This document shows positions 1 through 64,000 of a stretch of 64,000 nt of DNA, piece after piece. A program made the translations under genes and the position numbers. The stretch is from positions 6,545 to 70,544 of the forward strand of contig CAMASG010000001.1 in the NCBI GenBank assembly GCA_945860945.1, in the 5' to 3' direction. This DNA comes from Akkermansia muciniphila. Lineage in GTDB: Bacteria; Verrucomicrobiota; Verrucomicrobiia; Limisphaerales; SIAT01. The notes under the pieces were generated by a model. The model made no database searches. It had not been told where the DNA came from and saw nothing but the letters and a program-made list of their open reading frames with translations. Position 1 is the stretch's first letter. Each line of letters begins with the position of its first letter.

Positions 1-1
1 G

Positions 2-367
2 TCGGCGTTCTACGCCGTCATCGAGAAGGCCACAAAGAAGTTTCCGAACGTCAAGGCCGTCGCCACCACGCTGCGGGAAGTCCACTCCACCAACCGCCAC
101 ACGTGGGGCGCGGTCGCGTGGGTGAACGGCAAGACCTACCAGTCCCCCATGTGCGAACTGGACGTCGTGGACCGTGTCGGCGGCGGCGACGGCTACGCGG
201 CGGGCTTCTTCTACGGACTGCTCTCGGGCGCGAGCGAACAGGAAGCCGTGAACCTCGGCTGGGCGCACGGCGCGCTGATCACCACCTTCCCCGGCGACAC
301 GACGATGGCGACGGTGGAACAAGTGAAGTCGCTGTCGAAGGGCGGCTCCGCGCGTATCCAGCGTTAA
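2..367 (+). CDS. PfkB-family sugar kinase, 2-keto-3-deoxygluconate kinase-like (C-terminal part; 5' end outside window)
   Basis: The frame stays open from the window edge. The C-terminal motif DRVGGGDGYAAGFFYGLL is typical of ribokinase/PfkB kinases of the KdgK type. Confidence 0.8.
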   Translation, partial: SAFYAVIEKATKKFPNVKAVATTLREVHSTNRHTWGAVAWVNGKTYQSPMCELDVVDRVGGGDGYAAGFFYGLLSGASEQEAVNLGWAHGALITTFPGDTTMATVEQVKSLSKGGSARIQR

Positions 368-432
368 GGGCGAAATGCCGCAACGACAAGAGCACCAACG
401 GCGTCACGATCATCGACGACCGCGACGGCAAC

Positions 433-732
433 ATGCGCAACGACATCTACGCGATGAGCAACGATCCTGCGAAGAAAGCCGACCGCGCCAAGCTTCTCGT
501 CGGCCGCAGCGTCACCTATCCTGCGAAGATCGAGACCGGCAAGTGGTACACCCTCGTCGTCGAGACTGTCGGCGACGCGATGCGCGTGACCATTGATGGC
601 AAGCCCGCCGGTTACCTCAAATCCTCCGGCATCGCCCACGCCACGAAGTCGAAGATCGAGCTCGGTGTCGCGCGCAAAGACGGCTTCTTCGACGACATCA
701 AGGTCTGGAACGCGGAGCCGGCCAACCCGTAA
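433..732 (+). CDS. short LamG/DUF1080-like (concanavalin-type) domain fragment, possibly a truncated gene
   Basis: The C-terminal sequence GKWYTLVVETVGDAMRVTIDGKPAGY...FDDIKVWNAEP resembles the last strands of DUF1080/LamG jelly-roll proteins. The first in-frame ATG after the upstream kinase stop is at 433, leaving only 99 codons. Confidence 0.35.
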   Translation: MRNDIYAMSNDPAKKADRAKLLVGRSVTYPAKIETGKWYTLVVETVGDAMRVTIDGKPAGYLKSSGIAHATKSKIELGVARKDGFFDDIKVWNAEPANP

Positions 733-760
733 CACACTGCAGGTTTCGAATTCGGAAAAG

Positions 761-793
761 AAAAACGCCCGTCACCAAGAGGTGCGGGCGTTT
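761..793. terminator. bidirectional rho-independent terminator between convergent genes
   Basis: Hairpin CGCCCG(T)CACC-AAGA-GGTGCGGGCG, flanked by an A-run upstream and TTT downstream. Confidence 0.6.
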
Positions 794-832
794 AATTGTT
801 TAGGGCTCGCGGAACTTAACGTTCCAGCAAAC

Positions 833-2305
833 TTACACGTTGTACGTACTCGAGCTGGTGGTGCCGCCGCGGCCGGTCCAGTTGGTGTGGAAGAATTCGC
901 CGCGCGGCTTGTCGATGCGCTCGTAGGTGTGCGCGCCGAAGTAGTCGCGCTGGGCTTGCAGCAGGTTTGCCGGCAACACAGCGCTGCGATATTGGTCGTA
1001 GAAATTCAACGCCGTGCTGAAGGCGGGGGCGGGGATGCCTTTCTTTGCGGCGGTCGCCACGATGTGGCGCCAGCCTTTCTGGGCCTTCTTGATCTCGCCG
1101 CGGAAGTAGTCGTCGAGCAGCAGATTCGCGAGCTTGGGATTCTTGTCGTAGGCGTCCTTGATCTTGCTGAGGAAGGCGCTGCGGATGATACAGCCGCCGC
1201 GCCACATGAGGGCGATGCCGCCGTAGTTGAGGGTCCAGCCGTATTCCTTGGCAGCGGCGCGCATGAGCATGTAGCCCTGCGCGTAGCTGATGATCTTGGA
1301 GCAGTAGAGCGCGTCGCGGATGTCGGCGATGAACTGCTTCTTCTTGGCGGGGTTGGAAACAATGCTGGTGAGGGTCGGGCGCGGGCCTTTCAGCTTGCGT
1401 GCGCCTTTGACGCGTTCGTCCTTCAACGCGGAGACGCAGCGGGAATACACCGCCTCGGCCATCAAGGTGATGGGGATGCCGAGTTCCTGGGAGTTGATGA
1501 CGGTCCATTTGCCGGTGCCTTTCTGGCCGGCGGTGTCGAGAATCTTGTCCACGAGCGGGGAGCCGTCTTCGTCTTTCTTGGCGAGAATATCGCGGCTGAT
1601 CTCGATGAGGTAGCTGTCGAGGACGCCGGTGTTCCACTCCTTCAAAACCTCGTGCATCTCGTCGGCGCTCATGCCGAGGCCGCTCTTCATGATGTTGTAG
1701 GCTTCGCAGATGAGCTGCATGTCGCCGTACTCGATGCCGTTGTGAACCATCTTCACGTAATGGCCCGCGCCTTGTTCGCCGACCCAGTCACAGCACGGTG
1801 CGCCGCCATCGACTTTCGCGGAGATGGCTTGGAAAATATCCTTCACGTGCGGCCAAGCCTTGGACGAGCCACCGGGCATGATGCTCGGGCCGCGGCGCGC
1901 GCCTTCTTCGCCACCCGAGACGCCCGTGCCGATGAAGAGAAGCCCCTTACTCTCGCAATATTTCACGCGACGGCTGGTGTCATCGAAAAGCGAGTTGCCG
2001 CCATCAATGATGATGTCGCCGGCTTCGAGGTGCGGGACAAGTTGCTCGATGAATTCGTCCACGGCCTTGCCGGCCTTGACGAGCATCATCACGCGGCGGG
2101 GGCTCTTGAGATTCTTCACCATCTCTTCGATGGAGTGCGCGCCGATGACCTTGGTGCCCTTGGCCTCGTTGGCGAGGAAGTGGTCCACCTTTTCCACGGT
2201 GCGGTTGTAGGCCACGACCGTGAAGCCGTGGTCGTTCATATTCAGGATGAGATTCTGGCCCATCACGGCCAGACCAATGAGTGCGATGTCGCCTTTAGGT
2301 TCCAT
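833..2305 (-). CDS. gnd: 6-phosphogluconate dehydrogenase, decarboxylating
   Basis: 490 aa. N-terminal IGLAVMGQNLILNM Rossmann motif and full-length similarity to Gnd (GIEYGDMQLI, WTLNYGGIALMWRGGCIIRS). Confidence 0.95.
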   Translation of the reverse strand: MEPKGDIALIGLAVMGQNLILNMNDHGFTVVAYNRTVEKVDHFLANEAKGTKVIGAHSIEEMVKNLKSPRRVMMLVKAGKAVDEFIEQLVPHLEAGDIIIDGGNSLFDDTSRRVKYCESKGLLFIGTGVSGGEEGARRGPSIMPGGSSKAWPHVKDIFQAISAKVDGGAPCCDWVGEQGAGHYVKMVHNGIEYGDMQLICEAYNIMKSGLGMSADEMHEVLKEWNTGVLDSYLIEISRDILAKKDEDGSPLVDKILDTAGQKGTGKWTVINSQELGIPITLMAEAVYSRCVSALKDERVKGARKLKGPRPTLTSIVSNPAKKKQFIADIRDALYCSKIISYAQGYMLMRAAAKEYGWTLNYGGIALMWRGGCIIRSAFLSKIKDAYDKNPKLANLLLDDYFRGEIKKAQKGWRHIVATAAKKGIPAPAFSTALNFYDQYRSAVLPANLLQAQRDYFGAHTYERIDKPRGEFFHTNWTGRGGTTSSSTYNV

Positions 2306-2422
2306 AAAATTGCGCCCGAACGGGCAAAACAGGCGCTTACGATACCGAAGCAGTCCGGAGTCGCCAGCGAATTTTTCTCAACGAAAGGATGAGCGGAACG
2401 ACGCTCTGCGCGACCGGTCGGC

Positions 2423-2923
2423 TCAATGCTTGAACTGGAGCCGCGCGTCGTTCTCCAAGAGAGTTTGCAGGTTCTGCCACGCGGCGCCGTTCATCGAGTT
2501 GAAGGCGTGCAGATAGACCACGACGACTTCCTGCGAATGCTTCGCGAGGAGCGCATCCACTGCGCTGGCGAGCTTGGCATCCTCCATCGAGGGCGGAAGA
2601 TCTTCGACGACGCCGTCTTTGTGCGCGATGCCGAGCGCATTCAGGAAATCAACGAGCACAGCGGACTGATGACGCACGAGCCAGCCGCGGAGCAGTCCGC
2701 TGGAAGCCTCCTCCATCATTGGGCGCGCGAGGGTGGCGGCCATCGCCTTGTGGCGTTCTTTGCGAGGTTGCCGCTCGAGGAAGAGGGGGCGGACGTGCTT
2801 GGACTGCGCCACGGAGTTGAGTGCCGCGCGATACACCTCACGGTTGTCAACGTAGGTGACGTCGAGAATCTGGTGGGACAAGTCCGGCGACATAAAGCCG
2901 AACAGTTCATGGGCGGTCAGCAT
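2423..2923 (-). CDS. hypothetical protein
   Basis: 166-aa ORF lying between lpxI and gnd on the same strand. Codon usage looks coding, but I recognise no motif. Confidence 0.55.
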   Translation of the reverse strand: MLTAHELFGFMSPDLSHQILDVTYVDNREVYRAALNSVAQSKHVRPLFLERQPRKERHKAMAATLARPMMEEASSGLLRGWLVRHQSAVLVDFLNALGIAHKDGVVEDLPPSMEDAKLASAVDALLAKHSQEVVVVYLHAFNSMNGAAWQNLQTLLENDARLQFKH

Positions 2924-2950
2924 AGGTGCAACTTTGTGCCGGTTCGCGGC

Positions 2951-3769
2951 TCAACCGACGGTGGTGACGGCGATCTTCTGTTCGCGCGCGAGCCGTTCCA
3001 CCTGCTCGCGTTCGAGGATCAAGGTGCGGCCCGCTTCCACCGCCAGCACGGCGATTTTCACGGCGGCGCAGATTTCCAAGGTTTGCGCGCCGAGGCAAGG
3101 AATATCGAAGCGCAGGTCGTGGCCCGCCTTCGCGACTTTCACCGCCACCGCGCCGCCTTTGCCGGCCAGCTCGCCGCCGCGCGTGAGGCATTTGTCCGTG
3201 CCCTCAAAACCCTCGACGGCTAGGACCGTGCCGTCCTTCACCACCACAGTCTGGCCGATTTCGAGCTGCGCGATCTCCTTCGCGATGCGAAAGCCGAACT
3301 CCACATCCGCCCGCTGCGCGTCGGTGAGCTTCGGGCCGAGATGGAATCCAGTAGCGGCCATCGCCGGCTGCAGCCACGGTGAGGCTTCAATCAAGTCCAC
3401 GCCGTCCTTTTTCAATTCATCGGCGATGGCGCCGAAGATGGAGTGGGCGTTTTTCTCCTTCAGCCGGAAAAGCATCGTCACCGCGCGGAGGTCGGGGCGG
3501 AGGTCGAAGAGATTCTTGGGCGCAATCTGGCCGACCATTACACAGCGTGTGACGCCGCGCTCGGTGAAAGCCTCAATCAACCGCGAGAGTTGGCCGACCT
3601 TGAGCCAGACGATATCGTCCACGAGCGACGCGAGCGCGGGATCCGTCTCGCCCTCGAAAGCGACAGCGACGAGGTGCTTCACACCCGCGGCGCGCGCCTC
3701 GCGTGCGAAGAGCAGCGGCAGCGAGCGGTTACCAGCGATGAGGCCGAGGGATTCGTTGCGATCGGTCAC
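2951..3769 (-). CDS. lpxI: UDP-2,3-diacylglucosamine pyrophosphatase LpxI (DUF1009 family)
   Basis: 272 aa. LGLIAGNRSLPLL N-terminus, GQTVVVKDGTVLAVEGFEGTD and DIPCLG motifs characteristic of LpxI. Confidence 0.85.
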   Translation of the reverse strand: MTDRNESLGLIAGNRSLPLLFAREARAAGVKHLVAVAFEGETDPALASLVDDIVWLKVGQLSRLIEAFTERGVTRCVMVGQIAPKNLFDLRPDLRAVTMLFRLKEKNAHSIFGAIADELKKDGVDLIEASPWLQPAMAATGFHLGPKLTDAQRADVEFGFRIAKEIAQLEIGQTVVVKDGTVLAVEGFEGTDKCLTRGGELAGKGGAVAVKVAKAGHDLRFDIPCLGAQTLEICAAVKIAVLAVEAGRTLILEREQVERLAREQKIAVTTVG

Positions 3770-3871
3770 TGCCCAAGATTAGCAAGCGCGTCGGAACTTG
3801 TCAGCGGCCAAGTGCGACAGGTGGGACGCCTTCGTTGTTTTTGTTTGAGAGAGAGAGGGATTTCAGTTTTG

Positions 3872-4699
3872 ATGCGGGCCGTTTCACAGATGAGTGCATC
3901 GCCTCCAATCGCTCTCGCCATCGCCGCTCATCCGGACGACATCGAGTTCGGCATGGCGGGCACGTTGCTTCAGCTTCAGCGGCGCGGGTGGGAGATTCAT
4001 TGTTTCAACCTTTCCACGGGCAACTGCGGGAGCATGGAGATGAGCCCATCGCGCACGCGCGCGGTGCGGCGGCGGGAAGCGCAGGCGGCAGCGCGGATTC
4101 TCGGCGCGCAGTGGCACGCGCCAATCGCCGATGATTTGGAGATTCTCTACACGGTGCCGGCGCTGCGGCGCGTGGCGGCGGTGGTGCGCGCGGTGAAGCC
4201 CTCGATCGTGCTCACGCATTCGCCGCAGGATTACATGGAGGACCACATGAACACCTGCCGACTGGCGGTGACGGCGGCCTTCGCGCACGGGATACCGAAC
4301 TTCCGCACGACACCTTCGCGCGGGCCCTTTAATCACGACGTCACGGTGTATCACGCGATGCCGCACGGCCTGCGAGATGGTTTGCGCCAAGCCGTCGTTC
4401 CCAGCGCGTTCGTGAACACGACGGCGGTACACGCGACCAAGCTCGCCGCGCTCGCTTGTCACAAGAGTCAGCAGGGGTGGCTGGATGCGAGTCAGGGGAT
4501 GAACTCCTACTTGGCGGCGATGGAGGAGATGTCGGCTGAATTGGGCCGGATGTCGAAACGGTTCGCGCACGCCGAAGGTTGGCGGCGGCATCTGCATCTC
4601 GGTTTTTCCGCGACGGAGAGCGACCCTTTGTCCGCGGCTTTGGGAAAAGATTTCATCGAGAACAAAAAATACGAGGCGGCGCTTCGGTCCAGCCGCTGA
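3872..4699 (+). CDS. PIG-L/LmbE-family N-acetylglucosaminyl deacetylase
   Basis: AIAAHPDDIEFGMAGTLL motif (AHPDD). The start is set at ATG 3872 (alternative 3890) because the longer track ORF from 3443 overlaps lpxI antisense. Confidence 0.85.
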   Translation: MRAVSQMSASPPIALAIAAHPDDIEFGMAGTLLQLQRRGWEIHCFNLSTGNCGSMEMSPSRTRAVRRREAQAAARILGAQWHAPIADDLEILYTVPALRRVAAVVRAVKPSIVLTHSPQDYMEDHMNTCRLAVTAAFAHGIPNFRTTPSRGPFNHDVTVYHAMPHGLRDGLRQAVVPSAFVNTTAVHATKLAALACHKSQQGWLDASQGMNSYLAAMEEMSAELGRMSKRFAHAEGWRRHLHLGFSATESDPLSAALGKDFIENKKYEAALRSSR

Positions 4700-4729
4700 G
4701 ATTCAAGCCATCAAACCAAACCACTGATT

Positions 4730-5659
4730 ATGTCACGCAAACTCAGCCCGCTCGCCCCCGGTTGGTGGGATTACACCACCCTCGACACGGGAATCATCGA
4801 GGCCGCCGCTCGGTTGACGCCGGAGAAGTTGCTGAAGCTTTCGCGGCCCGGTTTCAAGGTCGTGTTCCACGAGACGCTGGAGGAATTCTACTGCGCCGAG
4901 GCGCTGGAATATATCAACGCGTGGAAGCAGGCGACGCCGGATAATCCGGCGGGGGTCTGCGGGCCGATCGGCCCGACAGAGCAACTGCCGCTCGTGGCGC
5001 GGATGGTGAACGAGATGGGACTGAAGCTGCACGACTCGCATTTCTGGGGCATGGACGAGTGGGTCGTCGGCGACAAGGAAGTGCCGGTGACGCATCCGCT
5101 TTCCTTCGAACGCTGCGACCGAGAGTTGTGCTTCAACCGGATTGACCGAAAGCTCGTGATGCCGGACGCGAACCTGCATTTCCCAAAGGCCGACACGCGC
5201 GATTACCGCGCCAGTTGGTCGGGCGCTCGCTGCGTGGTGATGCAGGGCGGGCAGGGGGATATCAAGCACTGGGCTTTCAATGATCCGGTGCCGAGGAAGG
5301 GCAAATTCAAGGACGCGCCGCCCTCGCCGGCCGAGTATCGCAAGCTCGCCACGCGCGTGGTGGATTTGCATCCGGTGACGATCGCGCAGAACGCGCGCAC
5401 CAGTGGCGGCGGGAATGTGACGCTCGTGCCGACGCAGGCAATCACCGTCGGCCCAGTGGAGACGTGGCAGGCGGAGAAGGTTTCCATCTGGCAGGCGGGC
5501 AGTCACGACAACCCGTTCGGCCAGCGGTTGACGGCCTTCATGATCTCGCAGCGCATCATGGACAGCGCGGTGCCGATGTCGCTGCTGGCCGATCACCCGA
5601 ACGTGCAGTTCAACTACTATCGCAAAGGCATCGGCACCTGCGCGGTGGAGATGCACTGA
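4730..5659 (+). CDS. glucosamine-6-phosphate deaminase/6-phosphogluconolactonase-family (NagB-like) protein
   Basis: 309 aa. GPIGPTEQ and FWGMDEW correspond to the NagB G-x-T-P and N-x-DE-[YW] blocks. The C-terminus is longer than in canonical NagB. Confidence 0.7.
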
Positions 5660-5698
5660 GTCGCTGAACCGCGTCGGGGGTAACGCGAGGCAGCGGCG

Positions 5699-7177
5699 TT
5701 ATTCCGCCGCCAGTTTGCGCAGCTCGGTCTTGAGAATTTTGCCGGTGGCGTTGCGAGGCAGAGCGGGGAGAAAGCGTACCTGCCGCGGCACCTTGTAATC
5801 GGCGAGACGTTCACGAACAAATCCGAGCAACGCCTTTTCATCCAGCGCAGCGCCTTCGGTTGCGGATACGAAGGCGAGCGGTTGTTCGCCGCGCCGCGTG
5901 TCGGGCACGCCGATGACCGCGGCTTCTTTCACGCCAGGAAACTGGTAGAGGATTTCCTCAATCTCTCGCGGATACACATTGATGCCGTTGACGAGCAACA
6001 TGTCTTTCTTGCGATCGGTGATGAAGAAGTAATTGTCCGTGTCGCGATGGCCGATGTCGCCCGTGCGCAGCCAACTGTCGGTGATTGCCTTCGCGGTTTC
6101 TTCCGGCTGATTCCAGTAGCCGAGCATCACGTTGCCGCCGCGCACGCAGATTTCGCCAGTCTCGCCGGCGGCGAGATGATGCCCTGCATCGTTCTGCACA
6201 CACACCTCGACGTTTTGAATCGGCACGCCGATGGAGCCGGCCTTCTGCGGTCCGGCGAGCGGGTTCAACGAAACCACGGGACTGGCTTCGCTCAAGCCGT
6301 AACCTTCGATGAGCGGGATGGACATCTTCGCGCTGAACTCGCGCAAAATCTCCGCCGGCAACGGCGCGCCGCCGCTGATACAGACGCGCAGCGGAAAGTC
6401 CGAACCTGTTTCCACCCCTGCGAGCGTGCGGAAGAATTGCGGCACAGCCGGCAAGATTGTTGCGCGCCGCCGTACGATTTCCGCGAGGATGTTCTTTGCC
6501 GGATGCAGCGAGCGCATCACCACCATCGCGCAGCCGGTCAGGAGCGGGAGCAGCACTCCCACCGTCATCATGAAGCTGTGGAACATCGGCAACAGCACCA
6601 CGAAGCGATCCTGTGCATTCGCGTTCAGCGCCACGCGGCAGCTCGCTACGTTGTGCAACAGATTGCCATGCGAGAGCATCGCGCCTTTCGGCCGGCCGGT
6701 GGTGCCCGAGGTGTAAATCAGAACAGCCAAGTCGTCTGTCTCGCGAGCGGGCGAAATGAATTCTGTCGCGTCCGTTGCTTGTGCAAATTCCTCGATTTGC
6801 ACAACGCGTAGTCCGGGGCGCAACGCGATGAGATTCGGCAGCGTTTCAGCCATTGCTGCGTCGGTGATGAGCACGTTTACGCCCGCGTCATTCAGAATGT
6901 GGGCGACCTCGTCCGGCTTCAGGAAGTTATTAATCGGCACCACTACGCCGCCGGCTGTCAGTACACCAAAGTAGGAAGGGACAAACTCGGGACAATTCTT
7001 CAGCCACAGCGCCACGCGGTCGCTGGGTTGCACATTGAAATCCCGCACCAGTCGCGCTGCCAGCCAACGCGTTTGCACGTGGAGCCGTGCATAGGTGAAT
7101 TCATCGTCGCCCCAGAAGAGCGCAATCTTGTCCGCATGGTTATGCGTGGATTGGGTGAAAGCGACGGCAAGATTCAT
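5699..7177 (-). CDS. AMP-dependent acyl-CoA synthetase (long-chain fatty acid-CoA ligase-like)
   Basis: IYTSGTTGRPKGAMLSH AMP-binding motif, plus GYGLSE, TGDIG and the C-terminal LPRNATGKILK. The start is chosen at the internal ATG (MNLAVAF...). Confidence 0.9.
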   Translation of the reverse strand: MNLAVAFTQSTHNHADKIALFWGDDEFTYARLHVQTRWLAARLVRDFNVQPSDRVALWLKNCPEFVPSYFGVLTAGGVVVPINNFLKPDEVAHILNDAGVNVLITDAAMAETLPNLIALRPGLRVVQIEEFAQATDATEFISPARETDDLAVLIYTSGTTGRPKGAMLSHGNLLHNVASCRVALNANAQDRFVVLLPMFHSFMMTVGVLLPLLTGCAMVVMRSLHPAKNILAEIVRRRATILPAVPQFFRTLAGVETGSDFPLRVCISGGAPLPAEILREFSAKMSIPLIEGYGLSEASPVVSLNPLAGPQKAGSIGVPIQNVEVCVQNDAGHHLAAGETGEICVRGGNVMLGYWNQPEETAKAITDSWLRTGDIGHRDTDNYFFITDRKKDMLLVNGINVYPREIEEILYQFPGVKEAAVIGVPDTRRGEQPLAFVSATEGAALDEKALLGFVRERLADYKVPRQVRFLPALPRNATGKILKTELRKLAAE

Positions 7178-7315
7178 CACGCGAGATGATAAGGGCAGCC
7201 GATTGGGTGCAAAGGGCAAAATGAAGCCGTTTGAGGGGTGTAAATGTAGAAATTTGAGCTGCAGAACGCATATTTCGGCATTTGTGCTTTCATCACTCGA
7301 CGCCGCGGCCACTTT

Positions 7316-8398
7316 GTGTTTAAGCTCTGCAACGTGCTAGATACTCAGCACCAGCTTGAGGAGCTGCTTCCCCGGTTACGCCACTCTCCATGGATGGCGA
7401 TTGATACCGAGGCCGATTCCTTGCACGCATATCCCGAGAAGCTTTGCCTCATCCAGATTAGCTATCCGGGGCACGATGTGCTGGTCGACCCGCTCGCTGC
7501 TATCGACCTCGCCCCGTTCTTCGCCGAGTTAGCTGGTCGCGAGTTGGTGATGCACGGATCGGATTACGACCTTCGCCTTTTCCGTCGCTACCACAACTTC
7601 ATTCCTCACGCTGTCTTCGACACGATGATTGCTGCGCGGTTGCTCGGTTGCCGTAAGTTCGGTCTCTCCGATCTGCTTGCGGAATTCCTCGGCGTCACTT
7701 TGGACAAAGGTCCGCAGAAAGCGAACTGGGCACGTCGTCCGTTGACCGACCGGATGGAAAGCTACGCCCGCAACGACACGCGTCATCTGCAGCCTTTGGT
7801 GGACTCGCTCCGCGCGCGGTTAGAAGAGAAGGGGCGCCTCGCGTGGGTGAAAGAGAGCTGCGCCCAACTCGTGCGCGATTGCGCTCACGGCGAGGAGGCC
7901 AATCCTGATTTGGTCTGGCGCGTGAAAGGCGCATCCAAACTCACGCGTAAAGGGCTCGCCGTCGTGCGAGAGATTTGGCGGTGGCGTGAAGCAGAGGCCA
8001 TCGAACATAACAAGCCGCCGTTCTTCATGCTCGCCCACGAGGTGATGACGGCTCTAGCCGACACAGCCACGCACGATCATCCCTTCGAACCGCACATTCC
8101 GCGGCATCTCACCCCGCGTCGTCGGCAGGGGTTGATTGAAGCCATCCAGCGTGCGATTGCTTTGCCTCATGCCGAGTGGCCGCACCCGCTGCCGTTGCCG
8201 CCGCGCCGATACCAGACCGAAGCTCAGAAACGCCGGATGGAGGAACTGACCCACCGCCGCGATCATCACGCGCGGGAGTTGGACATCGACCCCACCGTCA
8301 TCGCCAGTCGCTCCACTCTCGTGGAGTTGGCCGAGGATTGGGACACGACCAACGGTCGCCTGCTGTTGCGTTGGCAGCGGGATTTATTGAGCTTCTAG
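7316..8398 (+). CDS. rnd: ribonuclease D (DEDDy 3'-5' exonuclease + HRDC)
   Basis: MAIDTEADSLH, HGSDYDLRLF and YARNDTRHL exonuclease motifs. GTG start at 7316; a later start is possible. Confidence 0.85.
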   Translation: MFKLCNVLDTQHQLEELLPRLRHSPWMAIDTEADSLHAYPEKLCLIQISYPGHDVLVDPLAAIDLAPFFAELAGRELVMHGSDYDLRLFRRYHNFIPHAVFDTMIAARLLGCRKFGLSDLLAEFLGVTLDKGPQKANWARRPLTDRMESYARNDTRHLQPLVDSLRARLEEKGRLAWVKESCAQLVRDCAHGEEANPDLVWRVKGASKLTRKGLAVVREIWRWREAEAIEHNKPPFFMLAHEVMTALADTATHDHPFEPHIPRHLTPRRRQGLIEAIQRAIALPHAEWPHPLPLPPRRYQTEAQKRRMEELTHRRDHHARELDIDPTVIASRSTLVELAEDWDTTNGRLLLRWQRDLLSF

Positions 8399-8487
8399 CT
8401 TAATTGTTGGCAACTGTCGGCGTGCGCAAGTTCGCTGCCGATTGCTCGCCGAAACCCTTCCGGTCTTCTTTCCATTCTTGGAAAAAC

Positions 8488-9690
8488 TTACCGCACCAAT
8501 TCGTAGGCGAAGCCTTTGAGGTATCCGGTTTCAGGAATGGCGGGGAGAATCGGGTGGTCGGGGCTTTGGTTGTAGCTGGCGACGCGGCGCAGGAGACGGT
8601 GAGTGTCCTTGGCGGCGTCCATGATCGCAGCCTCGAACAGAACGGCGTCGACGTGATGCGAGCAGCAGAAGGTAGCGAGCACACCGCCGGGGCGGAGAAG
8701 TTTGAGGGCGCGGAGATGAATCTCTTTGTAACCGCGCATGGCGTCAGGTACGGAGGCGCGATTGCGAGTGAAGGAGGGCGGATCGAGGATGATCAGGTCG
8801 TAGCGCGGAATCACCTTCTCGTGCGGCGCGACGGCGGTTTTGGCTTTGAGCCAGTCGAAGACGTTCGCCTGCTCGAATGTGCATCGATCGGTGAGCCCGT
8901 TGCTGGCGGCAATGGCCGTGGCAGCGGCGATGGCGTCGGCGGATTGGTCGATGCCGACCACGCTGGCCGCTCCCGCGCGCGCGGCGTGCAGCGCGAATCC
9001 TCCGAGGAAACTGAAGCAGTCGAGCACTTGCGCGCCTTTCGCGAAGCGCGCGACCAGCTCGTAATTCATCTGCTGATCGAGATAAAGGCCGGTCTTGTGG
9101 CCGGCCACGAGGTTCACGGTGAACTTTAATCCGTTGAGCGAGATGGGCAGGGGGCCTTCATGCGCGCCGGCGAGAAGTCCGTTGGCCTCCGGCAATCCTT
9201 CGAACTTACGCGACGCGATGTCGTTCCGCTCGATGATGGCGCGAGGTTTGAAGATTTTCTGAAGCGCGGTGACAATCATGTCCTTCCGCAAATCCATTCC
9301 GAGCGCGGAGGTTTGCACGACGAGGACGTCCTCGTATTTATCCACGATCAAGCCACTGAGCAGATCGCTCTCGGCGTTGACGACGCGGAAGGAAGTCGCC
9401 GTCGGCATATAGCGCTGGCGCACCGCGAGCGCGGCGCGGATACGTTCCTCGAAGAACTGCGTGTCCAGTTCCACGCGGTCGTGCGTGAGCATGCGGACGT
9501 TGATCTTCGATTTGGAATTGTAGAAACCGGCGCCGAGAAGACGTTGACGATGATCCTTCACCTGCACCAAGTCGCCGTCGTTGGCAGGCGTGGCGAGGCG
9601 TTGGATGGAGCCGTGGTAAACCCACGGATGGCCGGAGAGAATCCGGTCAGCTTCGCCGGGGCGAACAATAACGGTGGACAATACTTTCAT
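8488..9690 (-). CDS. rlmI: 23S rRNA (cytosine-C5) methyltransferase RlmI-type (PUA + class I SAM MTase)
   Basis: 400 aa. N-terminal PUA-like segment GHPWVY, then the VLDCFSFLGGFA SAM-binding block and the DLIILDPPSF motif. Confidence 0.85.
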   Translation of the reverse strand: MKVLSTVIVRPGEADRILSGHPWVYHGSIQRLATPANDGDLVQVKDHRQRLLGAGFYNSKSKINVRMLTHDRVELDTQFFEERIRAALAVRQRYMPTATSFRVVNAESDLLSGLIVDKYEDVLVVQTSALGMDLRKDMIVTALQKIFKPRAIIERNDIASRKFEGLPEANGLLAGAHEGPLPISLNGLKFTVNLVAGHKTGLYLDQQMNYELVARFAKGAQVLDCFSFLGGFALHAARAGAASVVGIDQSADAIAAATAIAASNGLTDRCTFEQANVFDWLKAKTAVAPHEKVIPRYDLIILDPPSFTRNRASVPDAMRGYKEIHLRALKLLRPGGVLATFCCSHHVDAVLFEAAIMDAAKDTHRLLRRVASYNQSPDHPILPAIPETGYLKGFAYELVR

Positions 9691-9744
9691 AGTGGTTTGT
9701 AAACAGGGGCTGGGAGCGGCCCGACGAGGAACGGCGGTTTGGCC

Positions 9745-10878
9745 TCACACAAGATGCCTATGTTTCTTCGACTCCGCGAGCTTTTTGACCAACTCCTTGA
9801 TCTTCTGCGCCTGACTCTTGTGAGCGACGAGCAGGGCGTCATCCGTCTGCACGATTATGGCGTCGCGCAATCCAACGACCGCGATGGGCGTGCGGGTTTT
9901 TGTGCGGGTGTCGAAGATGATGTTGCGCGCGGCGTCCACTTCCACGAAGTCCGCCACGGCGCAGTTTCCGGCAGCGTCGGCTTTGAGATGGCGCGCGAGC
10001 GCGGTCCACGAGCCGAGGTCGTCCCATGCGAAGCTGCCGTCGGCCACGATCACGTTCTGCGCTTTCTCCATCAGCGCGTAGTCGATGGAGATGCGTTTCG
10101 TCTCGGGATATTCCTTGGCCAGAACTTTCGCGAGCTTGCCCTTTGCCGCGGCGTTGAACCAGCGCTGGCAGGCGGCGAACATCTCCGGCTGATGTTTCTG
10201 CAATCCTTCGGTGATGGTCACGAAGCTCCAGACAAACATTCCCGCGTTCCAGCGATAGTGGCCGTCGTTCAGATATTCCACCGCGCGATCGAAGTTCGGT
10301 TTCTCGACGAATTGCTCGGCGCGTTGGAACAGGGTCTTGTAACCCTTCACGCCGTGCGGCGCGGGCAACGTCTCGCCGACGCGGATGTAGCCGTAGCCGG
10401 TATTCGGTTCGGTGGGCCGGATGCCGATGGTGACGATGGCCTGACCGCGCGTGGCCAGATCGAAGGCGTCCGCGAGAACTTGCTGGAACTTTTTCTCATC
10501 GGGGATGATGTGGTCGGCGGGCAGCACAGCCATCACGCCGGTCGTGGAGCGCGCCCCGACCAACGCCGCGCCGAGCGTGACCGCGGCGCACGTGTCGCGC
10601 CCGCACGGTTCGGCCACGATGTTTTCCTTCGGCAGCTTGGGCAGTTGTTTGCGAACTTCGCCGGCCTGCGCCTCGTTGGTGATGATGAGGATGTTCTTGA
10701 GCGGCACGAGCGGCGTGACGCGATCAACGGCGTGTTGAAGAAACGACTTCTTGTCGAGCAACGCGAGCAGTTGCTTGGGCGTCTTCTCGCGGCTCACGGG
10801 CCAGAAACGTTCGCCGCGCCCGCCGGCCATGATGACGACGAACCGGTCAGTTGAGGGGACGGCAGGTTTTGTTTTCAT
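9745..10878 (-). CDS. mannose-1-phosphate guanylyltransferase
   Basis: VIMAGGRGERFWPVSREKTPKQLL nucleotidyltransferase signature and GYGYI. ATG at 10878 is preferred; a GTG at 10893 is the alternative. Confidence 0.85.
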   Translation of the reverse strand: MKTKPAVPSTDRFVVIMAGGRGERFWPVSREKTPKQLLALLDKKSFLQHAVDRVTPLVPLKNILIITNEAQAGEVRKQLPKLPKENIVAEPCGRDTCAAVTLGAALVGARSTTGVMAVLPADHIIPDEKKFQQVLADAFDLATRGQAIVTIGIRPTEPNTGYGYIRVGETLPAPHGVKGYKTLFQRAEQFVEKPNFDRAVEYLNDGHYRWNAGMFVWSFVTITEGLQKHQPEMFAACQRWFNAAAKGKLAKVLAKEYPETKRISIDYALMEKAQNVIVADGSFAWDDLGSWTALARHLKADAAGNCAVADFVEVDAARNIIFDTRTKTRTPIAVVGLRDAIIVQTDDALLVAHKSQAQKIKELVKKLAESKKHRHLV

Positions 10879-10961
10879 CTGTTTTGAAGCCACGGACTGA
10901 ACACCAATGAAACACGGAATCCGTTCTGCGCGGAAGCCAGAAATTCCAAGTCAATCCGCCG

Positions 10962-11762
10962 TTAAACCGACTTCACAGCATCGACGAGCGATTTCACGAA
11001 CGCCGCAACTTTGGTCACGAGCTCGGCGTCTTTCCCGTGTTGCGCGATCTGGTTGACGATGGCGCTGCCGACGACCACCGCTTCGGCCGAAGCGGCGACG
11101 AGGCGCGCTTGATCGGGATTCGACACGCCGAAGCCGACCGCGATGGGCAGGGAAGTGTGCTGCCGGATGCGCGCGGTCATCTCGGTGATGTTGACCGCGA
11201 CCTTCGATTGCATTCCCGTCACGCCTTCGCGCGAGATGTAATAGATGAAGCCGTGGCCGCGCGGGACGATGAGCGCGATGCGGTCTTCGGGCGTGGTCGG
11301 TGCGACAAGATAAATGGGGCAGACACCGGCGTCGGCCATCAGCTTTTCGTAGTTCTCCGATTCCTCGGGCGGCAAATCGAGCACGAGTAATCCATCCACG
11401 CCCGCGCGCGCGGCATCTTGAATGAAGCGTTCCACGCCGACGCGATGGAGCAGGTTGAAATAGATGTAGAGGACGAGCGGGATCTGCGACTCGCGACGAA
11501 TGGCAGCGATGGCCTCCAACAATTTCGGCGGCGTGGTGCCGGAATCAAGCCCGCGTTGCGCGGCGAGCTGGTTCACCAAACCATCCGCCAGCGGATCGCT
11601 GAACGGCACGCCCAATTCGAGCACATCCACGCCCGCTTTGTCGAAGGCGATGGCGAGCTGACGCGTGGCTTCGAGATGCGGATCGCCCGCGCCGATGTAG
11701 GCGACGAAGCCTTTACGGCCTTCGGCTTTGAGCTTTGCGAAACGTTCCTCGATGCGGTTCAT
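10962..11762 (-). CDS. trpA: tryptophan synthase alpha chain
   Basis: 266 aa. ELGVPFSDPLADG and GFGVS motifs. No trpB lies adjacent. Confidence 0.95.
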   Translation of the reverse strand: MNRIEERFAKLKAEGRKGFVAYIGAGDPHLEATRQLAIAFDKAGVDVLELGVPFSDPLADGLVNQLAAQRGLDSGTTPPKLLEAIAAIRRESQIPLVLYIYFNLLHRVGVERFIQDAARAGVDGLLVLDLPPEESENYEKLMADAGVCPIYLVAPTTPEDRIALIVPRGHGFIYYISREGVTGMQSKVAVNITEMTARIRQHTSLPIAVGFGVSNPDQARLVAASAEAVVVGSAIVNQIAQHGKDAELVTKVAAFVKSLVDAVKSV

Positions 11763-11795
11763 CGGCGCGGAGTGTCGGGATTCAAGCGGCGCGAT

Positions 11796-12560
11796 TCAAG
11801 TTTGTTCGCCCGCGATGTGCGCTCGGTAAGCCAGTCGCAATCCTTCCAACGTGAGATCCGGAATGACGGCCGAAATCTCGGGGAGGTCGGACGCGATGAG
11901 CTTTGCATAACCGCCGGTGGCCACGACCGGCAACCGCGGCGCTTTCAATTCACGCCGAAGCCGTCCGATTAATTCACGCACCAATCCGCGATAGCCGTGC
12001 ACCGCGCCGGCGAGCATCGCTTGCTCCGTGTTGCGGCCGATAATCGAGCGCGGCTCGCGGATGCGGATGCGCGGGAGCAGCGCGGTCTTTTCGTGCAGAT
12101 AATCGGTCATCGCCGCCAATCCCGGTGCGATGATTCCGCCGACGTAGTTGCCGTGGCGGTCCACGACGTCGAACGTGACCGCTGTGCCGAAGTCCACGAC
12201 CACGACGGGCGCGCCGAAACGATGGCGCGCGGCGACCGCGTTGGCGAGACGATCGGGGCCGATGGTGTTCGGACGCGGGTAATCAATGCCGACACCGCGC
12301 AACGTGGCGGGCGTGAGCACGAAGCAATCCATCTGCCACGCGCTACCGACGAACTGCACGGCGCGCGGTGTGGCGCTCGGCACCACGCTACACAATGCTG
12401 CGCCGCGGATCTTCGCGCGACCGGCGAACTTGGCGACGAGCCGGTCCGCGGTGCCGTCGGCCCACGCGCTAGTGGAAATATTGGCGACCTTCGTTACGCG
12501 CTCCTCATTCGCTAGGCCGAGGTGCGTGTGTGTGTTGCCGATGTCGAAGAGAAGAATCAT
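11796..12560 (-). CDS. coaX: type III pantothenate kinase
   Basis: MILLFDIGNTHTHLG N-terminus and VDFGTA motif. Its ATG directly abuts the birA stop codon (TAA-ATG, zero spacer). Confidence 0.9.
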   Translation of the reverse strand: MILLFDIGNTHTHLGLANEERVTKVANISTSAWADGTADRLVAKFAGRAKIRGAALCSVVPSATPRAVQFVGSAWQMDCFVLTPATLRGVGIDYPRPNTIGPDRLANAVAARHRFGAPVVVVDFGTAVTFDVVDRHGNYVGGIIAPGLAAMTDYLHEKTALLPRIRIREPRSIIGRNTEQAMLAGAVHGYRGLVRELIGRLRRELKAPRLPVVATGGYAKLIASDLPEISAVIPDLTLEGLRLAYRAHIAGEQT

Positions 12561-13535
12561 TTATTTCTCCACCGTTACGTCTCCACCGATCACGCGCTCG
12601 AGTCGGCCGTGCTCCGTGCGCAGGAGCAGCGCGCCGCTTTCATCGAGCGCTTCGGCGCGACCGCGGAGCGCGCGGTCGCCGAGTCGGATGGTGACCAACT
12701 GGCCGAGCGTCGTGCAACGCTGCGCCCATTCGTCGGCGACGGCGGTGAATTCTCCGCGCAGGATGCGCGCGTACTCGCGATCCAACTCTTGGAGGATGGC
12801 CGCCGCAAGTTCGGGGCGGGGGATGAGTCGTCCAGTCGCGATGCGGAGCGACGTGGCGATCTTGCCCAACTCGCTGGGGAACTCGTCGCTGGCGAGGTTC
12901 ACGTCCACGCCGATACCGAGGATGATATATTTCACGTGATCCAGTTCGGCGCTCAGTTCCGTAAGGATACCGCAGACCTTCTTGCTGCCGATCATGAGGT
13001 CGTTCGGCCACTTGATCTCAGGCGTGACGCCCGTCTGCTGCTGGATGGCGCGGGCGACCGCAGTGGCGGCGGCCACGGTGAGTTGAGTCGCTTCCTGCGG
13101 GCGTAAATCTGGCCGGAGGAGGATGGAGAACCAAAGCCCTTTGCCCGCGGGAGAAAGCCACTGACGTCCGAGACGGCCGCGGCCTTTGCTCTGCGCTTCG
13201 GCGAAGACGACGACGCCCTCAGCCACACCGTCGCGTGCGAGCTTCTCGACGACATCGTTGGTCGAATTGGTTTCTTGGAAGACGCGGATGTCGCGGCCGA
13301 TGACATCCATCGGTCCGAGACGCGCCATCAAGTCGTCGGCGAGCAGGCGGTCGGGTGCTGTGATCAAACAGTAGCCTCGGTGCGGGCTCGCCTCGATCTC
13401 GAAACCGGACTCGCGCAGTTCTTCGATGTGCGCCCAGATGGCAGCGCGGCTCATGCCGAACCGGAGTGCGAGGTCCGCGCCGGAGACGCCGTCCTGCTGA
13501 CGGAGAGCGGCGAGGATTTGCGCGGCGACATTCAT
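12561..13535 (-). CDS. birA: bifunctional biotin operon repressor / biotin-[acetyl-CoA-carboxylase] ligase
   Basis: N-terminal wHTH domain, the QSKGRGRLGRQW biotin-ligase motif and KWPNDL. Confidence 0.9.
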   Translation of the reverse strand: MNVAAQILAALRQQDGVSGADLALRFGMSRAAIWAHIEELRESGFEIEASPHRGYCLITAPDRLLADDLMARLGPMDVIGRDIRVFQETNSTNDVVEKLARDGVAEGVVVFAEAQSKGRGRLGRQWLSPAGKGLWFSILLRPDLRPQEATQLTVAAATAVARAIQQQTGVTPEIKWPNDLMIGSKKVCGILTELSAELDHVKYIILGIGVDVNLASDEFPSELGKIATSLRIATGRLIPRPELAAAILQELDREYARILRGEFTAVADEWAQRCTTLGQLVTIRLGDRALRGRAEALDESGALLLRTEHGRLERVIGGDVTVEK

Positions 13536-13542
13536 CAGCGCG

Positions 13543-14400
13543 TCAATTGTGCTCGAAGTCCAACGCGATGTCCACCGAGCGCGCCGAGTGGGTGAGTGCG
13601 CCGACGGAGATGTAATCCACGCCCGTGTTCGCGATGGCGCTTACGGTTTGCAAAGTGATCCCGCCGCTCGCCTCGGTGCGCGCTTTCCCGGCAATCAGCA
13701 CGACAGCTTGACGCAACTGCACGAGCGTCATGTTGTCGAGCAGGATGATATCGGCGCCGGCCTCGACCGCCTGCCGCACTTGCTCGAGCGTATCGGCCTC
13801 CACCTCGACCTTCAGCTCTGGGAATTGATCGCGCGCGTTCAGCACGGCTGCGGTGATGGCGTTGGGCATCTCATCTCTCAACGCGGCGAGATGGTTGTCC
13901 TTGATCAGGATCTGATCATAAAGGCCGAACCGATGGTTCGCGCCGCCGCCGCAGGCCACCGCATACTTCTCGAAGCGCCGGAGACCGGGCGTGGTCTTGC
14001 GCGTGTCGAGAATCTTCGCGCGTGTGCCGCGGATGGCCTCGACGAACTGCGCGGTGAGCGTGGCGATGCCTGAGAGTCGCTGCACGAAATTCAGGGCGAC
14101 GCGTTCTGCGGTGAGCAACGCGCGCGTTGGACCGTGGGCGCGCAGCAAAACGGTGCCCTTCTCGACCCGGTTACCGTCATCCACCATTCGCTGCAGCTTC
14201 ACCTCCGGCGAAAGTTCGCGGAAGGCCGCCTCTGCTAACGCCAACCCGCAGACGATGAGCGGTTCGCGCGCGATCATCACGGCCCGCGCGGTGGATTCCG
14301 CGGGGATGGTCGCCTGCGTGGTGGCGTCGCCGGGGCCGATATCCTCGGCCAGCGCCGCCAGCACCGCGTCGCGGACATTCTCACTCGTGAGCGCTTCCAT
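13543..14400 (-). CDS. nadC: nicotinate-nucleotide pyrophosphorylase (carboxylating)
   Basis: LLTAERVALNF, RKTTPGLR and IKDNH motifs. The start is set at the internal ATG (MEALTSE...). Confidence 0.9.
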   Translation of the reverse strand: MEALTSENVRDAVLAALAEDIGPGDATTQATIPAESTARAVMIAREPLIVCGLALAEAAFRELSPEVKLQRMVDDGNRVEKGTVLLRAHGPTRALLTAERVALNFVQRLSGIATLTAQFVEAIRGTRAKILDTRKTTPGLRRFEKYAVACGGGANHRFGLYDQILIKDNHLAALRDEMPNAITAAVLNARDQFPELKVEVEADTLEQVRQAVEAGADIILLDNMTLVQLRQAVVLIAGKARTEASGGITLQTVSAIANTGVDYISVGALTHSARSVDIALDFEHN

Positions 14401-14481
14401 AGAGACAACTTGCCGCAGGCGGGCCGCCGGATGAAGTAAAAAGAGCTTCCAGTCCTTCGCGCCGCGAGCGTAAATCAAGCC

Positions 14482-15192
14482 ATGCAATCTTTACTATCGC
14501 GTCCCTTCGCCTTTGTTCCAGCCGTTCTCGCCTCGGTTTTCCTCGCCTTGACCGCGCCGTCGCAGCCGCAAACGCCTCCGGTTGGATCGCCGGCCGCAAC
14601 GGCCTCCGCCAAGTGGGAGAAGGACATCGCCGCCTTCGAGGCGCGCGATAAGACGAACGCGCCGCCGAAGAACGCGATTCTTTTCATCGGCAGTTCGAGC
14701 ATCCGCCTCTGGAAGACGCTCGCGCAGGATCTTCCCGGGCATCAAGTCATCAACCGCGGCTTCGGTGGATCGCAGATGATCGATTCGGTGGCGTTCGCCG
14801 AGCGCATCGTCCTCCCTTACGAGCCGAAGCTCATCGTGGTGTACGCGGGCGGCAACGACATCAACGCGAAGAAATCGCCCGAGCAGGTGCTGGCGGACTT
14901 CAAGACGTTCGTGGGAAAAGTCCGCGCGAAGCTGCCGAAGACGCGGATCGCCTTCATCTCGATTGCCGGCAACCCGGCGCGCTGGGCCCAGATCGAATCG
15001 GTGCGCGCCGCGAACAAGCTCGTCGCCGACTTCTGCAAGAGCGGCGACAACCTCGATTACATCGACACCCACTCGCAGATGCTCGGAGCCGCCGGCCAAC
15101 CGCTGCCGGACATCTTTGTGGCCGACCGCCTGCACATGAACGAGAAGGGCTACGCCATCTGGAAACGCGTCGTCACGCCGCATCTGAAGTGA
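14482..15192 (+). CDS. secreted SGNH/GDSL-family hydrolase
   Basis: Signal peptide, then block I FIGSSSI, block III GGND and block V DRLHMN. Confidence 0.8.
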   Translation: MQSLLSRPFAFVPAVLASVFLALTAPSQPQTPPVGSPAATASAKWEKDIAAFEARDKTNAPPKNAILFIGSSSIRLWKTLAQDLPGHQVINRGFGGSQMIDSVAFAERIVLPYEPKLIVVYAGGNDINAKKSPEQVLADFKTFVGKVRAKLPKTRIAFISIAGNPARWAQIESVRAANKLVADFCKSGDNLDYIDTHSQMLGAAGQPLPDIFVADRLHMNEKGYAIWKRVVTPHLK

Positions 15193-15279
15193 AGCGCCCA
15201 TCGGCCGCGGTCCCGCTACAATCGTAAAGCCGCAGAGATTCTTGCTGAATTTGCCGCGCCGTTTTGGCATCCTACTGAC

Positions 15280-16236
15280 ATGGCCAACATTCTGAAGCGT
15301 CCCGCTGGATGGATTCCTGAACGACTCGTCACGCCCGAGGCGGCCTGGCGCGATCGCCGCCGCTTCCTCAAACAGATGGGCCTGACCGGTGCGGGCATTC
15401 TCGCCGCCTCACCTCTCCTTGCCGCCGACGCGAAGCCGGCCGTCAAGACCGCGACGAAGAAATACCCCGCCAAGCGCAACCCCGAGTACGATCCGAAGTG
15501 GCAGCTCTCCGACGAGCGGTTCGTGGCCACGTACAACAACTATTACGAGTTCACCTCGCAGAAGGAATTCGTCCACAAGCTCGTCGGCAACTTCGTGACC
15601 GACCCGTGGACGATTGAGATCGGTGGTCTTGTCGAGAAGCCGCTCAAGCTCGACGTGCGCGAGTTGGTGGAGATGTTCGACCTCGAGGAGCGCGTCTGCC
15701 GTTTCCGCTGCGTCGAGGCGTGGGCGATGGTTGTGCCGTGGACCGGCTTCACTCTTTCCAAGCTTCTCGAGAAAGTGCAGCCCAAGGCCGAGGCGAAGTT
15801 CGTCAAATTCCAGACGGCGATGCGGCCCGACCAGATGCCCGGCATCCAGCGCCTGCGTGGATACCCGTGGCCGTACACCGAGGGACTGCGGCTGGATGAG
15901 GCGATGCACCCGCTCACCCTCGTGGCCACCGGCCTCTATGGGAAACCACTCTTCAAGCAGAACGGCGCGCCGCTCCGGCTCGTCGTGCCGTGGAAGTACG
16001 GCTACAAGAGCATCAAGTCTATCGTGAAGATCGAGCTGACCCGCGAGCAGCCCAAGACGCTCTGGGAAACGCTCTCGCCGGAAGAGTATCCCTTCGAATC
16101 GAACGTGAATCCCGCCCTGCCGCACCCGCGCTGGAGCCAGGCATTCGAGCGGATGATCGACACCGGCGCCCGTGAACGCACCACGCCGTACAACGGCTAC
16201 GGCGATCAGATGGCTAAGCTGTACAAGAAAAGTTGA
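15280..16236 (+). CDS. msrP: protein-methionine-sulfoxide reductase catalytic subunit MsrP (YedY, molybdopterin)
   Basis: Tat signal RRRFLKQMGLTGAG, YNNYYEF and CVEAW motifs; 318 aa. Confidence 0.9.
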   Translation: MANILKRPAGWIPERLVTPEAAWRDRRRFLKQMGLTGAGILAASPLLAADAKPAVKTATKKYPAKRNPEYDPKWQLSDERFVATYNNYYEFTSQKEFVHKLVGNFVTDPWTIEIGGLVEKPLKLDVRELVEMFDLEERVCRFRCVEAWAMVVPWTGFTLSKLLEKVQPKAEAKFVKFQTAMRPDQMPGIQRLRGYPWPYTEGLRLDEAMHPLTLVATGLYGKPLFKQNGAPLRLVVPWKYGYKSIKSIVKIELTREQPKTLWETLSPEEYPFESNVNPALPHPRWSQAFERMIDTGARERTTPYNGYGDQMAKLYKKS

Positions 16237-16298
16237 GAAGCGCGCCGTTGGATTTGCAGGTTTGATTTGGACTCCGCCGACCTTCAGCGAAAGCGGGA

Positions 16299-16859
16299 TT
16301 GAAAAACGCCGCTGACTCTTCCATTCTCGGTCTCGTGCGCTTGGCATTCCTCATCCTTGTCTCCGTTTGCGTTGCGCTTGGCTGTGGTAAACCTTCGTCC
16401 CCGCCGACTTCCGTTGCCGCGGCGAATGTGTCCGCCGCCGCTGCCGTTAATCAGCCGCAACCGAAGTTGCTTACGATCAAACTCTGGATTGGCGCGCAGG
16501 AGTTGGTGACCGAAATCGCCGGCACGCCCGCCGAACACGAGCGCGGGATGATGTTCCGCAAACAGATGGGCGAGCAGGAGGGAATGATTTTCATTTTTCC
16601 GCAGCCCAAACGCACCGCGTTCTGGATGAAGAATACGCTCGTGCCGCTCACCGCTGCCTACATCGGTAGCGACGGCGTGGTGCTCGAACTGCACGATCTC
16701 AAGCCGCTCGATGAGACGCCCGCCACGGCCGCGAGCGACCAAGTGCGCTACGTGCTCGAGGTGCCGCAGGGTTGGTTCGCGCGCCACAAGCTCGGCGTCG
16801 GTACGCTCATTCGCGCCGAGCGCGGTTCGCTCTCGGAAACCTTTTTCGGCACGCGGTGA
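16299..16859 (+). CDS. DUF192-domain lipoprotein
   Basis: Lipobox LGC, then the GMMFR...GMIFIF...FWMKNT pattern typical of DUF192. Its TGA stop overlaps the GTG start of nadE (GTGA). Confidence 0.75.
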   Translation: MKNAADSSILGLVRLAFLILVSVCVALGCGKPSSPPTSVAAANVSAAAAVNQPQPKLLTIKLWIGAQELVTEIAGTPAEHERGMMFRKQMGEQEGMIFIFPQPKRTAFWMKNTLVPLTAAYIGSDGVVLELHDLKPLDETPATAASDQVRYVLEVPQGWFARHKLGVGTLIRAERGSLSETFFGTR

Positions 16860-18496
16860 AACTCGCGCTCGCCCAAATCAACACCACCGTCGGCGACCTC
16901 GCTGGAAACGAGGCGCGCATTCTTGATGCCTATCGGCGCGGCTCCGCGGCCGGCGCGGAGTTGGTGATTTGTCCGGAGCTGGCCACCACCGGTTATCCGC
17001 CGCGCGATCTGCTTCTCAAGAGCGGTTTCATTTCTGGAAATCTCGCCGTGCTGAATCGCTTGGCGGCGGCGACGAATCAAACCGGTCTCGTCGTTGGCTT
17101 CGTCGGCGAAAATCAGAAACGCCCCGGCCGTGAAGCGACGAATTCGGTCGCTCTGCTGCAGCACGGAAAGATTGTAGCCACGCGGTCGAAGATGTTGCTG
17201 CCGACCTACGACGTGTTCGATGAAGACCGTTATTTCGAACCAGCGGAGACGAACGCGCCGGTTGAGTTCAACGGCCGTAAAATCGGTCTGACAGTCTGCG
17301 AGGATTTTTGGAACGACGAGGATTTCTGGCGCGATCGGCGTTACCGCCGCAATCCGGCGACAGAACTGGCCGCAGCGGGCGCAGAACTGCTCATGAACGT
17401 TTCCGCTTCGCCGTGGCACATCGGCAAGGACGCCACGCGCGTGACGATGCTCGCTAGCCTCGCGGCGAAAACGCATCGGCCCATCATTTATTGCAACCTC
17501 GTCGGCGGGAATGACGAGTTGGTGTTCGACGGCGCGAGTCTCGCGTTCGATGCAACGGGCCGGGTGGTCGCACGTGGAAAGTCGTTCGAGGAAGATTTGG
17601 TTCTGCTGGACACTGACGCGTTGCAGCCGATTCCAGCTGCAGCCTGTGTAGATGAAGAACGACTGCATCAGGCGCTTCTGGTTGGCACGCGTGATTATCT
17701 GTACAAGTGCGGATTCAAGTCCGTCGTGCTTGGCCTCAGTGGCGGCATTGATTCTGCGGTCGTCGCCTGTCTCGCCGTCGCCGCATTGGGCGCGGAGAAC
17801 GTGCGAGGTGTCTCGATGCCGTCGCAGTTTTCCTCGCAGGGCAGCCGTGATGACGCGCGTATTTTGGCCGAGCGCCTCGGCATTCGTTACGACGTCGTTC
17901 CGATTCAAAGCGCCTTCGCCACGTTGAAAGACGAACTGAAAGGCATCTTCGCCGGCCGTCCCGAAGACACGGCCGAGGAGAATTTACAGGCGCGGTTGCG
18001 CGGCGTGATTTTGATGGCGCTCTCGAACAAGTTCGGTTCGCTCGTGCTCACCACCGGCAACAAGAGCGAGCTGGCCGTCGGCTACTGCACGCTTTATGGC
18101 GACATGTGCGGCGGGCTCGCGGTCATCAGCGATGTGCCAAAGACGATGGTTTATCGTCTCGCGAAATGGATCAACCGCGAGCGCGAAATCATCCCGGCCG
18201 CCTCCATCACCAAGCCCCCGTCGGCCGAGTTGCGGCCGGATCAGACCGACCAAGACTCCCTGCCGTCCTACGATTTGCTCGACGCGATTTTGGAGGAATA
18301 TGTCGTGAAGCAACGCTCGGCGGAGGAGATTATCCGCGCTGGTTTCGATGCCGAAACGGTGCGTCGCGTGGTGCGGTTGATCGATCAGAATGAATACAAA
18401 CGCCGGCAAGCCGCGCCCGGACTGAAGGTGACGACGAAAGCTTTTGGTGTCGGCCGACGGATTCCGATTGCCCAGCGGTTTCGGGAAGACGTTTGA
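16856..18496 (+). CDS. nadE: glutamine-dependent NAD+ synthetase (CN-hydrolase + NAD synthetase domains)
   Basis: KLALAQINTTVGD nitrilase-like N-terminus and the LGLSGGIDSAV PP-loop. The start is set at GTG 16856 rather than the longer track ORF. Confidence 0.9.
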   Translation: MKLALAQINTTVGDLAGNEARILDAYRRGSAAGAELVICPELATTGYPPRDLLLKSGFISGNLAVLNRLAAATNQTGLVVGFVGENQKRPGREATNSVALLQHGKIVATRSKMLLPTYDVFDEDRYFEPAETNAPVEFNGRKIGLTVCEDFWNDEDFWRDRRYRRNPATELAAAGAELLMNVSASPWHIGKDATRVTMLASLAAKTHRPIIYCNLVGGNDELVFDGASLAFDATGRVVARGKSFEEDLVLLDTDALQPIPAAACVDEERLHQALLVGTRDYLYKCGFKSVVLGLSGGIDSAVVACLAVAALGAENVRGVSMPSQFSSQGSRDDARILAERLGIRYDVVPIQSAFATLKDELKGIFAGRPEDTAEENLQARLRGVILMALSNKFGSLVLTTGNKSELAVGYCTLYGDMCGGLAVISDVPKTMVYRLAKWINREREIIPAASITKPPSAELRPDQTDQDSLPSYDLLDAILEEYVVKQRSAEEIIRAGFDAETVRRVVRLIDQNEYKRRQAAPGLKVTTKAFGVGRRIPIAQRFREDV

Positions 18497-18596
18497 TTTC
18501 TTGGATTTCTGACGAAACCACAACTAATTGTGGTTGTGAATAAGTGGTGCCACAAAATACTTGATAGCGCGGCTTCGGCGGTTAGCTTCGAAGCCA

Positions 18597-21500
18597 ATGA
18601 GTTTTAGGAGAAAACTGGTCACGCTATTGCTGCTCTTCGTGGTTGCGGCAATACTGGTTTTACTCGGAACCTCGACGAAGCAGCGTTCCTCACAGCCACC
18701 TCAAGCGGCGCCTCGTTCCAAGCCGCTTTTCACATCGCGCACAAAGCCCGCCACATCGGAGTCGGGTGAGCAGACGGGGTTCGCGACTTCCGCCATTCTT
18801 GAAGTGCCGAAACTGCCGCGCCGCGCGATGGCGGCGCGGTTGAACGTGCCGCCGCGTTCGCTCAATCCGCAAGCTGCGGCAATCGAGCGAATCACATTCG
18901 GCACGCGTTGGGGCCGCGAGGAGCGTCCGGAGTTAGTGGCATTTTCGAATTGGGCGGAGCGCTACGTGCGCGCGGCGACACTCGAACAGCGCATCGCCCT
19001 GGAAGGTGACGGCGTGAAATTGGCCGAGTCGCGTCGCGAAGTGTTGGCGGGATTGATTACGAAAACCCCGCGCGAAGCGATTGAGGCGACCGTACCGTTA
19101 TTCATCCGGCAGCAATTGCCCGCGCCGGTTCAGGCGCAACTCGAACGGCGTGTCGGCGGCGTGGGTAGAATTTCTCTGAGCGGCCTCGTGCCGGAAGAGA
19201 AAGGGTTGGTAGCTGAGCCGATTATTCGCACGGCGATGGTGAACGGTGAGGAGTTCCGCGCTTACACTTACGGCCAGCGTGCGCAGCAGGGAACGCGCCA
19301 GGAAGTTTCGATTCAAGGCATCGCTGTGGATCGCTCGCTCGCGGTGCTCGATAGTCCGGTGCGCGCACTGGATTTCAGCGAACGCCCGGCGGCCGCTCAG
19401 CTAATCACCACCATCGTTGTCGAAACGCAGCCCGTTCCAACGGCCAAAGTGACGCCCGTCGTTCCGGCGATTGGGAACAGCGCAGCCAAAGTCGCTGCCA
19501 TTGTCACGATGACGCAAAAGCCCGCGGCATTGCCGCTGGCGAGTGGGACGCCGGCGTTCAACGTGGAGAAAGTCACTGCTCTGCAATATGGCAACGCCAT
19601 TGTCATCGCCACTTCGCCGGAGCAGGTGCCGAAGATTGCGGAAAACCTCGCGAAGATTGAGCGCGCAGCGGGGCCGTCCAAGCCGGTGCTCACGTTGGGC
19701 AACACGCCTGTCACGGTGAATCCCGAAGCCGAATACACCGAGCTTCCTGCGCTGGAGTGGACTCATGGAGCGAAACGGTTGCTGCTGATTCGCGTGGATT
19801 TTCCCGATCGCCGCGGTCAACCCATTGCTGGCGGTAAAAAAGTGGATGCGCTGGCCGCCTCGAAAGTCGTCTCCGAGGTCAACGCCTTTTATCAGCAGAA
19901 CTCCTATGGCAAAACTTCGGTGAGCCTGCGGGCGTCGGATGTGACGCCGGTTTTCACCGTGTCGAAGACCGCGACTTACTACGCGGTCAATGAACTGAAC
20001 GACACGCTGCACGAGGAGGCGCAGAATCTGGCGGCGGCTGGTGGCTATAATCTCGAAGACTACGATCGCATCGCGGTGATTTTCTCGTCGCTTGGGAAAA
20101 TCCGTTTCTCGAAGATCACCTATGGCGGCCTCGCCAACGTGGGTTGGAACCGGCTTTGGTTCAACGGCAAGTTTGACTTCGGCGTCGTCGCTCACGAGCT
20201 GGGGCACACGTACGGCGTGCATCACGCGAATCTCTGGCGCACGACGGATCAGTCGGTGATCGGGCGTGGGAGCAGCGTGGAATATGGCGATCTGTTCGAC
20301 GTGATGGGCGACAGTTGGTCGGCCACATCCGCGTATCACTTCAATCATTTGTTCAAGAATGTGCTCGGCTGGATTCCCGATGAAGCGGTCGAGACGGTGA
20401 TCGAGTCGGGCACGTATCGTGTGTATCGGTTCGACACCGCGACGGCGGATCTCACGCTGCCGCTGGCTTTGCGAGTGCCGCGGATGAATCGTGACAACGA
20501 TTATTGGATCGGTTACCGCAAACTTTTCCCGCAACTGCAGGGCTCGGCCTGCGTGCTCTGGGGTAAGCGTTTCAACAGCCAGAGCGACCTGCTCGACATG
20601 ACCACGCCGGGGTACAACGCCCGCGATGCCGGCCTGCTTTCGGAACAAACTTTCACGGACAACTCCTCTTCAATCATCCTCAAAAACCTCGGGGTCGGAG
20701 TGGATGAGCAGGGCCGCGAGTATCTCGACATCGAAGTCACGATGATCGCCGTGCCGCTCTTTTCGTCGCAGCCGCAGATGAGCCAGACCGCCACCGCCGG
20801 CGGGACCATCACGCTGACGGCGAGCGTCGAGAGCACGGGGCGCGTGGCGTATCAGTGGCAGAAAGACGGCGTGGACATCCTCGGTTCCGCGCGGATTGGT
20901 GGCACAACCACTGGCACGCTGGTGATTCGCGCCGCACAGGTGGCCGACGCGGGTCGTTACACGCTCAAGGTCATTTATGAGGGCGGCGCGCTCGTGAGTG
21001 ATGCCGCGTCGGTCGAGATTACCGCCCTCGCACGTCCGGGAGCGCTTGCGTGGGTGCGTCAGTCCGGCGGCAGCGGTGATTACATCAATTACGGAAACGC
21101 CGTGGCCGTGGACAAATCGGGCAATGTCTTTGTCGTCGGCGATTTCATCGGTCAGGCGATCTTCGGCGATGTCACGCTCACCAGCGCGGGCGAGACGGAT
21201 CTCTTTTTGGCGAAGTACGATCAGAATGGCGCGCTGCAATGGGTGCGACGCGCAGGGGGCGCGGGCGCGGACGCCGGTAATCACGTGGCCGTGGATGCTG
21301 CGGGCAACGCGTACATCACTGGCTGGTTCCGCGATTCAGCGACGTTTGGAAATGCCACGCTCACCAACGCCGGCGAATACACCGCGTTCGTTGCGCGCTA
21401 CGACACGAACGGAAATCTGCGATGGGCGGTTCGCCCCGACAGCAGCCAGTACAGCTACGGGAGTTCTGTGGCCGTGGATTCGTCCGGCAACGTCATTTTT

Positions 21501-22331
21501 GCCGGCACATACGAGGGCACGATGCGCCTCGGCAAAACCGATCTTCGAGCCGTCGGCCAGACCGATGCCTTTCTTGCGAAGCTCGATTCGAACGGCCGTG
21601 CTACTTGGGCGCTCACCGCCGGCGGTGGCGGCGAGGATTTTGCCGCCAGCGTCGCGCTGGATGCCTCGGGCAATCCGCATCTCGCCGGCTCTTTTTCCGG
21701 CAACGCCTACTTCGGACGTAACTACCTCAGCAGCCTTGGCGAGAGCGACATCTTCGTCGCCAAGTTCGACAAAGCCGGCGTGCTGCAATGGGCGCGGTCC
21801 GGCGGCGGGCGTGGATCGGATTTCTGCGGGGCGGTGACGGTGGACCGCACGGGCGCGGTGGTGGTGGTCGGCGATTTTGAGCGAACCGCGGCGATCTGCG
21901 GTCAACTGCTCACGAGCGCCGGCGGCGCTGATATTTTCGTGGCGCGTTACACTGCGGACGGCCAGCCATCCTGGTCGCAACGCGCCGGTGGCATCGGGAT
22001 GGATTCGGCGTATGGCGTGGCGGTGGATGCCGAGAGCAACATTCATGTCGTCGGCGAGTTTCAAGGCAAGGTCGGTTTCGGTACCGCCGCGTCGCTAATC
22101 AGTTTTGGAGAGGCGGACATCTTCGTGGCGAAATATGCCTCCACCGGCGCGCCGAGCTGGGCGAAGAAATTCGGTGGTCTGGGCCACGATACAAGTGGCG
22201 GTCTGGCGCTCGATAGCTCGGGCGGCATTCATATCATCGGCGGCTTTGCGGGCGAGGCGACGTTTGATTCGAGCACGCTGACGAGCGGCGGTCTTCTTGA
22301 ATTCTTCCTTCTGAAAATCGTCGCGAAGTAG
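18597..22331 (+). CDS. large secreted/anchored metzincin-type zinc metalloprotease with an Ig-like domain and a C-terminal beta-propeller
   Basis: N-terminal hydrophobic anchor. HELGHTYGVHH at nt 20193-20225 fits HExxHxxGxxH. An Ig-like segment lies at about nt 20751-21026, followed by about seven 60-aa SBBP-like repeats. Confidence 0.8.
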   Translation: MSFRRKLVTLLLLFVVAAILVLLGTSTKQRSSQPPQAAPRSKPLFTSRTKPATSESGEQTGFATSAILEVPKLPRRAMAARLNVPPRSLNPQAAAIERITFGTRWGREERPELVAFSNWAERYVRAATLEQRIALEGDGVKLAESRREVLAGLITKTPREAIEATVPLFIRQQLPAPVQAQLERRVGGVGRISLSGLVPEEKGLVAEPIIRTAMVNGEEFRAYTYGQRAQQGTRQEVSIQGIAVDRSLAVLDSPVRALDFSERPAAAQLITTIVVETQPVPTAKVTPVVPAIGNSAAKVAAIVTMTQKPAALPLASGTPAFNVEKVTALQYGNAIVIATSPEQVPKIAENLAKIERAAGPSKPVLTLGNTPVTVNPEAEYTELPALEWTHGAKRLLLIRVDFPDRRGQPIAGGKKVDALAASKVVSEVNAFYQQNSYGKTSVSLRASDVTPVFTVSKTATYYAVNELNDTLHEEAQNLAAAGGYNLEDYDRIAVIFSSLGKIRFSKITYGGLANVGWNRLWFNGKFDFGVVAHELGHTYGVHHANLWRTTDQSVIGRGSSVEYGDLFDVMGDSWSATSAYHFNHLFKNVLGWIPDEAVETVIESGTYRVYRFDTATADLTLPLALRVPRMNRDNDYWIGYRKLFPQLQGSACVLWGKRFNSQSDLLDMTTPGYNARDAGLLSEQTFTDNSSSIILKNLGVGVDEQGREYLDIEVTMIAVPLFSSQPQMSQTATAGGTITLTASVESTGRVAYQWQKDGVDILGSARIGGTTTGTLVIRAAQVADAGRYTLKVIYEGGALVSDAASVEITALARPGALAWVRQSGGSGDYINYGNAVAVDKSGNVFVVGDFIGQAIFGDVTLTSAGETDLFLAKYDQNGALQWVRRAGGAGADAGNHVAVDAAGNAYITGWFRDSATFGNATLTNAGEYTAFVARYDTNGNLRWAVRPDSSQYSYGSSVAVDSSGNVIFAGTYEGTMRLGKTDLRAVGQTDAFLAKLDSNGRATWALTAGGGGEDFAASVALDASGNPHLAGSFSGNAYFGRNYLSSLGESDIFVAKFDKAGVLQWARSGGGRGSDFCGAVTVDRTGAVVVVGDFERTAAICGQLLTSAGGADIFVARYTADGQPSWSQRAGGIGMDSAYGVAVDAESNIHVVGEFQGKVGFGTAASLISFGEADIFVAKYASTGAPSWAKKFGGLGHDTSGGLALDSSGGIHIIGGFAGEATFDSSTLTSGGLLEFFLLKIVAK
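21042..22328 (+). repeat. about 7 tandem ~60-aa SBBP-type beta-propeller repeats (protein-level repeat inside the CDS)
   Basis: Recurring pattern W(A/V)...GG...D.(A/G).(A/G)VAVD..GN..(V/I).G.F.G...FG......G..D.F(V/L)AK(Y/F/L)D..G...W. Confidence 0.6.
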
Positions 22332-22421
22332 CCAGTCTCCGTGGCGGCTGTGGATTCGCGATGCTTCCGGCGCAGCAATTCATCTTGGTCTCTGGGCGGC
22401 GTGGCGGGTAGATTCAGCCCG

Positions 22422-23708
<1,287 letters not shown>

Positions 23709-23711
23709 ATC

Positions 23712-24128
23712 ATGCGCATCCTTGCCCTTGACCACGGAACCGTCCGCATCGGTGTCGCCATCAGCGACGAACTGAAGATGCTCGCCCTGCCGCTCGAGTT
23801 CATTCCATCCGCGCCGTTTGCGGATTTCCTCGTGCGTCTCAAACAGCTTCTGAAAGAGAAAGAGGTGGATCTGATTCTCATCGGGATGCCGCGCAATATG
23901 GACGGCAGCTACGGACCGGCGGCGCAAAAAGTGCGCGAGTTCATCGCTGTCCTGAAGGAGACCATCACCGTGCCGATGAAGACGTGGGACGAACGGCTGA
24001 CGTCGGTGCAGGCGCACCGATTGCTCGGCGAGGCCGGCATAAAGGCGAAGGAGCGAAAAGGGAAAGTGGATCGAAGCGCTGCGGCGATCCTGCTCCAGAG
24101 CTACCTCGACTCTCAAAGCGGAATCTAG
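23712..24128 (+). CDS. ruvX: Holliday junction resolvase-like RuvX/YqgF
   Basis: MRILALDHGTVRIGVAISD N-terminus; 138 aa. Confidence 0.9.
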   Translation: MRILALDHGTVRIGVAISDELKMLALPLEFIPSAPFADFLVRLKQLLKEKEVDLILIGMPRNMDGSYGPAAQKVREFIAVLKETITVPMKTWDERLTSVQAHRLLGEAGIKAKERKGKVDRSAAAILLQSYLDSQSGI

Positions 24129-24149
24129 CTGGTCGCGCCCGCGAGTTGC

Positions 24150-24956
24150 ATGGACACGCTTAAGATCAAGTTGACGGTCGCGTACGACGGCACGGCTTAC
24201 GAAGGTTGGCAGGTGCAGAAGACGGGCGTCGGCGTGCAGCAGAAAGTCGAGGAGGCATTGTCGAAGCTCTTCCCCAGTGAGCCGCGACTTCACAGTTCCA
24301 GCCGCACGGACACGGGCGTGCACGCGCTCGGGATGGTGGCGCATTTCGAAGTGCTGCGCGCGGAGTTCAAGATGCCCATGTCGAGACTGTTGATCGCCAT
24401 CAACGCGTGGCTACCAGAGGACGTCCGTGTGATGGCCGCAGTGCGCGCGAAAGCGGATTTCCACGCGCGCTTCGACGCATCCGGAAAACAATACCGCTAT
24501 CTCGTTTGGAACCATCCCGCGGCGAACCCGATTCTGCGCAGGCAGGCGTGGCACGTGCCGCGTCCGAAACTCGACTTGCTGGCGATGCGCACCGCCGCGC
24601 AACTTTTCATCGGCACGCATGACTTCCGTTCCTTTGCTGCCAACCGCGGCGACGTGTTGAAGGACGCGGTACGCACTCTCGTCCGGTGCGACTTTAGCCG
24701 AAGCGGGCCGCGGCTCACCTTCATCATCGAGGGCGACGGCTTTCTTTACAAAATGTGCCGCGGGATTGTCGGCACGATTGTGCAAGTGGGGCAGGGGAAG
24801 ATTGCGGCTGGCGAGGTTCGGAAGATTCTCGAACATCGCGATCGCCGTGTGGCCGGGATGAGCGCGCCAGCTCACGGGCTCGTGCTCTGGAAGGTGTTCT
24901 ACAAAAAAGGCGGCAAGAGGCTGCGTCGTGAAGATATTGGCGAAGCTCTCGCTTGA
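24150..24956 (+). CDS. truA: tRNA pseudouridine(38-40) synthase
   Basis: YDGTAYEGWQ, the SSRTDTGVHA catalytic Asp motif and GTHDFRSF. Confidence 0.9.
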   Translation: MDTLKIKLTVAYDGTAYEGWQVQKTGVGVQQKVEEALSKLFPSEPRLHSSSRTDTGVHALGMVAHFEVLRAEFKMPMSRLLIAINAWLPEDVRVMAAVRAKADFHARFDASGKQYRYLVWNHPAANPILRRQAWHVPRPKLDLLAMRTAAQLFIGTHDFRSFAANRGDVLKDAVRTLVRCDFSRSGPRLTFIIEGDGFLYKMCRGIVGTIVQVGQGKIAAGEVRKILEHRDRRVAGMSAPAHGLVLWKVFYKKGGKRLRREDIGEALA

Positions 24957-24960
24957 TCCG

Positions 24961-25425
24961 ATGAACGTCGTCCTCGTTGAACCCGAGATTCCGCCGAACA
25001 CCGGCAACGTGGCGCGGCTCTGCTCCGCCACGAAAACGCGTCTGCATCTCATCGAACCGTTCGGCTTCAAGCTCGACGATGCGCAGTTGAAACGCGCCGG
25101 GATGGATTATTGGCAGCACGTGGAATGGCATCGCTGGGGGAACTGGAGCGCGTTTCAGTCGGCGTTGCCGGCCGGTGCGCGATTTTGGTTTGTGGAGCAG
25201 GGCGCCGGGTTGCGTTACGACGAGGCACGGTTCGGGCCGGACGATTACCTCGTGTTCGGCCGCGAGACGGCGGGTTTGCCGACCTCGTTGATGGAAGCGA
25301 ATCGCGAGCGTTGTCTGCGCATTCCGATGTTCAATGCCGAAGCGCGTTCGCTCAATCTTTCCAACTGTGTCGCGCTCGTTCTTTACGAGGCGATCCGGCA
25401 GCAGGGATTCGCAGGGGAGATTTGA
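24961..25425 (+). CDS. trmL: tRNA (cytidine/uridine-2'-O-)-methyltransferase TrmL (SpoU/TrmH family)
   Basis: VVLVEPEIPPNTGNVARLC, LVFGRETAGLP and SLNLSN motifs. ATG at 24961 lies just after the truA stop. Confidence 0.85.
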   Translation: MNVVLVEPEIPPNTGNVARLCSATKTRLHLIEPFGFKLDDAQLKRAGMDYWQHVEWHRWGNWSAFQSALPAGARFWFVEQGAGLRYDEARFGPDDYLVFGRETAGLPTSLMEANRERCLRIPMFNAEARSLNLSNCVALVLYEAIRQQGFAGEI

Positions 25426-25510
25426 TACAACGCCGCAGAAGAAAATCCTTCCGCGATTGCGATGCGCTGCAGCAGAGGAAGTCGGAACGCTTCGCGCCAA
25501 CGGCGATTGT

Positions 25511-25999
25511 TCACGCGCCGGTTTCAGCCAAGCGGATCAGCTCAATAAACTTCGCGGATTTGTCGGCGGCCATCAGCGCTTGGCGCAGCTTGGCATCGCG
25601 CAACAGGCGGCTGATGCGCGCGAGGATGGCGAGGTGTTGCGTGAGGTTCGGCGCGATGATGAGGAAGAAAAGTTTGGCGGGTTGATCATCAATCGCGGCC
25701 CACGGCACGCCGGCGTCGCGTCGGCCGACGGCGATGATGGGGCTCTGCACGATGCCGGCGAGGGCGTTGCGGGCGTGAGGCAGGGCGATGCCGTCGCCGA
25801 TGCCGGTGGAATGGAGGAGTTCGCGTTCCTGCAGCGTCTGAAGCAGCGACGCTTGAGCTTCGGCGTTCCCAACAATCTCCGGAACGAGGGCGGCCAGCTC
25901 GCGCAGAATGTCGTCGCGAGTGGAGCCGACGAGATTGAGTCGGATGGCGGCCAGCGAAAGTAGTTCGTGGAGATCGAGAGGCGATTGGTTGCCCGTCAT
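25511..25999 (-). CDS. PTS EIIA-type (PtsN-like, nitrogen-regulatory) protein
   Basis: STGIGDGIALPHAR phosphorylatable-His motif and a LFFLIIAP block. The start is uncertain (25999 or 26017). Confidence 0.8.
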   Translation of the reverse strand: MTGNQSPLDLHELLSLAAIRLNLVGSTRDDILRELAALVPEIVGNAEAQASLLQTLQERELLHSTGIGDGIALPHARNALAGIVQSPIIAVGRRDAGVPWAAIDDQPAKLFFLIIAPNLTQHLAILARISRLLRDAKLRQALMAADKSAKFIELIRLAETGA

Positions 26000-26117
26000 G
26001 CATGCGAAGGTAAACATCCGCGCACGGCTGCGCCAGCCTGATTGCTCCAACTCGAATGAGGAGAACCGTTATAGAGCAGAAGGAGCCATCGGCGATGAGC
26101 CGTTTCGGAAATAGCGG

Positions 26118-26146
26118 TTGACACTCGGGAAGCAACAAATCATTGT
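26118..26146 (+). promoter_or_regulatory. candidate sigma70-type promoter for the S-box leader
   Basis: Perfect TTGACA at 26118-26123. Only weak -10 candidates (CATTGT/TTGTAT) lie 17-19 nt downstream. Confidence 0.25.
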
Positions 26147-26173
26147 ATCCGCATCCGTTGATGCAACGGATGA

Positions 26174-26291
26174 CTCATCACGAGTGGCTGAGGGACTGGC
26201 CCGACGACGCCACGGCAACCAGTTGGAGCGGGTGCTCCGATGTTTAGGTGCCAATTCCAGCCCCGCCGGCAACGGCGTGGGAAAAGATGAG
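26174..26291 (+). promoter_or_regulatory. SAM-I (S-box) riboswitch aptamer
   Basis: P1 CTCATC/GATGAG. Conserved cores GAGGGACTGGCCC, CGGCAACC and GGTGCCAATTCC are present. P3 hairpin GGAGC-GGGT-GCTCC and P4 CCGCCG-GCAA-CGGCG(T)GG with a GNRA loop. Confidence 0.85.
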
Positions 26292-26310
26292 AAGAGCGCG
26301 CGAGCTTTCG

Positions 26311-26342
26311 GCCCCTTCTCACCTTGTGGGAAGGGGCTTTTT
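26311..26342 (+). terminator. riboswitch expression-platform intrinsic terminator
   Basis: 12-bp stem GCCCCTTCTCAC-CTT-GTGGGAAGGGGC followed by TTTTT, 23 nt before the thrC-like ATG. Confidence 0.8.
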
Positions 26343-26365
26343 GCGCCCCAGAAAGACGCAGAATT

Positions 26366-27628
26366 ATGGAAAAGCACGAAGGGTTCATGAAGGCGCTGAA
26401 GTGCCGCGAGTGCGGGCGGGAATACCCGCTGGCCGCGACGCACGTGTGCGAGTTCGACTTCGGCCCGCTCGAGGTGGCCTACGATTACGACCGCATCAAG
26501 AAATCGCTCACCCGCGCCGCCATCGAAAAGCGGCCGCAGACGATGTGGCGTTACCGCGAGCTGCTGCCGATCGCCGGCGAGCCGACGGTCGGTTTTCAAG
26601 TTGGGTTCACGCCGTTGGTGAAGGCCGACCGCCTCGCCAAGCGCCTCGGCATCCGCGAGCTTTGGATCAAGAACGACACGGTTAATTACCCGACGCTCTC
26701 GTTCAAGGATCGCGTGGTGAGTGTGGCGTTGAGTCGCGCGCGCGAGCTTGGTTTCAAGGTCGTCGCCTGCGCTTCCACCGGCAACCTCGCCAACTCCGTC
26801 GCGGCGAACGCTGCCGCTGCCGGTCTCAAGTCATTCGTTTTCATCCCGTCCGATCTCGAGCAGGGGAAGGTGATTAACTCGCTCGTGTACGGCGCGAATG
26901 TCATTGGCATCAAAGGCCATTACGACGAGGTGAACCGCCTCTGCGCGGAAATCGCCGGCAAGTTCGGCTGGGCGTTCGTGAACGTGAATATGCGCCCGTA
27001 TTACGCCGAAGGCTCGAAGTCGATGGGCTTCGAGATTGTCGAGCAACTCGGTTGGCGCGCTCCGCAGCATACCGTCGTGCCGATGGCTTCCGGTTCGTTG
27101 CTCACCAAGATTCATAAGAGCTATCAGGAGTTCATGAAGCTCGGGATCATTCCCGAGTCGCGGTATCACGTGCACGGCGCGCAGGCCACGGGCTGTAGCC
27201 CGATATCCGTTGCGCAAAAGGCGGGGCTTGATTTCTTCAAGCCCGTCAAGCCGAATACCATCGCCAAGAGCCTCGCGATCGGCACGCCGGCCGATGGTTT
27301 CTACGCGCTCAAAGTGATGAAGGAGACCGGCGCCGTTGCCGAGGATGTGAGCGACGATGAGCTCCGCGAAGGCATCAAACTCCTCGCGGAATACGAAGGC
27401 ATTTTCGCCGAGACCGCCGGAGGTGTGACCGTCGGTGTCGCCAAGAAACTCATTGCCTCAGGCAGGATTCCCGCTGATGATTCTGTGGTGCTTTGCATCA
27501 CCGGCAACGGCCTCAAGACGCTCGACGCGGTCGTGGGCCACACGGGGCGCGCGCGTGAAATCAAGCCGAGCCTGCGCGAGTTCGAGGCGCTCATCAACGC
27601 CGAGGGCGAGTTGTCTGCGGCCATCTGA
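26366..27628 (+). CDS. threonine-synthase-family PLP enzyme (ThrC-like; proposed O-phosphohomoserine-dependent homocysteine synthase)
   Basis: PTLSFKDR PLP-lysine motif, ASTGN and a GNGLK-type C-terminal block, with an N-terminal Cys cluster (CRECG...CE). Family assignment is firm; the physiological reaction is inferred from context. Confidence 0.85.
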   Translation: MEKHEGFMKALKCRECGREYPLAATHVCEFDFGPLEVAYDYDRIKKSLTRAAIEKRPQTMWRYRELLPIAGEPTVGFQVGFTPLVKADRLAKRLGIRELWIKNDTVNYPTLSFKDRVVSVALSRARELGFKVVACASTGNLANSVAANAAAAGLKSFVFIPSDLEQGKVINSLVYGANVIGIKGHYDEVNRLCAEIAGKFGWAFVNVNMRPYYAEGSKSMGFEIVEQLGWRAPQHTVVPMASGSLLTKIHKSYQEFMKLGIIPESRYHVHGAQATGCSPISVAQKAGLDFFKPVKPNTIAKSLAIGTPADGFYALKVMKETGAVAEDVSDDELREGIKLLAEYEGIFAETAGGVTVGVAKKLIASGRIPADDSVVLCITGNGLKTLDAVVGHTGRAREIKPSLREFEALINAEGELSAAI

Positions 27629-27636
27629 CCAAGTTT

Positions 27637-27912
27637 ATGCCAGTCAACATTCGTATTCCCACGCCGCTGCGCAAACTGACCAACAACGAGGAAGTTGTGG
27701 AGGTTCAGGCCGGCACCATCGCCAGCGCGCTCGTTGAGTTGCAGAGCCGTTTTCCCGGTGTTCAAGAGCGCTTGCTCGACGAGAAAGGCGAAGTGCGCCG
27801 CTTCGTGAACGTGTACGTGAACGAGGAGGACATCCGTTTTCTCCAACAGCAGGAGACGCTCCTCAAGGACGGCGACGAAGTGAGCATCATTCCCGCCATC
27901 GCTGGTGGCTAA
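27637..27912 (+). CDS. CysO/MoaD/ThiS-type sulfur-carrier protein (beta-grasp, C-terminal GG)
   Basis: 91 aa ending ...DGDEVSIIPAIAGG-stop. The RFVNVYVNEEDIRF core resembles CysO-type carriers (from memory). It starts 8 nt after the thrC-like stop. Confidence 0.85.
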   Translation: MPVNIRIPTPLRKLTNNEEVVEVQAGTIASALVELQSRFPGVQERLLDEKGEVRRFVNVYVNEEDIRFLQQQETLLKDGDEVSIIPAIAGG

Positions 27913-27918
27913 TTGATT

Positions 27919-28221
27919 ATGGCTCACGCTCCCAAGAAAACAAAACCCGCCGCCAAAGCCGCCAAGAATGGCGCGCGTCCGCAACAGACACGCCTCTGGT
28001 TGATGTATCCGCCCAAGCTCATCACGCGGCCGATCATCTGGGAGCTGGGACACAAGTTCGCGGTCTCCACCAACGTGCGCCAAGCGAGCGTGACCGACGA
28101 AATCGGCATCGTCTGCCTCGAGCTCGACGGCGAGCGCGAGCAGATCAAGGCCGCCATCGCGTGGCTCGAGAAACTCGGCGTCAACGTCGAGCCGGTCGAG
28201 ATCAACGTGATCGAGAGCTGA
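27919..28221 (+). CDS. stand-alone NIL-domain protein with a Lys/Ala-rich N-terminal tail
   Basis: PIIWELGHKFAVSTNVRQASV...GIVCLELDGEREQIKAAIAWLEKLGVNVEPV fits the NIL (MetN C-terminal-like) pattern. ATG lies 6 nt after the carrier stop; a TTG at 27913 is the alternative. Confidence 0.7.
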   Translation: MAHAPKKTKPAAKAAKNGARPQQTRLWLMYPPKLITRPIIWELGHKFAVSTNVRQASVTDEIGIVCLELDGEREQIKAAIAWLEKLGVNVEPVEINVIES

Positions 28222-28251
28222 CGGTTTCTTCCCCGCGCCACTACCCACGCC

Positions 28252-29052
28252 ATGGACTTGGGTTTGAAAGAGAAGGTGGTGCTCATCAGCGGCGGCGCTT
28301 CCGGCATTGGTGAAGCCACGGTTCGATTGCTCGCCGCAGAAGGCGCGCGCGTCACTATCGCTGATCGCAATTCCTCCGCCGGCCGCGCTCTCGCCAGCGA
28401 ACTCACAAACGCCGGTGCGCACGTTTTATTCTGTGAAGGCGATTTGACTCGCGAAGATGCCTGCCGTGCTGCCGTGACCGACACGCTGCAGAAATGGGGA
28501 CGCCTGGATATTCTCGTTAACAACGCTGGCGTGAACGACGGCGTTGGGTTGGAGCGTCCACCGGCCGATTTTCTGGCGTCGATTCACTTGAACCTGTTCC
28601 ACGTTTTTGCGCTGACCCATTTTGCGCGAGAGGCGCTTTGCCAATCGCAGGGTGCTGTGGTGAACGTCAGTTCCAAAGTGAGCGTGACGGGGCAGGGCAA
28701 GACCTCTGGCTACGCCGCGGCCAAAGGTGGAGTGAACGCGCTTACACGCGAGTGGGCCGTGGCATTCGCGCCGCACAACGTGCGCGTGAACTGCGTGGTG
28801 CCAGCCGAGTGCGACACGCCGCAGTATGAGAATTGGTTCCAGTCGTTGCCCGATCCTGCAGCGGCGCGTGCGGCCATCGAATCGCTCGTACCATTGGGCC
28901 GCCGTTTGACGCGTGCGGACGAACTTGCCGCCACCATCGCCTTCCTCGCTTCGCCTCGCGCAGCCCATATCACGGGGCAACTGCTCTTCGTGGACGGCGG
29001 CTACACGCACCTCGATCGCGCCGTCAGCGTCAGCCACCAAAAGTGGGGTTGA
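28252..29052 (+). CDS. SDR-family oxidoreductase
   Basis: ISGGASGIGEAT cofactor motif, NNAG and the YAAAKGG catalytic Tyr-x3-Lys. Confidence 0.85.
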   Translation: MDLGLKEKVVLISGGASGIGEATVRLLAAEGARVTIADRNSSAGRALASELTNAGAHVLFCEGDLTREDACRAAVTDTLQKWGRLDILVNNAGVNDGVGLERPPADFLASIHLNLFHVFALTHFAREALCQSQGAVVNVSSKVSVTGQGKTSGYAAAKGGVNALTREWAVAFAPHNVRVNCVVPAECDTPQYENWFQSLPDPAAARAAIESLVPLGRRLTRADELAATIAFLASPRAAHITGQLLFVDGGYTHLDRAVSVSHQKWG

Positions 29053-29104
29053 CCTCACGGGAATTGACCCGCGCGATTTTTTGGAGGATAAGAAGATCCT
29101 TCAT

Positions 29105-29180
29105 GGGCGGTTGGCGCAGTGGTTAGCGCAGATGCCTTACACGCATTTGGTCGGGGGTTCGAGTCCCTCACCGCCCACCA
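29105..29180 (+). tRNA. tRNA-Val (anticodon UAC)
   Basis: Hand-folded cloverleaf: acceptor GGGCGGT/ACCGCCC, anticodon loop CTTACAC, T-arm GGGGG-TTCGAGT-CCCTC, encoded CCA. Confidence 0.9.
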
Positions 29181-29257
29181 TTTCTCACTCTCTCTTGGCG
29201 AAAGCCTCTTGACTTGCCTCGTGCGCTTCTATTAACTGCAAACGTTTTGCAAAACGA

Positions 29258-29566
29258 ATGACTGGACGTTTGACAACTCGACAGCGGATAGTCTGCGGCT
29301 TTTGCGCCGTCTGGCTCGCGGTCTGTTCGTTGCTTGCCGTCAGTTCGTTCCACGCTGAAGAGCATACGACGTGCGACAGCCACGAGGAGGGATGCGCCCT
29401 GTGTCTTTTCACTGGCAGTCAGATTGAACCGGTTGTGCCGGTTGTCGCCCCGAATCCCAGAACGATTCACTTCAGTCCCGTTGCTGTTGCTCTGGACACT
29501 TTCATTGCTTCGATCGAGTTTCTCTCTCCTCCTGGCCGCGCACCGCCCGCCTTCTTTCTCCTCTAA
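29258..29566 (+). CDS. small exported Cys/His-rich protein (DUF2946-like architecture)
   Basis: 102 aa. Hydrophobic N-terminus followed by HAEEHTTCDSHEEGCALCLF. It is the first gene of a metal-uptake cluster. Family assignment is by resemblance only. Confidence 0.5.
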   Translation: MTGRLTTRQRIVCGFCAVWLAVCSLLAVSSFHAEEHTTCDSHEEGCALCLFTGSQIEPVVPVVAPNPRTIHFSPVAVALDTFIASIEFLSPPGRAPPAFFLL

Positions 29567-29654
29567 TTATCCATAGTCGTCCGTTGTCTTTTGTTGGAAC
29601 CGTGGCTGGCGCTGTGTGGCGTTGGCCCAACCAGAAACTTGTCAGGAGAAAAAT

Positions 29655-31073
29655 ATGAAGATCACAAAAATGTGGGGATGGACTTCGGTACTTTGCCTGA
29701 GCGCGATGTCGCTCGTGGCTCAGGAGACGAATCAGGTGGAGCAACTGAAGCTGCAGATCAAGCAACTGCAGGAGAACTTCGAGAAGCAGCAGCAGATTCA
29801 GCGTCAGCAAATCGAAGCGCTGACGCGGCAGGTTGAAACGATCCAGCGGCAGACCGCCGGGCCCGCACCTGCGGGAACGAACGCCGCCGTGGTCGGCAAG
29901 CTCGATGACTGGCAGACGCGTTCGTGGCGTTTAGGAGATCCGCTGCGGATTGGAAATCAGCGCAGTTACATGGACATCGGGTTGATCGGCACGTTTGCTG
30001 TGGGCGGTTCGACGGCGAACGATTTAGGATCGCTGCAAAGTGGCGGGCACGACCCGAGCCGTGGCGGATTCAATATGCAGTCACTGGAGCTGGCGTTGAG
30101 TGGCAACGTGGATCAACTCTTCCGCGCGAACGCGCATCTGCTGTTTCCTCCGGGTTCGGGCAGTGTGGAAACGGAGGGGGCGTATCTCGAGACGATCAGC
30201 TTGCCCGGCGGACTGCAGTTGCGCGCGGGCCAGTTTCTCACCGAGTTCGGCCGACAGAACCCGCAGCATCCGCACGCGTGGAACTTCGTGGATAGCTCGC
30301 TAGTGAATCAGCGGATGTTTGGTGGAGACAATATGCGCGGCCTCGGCGCGAGCGTTTCGTGGCTCGTGCCAACGCCGTTTTACTCCGAGCTGTTCCTCTC
30401 AGTCCAAAACAACGAAGGCGAAACGATGCACAGCTTTCGCAATGAACTGGAATCCGGAGAAACGCTGTTCGGCCGGTCGCTGAGCTTCACCAGTTCACCG
30501 AAGTCACTCAACCAACTCGCGTACACGCCGCGCTACGCCGTCTCGTTCGATCTCACCGACACGCAGACGATGCTGCTCGGTGTTTCGGCTGCGCTCGGCA
30601 ACAACAGCAGTGGAGCGGACACCCAGTCGCGCATCTACGGCGGCGATCTCACGTGGAAATGGAAACCGGCTGATCACGCGGGCGGGTATCCCTTCGTACA
30701 ATGGCAGACGGAAGGAATCTTCCGAGATTACGAGGCGGGAGCCGCGAGTGGTTTGTCTGCTGAGACGTTGAAGGACTACGGAATCTATTCGCAGATCAGC
30801 TACGGCTTCACCAAAGGCTGGATCGCAGGACTGCGATGGGATTACGTGGATCGCACTGGCCTGGCGACCAGTCTGGGTGGATCCAATAATTACGACGATG
30901 CCGAGCGTGCCGGTCGCTGGCGACTCGCGCCCAACCTCACGTGGTCCCCGAGCGAGTTCTCAAAGGTGCGCCTGCAATACAATCACGACGAGCGGCGCGG
31001 CCTTGGCACGGACCACACCGTTTGGCTGCAGTTTGAATTCAGCCTCGGCGCGCATGGCAAGCATAAGTTCTGA
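29655..31073 (+). CDS. putative outer-membrane beta-barrel porin with N-terminal coiled coil
   Basis: AGGAGA SD 6 nt upstream of the ATG. Signal peptide, then a Gln/Glu-rich heptad segment (QLKLQIKQLQENFEKQQQIQRQQIE). Alternating amphipathic strands end in a terminal aromatic residue (...HGKHKF). Confidence 0.6.
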   Translation: MKITKMWGWTSVLCLSAMSLVAQETNQVEQLKLQIKQLQENFEKQQQIQRQQIEALTRQVETIQRQTAGPAPAGTNAAVVGKLDDWQTRSWRLGDPLRIGNQRSYMDIGLIGTFAVGGSTANDLGSLQSGGHDPSRGGFNMQSLELALSGNVDQLFRANAHLLFPPGSGSVETEGAYLETISLPGGLQLRAGQFLTEFGRQNPQHPHAWNFVDSSLVNQRMFGGDNMRGLGASVSWLVPTPFYSELFLSVQNNEGETMHSFRNELESGETLFGRSLSFTSSPKSLNQLAYTPRYAVSFDLTDTQTMLLGVSAALGNNSSGADTQSRIYGGDLTWKWKPADHAGGYPFVQWQTEGIFRDYEAGAASGLSAETLKDYGIYSQISYGFTKGWIAGLRWDYVDRTGLATSLGGSNNYDDAERAGRWRLAPNLTWSPSEFSKVRLQYNHDERRGLGTDHTVWLQFEFSLGAHGKHKF

Positions 31074-31105
31074 GTCGAAGCGAAGATGAGAACTCACTAA
31101 CCGCC

Positions 31106-32020
31106 ATGAAGCTGAAATCCCTCGCCGCTATTGTCGCGCTCTTCGCGTTCACGCTGTTGGTTCAAGCCAAGCTCACCGTCGTTGCCACCACGGCGGACCT
31201 CGGTTCGATCGCTCGCGAAATCGGTGGTGACCGTGTGGAAATTACCATGCTCGCCAAGCCGACGGAGGATCCGCACTTCGTGGATCCGAAGCCGAGCTTC
31301 ATCATCAAACTCAACCGCGCCGACGCGTTGTTGGAAGGCGGCGCGGAGTTGGAGATTGGCTGGCTTACGCCGTTGTTGGAGGGCGCGCGTAACAGGAACC
31401 TCGGACTGGGGCAGCCTGGGCGCGTCATTTGTTCAAAAGGCGTCGAGATGCTCGAGGTGCCCACCGTGCTCGACCGTGCACAGGGCGACATTCACGCTGC
31501 GGGCAATCCGCATTATTTGACCGACCCCGCCAATGCGAAGATTGTCGCGAGCAACATCGCCGCTGCCTTTGCTCAACTCGATGCCGGTTCTACGGATTTC
31601 TTCCAGGCCAATCTCAAGCGGTTCATAACCCAACTCGACACCAAGCTCGCCGAGTGGCAGAAGGCGCTCGCGCCGTATCAGGGCCGGCGCATTGTGGCCT
31701 ATCACAATTCGTGGCCTTACTTCGCCAAGCGTTTCGGCTTGAAGGTGGATTTATTTCTCGAACCGAAGCCGGGCATTCCGCCATCACCCGCGCATCTCGC
31801 AGGCGTGATTGCCAAGATGAAGGCCGATAAAATTGGCGTGGTGTTCGTGGAGCCGCAGTTGAGCCGACGCACGGCCGAGAACGTTGCGCGCAACACCGGC
31901 GGAGCGGTCGTGGAGGTGTCGCACTTTCCCGGCGGCGTGAAAGGGACGGAGGCTGGCTACCTCGCGCTGATGGATCACATCGTGAACTCGTTGGCCAAAG
32001 CCTTGGCCGCGCAAAAATAA
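31106..32020 (+). CDS. metal ABC transporter substrate-binding protein (ZnuA/TroA cluster-9 family)
   Basis: Signal peptide, then the DPHFV, GNPHYL and YHNSWPYF blocks typical of ZnuA/TroA. There is no His-rich loop, so metal specificity is open. Confidence 0.85.
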   Translation: MKLKSLAAIVALFAFTLLVQAKLTVVATTADLGSIAREIGGDRVEITMLAKPTEDPHFVDPKPSFIIKLNRADALLEGGAELEIGWLTPLLEGARNRNLGLGQPGRVICSKGVEMLEVPTVLDRAQGDIHAAGNPHYLTDPANAKIVASNIAAAFAQLDAGSTDFFQANLKRFITQLDTKLAEWQKALAPYQGRRIVAYHNSWPYFAKRFGLKVDLFLEPKPGIPPSPAHLAGVIAKMKADKIGVVFVEPQLSRRTAENVARNTGGAVVEVSHFPGGVKGTEAGYLALMDHIVNSLAKALAAQK

Positions 32021-32028
32021 GGATACGG

Positions 32029-32865
32029 ATGAGTGACGCGTTTCTCGTGATGAAATGGCCGCTGCTGGCTTGCCTGCTGCTCCCGGGGATGCTTGTTTAT
32101 TTCGGCCTGCACATCGTGCGCCGCGGTATCATCTTCGTGGACCTCGCGCTCGCCCAGGTGGCCGCGCTGGGCACCTGTCTCTGCGTGATGCTCGGCCACG
32201 ACCCGCACGATTTCCACACCTACCTCTGGTCGCTCGGATTCACGTTACTGGGCGCACTTATTTTCACTTTCACGCGTACGCGTGAGAACCATCGCGTGCC
32301 GCAGGAAGCGCTCATTGGCATCGTCTATGTCGTCGCGGCGGCTGCAGCGATTCTACTTCTCAGCAAGTCCACCGCCGGCAATGAAGAGCTGAAGAACACC
32401 CTGGTTGGCGATGTGCTGAATGTTTCTCAGTCGCAGGTTTGGAAAACCTTTGTACTCTTCGCAATCATCGCGGCCATCCACTTCGTGTTTCGAAAACGGT
32501 TTCTCGCGCTCACCTTCGATCCGACGTCCGCTGCGGAGCCGCGCGCGCGTGGATGGGATTTCCTTTTCTACGCCACGTTCGGTCTCGTGGTGACGAGCTT
32601 CGTGCAGATTGGCGGCGTGCTGCTGGTCTTCAGCTACCTCGTCGTGCCGGCGGTTTGTGCGAACCTGCTCGCCACCTCGCTCGGAACGATGCTGGTGATT
32701 GGCATCGTGACGGCAACGCTCGGCGGCGTTGGCGGGTTGGCGCTTTCTTACCAATGCGATCTGCCCACCGGCGCGGCCATCGTCTGCTCGCTTGGCGCCG
32801 TTTTGATTCTTACGGCGGTCGTCTCGAAGTTTTATCAGCCTCGTTCTGAAACAGAGAAGAGTTGA
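32029..32865 (+). CDS. metal ABC transporter permease (ZnuB/TroCD family)
   Basis: 278 aa and polytopic, with ZnuB-like helices (EALIGIVYVVAAAAAILL). No cognate ATPase gene is adjacent. Confidence 0.85.
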   Translation: MSDAFLVMKWPLLACLLLPGMLVYFGLHIVRRGIIFVDLALAQVAALGTCLCVMLGHDPHDFHTYLWSLGFTLLGALIFTFTRTRENHRVPQEALIGIVYVVAAAAAILLLSKSTAGNEELKNTLVGDVLNVSQSQVWKTFVLFAIIAAIHFVFRKRFLALTFDPTSAAEPRARGWDFLFYATFGLVVTSFVQIGGVLLVFSYLVVPAVCANLLATSLGTMLVIGIVTATLGGVGGLALSYQCDLPTGAAIVCSLGAVLILTAVVSKFYQPRSETEKS

Positions 32866-32914
32866 GAAGCTCAGGAAAAACCTTTTCCGAACGGTTGCGG
32901 CAGGCATCATCGGG

Positions 32915-33047
32915 GATTGATGTGCGATTGATGTGCGATTGATGTGCGATTGATGTGCGATTGATGTGCGATTGATGTGCGATTGATGTGCGATTGATGT
33001 GCGATTGATGTCCGATTGATGTCCGATTGATGTCCGATTGATGTGCG

Positions 33048-33050
<3 letters not shown>
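32915..33050. repeat. perfect 11-bp tandem repeat, 12 full units plus a degenerate 13th
   Basis: GATTGATGTGC x8, GATTGATGTCC x3, GATTGATGTGC x1, then GATG. Unit starts are at 32915 + 11n. Confidence 0.95.
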
Positions 33051-34004
<954 letters not shown>

Positions 34005-34024
34005 GTTTTCAACGCGCCCGCGCC

Positions 34025-35515
34025 ATGCACGAATTCCCTTTCAAACTAGTCCGCGTCCCGTCGCTCAAGACGGTTGAGGATTTTCGGAATCACTGCGTTG
34101 CGCTCGGCATCGAGTTGCCGTGCGAAGATGCCATCGCCGTCGGTGCGAACTCGCCGCTCACCTGGCCTGTTGAGCACGCCGTCATCAATGGCAAACGTAT
34201 TGGCAACCGCATCGCGCTCCATCCGATGGAGGGCTGGGATGGCACGACGAGCGGTGGCGTGACGGACGAGATGCGTCGGCGCTGGCAGCGTTTCGGTGAG
34301 AGCGGCGCGAAGTTGATTTGCGGTGCGGAGGCGATGGCCGTGCGCCCCGATGGCCGCGCGAATCCGAACCAGCTCATCATCATCGAGCAGAACAAGGCCG
34401 GGCTCGCGGAGTTGATGGGCATCTTGAAGAAGGCGCACGCGGAGCGTTACGGAACGACGGATGATTTGGTTATCGGCTTTCAGCTCACGCACTCGGGCCG
34501 ATTCTGCAAGCCGAACGACAAGAAACGCTGGGAATCGCGCGTGGCGTTCCGGCATCCGATCCTCGACAAGAAATTCAACGTGACGAGCGACGCGCAGGTT
34601 TTCACCGACGCAGAGCTGGAGCGGCTCGTTCAGGATTTCGTCGCGGCCGCGAAGATCGCGTGGGAGGTCGGCGCGGACTTCGTGGACATCAAGCATTGCC
34701 ACGGTTATCTGCTGCACGAACTCCTCGGCGCGCACACGCGGCCGGGGAAATATGGCGGCAGCTTCGAGAATCGCACGCGGCTGCTGGGCGAGATTATCGC
34801 GGGCATCCGCACGAGTGGGAATCCCATCGAGTTCGGTGTGCGACTGAGCTGCTTTGACAAGGTGCCGCATCGGCCCGATCCGGCGTTGTCGCAGCCGGGC
34901 AAACTTGGTCCAGGCATCCCCGAAGAATTTGCGCACTGCCTGCCGTATCGTTACGGCTTCGGCGTGGATCAGAATGATCCGACGCAGATTGATTTGGCAG
35001 AGACGTTTCAGTTCGTTGAACTCTGCGCGCAGATTGGCGTGAAGATTCTCAACACCACGGCCGGCTCGCCGTATTATACGCCGCATTTGCAGCGGCCGGC
35101 CGCGTATCCGCCGAGCGACGGTTACCAGTCGGCGCACGATCCGCTGATCGATGTGGCGCGGCAGGTGCAAGTGGTTCGCCAACTCCGCGCAAAGGCGCCG
35201 CAGGGAATGGTCGTCGTCGGTTCCGGGCTGAGCTACGTGCAGGAATATCTGCCGCACGTGTCGCAATATTTGCTGCGCGAGGGTTGGGCGGACATGGTGG
35301 GGATCGGGCGAGCGGTGTTGAGTTATCCGAGCATGCTCACGGATGCGGCGGAGAAGGGTGAACTGGAAAAGCGCTTCATCTGTCGCACGTTTAGCGATTG
35401 TACGACGGCGCCGCGCAATGGGCTGATCAGCGGCTGCTATCCGCTCGATAAATTCTACACGTCACGGCCCGAGGCGCAGCAGCTCAAGGAAATCAAGAAA
35501 TCGGCCGGCGCTTGA
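34025..35515 (+). CDS. NADH:flavin oxidoreductase (Old Yellow Enzyme family)
   Basis: HPMEGW, GADFVDIKHCHGYLLHELL and ENRTRL motifs. Start at ATG 34025, not the longer overlapping track ORF. Confidence 0.85.
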   Translation: MHEFPFKLVRVPSLKTVEDFRNHCVALGIELPCEDAIAVGANSPLTWPVEHAVINGKRIGNRIALHPMEGWDGTTSGGVTDEMRRRWQRFGESGAKLICGAEAMAVRPDGRANPNQLIIIEQNKAGLAELMGILKKAHAERYGTTDDLVIGFQLTHSGRFCKPNDKKRWESRVAFRHPILDKKFNVTSDAQVFTDAELERLVQDFVAAAKIAWEVGADFVDIKHCHGYLLHELLGAHTRPGKYGGSFENRTRLLGEIIAGIRTSGNPIEFGVRLSCFDKVPHRPDPALSQPGKLGPGIPEEFAHCLPYRYGFGVDQNDPTQIDLAETFQFVELCAQIGVKILNTTAGSPYYTPHLQRPAAYPPSDGYQSAHDPLIDVARQVQVVRQLRAKAPQGMVVVGSGLSYVQEYLPHVSQYLLREGWADMVGIGRAVLSYPSMLTDAAEKGELEKRFICRTFSDCTTAPRNGLISGCYPLDKFYTSRPEAQQLKEIKKSAGA

Positions 35516-35563
35516 CACGGAAATTTGGTTGCCTTCCCCGCGGCGTTGCGCGATAGCGGAGGC

Positions 35564-37081
35564 ATGATTGCCTCGTTACTTCCCCGTTTGCTTCTCATCG
35601 CCCTCGGCCTTTTTCTTGCCAGCAACAGCACGGCGACTGCCGCTGAGTCACGTCCGCCCAATGTCGTTTTCATCATCGCCGACGATTTGGGCTACGGCGA
35701 CCTCGGCAGTTACGGGCAGAAGAAAATCCGCACGCCGCATCTCGATCGCATGGCGGCGGAAGGCATGCGCTTCACGCAGCATTACTCGGGTAACGCGGTG
35801 TGTGCGCCTTCGCGCTGCGTGTTGATGACGGGCAAACATCCGGGACACGCGTTCATACGTGACAACAAACAATTCAAGCCGGGACAGGATGAAGGTCAGT
35901 GGCCGATTCCCGCCGGAACGGTGACGCTCGCGAAGCTTTTCCAGCAACGCGGTTATGCGACGGGCGGTTTCGGTAAGTGGGGTCTTGGTGGGCCGGGCAC
36001 GGAAGGCGAACCGCTCAAGCAGGGGTTCACGCGCTGGTTCGGCTACAATTGCCAAGCCGTCGCGCATAATTTTTATCCGACCTATCTGTGGGACAACGAT
36101 CGCAAGGTGCCGTTGAAAAATCTGCCCTTCGCCGCGAATCAAAAACTGTCCGAGGGCGCGGACCCGAAAGATCCGGCGAGCTACGTGCGCTACTCGGGGA
36201 AGGAGTATGCGTCGGACCTCATCTGGGAGCAGGCGCGCCAGTTCGTGCGGGATAACAAGTCGGGCCCCTTTCTTCTTTTCGCGCCGACGACCGTGCCTCA
36301 TCTGGCGCTGCAGGTGCCGGAAGATTCGCTGGCCGAGTATCGCGGTAAATTCCACGACGAACCGTATCCGGGCGGCAAAGGTTACCTGCCGCACATGATT
36401 CCCCGTGCGGCATACGCGGCGATGATCACGCGTATGGACAAAGAAATTGGCCGTGTGATGGACTTGGTGAAGGAGCTCGGGCTCGACGAGCAGACAATCT
36501 TCCTCTTCACGTCGGATAACGGCCCGCTCTACGACAAGCTCGGCGGCACCGATTGCGAGTTCTTCAACTCGCATGGCGGACTGCGTGGGCGCAAAGGCGC
36601 GCTTTACGAAGGCGGTTTTCGCGTGCCTGGCATCGTGCGTTGGAAAGGCCGCATCACGCCGGGCATCTCGGAACGCGTGACGGGGTTCGAGGATTGGCTG
36701 CCGACATTGCTCGAGTTGGTTGGAGCGAAAGAGGCGCTGCCCGCCGATCTTGATGGCTTCAGCTTCGCACCGACGTTGCGTGGCGAGAAACAGCCGGACC
36801 GCCCGTTTCTCTATCGCGAGTTTCCCGGCTACGGCGGGCAGCAGTGTATCCGCGTGGGCGACTGGAAAGGTGTTCGCCAAGGTTTGTTCTTGAGAGGGAA
36901 GAAAGCTGGCACATCAGAAGGACGCCTCGAGTTGTATAACCTCAAAGAGGACGTCGCCGAGTCGCGCGATGTGGCCGCGCAGCATCCGGAGATTGTCGCG
37001 CGGCTGGAGCGGTTGTTGCGCGAGCAGCATACGCCTTCAAAGGAGTTTCCGTTTCCGCTGCTTGACGCTGCTGCGCGTTGA
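35564..37081 (+). CDS. arylsulfatase A-family sulfatase (formylglycine-dependent)
   Basis: Signal peptide, PNVVFIIADDLGYGDLG and the CAPSRCVLMTGK formylglycine motif. A GGAGG SD precedes the ATG. Confidence 0.9.
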   Translation: MIASLLPRLLLIALGLFLASNSTATAAESRPPNVVFIIADDLGYGDLGSYGQKKIRTPHLDRMAAEGMRFTQHYSGNAVCAPSRCVLMTGKHPGHAFIRDNKQFKPGQDEGQWPIPAGTVTLAKLFQQRGYATGGFGKWGLGGPGTEGEPLKQGFTRWFGYNCQAVAHNFYPTYLWDNDRKVPLKNLPFAANQKLSEGADPKDPASYVRYSGKEYASDLIWEQARQFVRDNKSGPFLLFAPTTVPHLALQVPEDSLAEYRGKFHDEPYPGGKGYLPHMIPRAAYAAMITRMDKEIGRVMDLVKELGLDEQTIFLFTSDNGPLYDKLGGTDCEFFNSHGGLRGRKGALYEGGFRVPGIVRWKGRITPGISERVTGFEDWLPTLLELVGAKEALPADLDGFSFAPTLRGEKQPDRPFLYREFPGYGGQQCIRVGDWKGVRQGLFLRGKKAGTSEGRLELYNLKEDVAESRDVAAQHPEIVARLERLLREQHTPSKEFPFPLLDAAAR

Positions 37082-37086
37082 AAATA

Positions 37087-37114
37087 AAAACCCCGAGCAT
37101 GGCTCGGGGTTTTG
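37087..37114. terminator. bidirectional intrinsic terminator
   Basis: AAAAA-CCCCGAGC-ATG-GCTCGGGG-TTTT between convergent genes. Confidence 0.7.
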
Positions 37115-37137
37115 CGAGAAATCGTCGCGAGCGCCGT

Positions 37138-37857
37138 TCACCACCAAGTGAAGCTCGGATCCGGCGCGGGGGCGAGCAACCAGTTCGTCATGTTTGGCGG
37201 GAAGACGAAGAACTCGACGTGGCCGTCGCCGAAGAGCATCACGTGCCCCCGCTTGCCGGCGGAGGCGTGCCACATGTCGTCACGGTCGTAAGGCCAGTTC
37301 CAGTCGCCTTGAATGATCTTGTTCACCGCGTTGACGGCGATTTCCGCCTCGTTCATCGAGATCGCTGCGTAGGTGCCGGGCGCTTCGGTGGCCTCGCCGA
37401 GCACGCGCTTCACGCGGAACATATCGTCCGCCACCTGCGGTTGGTAGCTGCTGCCGAAGGCCAGATAGCAGTTCTGCACGTTGTAGGCCCCGCCGCCGAT
37501 GTCCGCGGGACAGCGGAAAATCTCCGTGCCGACATACTTGTTCAACGGCCGTGAAGCCGTCGGCGTGGTGGCACCGTAAAGCTGCGCCGCTACAGTCGGC
37601 GTGGTGAAGTTGCCTTGGACACCTCCGCTGCCAGCCGAGCCAGCGACGACCGGATAACGCTCAGTATTGTCGGTGGCGTACATCATGAACGCCTTGCCGA
37701 TCTGCTGCTGGTTGCTGATGCACTTCACCGTGCGCCCTTTGGACTTCGCACGGCCCAAGGCTGGCAGGAGCAGGCTGGCGAGGATGCCGATGATGGCGAT
37801 GACAACCAAGACCTCGATCAGCGTGAATGCGGAGTGCTTCGCGTTCGTCTTCTTCAT
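37138..37857 (-). CDS. prepilin-type N-terminal cleavage/methylation domain protein (pseudopilin-like, H-x9-DG type)
   Basis: [27 protein letters not shown]-terminus and C-terminal LFGDGHVEFF. Confidence 0.8.
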   Translation of the reverse strand: MKKTNAKHSAFTLIEVLVVIAIIGILASLLLPALGRAKSKGRTVKCISNQQQIGKAFMMYATDNTERYPVVAGSAGSGGVQGNFTTPTVAAQLYGATTPTASRPLNKYVGTEIFRCPADIGGGAYNVQNCYLAFGSSYQPQVADDMFRVKRVLGEATEAPGTYAAISMNEAEIAVNAVNKIIQGDWNWPYDRDDMWHASAGKRGHVMLFGDGHVEFFVFPPNMTNWLLAPAPDPSFTWW

Positions 37858-38010
37858 CTTCTTGTCTTCTTGATTCGGTAAGTTCCGTCCCCTTGCGTAA
37901 TTTTCTGTCTGAACTTTTTGGAAGGTATTCCAGTCAGAGAGGTGGGTAAAGGGAATACCGCATCCACAATGAGCCGCGCCCTCTTCGGTATCCTCTCTTC
38001 CGAGCCGTTT

Positions 38011-38985
38011 TCAGAAGGTGAGGAGTTGGTTGGTCACTGTGCCGGTGCAGCTGCTGCCGCAGCCGGCGGTGCAGGCGAGGCAATGCGCGCCGGTCTGGAT
38101 TGCTCGGCCAGCGAGATCCACCGGTGTCACGTCCCAGAGATGGAGAGGTCGGCCGCCGCCGAGTGGCATCTCGAGCATCTGGTTGAAGTCGCAGTCGTAA
38201 AGTTCGCCTCGCCAGCCGACGCTCAGTGTGGTCCGGCACATCAACCCTTCGACGGTCGCGGGATTGAAGTTGACCGCGAGCAGGTCGAGGTATTCGTCCC
38301 ACCGATTCTGTCGGCGCAAATCATCGGCGAAACGTGCAATCGGCTGATTCGTGATCGTGAAGAGGCGGTTGAAGATGATGCCGTGATCGCGTGCGAGCGC
38401 TTCTTTGTAATCGGCCTCCAGCTCGGCTTGCGGCGGCGGGAGCGTCGGGCCGGTCGGATTGTAAACGAGATGCAGCGGCAGCCGTGTGCCGTAGGCGAGG
38501 GCGTTGAGTCGGCGCAGCGCCGCGATGCTCTTGGTGAACACGCCATCGCCGCGTTGGCGACGGACGTTCTCTTCGAGGTAACAGGGCAGGGAAGCGATGA
38601 CCTCGACTTCGTTCGCCGCGAGGAATTCAGCTACCCAGCCGAAGCCATCTTCCTCGAGGATGGTGAGGTTGCAGCGGTCAATCACGCGGGCGCCGCTGGC
38701 GCGCGCGGTCTCGACGAGGAAGCGGAAGTGCTCGTTCATTTCGGGCGCGCCGCCGGTGATGTCCACAATCGGTGGACGATGGTCGCGGATCCATTCGGCG
38801 ATGCGCGCGGCGGTGTCGGCCTCCATCATTTCCGTGCGCCACGGCGCGGCATCCACGTGGCAGTGGCGGCAGGCTTGGTTGCAGCGACGACCGAGATTGA
38901 GTTGGAGCGTGAGGAGCGTCTCGCGCTGGAGGTCGGCGCGGTGGTCGATATGATGGGCGGCGAGTTGTTGCGCGAATCGGTTCAT
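38011..38985 (-). CDS. radical SAM/Cys-rich-domain protein of the ArsS-like family
   Basis: CNQACRHCH (CxxxCxxC) and the C-terminal Cys cluster HCLACTAGCGSSCTG. The start is set at MNRFAQQ (ATG 38985); the longer track ORF upstream is not supported. Confidence 0.8.
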   Translation of the reverse strand: MNRFAQQLAAHHIDHRADLQRETLLTLQLNLGRRCNQACRHCHVDAAPWRTEMMEADTAARIAEWIRDHRPPIVDITGGAPEMNEHFRFLVETARASGARVIDRCNLTILEEDGFGWVAEFLAANEVEVIASLPCYLEENVRRQRGDGVFTKSIAALRRLNALAYGTRLPLHLVYNPTGPTLPPPQAELEADYKEALARDHGIIFNRLFTITNQPIARFADDLRRQNRWDEYLDLLAVNFNPATVEGLMCRTTLSVGWRGELYDCDFNQMLEMPLGGGRPLHLWDVTPVDLAGRAIQTGAHCLACTAGCGSSCTGTVTNQLLTF

Positions 38986-39102
38986 CGACGCGGGGAGAGT
39001 AGCAGAGGCGCAGTGATGCGCCATCGCGGAATCTGCTCGCCGTGCTTCGACAGTCGCACTTTGTTCTTTGAACTTGGTCGGGAGCCAATTATTTTTCCGC
39101 CA

Positions 39103-39369
39103 ATGGCTAAAGCCCCGAAAAAGAAAACGAAAGCGATAATCCTCGGTTTGGGGCTGGATTCCGACGGCCACAAGCGGTTGACAACGGGTGAGAATTTCGC
39201 GCTGGTCGGCGGTTCGCAGGAGACGCACGAGGCGATGACCGAGAAGGCCATCAAGATTAACGAGAAGCTCAAGTCGCGCGGCAAGCAACTCGATCAGGTG
39301 AGTCGCGAGGAGTTCGATGACATTGCCCACGAGGTTGGTTTGCGGCGGCCGCCCAACGACCAGAACTAG
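39103..39369 (+). CDS. small conserved-looking hypothetical protein (88 aa)
   Basis: MAKAPKKKTKAIILGLGLDSDGHKRLTTGENFALVGGSQETHEAMTEKAIKINEKL... has coding-like composition. It is divergent from the ArsS-like gene. It forms the 3' end of a long antisense track ORF. Confidence 0.55.
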   Translation: MAKAPKKKTKAIILGLGLDSDGHKRLTTGENFALVGGSQETHEAMTEKAIKINEKLKSRGKQLDQVSREEFDDIAHEVGLRRPPNDQN

Positions 39370-39418
39370 CCGCACGCGGCGTTTGACTTTCTTTCGTTCC
39401 CGTCTATAATCCGCGCCG

Positions 39419-39955
39419 ATGAAAACACTGATCGCCCTTTGCTCGCTAGTGCTGGCCCTCGTTGCCCGCGCGGAAACCAAATCGATTTACGACATCCCGC
39501 TCAAGGATATCGACGGCAAAGAAGCCACGCTCAAGCCGTTTCAGGGCAAAGTGGTGCTGGTGGTGAACGTCGCCTCGAAGTGCGGCCTCACTCCGCAGTA
39601 CAAGCAACTCGAAGAGGTTTATCAGAAGTACAAGGCGCAAGGTCTTGTCGTGGCCGGTTTCCCGTGCAACCAGTTCGGCAAGCAGGAGCCGGGCACGAAC
39701 ACGGAAATCAAGGAGTTCTGCTCCTCGAAGTATCACGCCACGTTCCCGATGTTCGACAAGCTCGAGGTCAATGGTGCGAACCGCCACGCGCTCTACAAGT
39801 CGCTCATCGGCGAGGGTGGCAAGGATATCGGCTGGAACTTCGGTAAGTTCATCGTTGGTCGTGACGGCAAGGTGCTCCTGCGCATCGAGCCGAGGACCAA
39901 GCCGGACGCGCCCGAGGTCATCAAGGCGATCGAAGCCGCGTTGGCCGGGAAGTAA
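39419..39955 (+). CDS. glutathione peroxidase (Cys-type)
   Basis: VNVASKCGLTPQY and FPCNQFGKQEPG motifs, with a signal peptide. Confidence 0.9.
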   Translation: MKTLIALCSLVLALVARAETKSIYDIPLKDIDGKEATLKPFQGKVVLVVNVASKCGLTPQYKQLEEVYQKYKAQGLVVAGFPCNQFGKQEPGTNTEIKEFCSSKYHATFPMFDKLEVNGANRHALYKSLIGEGGKDIGWNFGKFIVGRDGKVLLRIEPRTKPDAPEVIKAIEAALAGK

Positions 39956-39971
39956 CCACAGACTCAACTAA

Positions 39972-40017
39972 GGGCTTTGCCGGCCGCTGTCGGCGGACAA
40001 AGCCCGATTTTATTTTT
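39972..40017 (+). terminator. probable intrinsic terminator after gpx
   Basis: GGGCTTTG...CAAAGCCC stem followed by GATTTTATTTTT. Confidence 0.5.
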
Positions 40018-40320
40018 ATGGCGAAGGTTAATCACATCGTTCTGTTCAAGTTCAAACCCGAGGTCACGGCGGAAGAGATCGAAGGTCTCTTCAACGAGGT
40101 GCTCGAAATGACGGAGAGCATCCCCGGTATCGAGAACTACTCGGCCGGCGTCAACACCAACCCCGAGGGTATGAGCCAGGGTTTCACCCACGGGTTGCTC
40201 ATGACCTTCACCGACGCGGCCGCCCGCGACGCCTATCTGCCGCACCCCGAGCACGAGCGCATCCGAGGCCTGCTCCTGCCGAAGGTCGCGACGGCGGCTG
40301 TCTTCGACTACGAGGTCTGA
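40018..40320 (+). CDS. Dabb (stress-responsive alpha/beta-barrel) domain protein
   Basis: 100 aa. VNHIVLFKFKPEVT...GFTHGLLMTFTD...YLPHPEH pattern. Confidence 0.8.
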   Translation: MAKVNHIVLFKFKPEVTAEEIEGLFNEVLEMTESIPGIENYSAGVNTNPEGMSQGFTHGLLMTFTDAAARDAYLPHPEHERIRGLLLPKVATAAVFDYEV

Positions 40321-40388
40321 GCCGCGCGATTCCCTCAGTTATTCCCCGCGTTCTAAAATAGCGCTTGCGGTCGGCGTTGTTTGCTGTA

Positions 40389-40408
40389 ATTTCTGTATAG
40401 ACAGAAAT
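40389..40408. promoter_or_regulatory. perfect inverted repeat (candidate operator) overlapping the regulator start codon
   Basis: ATTTCTGT-ATAG-ACAGAAAT. The final AT are the first two bases of the ATG at 40407. Confidence 0.4.
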
Positions 40409-40961
40409 GAAAGAAACACTTTCGCCGGTCGAGCAGAAGTTCGTCCTTCACTGGGGCGAGATGGGGACGCGGTGGGGCATCAACCGCACCGTCGCCCAGA
40501 TTCACGCGTTGCTATTCATCTCGCCCCGTCCGCTTCACGCCGAGGAGATCGTGGCAACACTCGGCGTCGCGCGCTCCAACGTCAGCACCAGCATCAAGGA
40601 ACTGCAGGGCTGGGGCATCGTGAAGCTCGTGCACGTGATGGGCGACAAGCGCGATCATTTCGAGAGCATGAAAGACGTGTGGACGATGTTTCGCGCCGTG
40701 CTCGACGAGCGGAAGAAACGCGAGATTGATCCGACACTCGCCATGCTCCGCGACTGCATCATCGAGGCAGAGAAGGACAAGGAAACGGGAGAGCACGCCG
40801 AGCAGAAGCTCCGTGAGTTGCACGACTTCTTTGAGGTCACGACGAATTGGTACGGCCAAATTCGTCAGTGGCCGACGGGCACCTTGAACAAATTCGTGAA
40901 GCTCGGGGACAAGGTGCGAAAGCTTTTGGGCATCACCGACACTGGGGAGAGAAAACGCTAA
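40407..40961 (+). CDS. GbsR/MarR-family transcriptional regulator
   Basis: GEMGTRWGINRTVAQIHALLFISPRPLHAEEIVATLGVARSNVSTSIKELQGWGIV wHTH typical of the GbsR subgroup. Confidence 0.75.
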   Translation: MKETLSPVEQKFVLHWGEMGTRWGINRTVAQIHALLFISPRPLHAEEIVATLGVARSNVSTSIKELQGWGIVKLVHVMGDKRDHFESMKDVWTMFRAVLDERKKREIDPTLAMLRDCIIEAEKDKETGEHAEQKLRELHDFFEVTTNWYGQIRQWPTGTLNKFVKLGDKVRKLLGITDTGERKR

Positions 40962-40968
40962 CCACGCC

Positions 40969-41871
40969 ATGAACCTGTTCCCCACCTTCCGCTTCTGGCT
41001 CATCTGGACCTTGCTCCACGCTGGCGTGATGGGTGGCGGCCACTTGGTGCTGGCGTGGAGCAAGGATGTCCCGGCCATGTTTTCGCCCTACTTCACTGCC
41101 GCTTTGCTCGGCCTCGCGCAGTCGGTGCTGCTCGGGCGCCGTGTGCGTTGGGTCTGGTTGTGGCCGACGTTCGCCCTAGCCGGGGGGATGGTGACCTTCG
41201 TGCTCAACTGGTATATTCCAATACTGCTCGGCTTCATCACCTGCCTGCTCGATTGGCCGCTTCTGGCCGCCGGACAATTCCGCCGCGCCTACCTGTGGCC
41301 CCTGCTCGGCGGGATGGCCTGGGCGGGTGGCATGCTGCTGGGTTGGTGTCTGGTGGCACCGCTGCTGGGCACCAGCTTCGCGCAACGCCCTGAGCCACTT
41401 TCTGCCAGCGTGATTCTGGCTTTCCACGGCCTCTGCTACGGAGCCGTCACAGGCTGGGCGCTCGCGCTGATGCGGCCCGCGCCAACGACGAGCGCCGGCT
41501 GCCTCTACTACGATGGGGCGTGTTCGTTTTGCGAACGCTGGGTGAAGCGACTCGGGTTCATCGCGAGACAAGGCGACTTCGAGTGGATGCCGTTTCAATC
41601 CGAGGCTGCCCGCCGCAATCTTTGTCTGACCGAAGGCGAGGTGCCGCACGAAATGAAACTCCGTCTCGCGGACGGTCGATTACTCGGCGGAGTGGACGCC
41701 TGCATCGCGCTCGCCGAAGCGGCCGGTTGGACCGCGCCGCTCGGTTGGCTCATGCGGTTGCCCGGCGTGAACGCGCTCGCGTGGCGGGCCTACCGATGGG
41801 TTGCTGCGAATCGTTACTGCATCAGCGGCCAATGTGCGGCGCCGCCTTCACCGGAAAGGAAACAGCCATGA
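40969..41871 (+). CDS. polytopic membrane domain fused to a DCC-family thiol-disulfide oxidoreductase (DUF393)
   Basis: About 170 aa of hydrophobic helices, then YYDGACSFCERWV (the DCC CxxC motif) and the YRWVAANRY tail. Confidence 0.75.
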   Translation: MNLFPTFRFWLIWTLLHAGVMGGGHLVLAWSKDVPAMFSPYFTAALLGLAQSVLLGRRVRWVWLWPTFALAGGMVTFVLNWYIPILLGFITCLLDWPLLAAGQFRRAYLWPLLGGMAWAGGMLLGWCLVAPLLGTSFAQRPEPLSASVILAFHGLCYGAVTGWALALMRPAPTTSAGCLYYDGACSFCERWVKRLGFIARQGDFEWMPFQSEAARRNLCLTEGEVPHEMKLRLADGRLLGGVDACIALAEAAGWTAPLGWLMRLPGVNALAWRAYRWVAANRYCISGQCAAPPSPERKQP

Positions 41872-42020
41872 AACTCACCCATGCCCATCCGTTCTGCGAT
41901 TGGTGGATGCGTTTGAAAGCTCTCTTCACATCCGCGCCAGCGTGCGGCACGGGCCCCTCCATCCTTCCGCCGACTTATCGAAAACGTCATCGCACCACAG
42001 CTTTCTTTGAGATGCCATGA
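41868..42020 (+). CDS. candidate small ORF (50 aa) bridging two genes by ATGA overlaps
   Basis: Its ATG overlaps the upstream stop (ccATGAaa at 41868) and its TGA overlaps the downstream ATG (ccATGAaa at 42017). Sequence: MKLTHAHPFCDWWMRLKALFTSAPACGTGPSILPPTYRKRHRTTAFFEMP. Confidence 0.4.
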   Translation: MKLTHAHPFCDWWMRLKALFTSAPACGTGPSILPPTYRKRHRTTAFFEMP

Positions 42021-43432
42021 AACCGAGCCAGCTCTGGAATTGGAACGGCGCGATTGGGCGTCGCGATTATGTGGCATGGGGTTTCATTCTCCTCGCCATC
42101 AAGTGGAACCTCGACCGCTTTGTGCTGTCGTCTTGGCTCGGTATTCCGAATGTGGGATTGGACGAACATTTGCGGATCTACCTGCAGGTTTGGCAGGTTC
42201 CGAGCGCATGGATCGAGGCCGATGCACTGCAGCGGCACGGTTGGAAATTGATGTTGGTGTCGATCCCTTTCCTCTGGGCGGGAATAGTGCTGACAATCCA
42301 GCGGTTGAGATCGGCGCGGTTGCCGCTGTGGCTGGCGGTCCTTTTCGTTGTCCCGGTTCTCAAATGGTTTTTATTTCTGACCGCCGCGTTGGTGCCGAGA
42401 CGGGATGAACCGGAGCCGCCGCTTTTGGAAGGGGCGCGTCCGCTAACATGGCTGGAGCGTGTGTGCCCGTACAGCCGCATGGGCAGTGCGTTGGCGGGCG
42501 TGGCGATTTCCTGCGTGCTGCTGTGGGTGGCCACGCTGCTGGGCACCCACGGATTTCAGCAGTACGGCTGGGGATTGTTCTTGGGGTTGCCATTCGTCGC
42601 CGGATTCCTCGCGGCAATGCTGCATGGAGTTCATCTGCCTCGTTCGTTGCCCGAGAGCTTGTTGGTTGCCAGCATCGCAGTGGTGGTGGGGGCAGTCGGT
42701 TTTATTCTGCTGGCGATTGAAGGAATCATCTGCATCGCTATGGCAGCGCCTCTCGCGGTGCCGATGGCACTGGCGGGAGCGGTTCTCGGGTATCTGCTTC
42801 AGCCGGCGCGCCATCGCAGACCGTCTCCGCACTTGCTCTGTGCCGCATTCCTCGCAGTGCCGTGCATGTTGGTCGGCGAAAGGTTGGAGGATGCCACGGC
42901 GCCTCTGCTCGCGGTGAGGACGAAGGTGGATGTGGCCGCGCCGCCCGAACGTGTCTGGCAGCACGTGGTTGAATTCTCGGAACTGCCGCCGCCGACGGAA
43001 TGGATGTTCCGCCTCGGCATCGCGTATCCCCAACGAGCGGAGATGTTCGGGCGCGGTCCCGGCGCGGTCCGGCACTGTGTTTTTTCCACGGGGCCATTCG
43101 TCGAACCGATCGAGGTTTGGGACGAACCGCGGCTGCTGCGCTTCGGCGTGACAAAAAACCCGCCGCCAATGGAAGAGTGGACGCCCTACAAAAACGTCCA
43201 CCCACCCCACCTTGATGGGTTTCTCGCCTCGGAGCGCGGCCAGTTTCTGCTCACGCCGTTGCCGGATGGGGGCACGCGTTTGGAGGGCACGACTTGGTAT
43301 CGGCACAACATGTGGCCGGTGGCGTATTGGCAGATTTGGTCGGACGACATCATCCACCGCATCCACCTGCGCGTGCTGCTGCACATCAAGGATCGCGCGG
43401 AGGTGGCGGTTCAACCAAAGGAGGGTTTATGA
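42017..43432 (+). CDS. membrane protein (DUF805-like N-terminus, multi-TM) fused to a C-terminal SRPBCC/START-like domain
   Basis: The N-terminal GAIGRRDYVAWGF motif resembles DUF805. Several TM helices follow. The C-terminal VDVAAPPERVWQHVVEF...EGTTWYRH fits the SRPBCC fold pattern. Confidence 0.7.
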   Translation: MKPSQLWNWNGAIGRRDYVAWGFILLAIKWNLDRFVLSSWLGIPNVGLDEHLRIYLQVWQVPSAWIEADALQRHGWKLMLVSIPFLWAGIVLTIQRLRSARLPLWLAVLFVVPVLKWFLFLTAALVPRRDEPEPPLLEGARPLTWLERVCPYSRMGSALAGVAISCVLLWVATLLGTHGFQQYGWGLFLGLPFVAGFLAAMLHGVHLPRSLPESLLVASIAVVVGAVGFILLAIEGIICIAMAAPLAVPMALAGAVLGYLLQPARHRRPSPHLLCAAFLAVPCMLVGERLEDATAPLLAVRTKVDVAAPPERVWQHVVEFSELPPPTEWMFRLGIAYPQRAEMFGRGPGAVRHCVFSTGPFVEPIEVWDEPRLLRFGVTKNPPPMEEWTPYKNVHPPHLDGFLASERGQFLLTPLPDGGTRLEGTTWYRHNMWPVAYWQIWSDDIIHRIHLRVLLHIKDRAEVAVQPKEGL

Positions 43433-44382
43433 AAATCGCGATTACGGGCGGCACGGGATTCATCGGGCGGCATTTGGCGCAGGTGCTGGCGGGAGAAGGG
43501 CATGAAGTGGTGCTCATCGCGCGCGGCGTGGATCACCGCGACGAAAAGATCCGCAGCTTGCCGCACACGACTTTCGCGGCCATCGGCACGGATGACGAAG
43601 CGAAGCTCGCTGCCGCGTTTCATGGATGCGAGGCGGTGGCGCACTGCGCGGGAATCAACCGCGAGATCGGCCGACAGACCTATCAGCAGGTCCACATCGA
43701 AGGCACGCGCTGTGTGGTGGCTGCCGCAAAACACGCGGGGGTGAAGAAGATTCTGTTCACGAGCTTTCTCCGCGCTCGGCCTGATTGCGCTTCCGGCTAT
43801 CACGAATCAAAGTTTGCGGCCGAGGAGATTGTCCGCGGGTCTGGTCTGGACTACACGGTGCTGAAATGCGGTGTCATCTACGGTCGCGGCGATCATATGC
43901 TTGACCACCTCAGCCATGCGTTCCACACGTTTCCAATCTTCGCGCTCGTCGGGTTCAAGGACCAGCTCGTTCGTCCTCTGGCGGTGGAAGATTTGGTTCG
44001 CATCATGCGCGCGGCCATTATCGAAGGCCGGCTCACGCGGGATACGGTGGCGATAACGGGGCCCGAAGAGATGACCTTGGCCGAGGCGGTTCGCCGTGTG
44101 GCGTGTGTGGTTGGTAAATCCCCATTCTTCTTGCGCGCGCCGCTTTGGTTTCATTACGTGCTGGGTTGGATTTTGGAGCGAGTGATGATCACTCCGCTTA
44201 TTTCCTCAGCGCAGGTCAGGATTTTGTCGGAAGGAGTCGTGGAACCGCTGCCGTCATGCGGGGGTGTCCCCGATGATCTGAAGCCGCAGCTTTCCTTCAC
44301 GAACGACCAGATTCGCGCCGGCCTTCCAGCGGCGAAGCACTTCGGTCTGGCCGACCTGCGCATCTTCGCTCCGCACCGCTGA
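43429..44382 (+). CDS. NAD(P)-binding atypical SDR/epimerase (NmrA/NDUFA9-like)
   Basis: MKIAITGGTGFIGRHL Rossmann motif and YHESKFAAE. Its ATG overlaps the upstream stop (ATGA). Confidence 0.8.
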   Translation: MKIAITGGTGFIGRHLAQVLAGEGHEVVLIARGVDHRDEKIRSLPHTTFAAIGTDDEAKLAAAFHGCEAVAHCAGINREIGRQTYQQVHIEGTRCVVAAAKHAGVKKILFTSFLRARPDCASGYHESKFAAEEIVRGSGLDYTVLKCGVIYGRGDHMLDHLSHAFHTFPIFALVGFKDQLVRPLAVEDLVRIMRAAIIEGRLTRDTVAITGPEEMTLAEAVRRVACVVGKSPFFLRAPLWFHYVLGWILERVMITPLISSAQVRILSEGVVEPLPSCGGVPDDLKPQLSFTNDQIRAGLPAAKHFGLADLRIFAPHR

Positions 44383-44395
44383 CTTGGAAATCGTC

Positions 44396-45391
44396 ATGCA
44401 CGAATCGCGTTTGATCATCGCTGGAGGCTCGGGGTTTCTCGGCCAAGTGCTGGCGAAATATTTCCAATCGCTCGACTGGGAAGTCGTCATCCTCACGCGG
44501 CGGCCATCAGCACCCTCGGTTAATTCCACCGCGCGCGAGGTTCACTGGAACGGCGAGACGCTGGGCGATTGGACGTGTGAATTGGAGGGCTCAACGGCCG
44601 TGATAAACCTGTCCGGCCGCACGGTGGATTGTCGCTACACGGCGAAGCACCAACGCGAGATCATGGATTCGCGTCTGAACTCAACGCGGATTCTTGGTGA
44701 AGCGATTGCGCGTTGCAACAATCCGCCGAGCGTTTGGTTGAACGCCGGAACAGCCACGATCTACAAACACACGCTCGGTCCCGCTTGGGATGAATCGGGC
44801 GAGATCGGCGCGACTTCGGCTGCGAAGGACGAGTTTTCCGTCGAGGTGGCGCGCGCTTGGGAAGAGACTTTCAACGCCGCGATCACGCCGCACACACGCA
44901 AAGTTACCCTGCGCTCGGCGATGGTGCTCGGCAATGGGCCGAACAGCGTCTTCCCCGTGCTGCGGCGCTTGGCGCGGCTTGGACTCGGTGGACCGATGGG
45001 CAGCGGCCGGCAATTTGTTTCCTGGATTCACGAGCTCGATTTTTGTCGCGCCATAGAGTGGCTCGTCGCGCGCGAGGATTTCAGCGGGCCTGTGAACATC
45101 GTCGCGCCGAACCCTCTGTCGAATGCCGAGATGATGCGCCTATTCCGTGAACTCGTGGGCGCGCCGATCGGCCTTCCGGCGTCGGAATGGATGCTGGAGC
45201 TGGGCGCGTTCTTTCTGCGCACGGAGACGGAGTTGATGATCAAGAGCCGGCGTGTGGTGCCGACACGGCTGTTGGCGGGCGGCTTTGAATTCCGTTTCCA
45301 AACGATGCGCGAGGCACTGCTGGATTTGAACCCAAAGAAAGGTCGTCGCTCCAGAGCGGTTTCACGCCACGCTTTCTTTGCGATGCCGTGA
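44396..45391 (+). CDS. TIGR01777/YfcH-type epimerase-family protein (SDR + DUF1731)
   Basis: IIAGGSGFLGQVL and the C-terminal GGFEFRF motif typical of DUF1731. A TTG at 44384 is the alternative start. Confidence 0.8.
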   Translation: MHESRLIIAGGSGFLGQVLAKYFQSLDWEVVILTRRPSAPSVNSTAREVHWNGETLGDWTCELEGSTAVINLSGRTVDCRYTAKHQREIMDSRLNSTRILGEAIARCNNPPSVWLNAGTATIYKHTLGPAWDESGEIGATSAAKDEFSVEVARAWEETFNAAITPHTRKVTLRSAMVLGNGPNSVFPVLRRLARLGLGGPMGSGRQFVSWIHELDFCRAIEWLVAREDFSGPVNIVAPNPLSNAEMMRLFRELVGAPIGLPASEWMLELGAFFLRTETELMIKSRRVVPTRLLAGGFEFRFQTMREALLDLNPKKGRRSRAVSRHAFFAMP

Positions 45392-45423
45392 AGTCCTGAA
45401 GTCCGTCAGCGTGGCGGCGCGTT

Positions 45424-47784
45424 TTACTTCGCAGGCCAATTCAAGTGGCGTCGGAGAAACTCGAATGTGCCGACGCCGTTGATTGTGTGCGGGCCGTTGA
45501 AGAACTCGATGGCCGTCCGTTCCGGAAAGCCGAGCCGCGCGTAAAGCCGGCGCACCTTCGCGTATTCGTAGGCGACCTGCTCGTCGATGCCCACGCCGTC
45601 GTCGTGCCCGCGCTCGACCATGAACGGCCGCGGTGCAATCAGCGCGGACATCTCGGCGTAGTTGAACGTGTGGCCGAGGTTGAATTCGTAAATCTCGTAT
45701 TCGTTCGTGAACATGTAGCTGTAACGTCCACTGGTCGTCGTGTTCTTTTCAACCCACTCGTTAAAATCGGCCGAGCAGATGGAAAGGCAATAGCGATCCA
45801 GCAACGCCGGCACGCGCATCGCTGTCTTGCCACCGTACGAGAGGCCGTAGAAGGCGATGCGTTTCGAATCTACAAACGGCTGCGCGCTGAGCCAGTCGAG
45901 GATGCGGTCGTGCTGGGCGAGGATGACTGAGAAGAGTGATTGGCCGAGCGGATTCGCTTTGCGTTGAAGCACACGGAAGGCGTCCTGTCCGCGATAGGGA
46001 TTGTGCGGCGCGAAGACGATGTAGCCTTGCTCGGCCAACCGCGCGCCGAAGCCTTTGTAATAACCGAACGCGCGGTCCTTCGTATCGGTCGTGATCACAT
46101 CGGCCGGCACGCCTTCGAGTCCGTGCTGGCAGACGACGACCGGTCGGCGTTCGCCGGGCTTGAGATCTTTCGGCAACAGTAAATGGCCCCACGCGAAGAC
46201 ATCCGGCGAGACGTCGAGCGTGATTTCGTAGCCGGTCCACTTCGGCGTGTCGTGGATTTTGCGCGACTGCGCGTTTGCCGGCAGCGAAGAGGCGGGGAGT
46301 CGTCCGATGACTTCGTCCCACAGATTGCTGCGGTAAGTTTGCGTCGCCGCGTGCCAGTTGGCGGCGGGCGCCGGCTTGAGTTTGTTCCAGAAAAACTCGT
46401 CACGCGCGCGAGTCGAGAGGCGCATCAAGCGCTGCGTGTGCTCCTCCAACTCCTTCACCGCACGGCGCTGGCGCTGTTGGGCATCGAACACTTTGCGCGT
46501 ATCCACCGGCAGAATCTTCGCGAGCGGCGCCGGTTTGATTTTGATTTCTAATCCCTCGAAGAAAGCGGCGAGCGCGGCATCACTCATCGGCGCGGCGAAC
46601 GGTTTCTCTTTGTCGTGGATGAACTGGATTGCCGACACGACGTTCGTCTGGTCGACGAAGAATGAGTGCGCGCGAGCCACCTCGGCCTTCACCGAATCGA
46701 ACGCGGGCGGGGTCCATTTTCCCGGCGCAGCACCGGCGCGGCCCGGGGAAGGCGCGGGCGGGCCGTCGATTCGCGGAGCCACGCTCTGTTCGATAACGAG
46801 TCGGCGGGGAGCGATGGCGGCGAGGCTGGCGATTTCGGCGTCACCGAACTCGCGCAGCAACCCGAAGACGTTGCGGTAAATCGGCTCGCTCCAGACATTC
46901 TGTCGCGAATCGAAGTAGCCACTCACGAGCGTTGCGTCCACACGCGAATCGAGCGCGGCGGCGTGCAGCGCAATCAATCCGCCTTCCGCGAAACCGGCGA
47001 TGCCGATCTTCAGCGCTTTGGTGTCGGGCTGTTTGTTTTCGGAGACGAACCAATCCACAGCGGCGAGCGCCTTCTGCACTTCGTAGCCGATGATGTGGCG
47101 TCCCATCTCGAACGCCTGCCGATAAATCCATTCGCGGTGCGGCTGGTTTGTGTTGCGGCCGACGAGGTCGCTACCGGACCACGTCGCCTGCCGATCCACG
47201 AGCACCGGCGCGAGCACTTGGCAACCGTTCTCGGCGAGGCGTCGGATCCACTGCTGCGCCGGCGGCAGTCCGATCGCGAGCCCAGCGAGTTGCTCGGGCG
47301 TCTGATCGGCGTCGGTGAGGGCGACGATGCGCGCAGTCATTTTCCCTTTCGGTTCGAAGAGCAGGCCTTCGGAAAACACGCCTTCGAAGACGGGCCAACG
47401 CACCGCGAACACGCTGTAACTGTCGGTCTCGGCGACGAGCGCGCTGGTTGCGCCGATGGCGAGGAACTCCGGCGCGAGGAACGGCACGCGGGCGTCCACC
47501 GCGCCGATCATCTTGCGGAGACGCTCGCGGTTCGGTTGGACGGATTTCTCATGCGCGTCGCGCGACTTGAAATCACGCCGCCACAACGCCGCGCGGTTGG
47601 TGGCCGAGGCGGCGGTCTCGCGCATTAGAAAACGGTCGATGCCCGCGACCATCTGCGCCGAAAAATCACCTTCGCGTATCAAAGCGGCTGTACCGGGAAG
47701 CGCGTCGGCTGCGCTGGCGGCGGTGGCGACGAGAGCGAGAGTGAGGGCGAGGCAAACGGTGGAGGGGAAAGCGCGGTGGTTCAT
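45424..47784 (-). CDS. secreted large alpha/beta-hydrolase-fold protein (two tandem hydrolase-like regions)
   Basis: Signal peptide. The C-terminal domain has the nucleophile elbow FYGLSYGG, an acid in ERGHDDG and His in NGPHT. The upstream region has a degenerate GFAEGG. Start at ATG 47784. Confidence 0.7.
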   Translation of the reverse strand: MNHRAFPSTVCLALTLALVATAASAADALPGTAALIREGDFSAQMVAGIDRFLMRETAASATNRAALWRRDFKSRDAHEKSVQPNRERLRKMIGAVDARVPFLAPEFLAIGATSALVAETDSYSVFAVRWPVFEGVFSEGLLFEPKGKMTARIVALTDADQTPEQLAGLAIGLPPAQQWIRRLAENGCQVLAPVLVDRQATWSGSDLVGRNTNQPHREWIYRQAFEMGRHIIGYEVQKALAAVDWFVSENKQPDTKALKIGIAGFAEGGLIALHAAALDSRVDATLVSGYFDSRQNVWSEPIYRNVFGLLREFGDAEIASLAAIAPRRLVIEQSVAPRIDGPPAPSPGRAGAAPGKWTPPAFDSVKAEVARAHSFFVDQTNVVSAIQFIHDKEKPFAAPMSDAALAAFFEGLEIKIKPAPLAKILPVDTRKVFDAQQRQRRAVKELEEHTQRLMRLSTRARDEFFWNKLKPAPAANWHAATQTYRSNLWDEVIGRLPASSLPANAQSRKIHDTPKWTGYEITLDVSPDVFAWGHLLLPKDLKPGERRPVVVCQHGLEGVPADVITTDTKDRAFGYYKGFGARLAEQGYIVFAPHNPYRGQDAFRVLQRKANPLGQSLFSVILAQHDRILDWLSAQPFVDSKRIAFYGLSYGGKTAMRVPALLDRYCLSICSADFNEWVEKNTTTSGRYSYMFTNEYEIYEFNLGHTFNYAEMSALIAPRPFMVERGHDDGVGIDEQVAYEYAKVRRLYARLGFPERTAIEFFNGPHTINGVGTFEFLRRHLNWPAK

Positions 47785-47915
47785 GGCGTGGCGTGTCTTC
47801 GCGCGAATGGCAACAGGATGCAGCGCGCCTGTCAAAAGCTTCCGCAACCAAAGGGGCGTCCGCGTGGTTCTCATTCTTGACCTTTCCCTCCAAATCGGTT
47901 GAAATCGCTGCTGTC

Positions 47916-48617
47916 ATGTCGAAGAAACGCAATCGACCCATTGTCATCACCGCTGTCGTGCTGGTGGCGGTCTGGGCCGTGGCGTGGGTCGGCTATTCGG
48001 TGGCGCAACGCTCGAAGGTGACGCCGGAAAAAGTGCGCGAGTTTCTCACGACGGTGGACATCGATAAGCTCCCGCCCACCGAGCGCAAGGAAGCGATCCA
48101 GAAACTCGCCGCGATGGTGAACCAGCTTCAGAATCAGGAGCGTCGCGAGTTGCGCGGCGACCTCACCGACCGGAAGCGGCGCGATGCCGGCGAGACCAAC
48201 GCCGTCGGCGGTAGCGGCGAAGTGGCTCGCGGCACGAATCGTCCCCCCCGCGACGTCACCGGCGACCGTTGGTTCAAGCAAATGAACGACGACGAGAAGG
48301 CGATGTTCATCGAGGCCACATTCCCGAGCGGCTTCAAGCGGATCCTCGAGGCTTTCGAGAAGCTCCCGCCGGAGAAGCGGCAGAAAGCCGTGGCCGACGC
48401 GGTGAAACGCCTTCGCGAAGCGAACGCCAAAGGCCAACCTCCCGGCGCTTCTTCCAACACGAACAACCCGCCGCTCAGCAAGGAGCTGCAGGACAAGATC
48501 ACCGCCGTCGGTTTGAAGGCTTTCTACAGCCAAAGCTCCGCGCAGACCAAGGCCGAGCTCGCCCCGCTGCTGGATGAACTCCAACGCGCCATGCAGAGCG
48601 GCCGCGCCTTCCGCTGA
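47916..48617 (+). CDS. hypothetical N-terminally anchored protein
   Basis: A single TM helix (IVITAVVLVAVWAVAWVGY) followed by a charged helical region. It is the first gene of a four-gene same-strand cluster. Confidence 0.5.
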   Translation: MSKKRNRPIVITAVVLVAVWAVAWVGYSVAQRSKVTPEKVREFLTTVDIDKLPPTERKEAIQKLAAMVNQLQNQERRELRGDLTDRKRRDAGETNAVGGSGEVARGTNRPPRDVTGDRWFKQMNDDEKAMFIEATFPSGFKRILEAFEKLPPEKRQKAVADAVKRLREANAKGQPPGASSNTNNPPLSKELQDKITAVGLKAFYSQSSAQTKAELAPLLDELQRAMQSGRAFR

Positions 48618-48623
48618 GATTCG

Positions 48624-49190
48624 ATGCGCGCGCCCCTTCCATCCTCCGCGCGGTCGCTCCGAAGGGCCTTCACCCTGATCGAGTTGCTCGTCGTCATCGC
48701 CATCATCGGCATCCTCGCCTCCTTGCTCCTTCCCGGCTTTGCGAAGGCGAAAGAGAAGGCACGCTCGGCGAAATGCCTCGGCAACCTCAGGCAGATCGGC
48801 CTCGCCATCCAGACCTACGTGACGGACAACGACAACCTTATGCCGGTCTTGTTCGACCGCCCCGTCGGCATGTTCGCAATCGGCAATTCCATGGACGTCG
48901 TCCTGCTGAAACACGCCGGCTACAACAAGGAAGTCTTCAAGTGCCCCTCGGATAGACAGAACATCTTCCTGCAAACGGGATCCAGCTATGGATGGAACGT
49001 CTTCCTCAACGGACAACCGGCCGACAACCTCAAGGTTTTGGCGCTCGCTCTGACGGATAACGAGATCCCCGTCTTCTTCGACAAGGAAAAATTCCACGCC
49101 ACGCTCGGCACCGACGTGGATGTGAACTACCTCTACGCCGACGGCCACATCAAGAACCAACTCGTCGTCGGTGGCTCGATCTTCCCTTGA
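48624..49190 (+). CDS. prepilin-type N-terminal cleavage/methylation domain protein (pseudopilin-like)
   Basis: [27 protein letters not shown]-terminus and C-terminal LYADGHIKN. Confidence 0.8.
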
Positions 49191-49196
49191 ATCGTC

Positions 49197-50117
49197 GTGA
49201 TTGAACTGAAGCAACTCTCCAAGAAGTTCGGCGACCGCTGGGCGCTCCGCTCCCTCGACCTCACGGTTTCGCACGGCGAGATCTTCGGTTTGCTCGGCCA
49301 CAACGGCGCCGGCAAGAGCACCGCCATCGGCATGATGCTCGGGCAGGTCTGGCCGACCGCAGGCGAGGCGATTATCTGCGGCCACGACGTCGCCGAGAAC
49401 CGCCCCCGCGCACTCCACAAGGTCGGCGCCATCTTCGAGACGCCTGTCTTCTACGATTACCTCAGCGGCTGGCGGAACCTCGAGATCCTCAGCCAATACA
49501 CCGCGCCCACCGCGCCCGCCCGCATGCGCGAGGTGCTCGAATGGGTCGGCCTCACCGGCCGCGAGATGGCCAAGGTCAAGACCTACTCCCACGGCATGCG
49601 CACCCGATTGGCTCTCGCGCAGGCATTGCTCCCCAACCCCGAGCTTCTCATCCTCGACGAGCCGAGCGACGGCCTCGACCCCGAGGGCATCCACGAGATG
49701 CGTGAGACCATCCTGCGGCTCCGGCACGAATTGGGCCTCACCATCCTGCTCTCCTCCCATCTCTTGAACGAAGTGGAGCAACTCTGCACGCGCATCGCCG
49801 TCTTGAACCAAGGCGTGAAGGTCTTCGACGGCACTTTGGAACAGATCCGCCAGAGCCGGCTCGGCTGGGTGCGGCTGAACGTGGGCGACTTCACGGCCGC
49901 GCTCGCCGACCTCTGCGCGCAGCAGCTCGTCACCGACGCCCGCGATGGTTCCCACGTGATCCTCGCCCCCGGCGTGCGGACCGACGCCCTCGTACGGCGG
50001 CTTGTGGAGCAGGGGATGCCGCTCTTCGAGATCGTCCACGAAGAGCAGACGCTCGAAGGGTTCTACTTGGACCTCATGAAGAAGAAAGAGGAGCCCGTCG
50101 TGCCGGTTCAGGGCTGA
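49197..50117 (+). CDS. ABC transporter ATP-binding protein (ABC-2 subfamily partner)
   Basis: Walker A GHNGAGKST, signature YSHGMRTRL and Walker B LLILDEP. GTG start. Confidence 0.9.
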   Translation: MIELKQLSKKFGDRWALRSLDLTVSHGEIFGLLGHNGAGKSTAIGMMLGQVWPTAGEAIICGHDVAENRPRALHKVGAIFETPVFYDYLSGWRNLEILSQYTAPTAPARMREVLEWVGLTGREMAKVKTYSHGMRTRLALAQALLPNPELLILDEPSDGLDPEGIHEMRETILRLRHELGLTILLSSHLLNEVEQLCTRIAVLNQGVKVFDGTLEQIRQSRLGWVRLNVGDFTAALADLCAQQLVTDARDGSHVILAPGVRTDALVRRLVEQGMPLFEIVHEEQTLEGFYLDLMKKKEEPVVPVQG

Positions 50118-50120
50118 TTT

Positions 50121-50957
50121 ATGTTCTGGCTTCAACTCCGCGGTGAACTCTGGAAGCTCTTCGGCAAGAAGCGCACCTATATCGGCTTCGGCATGTTCCT
50201 GCTCGCGCAGACCATCGTCGCCCTCGTGTTCCGCTTCTCCAACGCCTCGCGCGAAATGGTCCGCACCCTCGAAGGCAACAGCTATGTCGCCAACTATTAC
50301 GTCTCCAGCCTGACGATCGCGACGATCATGCTCTTCCCCATCGCCTACATGCTGCTCCCCCTCTACGTCTCCCTCGTCGGCGGCGACCTCGTCGCGAAGG
50401 AAGCGGAGGATGGCACCCTGCGGATGATCCTCTCCCGGCCGATCACGCGGTTCCGCCTGCTCTTCGTGAAATGGCTCGCGGGTGTCCTCTTTTCCCTCCT
50501 ACTCGTAGCAGTCCTCGGCTTCACCGGCGTGGCGTCCGCCGCGCTCTGGTTCCCGTGGGGCGGCATGTTCGTATTCATCCCCGGGGAAGTCTTCAGCGTG
50601 TTCGGCCCAGCCGACGGCCTCTTCCACTTCACCATCGCCCACGGGATGTTGTGGGCGAAAGCCGTCACCGTGATGGGACTGGCCTTCATGTTCTCCTGCT
50701 TCAACGTGAAGCCGGCCGCCGCCACCGTCCTCGCGCTCTCCTTCGTCTTCCTCAACTTCATCCTGATGAACATCCCGTTCTTCAAGGAGATCCAGCACTG
50801 GTTCTTCACCTACCACCTGAACCTCTGGCAAGGGATGCTCGTCGAGCCGATTCCGTGGTGGAAAGTGGGCAGCTCCCTCATCGTATTGGCCGCCTTCAAC
50901 ATCACCTTCTTCCTCATCGGCAGCACTGCCTTCCAAGTCCGCGACATCAAGTCGTAA
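50121..50957 (+). CDS. ABC-2-type transporter permease
   Basis: 278 aa with six predicted TM helices. It starts 3 nt after the ATPase stop. Confidence 0.8.
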   Translation: MFWLQLRGELWKLFGKKRTYIGFGMFLLAQTIVALVFRFSNASREMVRTLEGNSYVANYYVSSLTIATIMLFPIAYMLLPLYVSLVGGDLVAKEAEDGTLRMILSRPITRFRLLFVKWLAGVLFSLLLVAVLGFTGVASAALWFPWGGMFVFIPGEVFSVFGPADGLFHFTIAHGMLWAKAVTVMGLAFMFSCFNVKPAAATVLALSFVFLNFILMNIPFFKEIQHWFFTYHLNLWQGMLVEPIPWWKVGSSLIVLAAFNITFFLIGSTAFQVRDIKS

Positions 50958-51101
50958 GACCGGCCGCGCTTTCACTCTCACCCCTCATCCGATGAGCGGT
51001 AGGGGTGAAAATATCCGAACGACACGCCGTCCTTCCCCATTCGCTCGGAAAGCCGGTAGGGCGCATCTGTCCTCAGCGTGCCGGTTGAGGAGTATGGAAA
51101 C

Positions 51102-51129
51102 AAAAAAGCCCCGCCAGGTTGGCGGGGCT
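51102..51129 (-). terminator. intrinsic terminator of the RNase G gene
   Basis: On the minus strand: AGCCCCGCC-AACCT-GGCGGGGCT followed by TTTTTT. Confidence 0.75.
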
Positions 51130-51151
51130 TTGGTGTGAGTGTGGGGTGGGT

Positions 51152-53149
51152 TCAGAGGCCGACGCTGGCGAGGTCTTCGTTCGTGGCGGCGTTGACGATC
51201 TTGAACTGCTCGGGATGGAAGGCCGGCTCGGCGCGGAAGGAGAGCTTGCCGAAGAATTTCTTCTCCATCTCGATGAGGAGTTTCTCATCCTCTTTGCGGA
51301 GGCGATCGAGGATGGTGGGGTTCACGACGATGCGGATCTGCATGTCGAGGTCGCGTTCCTGGCGTGAGCGCATGTTCTTCATGACTTCGGCCAGCTTGCG
51401 CTGGATCTCGACGCTCATGGAGATGGGGCTTTTCACTTTGCCACGGCCTTTACAGTAGGCGCAGTCGTCATAGACGGCGGCGCTGACGCTTTCGGAGTGG
51501 CGTTGGCGGGTCATCTCCATCAGGCCGAGCTGGGTGATGGGGAGGATGTGGGTCTTGGCTTTGTCGCGGCGGAGGCCGTCCTTCATGCGTTGATAGACTT
51601 GCTGGCGGTCGCGGCCGTGGCGCATGTCGATGAAGTCGAGGACGATGAGGCCGCCCATGTTGCGGAGGCGGAGTTGGCGGCAGATCTCCTCGGCGGCCTC
51701 GAGGTTGACCTTGAGGATGGTGGATTCCTGGTCTTTGCCGCCTTTGTGGGAGCCGGTGTTGACGTCGATGGCGACGAGGGCCTCGGTTTCATCGATGACG
51801 ATGTAGCCGCCGCTGCGGAGGGTGACCTTGCGTGAGAAGGCGATCTCGAGCTGCTTGGAGACGTTGTAGCGATCGAAGACGGGCTGGGCTTCGTTGTAGA
51901 GGGTGACCTTGTTCTTCGAGCGGCGGGAGATGCGGCCGACGAGCTCGCGCATGCGTTCGCACTCTTTGGGGTTGTCGATGACGATGCTGTCCACATCTTC
52001 GGTGAGGAAGTCGCGGACGGTGCGCTCGATGAGGTCGGGCTCCTGGAAGACACAGGTGGCGCTGGGCTGTTTCTCGATGCGTTCTTTGATGCGCTCCCAT
52101 TCTTCGATGAGCATAGCGACGTCGCGCACGAAGTAGCGGGTCTGCTGTCCCTCGCCGGCGGTACGGATGATGACGCCCATGCCGTCGGGGATGGTGAGCT
52201 TGCGGACGATGTCCTTGAGGCGGCGGCGTTCCTCGATGTCTTCGATCTTGCGCGAGACGCCGCTCTGGTCGGAGTTCGGGAGGAGGACGAGGTAGCGGCC
52301 GGGAAGGGCGAGGTGCGTGGTGACGCGGGGGCCTTTCGTGCCGATGGGGCCTTTGGTGACCTGGATGATGAGGTCGCTGCCGGTGGGATAGAGGCGGGGG
52401 ATGTCTTTCTTGGTGATGCGCGGCTTGTCGCGCTTCTTGACGGCGCGCTCGACGATCTCGACGCCGCTGTCGAGGTTGCTCGGCACGATGTCCCAGTAAT
52501 GAAGGAAGGCGTTCTTCTCGAAGCCGATGTCCACGAAGGCTGCTTCGAGGCGGTCTTCGAGGTTTTTCACCTTGCCCTTGAAGATGCTGTGGACGATGCG
52601 CTCCTCGCTGGTGCGCTCGATGGTGAACTCCTCGAGCTTGCTATCCTCGAGAACGGCGACGCGGGTCTCGAGCGACTCGGCGTTGATGATGACTTCCTTG
52701 CGGATCTTCTTCTCGGGCGCGACGAACTGCTTGACCCTCTCGACGACCTTCTGGGCGACGGCCTTGATGGTCTCGATGAAGCCCTTGGGCTTCTGAATGG
52801 GCTTGGCGACCTGCTCGGCTGCGGGTTCATCGGCCTTGGGCTCGCGGAAGGCGCGGTCTCTGCGGCCCTCGCCCCGTTTGGGCGCGGCTTGGTCGGGTTG
52901 GTCGGGGTGCGCATCGCCGTCGGCGGGGATGCCGTGGGCGACGTTCTCGGCGCGAATGATGTCGGCCTCGTGCCGGCGCTTGTCATAGACGGCTTCGTCG
53001 CCGCCCTGTCCGGAGACGGTACCGGAGACGGCACCGGTGCGGGCCTCGGCGGCGGCGGACTGGTCCGCGTGCTGGGGTTGATGCATCCCGCCTTTGGGGC
53101 GGAAACGTTGGCCGCCACGACGGCGGCGGGAGGGTTGGGGAGCGTTCAT
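51152..53149 (-). CDS. rng: Rne/Rng-family ribonuclease (RNase G-type core with a ~150-aa disordered N-terminal extension)
   Basis: S1 domain (SIFKGKVKNL), catalytic core (GGLIVLDFIDM) and the Zn-link CxxC (CAYCKGRG). Its position downstream of the mreBCD-mrdA-rodA string parallels the mre-rng linkage known in E. coli. Confidence 0.85.
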   Translation of the reverse strand: MNAPQPSRRRRGGQRFRPKGGMHQPQHADQSAAAEARTGAVSGTVSGQGGDEAVYDKRRHEADIIRAENVAHGIPADGDAHPDQPDQAAPKRGEGRRDRAFREPKADEPAAEQVAKPIQKPKGFIETIKAVAQKVVERVKQFVAPEKKIRKEVIINAESLETRVAVLEDSKLEEFTIERTSEERIVHSIFKGKVKNLEDRLEAAFVDIGFEKNAFLHYWDIVPSNLDSGVEIVERAVKKRDKPRITKKDIPRLYPTGSDLIIQVTKGPIGTKGPRVTTHLALPGRYLVLLPNSDQSGVSRKIEDIEERRRLKDIVRKLTIPDGMGVIIRTAGEGQQTRYFVRDVAMLIEEWERIKERIEKQPSATCVFQEPDLIERTVRDFLTEDVDSIVIDNPKECERMRELVGRISRRSKNKVTLYNEAQPVFDRYNVSKQLEIAFSRKVTLRSGGYIVIDETEALVAIDVNTGSHKGGKDQESTILKVNLEAAEEICRQLRLRNMGGLIVLDFIDMRHGRDRQQVYQRMKDGLRRDKAKTHILPITQLGLMEMTRQRHSESVSAAVYDDCAYCKGRGKVKSPISMSVEIQRKLAEVMKNMRSRQERDLDMQIRIVVNPTILDRLRKEDEKLLIEMEKKFFGKLSFRAEPAFHPEQFKIVNAATNEDLASVGL

Positions 53150-53160
53150 AAATAGGTAGG

Positions 53161-54378
53161 TTAAAGACTTTTCTGGTGGAGATGGACGTTCTGCAGGAGG
53201 CCTGCGGCGACTAACGAGCAGATAACTGAGGATCCCCCGTAACTCAACAGGGGCAGTGGCACGCCCGTCACAGGCATTAGGCGGATGTTCATTCCGATGT
53301 TCACAAAGACGTGGCTGAATAGCAGGGTTACCACGCCCACGGCCAGCAATTTCCCCAAACGATCGCGCGTTTGGCTGGCGATACGGATGCCGGCGAAGAG
53401 GACGGTGGCATACAGTGCCAGCACGAAGAGGCTACCGACGAACCCGCTCTCCTCCGCGATGACGGAGAAGATAAAGTCGTTGTGAGCCACGCCGCGGGGC
53501 AGGTAACCGAGGGCATTCTGGGTTCCCTGCCGCCATCCTTTACCCGTCAGCCCACCTGAGCCGACGGAAATCATTGCCTGTTCGACATTGTATGAATCGC
53601 GCCGCTGATCGGCCAAGGCGCGGGCGCGCTCGGCTGGTGTCGCGTTGGCGGGCGCGTAGTTCATGCCGAAATAAACGAGGAGCCGGCGCTTCTGGTAATC
53701 CTCGAGCTTGATCACCTGCCATTTCGGCGGAGCGAAAAGAATGCTGACGACGAGCAGGAGCACGAAGATCGCGCCGCCGCCCATGAAACGCTTGAGGAAC
53801 TGCGTCGGCACGCCGCCGACGTAGAGCATCGCGAGTCCCGGCGGCACGATCATCAACGCCGAGCCCAGGTCCGGCTCTTTCAAGACCAGCAGGAATGGGA
53901 GCGCCATTAAACCGAAGGCTTTCAGCAACGTGCGGGGTTGGCGGAGTTCTTCCTGCGGTCGGCTGAGGAACTGGGCCATCGCGAGGATGACCGCGAGCTT
54001 GGCGAACTCCGACGGTTGGAGTTGGAAGAGCCCGAGATCAATCCAGCGGCGCGCGCCGTAACGCATCGCGCCGATGCCGGGGATGAGCACGGCCACCAGC
54101 AGCAGAGTGGTGCCCCAGTAGAAGACCAGCGACCAGCGCGCGATGGTGCGGTAATCCTTCAGACAGACGAGCACCGCGCCAATCATCCCGAGGGAGTACC
54201 AGATGATCTGGCGGAAATGGAGTTGCTTGTGCCACGCGATCAACGCGCTGGCCTCGTGCGCGGCGCGCGCGCTGTAGATGAAAGCGACGCCCAACGCCAT
54301 CAACCCCAGCAGCGCGAAGAGCAGCAGGCCGTCCGGCCGGAGCCTGCGTTGATGGGTGGTGAGCGCGGCGTCGAACAT
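53161..54378 (-). CDS. rodA: rod-shape-determining SEDS protein RodA
   Basis: FtsW/RodA/SpoVE motifs (QPSEFAKL, LPEAHTDFIF-like GVAHNDFIFSVIAEE, PLPLLSYGGSS). Confidence 0.9.
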   Translation of the reverse strand: MFDAALTTHQRRLRPDGLLLFALLGLMALGVAFIYSARAAHEASALIAWHKQLHFRQIIWYSLGMIGAVLVCLKDYRTIARWSLVFYWGTTLLLVAVLIPGIGAMRYGARRWIDLGLFQLQPSEFAKLAVILAMAQFLSRPQEELRQPRTLLKAFGLMALPFLLVLKEPDLGSALMIVPPGLAMLYVGGVPTQFLKRFMGGGAIFVLLLVVSILFAPPKWQVIKLEDYQKRRLLVYFGMNYAPANATPAERARALADQRRDSYNVEQAMISVGSGGLTGKGWRQGTQNALGYLPRGVAHNDFIFSVIAEESGFVGSLFVLALYATVLFAGIRIASQTRDRLGKLLAVGVVTLLFSHVFVNIGMNIRLMPVTGVPLPLLSYGGSSVICSLVAAGLLQNVHLHQKSL

Positions 54379-54381
54379 GGT

Positions 54382-56289
54382 TCAGCGGTTCACTTGAGTG
54401 ACGGACGGGAGCGACCGGCTCCGTTCCAGTTGTTGGATCGCGCGATAAATCTTTTGCGCGACCGGCGCGCAGGTGCCGCCGCCGGAACTGCCGCTCTCGA
54501 TCATCACCACCACCACGTATTTCGGATTCTCGTATGGCGCGAAGGAGACGAACCACGTGATCTTGTCCACGTTTCGACCGCCGCGCTGGACCTCGGCCGT
54601 GCCGGTCTTGCCGCCGATCTTCATGCCGGGCACAGCGGCGCGCCGGCCGGTGCCTTCGGGATCTTCCACATCGGCCAACATCGCATCGCGGATGGTGTCG
54701 AGGTTCTTCGGGTTCACGTTCAAATCACCGCGCAACCGTGCGGCGGGGAATTGCTCGACCGGATTCACCGCGTCGGCCTCGGGCGACTCGATGCGGTCCA
54801 CCAAACGCGGCCACCAGACTTTGCCGCCGTTCACGACGGCGCTCGTCATCACCGCCATTTGCAGCGGCGTGACGGTGACGGGGCCTTGGCCGATGGAAAG
54901 ATTTGCGGTGTCGCCCGGCGCCCAGCCTTCACGGAGCTTCGCGCGATCAGGAAACTGTCCGGCGACTTCCTGTCCGGGGAGGAGTCCAGTGCTCTTGCCG
55001 AGGAAGAAACGTTCGCCCATTTCGGTGAGCCGATCGGGGCCGGCCTGGAGCGCGTGGTGGATGAAGTAGGTGTTGCTCGAATGGATGAACGCGCGGCGAA
55101 AATTGTAGTTACCCGCCGGGGCGGTGTCTTTGATGGTGCGGCGGCCGAGTTGGAAGTGGCCGGGGCTCGAAAAAATCTCGGCGGGATTCAATCCGCCCGC
55201 TTCAAGCGCGGCGAGGCCGGTGATGATTTTGAAGATCGAGCCCGGCGGATAACGTTCCTGCGTGGCGCGCAGAATGAGCGGGCGCAGCTGCGGATCGCGC
55301 AGCCGATCCCAGGCGTCCGAATCGATGCGCGGGACGAAGTCGCCGGGGTTGAACGTCGGCGCGGAAGCGATCGCGAGGATGTCGCCGTTGGTCGGGTCCA
55401 TCACCACGACGGCGCCTTCCACGTCCGGCCGCGCAGTGGCGAGCGCTTGTTCGGCGGCGCGCTGAATGGCGAGGTCGAGTGTGAGCACCACGTTGTGGCC
55501 AGCACCCGCCGGTGTGCTCATGTGCTCGGATTGCCGGTAGCCGAGATTGTTCACGAGCATCGTCCGCGTGCCCGCGCGGCCGCGGAGCTTTTGATCGAAC
55601 AACGATTCAATGCCGGTGCGCCCGACGAAATCCGGCATGCGATAGTGGTAGAACGAATCCTCATCCTCGGATGAGCTGTCGTCGCGTTTGAGATAACCGA
55701 TCAAGTGCGCGGCCGCCGCATGCGGATACGTGCGCGAGGAAGCGACGGCGACATCGAGCCCGGGCACCGCGCCACCGCGCTCCATGAAAACCGCGACTTG
55801 CGCGGGCGTGAGATCGCGCACGACAGGCAGCGGCAGCGCGAGCTTGTTGGTGTAATGCCAGTGGAGCTGCGGCTCGGTGAGCGTCATCGGCACCGGCAGC
55901 CGAAGCTGGTTCACGAAATTGCTCACGGTGTTGAAGCGAACCTGTTTTTCAAGCGCGCTGACTTGGGCGCGCGTCAATTTTCCAGGAGTCCGGCGACGGC
56001 GATATTCCTGTTGGAAATGCGGACGCAGCTCATCGAGGTAGGCGTTCACATGATACACGGGCCGGTCGAATGCGAGCGGTTGGTGATGGCGATCGGTGAT
56101 TTGTCCCCGCACGGCCGGCACACGCAGCGTGCGCATCGATTGATTCTGCTGCGCTTCGAGATGCCGCTTGCCGGAAACGACCTGCACGTGCCACAGCCCC
56201 ACCAGCAGCACGGCCAAGCCCGCGACCAACGCCAGTGCGATGAAGCGCAGCGCGGGATCTTGGCGGCCGATTTGTGGGAAGAGCATCAT
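54382..56289 (-). CDS. mrdA: penicillin-binding protein 2 (elongasome transpeptidase)
   Basis: PPGSIFK (SxxK), SSN and KTGTA motifs. Confidence 0.9.
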   Translation of the reverse strand: MMLFPQIGRQDPALRFIALALVAGLAVLLVGLWHVQVVSGKRHLEAQQNQSMRTLRVPAVRGQITDRHHQPLAFDRPVYHVNAYLDELRPHFQQEYRRRRTPGKLTRAQVSALEKQVRFNTVSNFVNQLRLPVPMTLTEPQLHWHYTNKLALPLPVVRDLTPAQVAVFMERGGAVPGLDVAVASSRTYPHAAAAHLIGYLKRDDSSSEDEDSFYHYRMPDFVGRTGIESLFDQKLRGRAGTRTMLVNNLGYRQSEHMSTPAGAGHNVVLTLDLAIQRAAEQALATARPDVEGAVVVMDPTNGDILAIASAPTFNPGDFVPRIDSDAWDRLRDPQLRPLILRATQERYPPGSIFKIITGLAALEAGGLNPAEIFSSPGHFQLGRRTIKDTAPAGNYNFRRAFIHSSNTYFIHHALQAGPDRLTEMGERFFLGKSTGLLPGQEVAGQFPDRAKLREGWAPGDTANLSIGQGPVTVTPLQMAVMTSAVVNGGKVWWPRLVDRIESPEADAVNPVEQFPAARLRGDLNVNPKNLDTIRDAMLADVEDPEGTGRRAAVPGMKIGGKTGTAEVQRGGRNVDKITWFVSFAPYENPKYVVVVMIESGSSGGGTCAPVAQKIYRAIQQLERSRSLPSVTQVNR

Positions 56290-56293
56290 CGGG

Positions 56294-56839
56294 TCAGCGG
56301 CGGGTTTGGTTACGGCGAAGCGCGCGCGGATCCGGCGCGACCGTCGGGTGGATGAACGCGTTTTCTAGTGAATCGAACAGGCGGAAATAAATCGGGACAA
56401 GCAGGCCGCTGCCGACGGACATCACGGCGAGTTGCCACGCGAAGAACCAGCCTGCGAGCGGTTCGCGGCCGAGCGTGAAAAGTTGGAGCAACATGAGCAA
56501 CGGCACCACTGCGCCGGCGATCGCGCCGACCATGAAGCGCGCGTAGAACTGGTCGCCGACGATGATTTGGCGGTTGATATGAATGACCGCGCCGATTGCG
56601 GTGAGCGGCAGCAGGCTGAGGCCGAGCGGGTCGGCGGAGAGCGCATCGCGCCAGAGTGCGCCGAGGATAATCACGGCGAGCAGGGCAGGGAAGTTGGCTC
56701 GCAGCGCAGCGAACACGACGAGTGCCGGCAGTGTGGCGATCTGCGCGCCGATCAACGTGTGCGGCCACGCGACCACGCTTTCCACGTAGAGACTCAGCAG
56801 AGCGACGAGCGGCAGGGTGATGAGATGGAAGCGGTTCAT
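56294..56839 (-). CDS. mreD: rod-shape-determining protein MreD
   Basis: Small polytopic membrane protein. Its ATG overlaps the mreC stop (ATGA) and its operon position fits mreD. Confidence 0.8.
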   Translation of the reverse strand: MNRFHLITLPLVALLSLYVESVVAWPHTLIGAQIATLPALVVFAALRANFPALLAVIILGALWRDALSADPLGLSLLPLTAIGAVIHINRQIIVGDQFYARFMVGAIAGAVVPLLMLLQLFTLGREPLAGWFFAWQLAVMSVGSGLLVPIYFRLFDSLENAFIHPTVAPDPRALRRNQTRR

Positions 56840-57642
56840 GGCGTGATCACCCACACTTCCTCCAACCGGCCGGTGTTGACGGCGAACCGCACGCGCGCGG
56901 TGGTGTGCAGATCGCCATCGGACGGCTGAAATTCACTGACGACACCGACGGGAATGCCTTTTGGAAACACGCCGCCGAGACCGCTGGTGACGAGATTTTG
57001 CCCGGCTTTCACGGCGCTGTTCGCTGGAAGATAAACCAGATCGGCCATCATCGGATTGCTGGCGGTGGCGGCGCCGGGGACGACGATGCCTTGCTCGCGC
57101 GTTTCCTGCACGAGGACGGCGATGCGGCAGGCAGGGTCGCCGACGAGCGCGACTTGCGAATGCGTGTAGCCGACTTGCTGGACGCGGCCGACGAGGCCTT
57201 CGACGACGATCACGGGGGCGTCGTTGGTGATGCCGTTGCGCGAGCCGAGATCAATCTGAAACGTGCGCCACCAGTTGGCGGGGTCGCGACTGGTCACGCG
57301 GGCGAGGCGGAGTTTCCATGGCGCGCGCTGTTGCCAGAGAAGTTGCTGGCGGAGACGCGTGTTCTCACGAGCGGCCTCTTGAAGTTGGGTGGTCTGGAGG
57401 CGGAGTTGCTGGTTGGTGCGCTGGAGTTCGCCGAGTTGTTGAAGGAGAATTGCGCGAGGCACGCCGGTGTCCACCGCCTTTTGACCGACGGTCTGGCTTG
57501 CGGAAGAGAGGCCGAAGAGCGGCAGGAAAAAGCCGCCGAGGGCGAGCTTGAGGCGCGTGGTGGCGGCCTGGGGCAGGTTCAGAAGAACCAGCGCCAGCAG
57601 CGCAATCAATCCCAAGGCAATGTAATGTTGCCTTCTAAACAT
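56836..57642 (-). CDS. mreC: rod-shape-determining protein MreC
   Basis: N-terminal TM helix, a coiled coil (LQTTQLQEAARENTRLRQQL) and beta-barrel domains (PVIVVEGLVGRV, LVTSGLGGVFPKGIPVG). ATG at 57642 is preferred; a GTG at 57669 is possible. Confidence 0.85.
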   Translation of the reverse strand: MFRRQHYIALGLIALLALVLLNLPQAATTRLKLALGGFFLPLFGLSSASQTVGQKAVDTGVPRAILLQQLGELQRTNQQLRLQTTQLQEAARENTRLRQQLLWQQRAPWKLRLARVTSRDPANWWRTFQIDLGSRNGITNDAPVIVVEGLVGRVQQVGYTHSQVALVGDPACRIAVLVQETREQGIVVPGAATASNPMMADLVYLPANSAVKAGQNLVTSGLGGVFPKGIPVGVVSEFQPSDGDLHTTARVRFAVNTGRLEEVWVITP

Positions 57643-57678
57643 CTCTTCACCCGTGTGGGGCGAAGGCACCGTGGGGGA

Positions 57679-58710
57679 TCAAGATCCCGAACTGGAGGAA
57701 GTGACGCGCCGGAGGAATTCCATCTCTTGAAGCACTCGGCCGGTGCCTTCGGCCACGGCGCTGAGGGGGTCCTCGGCGATGTGGACAGGGAGACCGGTTT
57801 CTTTCGAGACGAGCTTGTCGATGCCGCGCAGCAATGCGCCGCCGCCGGCCATCACGATTCCTCGGTCGACGAGGTCGCCGGAGAGTTCGGGTGGGCAGCG
57901 TTCGAGCGTGAGGCGGACGGCTTCCAGAATGCTGGAGAGCGGATCCTTGAGGGCCTCGCGAATTTCCTCTGAACGGATGGTGAGGGTTTTAGGCAGACCT
58001 GCAGCGAGGTCGCGACCCTTCACATCCATAGTAACTTCCTTGTCCATCGGGAATGCAGACCCGATGCGCATCTTGATCTCTTCGGCGGTGCGTTCGCCAA
58101 TCATTAGGTTATGCGCGCGTTTCATGTAGGCGACGATCGTGTCGTCGAATTCATCTCCGCCCACGCGCAGGCTATGGGAGAAGACGATGCCCGCGAGCGA
58201 AATAATCGCGATCTCGCAGGTGCCGCCGCCAATATCCACAATCATGTTGCCCGCCGGTTCCACGACCGGCAGACCAACGCCGATGGCCGAGGCCATCGGT
58301 TGTTCAATCAGATACACCTCGCGAGCGCCCGCGTGCGTCACGGAATCTTTCACGGCGCGCCGTTCCACTTCGGTGATTCCGGAGGGGACGGCGACGACGA
58401 CGCGCGGAGCGATGAGTTTGCGGTGGTGAACCTTTTGGATGAAGTAGCGCAACATCGCTTCGGTGATTTCGAAGTCGGCGATGACGCCGGCCTTCATCGG
58501 GCGGATGGCTAGAATGTTGCCCGGCGTGCGGCCGAGCATCCGCTTCGCCTCGGAGCCGACAGCGAGCACTTGATTGGTGCCAACCTGAACGGCGACGACG
58601 GAGGGTTCCCGCAGCACAATGCCTTGATCGCGGACGTAGACGAGGGAATTCGCCGTCCCGAGATCAATGCCAATGTCGTTGGAGAACAGGCCTTTAAGTT
58701 GCGCTAGCAT
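57679..58710 (-). CDS. mreB: rod-shape-determining protein MreB
   Basis: [25 protein letters not shown] and [11 protein letters not shown] actin-fold motifs. Confidence 0.95.
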
Positions 58711-58855
58711 GAGTTGTGAAAAACAACGGCGGCAAGCTTACGGGGCGTGTGTCCGCGGGGTCAAGGCTTATTCCGATCGACGCCTAATCGACTCGGCGGC
58801 CATCATTGGATTTGACACCGAGGCGTTTCTTCTTAAAAATCACCGCCCTCTTTGT

Positions 58856-58930
<75 letters not shown>

Positions 58931-59037
58931 TTTTAAATTACCGTGCGGTAAATGGGGATGGGAAAGAGGCGTGTCGGAAAAACACTTTACACCGATGCGG
59001 CGTTCCCCTAAGTTTGCCGCCCTTATTGAATAAAGAT

Positions 59038-59301
59038 ATGGAAGCTAAAGCGAAGACGAAGACCATTCAGACCCACCGCCGGCACGACAAAGACACCGGT
59101 TCGGCTGATGTCCAGATTGCCCTGCTCACCGAGCGGGTTAACCACCTCACTGAGCATTTGCAGACGAACAAGAAGGACCACAGCTCCCGCCGTGGCCTCT
59201 TGATCATGGTCGCCCAGCGCCGCCGCTTGCTCGATTACCTGCACACCACCGCCACCGAGCGCTACACCTCGATTACCAAGAAGCTTAAGCTCCGCAGGTA
59301 A
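59038..59301 (+). CDS. rpsO: 30S ribosomal protein S15
   Basis: 87 aa. GSADVQIALLTERVNHLTEHL...KDHSSRRGLL...RRRLLDYL. Confidence 0.95.
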   Translation: MEAKAKTKTIQTHRRHDKDTGSADVQIALLTERVNHLTEHLQTNKKDHSSRRGLLIMVAQRRRLLDYLHTTATERYTSITKKLKLRR

Positions 59302-59505
59302 TCTTCGGTGCGCGCGCCCACCTGGCGTCGCGCCCCGCTCAAACCCGATTGCTGGAACGTGGCTGGTGCTTTTTCAAGCCGGCTCCGTTCCTCTCCAAAC
59401 CAAACCGAAACCAAACGCCCGCACCACGGGGAAATTTCATTCAGCGTCCGCACCGCGGGCGTTCACTGAAGTTCCTCCAGTGGGTGGGCTAGAAAGAAAA
59501 AGCAA

Positions 59506-61872
59506 ATGGCATACAAAGCCACCGCCCAGATTGGGGCCCAGCAGATCCACATCGAAACCGGCAAACTCGCCAAGCAGGCTGACGGCGCCGTTACTGTCCA
59601 GCTCGGTGAGACGATTATCGTCGTCGCCGCCGTCGCCGCCACCAAGGCCAAGCCCGGTCAGGACTTCTTCCCGCTCACCGTTGATTACCGTGAGAAGGCC
59701 GCTGCCGCGGGCCGCTTCCCCGGCGGTTACTTCAAGCGCGAAGGCCGGCCGACTGAGAAAGAAATTCTCACCTGCCGTCTGACCGACCGTCCGATCCGTC
59801 CGCTCTTCCCGAAGGGCTGGTACAACGAGGTGCAGGTCCAGACCGTTCTTCTCTCCGCTGACGGCGAGAATGATCCGGACATCCTTTCCATCATCGGCGC
59901 GTCCGCCGCGCTCTCCGTGAGTGATATCCCGTGGGCTGGCCCGCTCGGCGCTGTGCGGGTCGGTCGTATCGGCGGCGAGTTCATCGCCAACCCGACGCAC
60001 GTGCAGATGGCCGAGAGCGATCTCGACCTCGTGTACGTCGGCAACGAAACCGACATCGTGATGTACGAAGGTGCGGCCGAGGAAATCACCGAGGACGACT
60101 TCAACGCCGCTCTCCGTTTCGCTCAAGAGTGCTGCTTGCCGATCATCGCTGCGCAGAAGGAACTCATCGCGAAGGCCGGCAAGCCCAAGCGCCAGATCAC
60201 CGTCAACCTTGTTCCTGACGAGATTCTCAAAGAAGCCAAGTCGCTCGCGGGCGACCGTTTTGTTCCCGCGTTGCTCACGCCCGGCAAGCTCGCCCGCGAA
60301 GGCGCCTGCAAGGCGATTCAGGACGAGGTCGGCGCGAAGCTCGTCGAGAAGTTCGGCGCGGAGAAGGTGACCTCCTTCACCGTCAGCCAGGCTTTCTACT
60401 ACATCCAGAAGGAAGCTGTGCGCAGCTTGATCCTCGATTCCGGCAAGCGCCTCGACGGCCGCGGCTTCGATGATATCCGTGCGATCTCTGGCGAAGTCGG
60501 CATCCTGCCGCGCGTTCACGGTTCGGCCATCTTCACCCGTGGCGAGACGCAGGCGATAAGCCTCGTCACGCTCGGTACGAGCGATGACGCGCAGGATTTT
60601 GATTCCTACACCGGCGGCGAGACGACCAAGAAGTTCATGCTGCATTACAACTTCCCGAACTTCTCCGTCGGCGAGACCGGCCGTATCACCGGCCCCGGCC
60701 GCCGCGAAATCGGTCACGGCGCTCTCGCTGAGCGTTCCATCGCGCCGATGATTCCGCTCAAGGATTATCCGTACGCCGTCCGCGTCGTCAGCGAGATCAT
60801 GGAGTCCAACGGCTCCACCTCGATGGCCAGCGTCTGCGGTGGCACGCTCGCGCTCATGGATGCCGGCGTCCCGCTCATCCGCCCCGTCGCCGGCATCAGC
60901 ATCGGTATCTGCACCGATCACGACGCCAGTGACGCAATCACGCGCTACAAACTTCTCTCCGACATCATCGGTTGGGAAGACGGCTACTGCGACATGGATT
61001 GCAAAATCGCCGGCACCGAGAAGGGCATCACTGGATTCCAGCTCGATCTGAAGCTGCGCGGCATGACGCACAAGATCATGACCGAGACGGTCGAGAAGGC
61101 TCGCATCGCTCGCGTCTTCATCCTTGGCGAGATGGCGAAAGTCCTCGCCGAGCCGCGCAAGGAGCTGAGCAAATACGCCCCGCGCATCGTCACCCTCAAG
61201 ATCAACCCCGAGAAAATCGGCGCGATCATCGGGCCTGGCGGCAAGAACATCAAACGCCTCGTCGAAGAGTCCGGTTGCGAAATCAACATCGAGGACGACG
61301 GCTCCGTGCACATCTACTCTGTCTCCGCCGAGGGCATCCAGATCGCTCGCGAAGCGATCGAAGGGATGACCGCCGAGGCTGAGATTGGCAAGGTCTACCG
61401 CGGCAAGGTCGTCACGATCAAAGAATTCGGCGCCTTCGTCGAGTTCCTCCCCGGAAAGGACGGACTCGTGCACATCTCCGAGCTCGCCAACTTCCGCGTC
61501 AAGATGGTCGAGGACATCGTCAAGGTGGGCGATGAAATTGCCGTCAAGTGTCTCGGTGTGGACGAGAAGGGCCGCGTGAAACTTTCGCGCCGCGCCGCGA
61601 TGGCTGACCGCGATGTCGAACATGGCGGTGAACCTCAGGGCGATCAACCGGCCGAAGGTGGCGAGCACCGTGAACATCGCGCTGAAGGCGGCGAGCACCG
61701 TGCTGAAGCTGGAGAACACCGTGAACGTCGCGCTGAAGGCGGCGAACAACAACAGGGTGACCGCCCTCCCGCCGACCGACCCGAACACCGCGAACGCGGT
61801 AATGGCGGTGGTGATCGTGGCGGAGACCGCGGTGGTCGCGGTGGTGGTGGCGGCCGTGGTGGTCGTCGCTAA
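59506..61872 (+). CDS. pnp: polyribonucleotide nucleotidyltransferase (PNPase) with a ~90-aa Glu/His/Arg- and RGG-rich C-terminal tail
   Basis: Two RNase PH domains, KH ([11 protein letters not shown]) and S1 ([15 protein letters not shown]). The tail at nt 61600-61869 ends in [20 protein letters not shown]. Confidence 0.95.
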
Positions 61873-61913
61873 GCCGACCAATCCAACGCTTTTAGAGCGT
61901 TGACGCAAAATTC

Positions 61914-61945
61914 AAGGCGGGCCGGATTTCCGGTCCGCCTTTTTG
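61914..61945 (+). terminator. intrinsic terminator of pnp
   Basis: 10-bp stem GGCGGGCCGG-ATTT-CCGGTCCGCC followed by TTTTT. Confidence 0.8.
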
Positions 61946-61985
61946 CTTCCTTGCGTCGAGCTCTCCGCTTCGTTTTAATCCGCAC

Positions 61986-63338
61986 GTGGAGCAACAACAG
62001 ACGCTCGTCAAACCCGTCAGCTTTTCCGGTATCGGCCTGCACAGTGGCAACAAGGTTTCCATGACCTTCCTGCCCGCGCCGGTGGGCACGGGCATTCGCT
62101 TCCGTCGCGTGGATCTCGATGGCAAGCCGGAGGTCGAGGCGCGCGTCGAGAATGTCACTGAGACCAATCGCTCCACCACGATTTCAAAAGGCAGTGTGAA
62201 GATTCACACCGTCGAGCACGTCCTCGCGAATTTCACGGGCTGGGGCGTGGACAACGCGATTGTCGAACTGGACTCCAATGAGCCGCCCATCGCCGACGGC
62301 AGCGCGCGCGAGTATTGTAAGATGATTGAGTCGGCCGGCATCGTCGCGCAAACCGAGAAGCGCGAGCCGTATCGTTTGACTGCGCCCATCGAGCTGCAGC
62401 TCGGCGAGACTTACATGGCCGCCTTTCCGCACGACGGGTTCAAGCTCACGTGCACGAGCACCGACAAGCAGAGCCGTCACACGCAATATTTCACCGTCGA
62501 GCTGGATACGAAAACGTGGGAGAAGGAACTCGCCCACGCCCGCACATTTTGTTTCTTCGAGGAAATCGAGTTCCTCATCAAGAACGGGCTCGTCAAAGGT
62601 GGCAGCCTCGAGAACGCCGTCATCATTCGCGATGACGCCGTGTTGACGAATGAGCCGCTGCGTTATCCCGAAGAGTTCGTCCGGCACAAGATGCTCGATA
62701 TCGTCGGCGACCTCTCGCTGATTGGTCGGTCGCTCGGCGCGCACATTGTCGCTTTCAAGCCGAGCCACGCCGCGAATTGCGAGCTCGCTCGCCAAATCGT
62801 CGCGCAGATGCGCAAGCCGCTCGTCGCGGCGCAGACCTTTGCTCCGCCGCCAGAAAAATCTGCGGTGGTGGTCGAATCCAAAGCGGTCGAGACGGTCGTG
62901 AAAGACGGCGCCACACTCGATGTGATGCAGGTGATGAAGATTTTGCCGCACCGCCCGCCGTTCCTGATGGTGGATAAAGTGACGTGGATCGAGGGCAACA
63001 AAATCAAGGCGCTGAAAAACGTGACGATGAACGAGCCGTATTTCGCCGGCCATTTTCCGGGCCATCCGATCATGCCCGGCGTGCTGCAACTCGAGGCAAT
63101 CGCGCAGGTCGCGGGAATCCTGATGCTGCGACAGGCCGAGAACGCAGGGAAGATCGCCTACTTCATGGCTGCCGAAGAAGTGAAGTGGCGCAAGCCCGTT
63201 CATCCCGGAGATACGCTGATAATTGATGTCGAGCTGACCAAAGTCCGCGGAAAGATTGGCAAGGCCAAAGGCGTTTGCTCCGTGGACGGCGATCCGGTGA
63301 GCGAAGCCCAAGTGACTTTCATGTTGATTGACGGTTGA
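61986..63338 (+). CDS. lpxC/fabZ: bifunctional UDP-3-O-acyl-GlcNAc deacetylase / 3-hydroxyacyl-ACP dehydratase (LpxC-FabZ fusion)
   Basis: N-terminal LpxC (GIGLHSG, HTVEHVLA, HKMLDIVGDL) and C-terminal FabZ (LPHRPPFLMVD, FAGHFPGHPIMPGVL). GTG start. Confidence 0.9.
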   Translation: MEQQQTLVKPVSFSGIGLHSGNKVSMTFLPAPVGTGIRFRRVDLDGKPEVEARVENVTETNRSTTISKGSVKIHTVEHVLANFTGWGVDNAIVELDSNEPPIADGSAREYCKMIESAGIVAQTEKREPYRLTAPIELQLGETYMAAFPHDGFKLTCTSTDKQSRHTQYFTVELDTKTWEKELAHARTFCFFEEIEFLIKNGLVKGGSLENAVIIRDDAVLTNEPLRYPEEFVRHKMLDIVGDLSLIGRSLGAHIVAFKPSHAANCELARQIVAQMRKPLVAAQTFAPPPEKSAVVVESKAVETVVKDGATLDVMQVMKILPHRPPFLMVDKVTWIEGNKIKALKNVTMNEPYFAGHFPGHPIMPGVLQLEAIAQVAGILMLRQAENAGKIAYFMAAEEVKWRKPVHPGDTLIIDVELTKVRGKIGKAKGVCSVDGDPVSEAQVTFMLIDG

Positions 63339-63345
63339 GATTGTG

Positions 63346-64000
63346 ATGATTCATTCCACCGCCGTCATCCATCCCAAAGCGCAAGTCGCTTCCGGCTGCG
63401 AAATTGGTCCCTACTGCGTCATCGGCGAGCACGTCGCGCTCGGCGAAGGTTGCAAGCTCCACTCGCACGTCGTCATCGATGGCCACACCACGCTCGGCAA
63501 GCGCAACGAGATTTTTCCTTTTGCCAGCATCGGGCTCAAGTCGCAGGACTTGAAATGGAAAGGCGGCGTCACGCGCACGGTCATCGGCGAGGACAATGCC
63601 TTTCGCGAATACGTCACCATCCACAGCGCCACGAGCGACGGCGATGCAACCACGGTCGGCTCGCACAATCACATCCTCGCCTACTGCCACATCGCGCACG
63701 ACTGCCGCGTCGGCAGCCACATCATCATGTCCAACGTCGGTACGCTCGCGGGCCACGTGACGGTTGAGGACCACGCGATCGTCGGCGGACTCGCGGCGGT
63801 GCACCAGTTCTGCCGCATCGGCACGATGGCAATCATCGGTGGCTGTTCGAAGGTGGTGCAGGACGTGCCGCCGTTCATGCTCGCCGATGGCAATCCCGCC
63901 GAGACGCGCACGGTCAACAAGGTCGGGCTTGAGCGGAACGGTGTTTCCGAGGAAGCGCAATCCGCGTTGCGTTCCGCCTACAAGATTCTCTTCCGCGAAG
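63346..64000 (+). CDS. lpxA: acyl-ACP--UDP-N-acetylglucosamine O-acyltransferase (N-terminal part; runs off the window)
   Basis: MIHSTAVIHPKAQV followed by hexapeptide repeats and a GGLAAVHQFCRIG block. The frame is open to the window end. It is not in the ORF track because no stop codon is reached. Confidence 0.9.
   Translation, partial: MIHSTAVIHPKAQVASGCEIGPYCVIGEHVALGEGCKLHSHVVIDGHTTLGKRNEIFPFASIGLKSQDLKWKGGVTRTVIGEDNAFREYVTIHSATSDGDATTVGSHNHILAYCHIAHDCRVGSHIIMSNVGTLAGHVTVEDHAIVGGLAAVHQFCRIGTMAIIGGCSKVVQDVPPFMLADGNPAETRTVNKVGLERNGVSEEAQSALRSAYKILFRE

Follow-up and report, generated by a model that had tools for sequence, protein, structure and literature searches.

The operon and its SAM-I leader

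A three-gene operon lies on the plus strand of the window, the whole 64-kb stretch of DNA that was analysed, in a soil Verrucomicrobium, and a SAM-I riboswitch is found 5' of it. The first gene (26366-27628), here called metM-like, encodes a ThrC-family PLP enzyme of 420 residues (PF00291, TIGR00260). The second, metO-like (27637-27912), encodes a sulfur-carrier protein of the ThiS/MoaD/CysO type with 91 residues (PF02597, moaD_arch), and the third (27919-28221, with an alternative TTG start at 27913) a stand-alone NIL-domain protein of 100 residues (PF09383). The carrier gene starts 8 nt past the end of the enzyme gene and the NIL gene 6 nt past the end of the carrier gene. The first-pass annotation had already called the enzyme with its PTLSFKDR motif, the carrier ending in PAIAGG and the NIL ORF, and we recovered all three at the same positions. 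It had also proposed a PVC-like host. Indeed, the nearest named homologues come from Pedosphaera sp. and Verrucomicrobiota, and the host, which belongs to the PVC superphylum, falls within the Verrucomicrobiota and resembles Pedosphaera.

S-box riboswitches control methionine and SAM genes. An S-box core had been read from the leader, and a search with the Rfam covariance model RF00162 bears this out: the SAM-I aptamer (26172-26293, plus strand) is matched over model positions 1-108 of 108 with 73.7 bits (E = 2.2e-15), against a gathering score of 44.4 bits. It is the sole riboswitch within the window, and a custom covariance model from this analysis gave 108.5 bits on it. When 28-29 homologous SAM-I leaders were aligned, in an alignment fitted to the model and therefore somewhat favouring the structure, 98.9% of the cells were paired and 12 of the 23 pairs changed on both sides. 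Slid controls were 41-56% paired, and none of 500 shuffles reached the observed covariation. Because of this pairing and these compensatory changes, a chance match is excluded.

Minimum-free-energy folds of 26172-26350 and 26280-26350 place an intrinsic terminator at 26310-26342 of the plus strand, with a 13-bp stem (26310-26322 with 26326-26338, including two G-U pairs), a 3-nt loop and U5 at 26338-26342. Its end is separated by 23 nt from the ATG of the metM-like gene (26366). The terminator had been described before as a 12-bp stem followed by T5; a simple terminator scan did not detect it. In addition, a sub-fold shows an antiterminator (26284-26325, plus strand) in which the 3' strand of P1 (26284-26294, AAGAUGAGAAG) forms a duplex with the first arm of the terminator stem (26315-26325). 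This pairing, with -16.2 kcal/mol for 26283-26326, is incompatible with both P1 and the terminator, and the arrangement of P1, terminator and antiterminator is the classic S-box OFF geometry. This geometry is given by sequence and folding, and SAM binding and termination by the leader would be expected from its family membership. At low SAM, the antiterminator would form and allow readthrough; when SAM is bound to the aptamer, P1 and the 13-bp/U5 terminator would form and transcription would stop before metM.

Upstream of the aptamer, TTGACA at 26118-26123 (plus strand) is a probable -35 box of the operon promoter, as suggested by conserved spacing: the distance from TTGAC(A) to the riboswitch is equal in the window and in the homologous loci L007-L016 and L020-L026. 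A consensus promoter scan found no promoter, apparently owing to the long spacer, of about 19 nt, that separates the box from the best -10-like hexamer. Directly before P1 stands a short 5' hairpin, CATCCGTTG-ATG-CAACGGATG (26152-26172, plus strand). Its stem is kept in Pedosphaera-like loci with compensatory variants, including CCGTTG/CAACGG, CCCGGG/CCGGG (L015 and L016) and CACCGTG/CACGGT (L007), and it might serve to stabilise the 5' end.

We then compared the leader with those of other genomes. Of 80 other genomes, 27, which represent five phyla or more, have a SAM-I riboswitch immediately 5' of the orthologous gene, and so does a Micromonosporaceae MAG. Besides this MAG, the lineages that bear it are Verrucomicrobiota, Kiritimatiellae, Planctomycetota, Thermodesulfobacteriota-like MAGs and Acidobacteriota; eight of these upstream riboswitches, from different lineages, were confirmed by Rfam's own model with 73-96 bits. 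Riboswitch control had been considered a new context for such a gene pair, a claim that has to be withdrawn, since SAM-I is found upstream in these other phyla and since, according to PMC12172450, the metM gene of S. albulus has a SAM riboswitch upstream.

A ThrC homologue paired with a CysO-like carrier

The enzyme matches PF00291 with 226 bits, and its Schiff-base lysine, K114, is invariant in two homologue alignments. Public annotation labels it 'threonine synthase' and it exceeds the cutoff of the NCBIfam thrC equivalog TIGR00260 (276.5 bits against 167.1). With the longer model PRK08197 it scores 294, which is under the cutoff of 303; based on this and on the genomic context, we consider that TIGR00260 over-reaches and we do not file the enzyme as ThrC.

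These two assignments would fit a genuine threonine synthase, possibly with moonlighting as threonine deaminase, next to a carrier and a NIL protein that are unrelated or belong to another pathway. A Microcystis member of the clade points the same way: in PMC12172450, the M. aeruginosa protein is described as acting in vitro both as a threonine synthase and as a deaminase, and the authors' view is that it does not fully act as MetM in vivo. We nevertheless regard this explanation as quite improbable. It would make poor sense for a cell to turn off thrC in response to SAM, and the carrier gene adjoins the enzyme gene in 78 of the 80 homologous loci, from about 10 phyla. Moreover, three loci (L027, L032 and L055) have a separate canonical thrC directly after metM-metO-NIL. 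The products of these genes are 33-40% identical to the MetM clade (35-37% to the window enzyme), and the window enzyme is 58-86% identical to its 80 homologues from about 10 phyla. The canonical ThrC of L027 reaches 328 bits with TIGR00260 and does not have the N-terminal CxxC...CxxD zinc-ribbon, which is present in the window enzyme and was found only in the MetM clade, not in the canonical ThrC compared. The PDB relatives of the enzyme are canonical ThrC only and leave its residues 1-55 uncovered. The presence of a divergent canonical thrC in the same locus indicates that the MetM clade is paralogous to it and has a function of its own, in agreement with the earlier suggestion that this ThrC paralogue is probably not a threonine synthase.

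The function of MetM was established experimentally in S. albulus, where MetM and MetO convert O-phosphohomoserine into homocysteine (Hasebe, Adachi, Maruyama & Hamano 2024, Appl Environ Microbiol 90:e01247-24, related in PMC12172450 and in the GapMind 2026 preprint); according to this preprint, threonine synthase is what MetM is 'often misannotated' as. This is the published pathway behind the actinomycete MetM/MetO pair that the first-pass annotation had mentioned. The window enzyme is a putative orthologue of S. albulus MetM by a chain of similarities, by synteny and by the riboswitch: it is 53% identical to the riboswitch-controlled homologue from Micromonosporaceae (an actinomycete) and 58% identical to that from Microcystis novacekii (L085), and PMC12172450 gives an identity of 51.6% between S. 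albulus MetM and its counterpart in M. aeruginosa PCC7806. The two systems share a ThrC-homologous PLP enzyme with a ThiS/CysO-type carrier, the SAM riboswitch and the annotation as threonine synthase. They differ by the host, here one of the Verrucomicrobiota, and by the lack of a MoeZ gene nearby.

The carrier matches PF02597 with 64.8 bits and moaD_arch with 51.9 bits, over the cutoff. As in the ThiS/MoaD beta-grasp family, its C-terminal Gly-Gly is free for adenylation. Its best PDB relative is CysO from M. tuberculosis (3DWG chain C), with a full-length match of 73 bits, and the closest structures are the CysO chains of the CysM-CysO and BexX-CysO complexes. The likeness to the M. tuberculosis CysO/CysM/Mec+/MoeZ system would extend to the chemistry, in which the thiocarboxylate attacks a PLP-bound, aminoacrylate-type intermediate formed from an O-phospho amino acid. 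What differs here is the ThrC-family enzyme, the predicted conversion of O-phosphohomoserine into homocysteine and the control by a SAM riboswitch.

As reported at first reading, the 64-kb window holds neither a MoeZ/ThiF-type E1-like ORF nor a JAMM/Mec ORF, on which profile searches (ORFs of at least 40 aa) and a Pfam survey agree. The same survey found no homoserine kinase, no other met genes and no secondary-metabolite context in the window. The absence of JAMM/Mec is expected for a carrier whose C-terminus is already GG; the S. albulus pathway is listed with a Mec/JAMM step, which would be unneeded here. In other phyla the cluster includes an E1 gene (21 loci), a JAMM 'desampylase'-like protease gene (15 loci) and CysK/CysM genes as separate ORFs (about 17 loci), which together are a full CysO/Mec/MoeZ-type toolkit. 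JAMM follows the state of the carrier C-terminus, being found in 12 of the 22 loci where it is blocked and in 3 of the 56 where it is unblocked (Fisher p = 4e-6).

Krishnamoorthy and Begley reportedly described, in 2011, a protein-thiocarboxylate methionine pathway in Wolinella succinogenes (HcyS/HcyD/HcyF/MetY), in which MetY is said to act with O-acetylhomoserine and a JAMM protease to unblock the C-terminus of the carrier. Both there and here the carrier would deliver the sulfur for homocysteine, there with MetY and O-acetylhomoserine, here with a ThrC homologue and O-phosphohomoserine. We infer a similar unblocking by JAMM for the blocked or fused MetO of other phyla. To our knowledge, no NIL partner is known for the W. 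succinogenes pathway.

It is most improbable that the enzyme and the carrier make another sulfur compound, either cysteine from O-phosphoserine or a thiolated secondary metabolite, with SAM control as a signal of general sulfur status: the carrier does resemble CysO most closely and may serve more than one enzyme in the loci with CysK/CysM, but the enzyme belongs to the ThrC family, with O-phosphohomoserine as substrate, and not to the CysM family, the CysM/K genes are separate ORFs, the S-box class controls Met/SAM genes and the window offers no secondary-metabolite context.

Proposed route to homocysteine

From its sequence and comparative context, we read the locus as a SAM-repressed MetM/MetO operon for protein-thiocarboxylate-dependent homocysteine synthesis in a Pedosphaera-like Verrucomicrobium, with a probability of about 0.8. 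The earlier proposal, in which a ThrC paralogue and a thiocarboxylated carrier would make homocysteine from O-phosphohomoserine under repression by SAM, fits all the comparative evidence. The MetM/MetO interpretation is well supported; the pathway itself is not new, and the NIL protein appears to be the new part.

The chemistry below is modelled on the published biochemistry of S. albulus and on homology. The C-terminal Gly-Gly of MetO would be adenylated and thiocarboxylated by an E1-like enzyme whose gene would lie in another part of the genome, a step that we infer because the window has no E1 gene. MetM would bind O-phospho-L-homoserine as a PLP aldimine and eliminate the phosphate, and the sulfur of MetO-COS- would be added at the gamma carbon. 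Homocysteine would then be freed by an S-to-N acyl shift and hydrolysis, as with CysM/CysO.

The NIL protein

The third protein matches PF09383 with 44.3 bits (gathering score 24) and has a ferredoxin-like core of about 78 residues, predicted by AF2 with a pLDDT of 85-90, which is preceded by a variable Lys/Ala-rich tail. The NIL gene occurs in 37 of the 80 loci. When searched from the NIL side in metagenomic loci, metO was immediately upstream in 69 of 71 cases and metM in 32 of 33. It was found neither in the cyanobacterial loci nor in the one actinomycete locus examined (L087), where neither metO nor NIL is adjacent to metM; NIL is therefore not essential to the chemistry. The secondary summaries of the pathway (PMC12172450, GapMind 2026 preprint) do not list NIL among the MetM/MetO steps, and the term 'NIL' is absent from the text of the GapMind preprint; in the window it is a conserved, co-transcribed third gene. 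The gene had been pointed out before as an unusual element, and this conserved synteny agrees: from sequence comparison, NIL appears to be a new element of the MetM/MetO system, as a conserved, lineage-restricted third component.

The top Foldseek matches of the core are the C2 (NIL) domain of MetN (3TUI, 3DHW, 3DHX; rmsd 1.6-2.4 A, 28% identity). In the TN-V-R-Q-A segment, the invariant Asn and Ala fall on N295 and A299 of MetN by profile alignment, and N-x-R-x-A is at least 90% conserved across 38 NILs from several phyla. In MetN, the N295A replacement abolishes methionine binding (PMC6233128); A299 is an interface residue, and together with N295 it binds L-methionine across the C2 dimer. 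The likeness to MetN C2 (3DHW, 3DHX, 3TUZ) thus covers the fold, the equivalents of Asn295 and Ala299 and the link with methionine metabolism. NIL differs in being stand-alone or fused to the carrier, not borne on an ABC ATPase, and in having a fixed acidic C-terminus and an Arg two residues past the Asn (N-x-R). Based on these models, we tentatively propose, at somewhat under even odds, that NIL is a dedicated small-ligand sensor partner predicted to bind methionine or homocysteine. It would associate with MetO and/or MetM and provide a fast post-translational feedback atop the slower riboswitch control.

Natural MetO-GG-linker-NIL fusions occur in at least eight GTDB genomes, and all 120 of the top matches listed (90%-identity clusters) bear both the carrier and the NIL Pfam domains. 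A JAMM gene co-occurs with seven of the seven complete MetO-GG-NIL fusions. One may then imagine, as a rather doubtful extension, that the methionine- or homocysteine-sensing partner gates the use of the sulfur carrier and that MetO-GG-NIL is a JAMM-cut precursor with ligand-controlled maturation, comparable to the ubiquitin-ribosomal-protein fusions. In many anaerobe lineages JAMM would cut MetO-GG-NIL before carrier activation, under control of the NIL ligand, and in Verrucomicrobiota, where the two proteins are unfused, NIL would govern how MetO gains access to E1 or MetM.

The same fusions, which force 1:1 synthesis, could also point to a NIL that is no ligand sensor but joins MetO stoichiometrically as a structural partner or adaptor, presenting MetO to E1 or MetM or shielding the thiocarboxylate; a fused NIL would then be a removable C-terminal cap with JAMM-dependent activation. 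The position of NIL in the full clusters, between metO and the E1 gene or, in L058, after a MetO-E1 fusion, is consistent with such a role. So is PDB 1V8C, a 'MoaD related protein' of Thermus thermophilus HB8 from structural genomics, which has a matching layout: a MoaD/ThiS-like beta-grasp domain, an internal GG and then a ferredoxin-like domain. It aligns with the model of a MetO-NIL fusion over 172 columns (E = 2.6e-9, 22% identity), but it differs in domain orientation (rmsd 14 A), and its C-terminal domain does not match the NIL sequence profile. We hold the adaptor role to be rather doubtful, since what is conserved from phylum to phylum is the set of residues of the MetN methionine/dimer site (N-x-R-x-A) and since AF2, on one natural MetO-NIL fusion, predicted confident domains with a pTM of just 0.54 and no fixed interface. 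Direct sulfur relay is unlikely, because the only Cys of NIL is restricted to Verrucomicrobiota. The sensor and adaptor roles are mutually compatible.

A ligand-sensing NIL would add a protein-level feedback layer to the thiocarboxylate pathway and would be the first function for a stand-alone NIL; it might extend to 1V8C and to the NIL-ferredoxin (MA1822/DvMF_0262) of the DUF39 (COG1900) pathway. This protein also ties a NIL domain genetically to a non-canonical, sulfur-inserting synthesis of homocysteine (PMC5764234). Here the domain comes without ferredoxin domain and without DUF39 or COG2122 partner, and the route would pass via O-phosphohomoserine, unlike the DUF39 pathway, which passes via aspartate semialdehyde. 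The JGI annotation has transferred the name of that NIL-ferredoxin protein to many such small NIL proteins.

A carrier-linked clade of threonine synthase homologues

The first gene of the operon, metM (26366-27628, + strand), encodes a 420-aa PLP enzyme with a PTLSFKDR motif, which matches PF00291 (226 bits) and is still accepted by the NCBIfam thrC equivalog TIGR00260 (276 bits). The nearest named homologues belong to Pedosphaera and other Verrucomicrobiota, and the locus itself recurs on 23 metagenome contigs from ENA, which come from at least six samples. An exhaustive HMMER search with the enzyme gave 1841 representatives at E <= 1e-30. With an 8-sequence MetM alignment of the closest full-length representatives (A3) as query, we retrieved 80 loci from GTDB species genomes. 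These cover Verrucomicrobiota, Kiritimatiellae, Planctomycetota, Nitrospirota, Nitrospinota, Thermodesulfobacteriota, Cyanobacteria, Acidobacteriota, Methylomirabilota, Omnitrophota and one Actinomycetota MAG, and their enzymes share 58-86% identity with that of the window. We observed that a gene for a CysO-like carrier adjoins the enzyme gene in 78 of the 80. Moreover, a canonical thrC lies directly after metM-metO-NIL in three of the retrieved loci (L027, L032 and L055); that of L027 encodes a 363-aa protein without the zinc-ribbon (TIGR00260, 328 bits). Since these canonical ThrC proteins share only 33-40% identity with those of the MetM clade, the latter is, judged by sequence, a distinct paralogue that co-exists with the housekeeping ThrC.

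The conversion of O-phospho-L-homoserine into homocysteine by MetM, a threonine synthase homologue, and MetO, a sulfur-carrier protein, was reported in Streptomyces albulus (Hasebe, Adachi, Maruyama and Hamano 2024, Appl Environ Microbiol 90:e01247-24), as related in PMC12172450 and in the GapMind 2026 preprint. The preprint gives MetO, Mec, MoeZ and MetM as the steps of the pathway and states that MetM is frequently misannotated as threonine synthase. According to PMC12172450, a SAM riboswitch lies upstream of the S. albulus metM and cyanobacterial homologues exist; it gives BHXC01000007 as the accession for S. albulus MetM and MetO. The first-pass annotation had mentioned a MetM/MetO pair proposed in actinomycetes, and this was correct; riboswitch control, which it had presented as new context, was, like the core mechanism, already published in 2024, as these accounts describe. 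New here are a conserved NIL partner that in some genomes is fused to the carrier, the association of JAMM genes (Mec/desampylase-like proteases) with blocked carrier C-termini, and the wide spread of the clade among phyla.

The same annotation had proposed that this ThrC paralogue makes homocysteine from O-phosphohomoserine with the help of the carrier, and had left to phylogeny the choice between canonical ThrC and a carrier-linked clade. Identities and synteny place the enzyme in the carrier-linked clade, and this separate clade, the neighbouring carrier and the co-resident canonical thrC support its assignment as a probable MetM-type homocysteine synthase, the likeness to S. albulus MetM being drawn from the published description. 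From literature and homology, the enzyme would carry out a PLP-dependent gamma-replacement in which the phosphate of O-phosphohomoserine is exchanged for the sulfur of MetO-COS-, yielding homocysteine. For a Microcystis member of the clade, threonine synthase and deaminase activities were reported in vitro, and that study judged that in vivo it does not fully serve as MetM (PMC12172450).

Thousands of "threonine synthase" entries in the carrier-linked clade are probably homocysteine synthases, mislabelled in Verrucomicrobiota, Planctomycetota, Nitrospirota, Thermodesulfobacteriota, Cyanobacteria and other phyla. This affects how auxotrophy is predicted and sulfur flux is modelled in bacteria that abound in soil and freshwater. 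The known range of the pathway, which had experimental support in a single actinomycete, is here widened to about ten phyla. Its accessory parts are modular and comprise control by a SAM-I riboswitch or by an Rrf2 regulator as well as genes for E1 (ThiF/MoeB/MoeZ-type adenylating enzyme), JAMM and CysK/M.

The PDB relatives of the enzyme are canonical ThrC structures only, and its N-terminal zinc-ribbon of about 55 residues is not covered by them. Most phyla have a CxxC...CxxC ribbon, but that of Verrucomicrobiota and Gemmataceae reads CxxC...CxxD; its fourth ligand (window 26366-26460, MetM residues 13-31) is thus Asp in the latter two and Cys in other phyla.

Leader RNA and predicted regulation of metM

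The Rfam model of the SAM-I riboswitch (RF00162) matched 26172-26293 on the + strand with 73.7 bits (gathering score 44.4; E = 2.2e-15), and the Rfam search gave no second riboswitch within the 64-kb window. In the fold of 26172-26350, the four-way aptamer precedes a hairpin of 13 bp (26310-26322 with 26326-26338) and then a U5 run, whose end lies 23 nt before the metM ATG at 26366. Complementarity between the 5' arm of the terminator (26315-26325) and the 3' strand of P1 (26284-26294) allows an alternative helix of -16.2 kcal/mol; this mutually exclusive pairing is the geometry of transcriptional S-box OFF switches. By homology and from the literature, transcription would terminate in the leader in a SAM-dependent manner. 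The covariance-model search, the folds and the ORFs confirm the first-pass annotation as to the leader, all three genes and the distances between them.

A consensus promoter and terminator scan of the window detected neither the operon promoter nor the 13-bp terminator; the terminator was assigned from folding and the promoter from conservation across loci. Pedosphaera-like loci share with the window both a probable -35 box, TTGAC(A), and a small hairpin directly 5' of P1 (together 26118-26172), and among them the hairpin stem shows compensatory changes (CCGTTG/CAACGG; CCCGGG/CCGGG; CACCGTG/CACGGT). This hairpin may be a 5'-terminal stabilising stem or an additional regulatory helix.

A covariance model made from 12 leaders was used to scan the sequence upstream of metM in the 80 loci and the window. 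In the window and in 27 of the 80 loci, metM is immediately preceded by a SAM-I element on its own strand. It is present in nearly all Verrucomicrobiota having enough upstream sequence, and also in Kiritimatiellae, five Planctomycetota, three Thermodesulfobacteriota-like MAGs, one unclassified MAG (L035) and one Acidobacteriota MAG. Rfam's own model reproduced seven of these matches, from separate lineages, with 73-96 bits. Across 29 leaders, 98.9% of the cells pair and 12 of the 23 pairs show two-sided changes, which none of 500 shuffles equalled. In addition, the actinomycete anchor P0245 (a Micromonosporaceae representative), whose enzyme is 53% identical to that of the window, carries a SAM-I element ending 8 nt before the start codon (80 bits with our model, 77 bits with Rfam's).

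In nine representative loci lacking SAM-I, from Cyanobacteria, Nitrospirota and other phyla, we did not detect a riboswitch of any class. Several Thermodesulfobacteriota and Planctomycetia loci without SAM-I have an upstream gene for an Rrf2-family (IscR/CymR-like) regulator. In four loci without a SAM riboswitch (L029, L030, L031 and L034), this gene heads the cluster or is near metM, suggesting that protein-based sensing of sulfur or Fe-S replaces RNA-based sensing of SAM.

Carrier C-termini, E1 and JAMM genes

The carrier gene metO (27637-27912, + strand) encodes a 91-aa protein (PF02597, 64.8 bits) ending in PAIAGG, whose closest solved relative is M. tuberculosis CysO in the CysM-CysO complex (73 bits, full length). 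Profile searches and Pfam scans of the other large ORFs gave no E1 and no JAMM gene in the window, as had been noticed from the sequence alone, and the Pfam scans gave no other met or thr gene. The E1 for this carrier is presumably encoded elsewhere in the genome, and the same holds for every verrucomicrobial and cyanobacterial locus retrieved; by homology and from the literature, such an unlinked E1 would thiocarboxylate MetO.

Richer clusters with E1, JAMM and CysK/CysM genes occur in Nitrospirota, Thermodesulfobacteriota, Planctomycetota and the Actinomycetota MAG. One or two E1 genes of the ThiF/MoeB type are in the cluster in 21 loci, and a JAMM protease gene, related to archaeal desampylase, in 15. 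The JAMM gene accompanies 12 of the 22 carriers blocked by 1-14 extra residues or a fused domain but only 3 of the 56 that end in GG (Fisher p = 4e-6). The state of the carrier C-terminus therefore predicts the presence of JAMM, and since the window carrier ends in GG, the lack of a JAMM/Mec gene in the window is expected and is not a gap.

Other carrier arrangements were also observed. In the Actinomycetota MAG (L058, 9229-10296), MetO is fused after its Gly-Gly to a ThiF/MoeB-type E1 in one 355-aa ORF, with JAMM and CysK genes upstream and NIL downstream. Three Verrucomicrobiota loci have two tandem MetO paralogues between metM and NIL (L009 8030-8599, L015 4437-5044, L016 9275-9892), one ending in ...IAGG and the other in ...FAGG or ...IAGG. 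Five cyanobacterial loci (L049, L051, L054, L057 and L063) have metO downstream of metM and, 0.2-1 kb before metM, another ThiS/MoaD-like ORF, which is more divergent and ends in ...VSGG.

The NIL-domain partner and the downstream region

The third gene of the operon (27919-28221, + strand) encodes a 100-aa NIL-domain protein (PF09383, 44.3 bits). NIL is found in 37 of the 80 metM loci, including 15 of the 18 from Verrucomicrobiota, most of those from Nitrospirota and Thermodesulfobacteriota, some from Planctomycetia, L058 (Actinomycetota) and L082 (Methylomirabilota); among the 80, no cyanobacterial or Gemmataceae locus has it. We also carried out the reverse test with the single window NIL protein as query, retrieving 80 metagenomic loci and counting those with enough upstream sequence. 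metO was immediately upstream of NIL in 69 of 71, and metM preceded metO-NIL in 32 of the 33 with longer upstream sequence, which indicates that this NIL subfamily is dedicated to the operon.

MetO and NIL are joined in one ORF in eight genomes (L028, L029, L030, L031, L034, L040, L043 and L046); there, ...SIIPAIAGG is followed by a basic linker of 4-10 residues and then NIL. Used as a database query, one such fusion gave at least 120 clusters of 167-189 aa; all matches listed have both Pfam domains, and the source names of the clusters listed are solely "MoaD family protein" or "molybdopterin synthase sulfur carrier subunit". A JAMM gene is near all seven complete fusions, a co-occurrence which resembles ubiquitin-precursor processing, here in bacterial biosynthesis.

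AF2 models the window NIL with a confident beta-alpha-beta-beta-alpha-beta core (pLDDT 85-90), which among PDB structures is matched best by the C2 domain of MetN from the methionine importer (3TUI, 3DHW, 3DHX; rmsd 1.6-2.4 A over about 75 residues). In a profile alignment, the invariant Asn and Ala of its TN-V-R-Q-A motif align with MetN N295 and A299, and N-x-R-x-A is at least 90% conserved in NILs of all phyla sampled. In MetN, the N295A replacement abolishes Met binding and A299 lies within a register-shifting beta-strand (PMC6233128). NIL-ferredoxin proteins are required for the unrelated DUF39 homocysteine route (PMC5764234), so that NIL recurs where homocysteine or methionine is made or moved unconventionally. 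The domain, which is known to have a role only in MetN but is shared by methionine transport and two unconventional, mutually unrelated routes to homocysteine, gains a testable handle from these data.

NIL could bind methionine or homocysteine and modulate MetO/MetM; alternatively or additionally, it might be a stoichiometric adaptor or a removable cap for MetO. A rigid docking of the two domains is unsupported: the AF2 model of a natural MetO-NIL fusion has two confident domains (mean pLDDT 89.5), yet its weak linker and pTM of 0.54 predict no fixed interface. This model aligns across both domains with PDB 1V8C, a T. thermophilus "MoaD related protein" from structural genomics, in which a MoaD-like domain with an internal GG precedes a ferredoxin-like domain. 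A role of NIL as persulfide carrier is disfavoured because the one Cys of the protein, although invariant among Verrucomicrobiota, gives way elsewhere to Ala, Ser, Thr, Ile or Asp. Programmed read-through to MetO-NIL in the host was rejected, since metO and NIL share a frame in the window (27637 and 27919, 282 nt apart) but not in the retrieved locus L007 (1795 and 2070); we treat the shared frame as a coincidence.

The first-pass annotation had named the NIL gene among the elements of new context. For NIL this holds, as it is a conserved partner and is not among the components named in the secondary accounts of the MetM/MetO pathway that we consulted. Literature searches for NIL together with sulfur carriers gave no relevant publication, and ThrC, NIL and methionine contexts are all unmentioned in Iyer, Burroughs & Aravind 2006.

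An SDR gene (28252-29052; best NCBIfam match L-fucose dehydrogenase, 338 bits) starts 30 nt past the NIL stop with no terminator between them, and may therefore be co-transcribed with the operon. As a member of the system it was rejected: just 3 of 81 loci have an SDR gene behind the operon, and the gene is probably unrelated. A tRNA-Val(TAC) gene (29105-29180) comes after it. Further downstream, a tandem repeat of the 11-nt unit GATTGATGTGC (32915-33049; 12.3 copies, 98% matches) sits between an ABC-3 permease gene and a DUF993 gene. Gene coordinates of two metagenome copies of the locus (L001 and L002) diverge by 99 nt (9 units) from this intergenic stretch onward, suggesting that the copy number of the repeat varies between them, the offset being placed only to the stretch as a whole.

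Follow-up and report, generated by a model that had tools for sequence, protein, structure and literature searches.

Background

Repeat tracts that lie upstream of genes and mutate at high rates have been studied in depth in host-adapted pathogens such as Haemophilus, Neisseria, and Mycobacterium. To our knowledge, there are hardly any reports of such tracts from environmental bacteria that are free-living and uncultured. One established arrangement is the promoter-spacer simple sequence repeat (SSR), in which the tract lies between the -35 and -10 elements and sets the spacer length, as in hif of H. influenzae. Very short upstream open reading frames (ORFs) are known as well, namely the bar minigenes of phage lambda, and UGAUG overlaps serve termination and re-initiation in operons.

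The closest described systems have their repeats upstream of the coding sequence. In H. influenzae hmw1A and hmw2A, a heptameric SSR, (5'-ATCTTTC)n, is located in the 5'-UTR (PMC12721329; PMC8262952). Expression of hmw1A is inversely proportional to the number of repeats (PMC12721329), and the hmw repeats pair with a G-rich arm into a long hairpin, which is cleaved by RNase III (PMC12721329; PMC8262952). In M. tuberculosis, the promoter tandem repeats of dop, lpdA-glpD2, and cysG-efpA are found 12-29 bp upstream of metabolic genes. Their units of 54-58 bp duplicate promoter elements and have been proposed to act as an expression rheostat (PMC12817950). For contingency loci, a switching rate of 100-10,000 times the basal mutation rate within a clonal population is reported (PMC11868660).

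Structure and sequence of the array

The array considered here is located at positions 32915-33046 (plus strand) of the window, i.e. the whole stretch of 64,000 nucleotides that was analyzed. Tandem Repeats Finder (TRF), a pattern search, and a unit census agree on 12 complete 11-bp units in head-to-tail orientation: eight copies of GATTGATGTGC (32915-33002), three of GATTGATGTCC (33003-33035), and one further GATTGATGTGC (33036-33046). A partial 13th unit, GATG (33047-33050), carries the ATG at 33048-33050, a start codon that is backed by the N-termini of orthologues. TRF reported the interval 32915-33049 with a period of 11, 12.3 copies, 98% matches, and a score of 249, by a wide margin the strongest array in the window. 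Tracts of identical short tandem units that are long enough to slip are typical of contingency loci, and the 12.3 copies at 98% identity represent such a tract. The preliminary description had given the same 12 units in 8/3/1 blocks with the GATG supplying the ATG, which TRF and the census bear out. Its term "perfect" is slightly overstated: 9 of the 12 units are identical, the other three differ by one G>C change, and the longest perfect run comprises 8 units (88 bp). At ≤1 mismatch, the 11-mer yields 13 matches in the window versus 1.6 expected from shuffles, a number attained in 0 of 100 shuffles.

Each unit contains TGATG, and each of the three plus-strand frames includes both ATG and TGA. 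The minus strand is free of stops, since the unit contains no stop triplets in that direction, and reads ...HINRTSIAHQS...; three minus-strand ORFs cross the array (32353-33123, 32810-33115, and 32907-33932). A frame check found these reading-frame features exactly as first described. A coding role was nevertheless rejected for both strands. The plus strand has a stop every 33 nt per frame, and the minus-strand ORFs are antisense to Pfam-supported genes. The earlier argument from a unit length that is not a multiple of 3 applies to repeats within coding sequence and does not carry over to this array, which is non-coding and has stops in all plus-strand frames.

Genomic context and start codon

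The array is part of an intergenic region of 182 nt, the length originally stated, that extends from the stop codon of an upstream ABC-3 metal permease gene (32029-32865, plus strand) to the ATG at 33048. Three genes follow on the plus strand. The first encodes a DUF993/dihydrodipicolinate-synthase (DHDPS)-family protein of 318 aa (33048-34004; Pfam PF06187, E=1.2e-7, in line with the names in the source records), the second an OYE-like NADH:flavin oxidoreductase of 496 aa (34025-35515), and the third a sulfatase of 505 aa (35564-37081), which is the last gene of the co-directional cluster. The OYE-like gene is found 3' of the DUF993-family gene in ten of the GTDB orthologous loci fetched. For the 318-aa protein, neither PDB chains nor NCBIfam yielded a relative by sequence search, and its function is therefore kept at the DUF993/DHDPS-family level. 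None of the adjacent genes is a regulator gene; the nearest one, a MarR-family gene, is located ~7 kb downstream, and a regulator could be encoded farther away.

In public records, the DUF993-family gene starts at 33078. Orthologues begin with MN.., approximately 10 codons 5' of the equivalent position, and this N-terminus is kept across Verrucomicrobiota. Moreover, a 93% relative has TTG (Leu) at the codon corresponding to 33078 while retaining MNNTTAF. For these two reasons, 33048 is the better start. The start lacks a Shine-Dalgarno (SD) sequence, as do the Verrucomicrobiota orthologues, and the gene is intact in all alleles described below.

Copy number variation among strains

To compare alleles, 28 informative contigs of the same species were used, with flank identities of ~98-100% except for one relative (L002, 93-96%). 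All alleles are located between the identical flanks GGCAGGCATCATCGG and GATGAATAATACAAC. A proto-unit, GAGTCATGTGC, followed by one unit is present in three contigs (L002, L010, and L112), and the proto-unit followed by two units in 19 contigs. Single contigs have three perfect units (L099), four perfect units (L121), and the proto-unit plus 10 units (L122). Twelve units, in each case arranged as 8+3+1, are found in three independent assemblies (the window, L093, and L094). Unit number thus differs among close strains (1, 2, 3, 4, 10, and 12 units), as is characteristic of contingency loci. The window and L091-L100 are separated by 0-45 SNPs over 5.6 kb of flank (≥99.2% identity) and show no other length difference. 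L111-L119 and L010 are ~98% identical over shorter flanks, and L002 is 93-96% identical.

This comparison identifies the array as a genuine slippage-driven variable-number tandem repeat (VNTR) that varies among strains of one species. The allele series shows the imperfect duplication, i.e. the proto-unit plus 1-2 units, to be the ancestral and commonest state in the species. It further shows one sublineage in which the tract grew to 3 units, later to 4, and finally to 12, all of them perfect or nearly so, and a separate sublineage in which it grew to the proto-unit plus 10 units. The 3-, 4-, and 12-unit alleles differ from one another by 1-4 SNPs per 950 bp, whereas L122 is 17-21 SNPs per 950 bp away from this group and retains the proto-unit as well as the left-boundary C. 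Because the flank SNPs set L122 apart in this way, the alleles indicate two independent expansions. Within the 12-unit allele, the block of three GTCC units shows the trace of a point mutation that was later copied locally. Position 32914 (plus strand) is G in the 12-unit allele and C in every other allele of the allele table; this substitution is private to the 12-unit lineage and falls at the predicted boundary of discriminator and leader. A smaller step is represented by L112, whose proto-unit plus one unit occurs among contigs with two units of the same sublineage and reflects the gain or loss of a single unit. In JGI metagenomes, searching for the junction yielded one locus, with the proto-unit plus one unit. 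The copy number variability and recent expansion suggested at the outset, together with the proposal to compare unit numbers among relatives, are thus supported by alleles of 1-12 units across the 28 contigs and by the two expansions.

The alleles look stable at the level of consensus sequences: the three 12-unit assemblies are structurally identical, and the proto-unit plus two units is common to 19 contigs. As consensus contigs, the three 12-unit assemblies give no sign of rapid flicker.

All contigs originate from short-read metagenome assemblies (k141), and the unit count could in principle be a product of the de Bruijn assembler rather than of the genome, as the preliminary description had cautioned. 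The two longest alleles (122 and 133 nt) are just below k=141, longer ones would not be assemblable, and one contig (L120) terminates within the repeat. However, k=141 exceeds the length of the array (135 bp) as well as that of its longest perfect run (88 bp). Single k-mers therefore span the array, and an artefact is discounted on this ground. Perfect runs never exceed 110 bp in any allele, and by the logic of k-mer assemblers every 141-mer across the array would thus include unique sequence and be present in the reads. In addition, the same 8+3+1 structure was obtained from three assemblies of different samples that differ by SNPs elsewhere, and six different alleles were recovered, each with clean flanks. 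An assembly origin of the unit count is hardly conceivable.

Distribution of the repeat

When 185,579 species genomes were searched for exact copies of the unit dimer, 0 matches were obtained, the source species not being among the GTDB representatives with this allele. On the basis of this search, the repeat is not a dispersed genomic family. No tandem repeat was found upstream of 80 GTDB orthologues, and the element therefore appears species-specific. Likewise, 611 kb of orthologous neighborhoods contained no array with a period ≥7 and ≥5 copies.

Candidate promoter and leader

An inverted repeat, GGAAAAACCTTTTCC, is located to the left of the array (32874-32888, plus strand), with its right arm, TTTTCC (32883-32888), at the -35 position of a candidate promoter. 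The candidate -10 hexamer, CATCAT (32905-32910, plus strand), follows 16 nt after TTTTCC and 4 nt before unit 1. The palindrome is kept upstream of orthologues despite different upstream genes. In its strict form, the pattern has one match in the 64-kb window and six in 268 kb of orthologous loci, three of the six at a distance of ≤75 nt from the ATG of the orthologue. The orthologues share a common layout of a GAAA..TTTC palindrome, 16-18 nt, and a -10-like hexamer. A TAnnnT motif is found 17 nt 3' of the T-rich arm in L004, L028, L011-L018, L021, L037, L039, and L040, and the distance between -10 and ATG is 27 nt both in L004 and in the allele with the proto-unit plus one unit.

Because this conserved layout puts CATCAT 4 nt 5' of unit 1, we infer that the array is transcribed within the predicted 5' leader of the DUF993/DHDPS-family gene, with a predicted transcription start at ~32917, inside unit 1. 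The candidate -35 arm is far from TTGACA, and a sigma-70 scan did not call the candidate promoter. No terminator-like site was found between the permease gene and the DUF993-family gene. The array starts after the -10 candidate and not between -35 and -10, which sets it apart from spacer SSRs. A regulatory position of the array, as initially proposed, stands insofar as a conserved -10-like hexamer precedes it and the start codon follows it. The associated view that the gap leaves no room for a promoter or SD sequence is only partly right. A conserved promoter-like element is present in the 49 nt to the left of the array, and a start without SD is normal in Verrucomicrobial orthologues.

The only sigma-70-like site in 32500-33500 is formed by the repeat itself: TTGATG in the penultimate unit (33027-33032) and AATAAT (33051-33056), with 9/12 matches, an 18-nt spacer, and 0.2 such sites expected in shuffles. 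The repeat might accordingly supply the core promoter, with transcription from ~33063, translation from 33078, the start picked by gene callers, and the rest of the array as upstream promoter DNA. TTGATG at the 18-nt spacing is present only in alleles with ≥2 perfect units; the spacing is set by the last two units and is independent of copy number. Such a promoter is very unlikely. Translation from 33078 is contradicted by the MN.. N-termini of orthologues ~10 codons upstream across Verrucomicrobiota and by the Leu codon of the 93% relative with its MNNTTAF kept, the conserved promoter-like layout is a different one to the left of the array, and a leader from ~33063 to 33078 would also be devoid of an SD sequence.

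Possible operator function and DNA curvature

B-DNA has 10.5 bp per turn, and a unit of 11 bp adds ~17 degrees. With this drift per unit, 10-11 extra units put the flanks on roughly opposite faces of the helix. The idea that the 11-bp period keeps the flanks on the same face is thus only an approximation, which fails for the long alleles. A regulator of the PhoB/OmpR or RepB type could still bind the phased units cooperatively, or the phased units could curve the DNA. A head-to-tail period of 11 bp is also seen in pho boxes (PMC4447250) and in the distal direct repeats of pMV158 RepB (PMC9943647), and the array adjoins a promoter-like element. An operator of 11-bp direct repeats is, however, expected to have a fixed and conserved unit number, whereas the number here ranges from 1 to 12 within one species, the commonest allele has two units plus a degenerate one, no related sequence is present upstream of the orthologues in other species (80 genomes), and there is no adjacent regulator gene. 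Curvature would call for phased A-tracts (≥4 bp of A/T in helix phase), but the longest A/T run in GATTGATGTGC is 3 (ATT). Intrinsic bending is therefore not indicated, and we consider a multimeric operator or bent DNA, both raised in the preliminary description, highly improbable. Compared by eye with consensus sequences, the unit bears no convincing similarity to a DnaA box, a Fur/Zur box, or a CRP-like operator.

RNA structure and overlapping mini-ORFs

The predicted leader is no more stable than its shuffled counterparts (MFE -74.2 kcal/mol versus a shuffle mean of -78.6; z=+0.95). For synthetic alleles of 0-16 units, the predicted accessibility of the start region is flat (0.45-0.58). A hairpin mechanism of the hmw type was rejected on these grounds, i.e. 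the lack of excess stability and of a trend in accessibility. A scan of 32000-34000 with Rfam 15 at a permissive E-value gave only three sub-threshold matches at chance level.

Sequence inspection also reveals a chain of 12 overlapping mini-ORFs (32920-33055, plus strand). Eleven of them read AUG-UGC/UCC-GAU-UGA (MCD*/MSD*), with the stop overlapping the next AUG (UGAUG). The last one, AUG-UGC-GAU-GAA-UAA (MCDE*), overlaps the ATG of the gene in another frame and ends with the UAA at 33053-33055. The array might be a translated relay of overlapping minicistrons and thereby a translational rheostat tunable by slippage. Transcription would start inside unit 1, which places the first AUG near the 5' terminus of the mRNA. 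A ribosome would translate a mini-ORF of three codons, stop at the UGA that overlaps the next AUG, and re-initiate unit by unit until the last mini-ORF ends at UAA 33053-33055, a few nt past the true AUG at 33048. The number of ribosomes arriving at the SD-less start codon would thereby depend on the unit number. If true, the two-unit ancestral state, which is already laid out in this way, would explain why this particular 11-mer expanded. We regard such a relay as unlikely; we know of no described system with 12 such mini-ORFs in tandem, nor of a slippage-tuned rheostat of minicistrons.

Proposed effect on expression

Taken together, the array is best read as an 11-bp VNTR that arose by slippage, varies among strains, and belongs to the predicted 5' leader; its copy number probably tunes the output of the DUF993-family gene. 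The promoter to the left of the array (-35 arm 32883-32888, -10 CATCAT 32905-32910) would transcribe the whole array, and expansion would lengthen the leader from ~20 to ~130 nt. Each extra unit would add 11 nt and one out-of-frame AUG-UGC-GAU-UGA mini-ORF 5' of the SD-less start codon. Unit number would thus most likely modulate how much mRNA or protein the DUF993-family gene yields, probably by reducing it, and might also affect the oxidoreductase and sulfatase genes if these are co-transcribed. Such an effect would be heritable and labile to mutation, and it would act by degrees instead of switching ON/OFF through a frameshift; both its existence and its direction are predicted. The predicted product counts against this proposal, as it is a metabolic enzyme of the cytoplasmic type, whereas contingency loci typically concern surface or restriction-modification functions.

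The VNTR could instead be selectively neutral: slippage at a hotspot would have expanded it by chance in two sublineages, and it would serve as a strain marker only, as in multiple-locus VNTR analysis (MLVA), with no meaningful effect on expression. The allele series with consensus alleles that are stable within sublineages agrees with neutrality, as do the predicted start-site accessibility that is unchanged by copy number, the lack of an Rfam family matching the array, and the intact downstream gene across alleles. The absence of the repeat from all other species searched likewise speaks against an ancient functional element. On the other hand, an insertion of ~110 nt that brings 10 additional AUGs into the stretch separating a conserved -10-like element from an SD-less start codon would hardly be neutral for expression, and two independent expansions to at least 10 units occurred at one site, compared with no comparable array in 611 kb of related DNA. 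Neutrality is possible but rather doubtful, and tuning of the DUF993-family gene by copy number is the reading preferred here.

The locus provides a clean natural series (1, 2, 3, 4, 10, and 12 units) in one Verrucomicrobial species from many metagenomes. It can be used to ask whether VNTR-based expression tuning of ordinary metabolic operons occurs in environmental populations, and how stable low-copy duplications become run-away arrays. Two practical points arise: short-read assemblies censor alleles longer than k, and start codons beside such repeats are misplaced by gene callers.

Comparison with known systems

The array shares its 11-bp period of about one turn, with units on nearly the same face, with the pho box (PMC4447250) and the pMV158 RepB distal direct repeats (PMC9943647). 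In those systems, the unit number is conserved and fixed at 2-3, and the cognate protein is known, in contrast to the 1-12 units, the lack of a candidate binder, and the species-limited occurrence observed here. Similar to the MLVA loci of Francisella noatunensis (PMC3037875), the array is an intergenic minisatellite whose unit number varies among strains and marks lineages. MLVA loci are used as neutral markers, whereas the present tract separates a conserved promoter-like element from a start codon. As in the lambda bar minigenes and the UGAUG overlaps of operons, each unit represents an ORF of three codons with a stop overlapping the next AUG; here, 12 of them form a tandem chain in the sequence.

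With the M. tuberculosis promoter repeats, the array has in common a position a few bp upstream of a metabolic or housekeeping gene, a copy number that is polyphyletic among strains, a proposed rheostat role in expression, and the obscuring effect of short-read assembly. It differs in its unit of 11 bp and its location 3' of the candidate -10, so that it duplicates the leader and not the promoter. Compared to hmw1A and hmw2A, no stable hairpin is predicted and accessibility is independent of unit number, the 11-nt unit contains AUG and UGA and directly adjoins the start codon, and the host is a free-living uncultured Verrucomicrobium with a metabolic enzyme gene in place of an adhesin gene. 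In both cases, however, a non-triplet tandem unit is found outside the coding sequence, between promoter and start codon. The tract belongs to the transcribed leader (predicted here), its copy number is strain-variable through slippage, and the effect is expected to be graded rather than ON/OFF (here a prediction). The array can be classed with a known kind of element, the upstream SSR/VNTR loci represented by H. influenzae hmw1A and the M. tuberculosis promoter repeats.

Structure of the array and start of the downstream gene

Twelve head-to-tail 11-mers fill positions 32915-33046 of the window, within the 182-nt gap between the stop codon of an ABC-3 permease gene (32865) and ATG 33048. Units 1-8 and unit 12 read GATTGATGTGC, units 9-11 are GTCC variants (GATTGATGTCC), and the GATG directly 3' of unit 12 contains the ATG (33048) that begins a 318-codon ORF. 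TRF assigned the array a score of 249 (period 11, 12.3 copies, 98% matches), which far exceeds that of every other repeat in the 64-kb window. The 11-mer with at most one mismatch occurs 13 times in the window, against 1.6 expected. The preliminary description of a 12-unit array ending in the gene's ATG is confirmed by TRF, pattern search and unit census. Its account of the reading frames also holds: all three plus-strand frames contain ATG and TGA, and the minus strand is stop-free, reads ...HINRTSIAHQS... and is crossed by three long ORFs. Elsewhere in the window, a 51-bp tandem repeat at 61639-61750 (2.2 copies, 83% matches, TRF score 159, nested 21-bp periodicity) gives way to GGT-rich short repeats at 61828-61869; together they are probably a repetitive coding region.

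The downstream protein is a member of the DUF993 / dihydrodipicolinate-synthase family (Pfam E=1.2e-7), and no sequence relative was found in PDB or NCBIfam. Its best protein relatives are labelled Pedosphaera, Limisphaerales or Verrucomicrobia, and the region matches ENA metagenome contigs (MEGAHIT, k141), e.g. ERZ27280294 k141_1212505. Next come genes for an OYE-like flavin oxidoreductase and a sulfatase, in that order. Ten of the GTDB orthologous loci retrieved also have the DUF993-family/OYE pair; in the L004 group, from another lineage, genes for a 2-hydroxyacid dehydrogenase, an MFS transporter and a CN-hydrolase follow instead of the oxidoreductase.

Public gene calls (ENA/NCBI) place the start at ATG 33078 (308 aa). 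ATG 33048 (318 aa) is favoured here because orthologue N-termini are consistently MN.., about 10 codons ahead of a conserved 10-residue segment, and because the protein of a 93% relative reads MNNTTAFPAPLPLL, in which the codon equivalent to 33078 specifies Leu, and this relative's own gene call begins at the position equivalent to 33048. The repeat adjoining the start probably misleads gene callers.

Copy-number alleles among relatives

Relatives were retrieved by look-up of the neighbouring permease (exact copies) and of the downstream protein (close variants), and one junction search in JGI metagenomes added to the set. The 28 informative, distinct contigs share the flanks GGCAGGCATCATCGG (left) and GATGAATAATACAAC (right). 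Position 32914 is G in all three 12-unit assemblies and C in every other allele. On the C background, an imperfect first copy of the 11-mer, the proto-unit GAGTCATGTGC, is followed by one unit in three contigs (L002, L010, L112; proto+1) and by two in 19 (e.g. L003, L091, L092, L095-L098, L100). Single contigs hold C with three perfect units (L099, NCBI GCA_947505605.1), C with four perfect units (L121, ERZ27280311), and C with the proto-unit plus 10 perfect units and without GTCC variants (L122, ERZ27280310). G with 12 units in the 8+3+1 pattern is found in three (the window, ERZ27280294 and ERZ27280329).

Across 5.6 kb of flank, the window and the conspecific contigs L091-L100 are separated by 0-45 SNPs, and they differ in length at the array alone. 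L111-L119 and L010 reach ~98% identity in a comparison of shorter flanks, and the relative L002 stands at 93-96%. With 1-4 SNPs per 950 bp, the 3-, 4- and 12-unit alleles form one sublineage. A separate background, at 17-21 SNPs per 950 bp, carries the proto+10 allele, in which the proto-unit is kept, so growth to at least 10 units occurred at least twice. The GTCC block shows a point mutation in one unit that was later copied locally. The sequences themselves explain the loss of the proto-unit from the 3/4/12 series by slippage in a shifted register, since GCGA is present at both of its borders. The allele series thus shows how the array arose and that it varies. Six alleles of 1-12 units lie between the same flanks, and recent expansion by slippage, as previously proposed, is supported by the allele series and the locally copied block.

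An assembly artefact is unlikely as the source of the unit count. The 8+3+1 structure recurs in three assemblies, of which ERZ27280329 is the third, and the other two, the window and ERZ27280294, differ by 11 SNPs in 20.9 kb, with none inside the array. At 135 bp in total and 88 bp for its longest perfect run (110 bp in L122), the array stays below k=141; every spanning k-mer therefore holds unique sequence and, from the way de Bruijn assemblers work, must be present in the reads. Alleles above ~12 units cannot be assembled at k141, and the upper tail of allele sizes is censored. Contig L120 (ERZ27265263 k141_646371) starts inside the repeat, 16 nt 5' of the ATG, which could stem from alleles that co-exist in that sample or from an array too long to assemble there; different genes lie downstream of its DUF993-family gene.

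The repeat is confined to this locus and this species. A search of 185,579 species, with one genome for each, gave no hit to the unit dimer; a repeat upstream of the DUF993-family gene was found in 0 of 80 orthologous loci; and TRF detected no array with a period of at least 7 and at least 5 copies in 611 kb of orthologous neighbourhoods.

Promoter-like element left of the array

An inverted repeat, GGAAAAACCTTTTCC, lies at 32874-32888, within the 49 nt left of the array. A strict version of the pattern has one match in the window and only 6 across 268 kb of orthologous loci, and three of the 6 are at most 75 nt from the orthologue's ATG. A fourth lineage (L004-L009) carries GAAAATCCTTTTC at -65, though its upstream neighbour is a tRNA and not the permease. 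Across Verrucomicrobial lineages, orthologue upstream regions aligned by anchoring on the TAnnnT hexamer share one conserved promoter-like layout: a GAAA-rich stretch, a T-rich hexamer (TTTTCC, TTTTGC, TTTGTG, TCTTCC and others), a 17-nt spacer, TAnnnT and the ATG. The distance from TAnnnT to the ATG is 6-9 nt in L011-L018, L021, L037, L039 and L040, which suggests leaderless or near-leaderless mRNAs, and 27-31 nt in L004 and L028.

In the window species, TTTTCC (32883-88) is followed after 16 nt by CATCAT (32905-10), and CATCAT lies 27 nt from the ATG in the proto+1 allele, as in L004. From this common layout and the equal gap, we infer that the gene has its own promoter and that the array, which starts 4 nt past the -10 candidate, lies in the transcribed leader (predicted start ~32917). 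Proto+1 would represent the ancestral geometry, and the imperfect GAAA..TTTC palindrome, whose T-rich arm is the hexamer 17 nt before TAnnnT in the orthologues, could double as an operator. G 32914 falls directly between the -10 candidate and unit 1 and makes GGGGA, a weak purine-rich, SD-like patch 3 nt 5' of the first unit's ATG. The TTTTCC-16-CATCAT site was missed by a generic sigma-70 scan, whose only call was TTGATG (33027), 18 nt and AATAAT (33051-56). This is a minor alternative, as the start codon would then have to be 33078, the less supported of the two.

The 88%-identity relatives L004-L009 have tRNA-Val immediately before the DUF993-family gene. At 29105-33047 of the window, a ~3.9-kb block separates tRNA-Val (29105-29180) from this gene and encodes, in order, a 472-aa protein without Pfam/NCBIfam match, ZnuA and the ABC-3 permease; no ABC ATPase gene was seen in it. 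The difference is an insertion or deletion beside the tRNA gene.

Possible effects of copy number

A frameshift switch is ruled out because the array is non-coding, and a -35/-10 spacer switch is not indicated by the candidate promoter sites, as the array begins after the -10 candidate. The leader does not exceed shuffles in stability (z=+0.95), and from 0 to 16 units the region -12..+14 around the AUG keeps a predicted accessibility of 0.45-0.58, so an hmw-like RNase III hairpin is not indicated; no known RNA family matched. The preliminary description had suggested that the array may be a phase- or copy-number-variable control region or a multimeric operator array. Copy-number variability and slippage expansion stand. 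A conserved operator array is unlikely, given variable unit number, lack of conservation and no adjacent regulator; intrinsic A-tract bending is not indicated with ATT as the longest A/T run in the unit, and the helical-phase argument is not supported.

Each added unit contributes 11 nt of leader and one out-of-frame mini-ORF (AUG-UGC-GAU-UGA) whose stop overlaps the next AUG; the last, AUG-UGC-GAU-GAA-UAA, overlaps the true AUG. Because neither the gene nor its Verrucomicrobial orthologues have a Shine-Dalgarno sequence, the extra AUGs just 5' of the start could plausibly be competitors or relays for initiating ribosomes. On the best-supported reading, slippage, by changing leader length and uAUG number, would then act as an expression rheostat, which we infer probably lowers expression as the array grows. 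Translation of the overlapping minicistrons as a relay, acting as a tunable gate, is highly improbable. A strictly neutral VNTR is a serious alternative, though less likely than the rheostat: consensus alleles are stable within sublineages, and the gene is outside the surface and restriction-modification classes typical of contingency loci.

Comparison with known systems

Strict phase variation demands high switching rates and reversibility (PMC11868660). The likeness of the Pho box (PMC4447250) and RepB DDRs (PMC9943647) to the array is limited to the 11-bp period. In M. tuberculosis, metabolic genes can have copy-number-variable promoter tandem repeats 12-29 bp before them; these are polyphyletic among strains, and short reads miss them (PMC12817950). 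Each unit there is 54-58 bp long and duplicates a promoter, whereas the unit here is 11 bp. The closest working analogy is H. influenzae hmw1A, where an (ATCTTTC)n tract forms part of the transcribed 5'-UTR and expression varies in inverse proportion to the number of repeats (PMC12721329); its defining hairpin/RNase III feature, tested for the 11-bp array, was not found. The locus belongs among upstream SSR/VNTR loci, here in an uncultured environmental Verrucomicrobium and with an unusually clean natural allele series.
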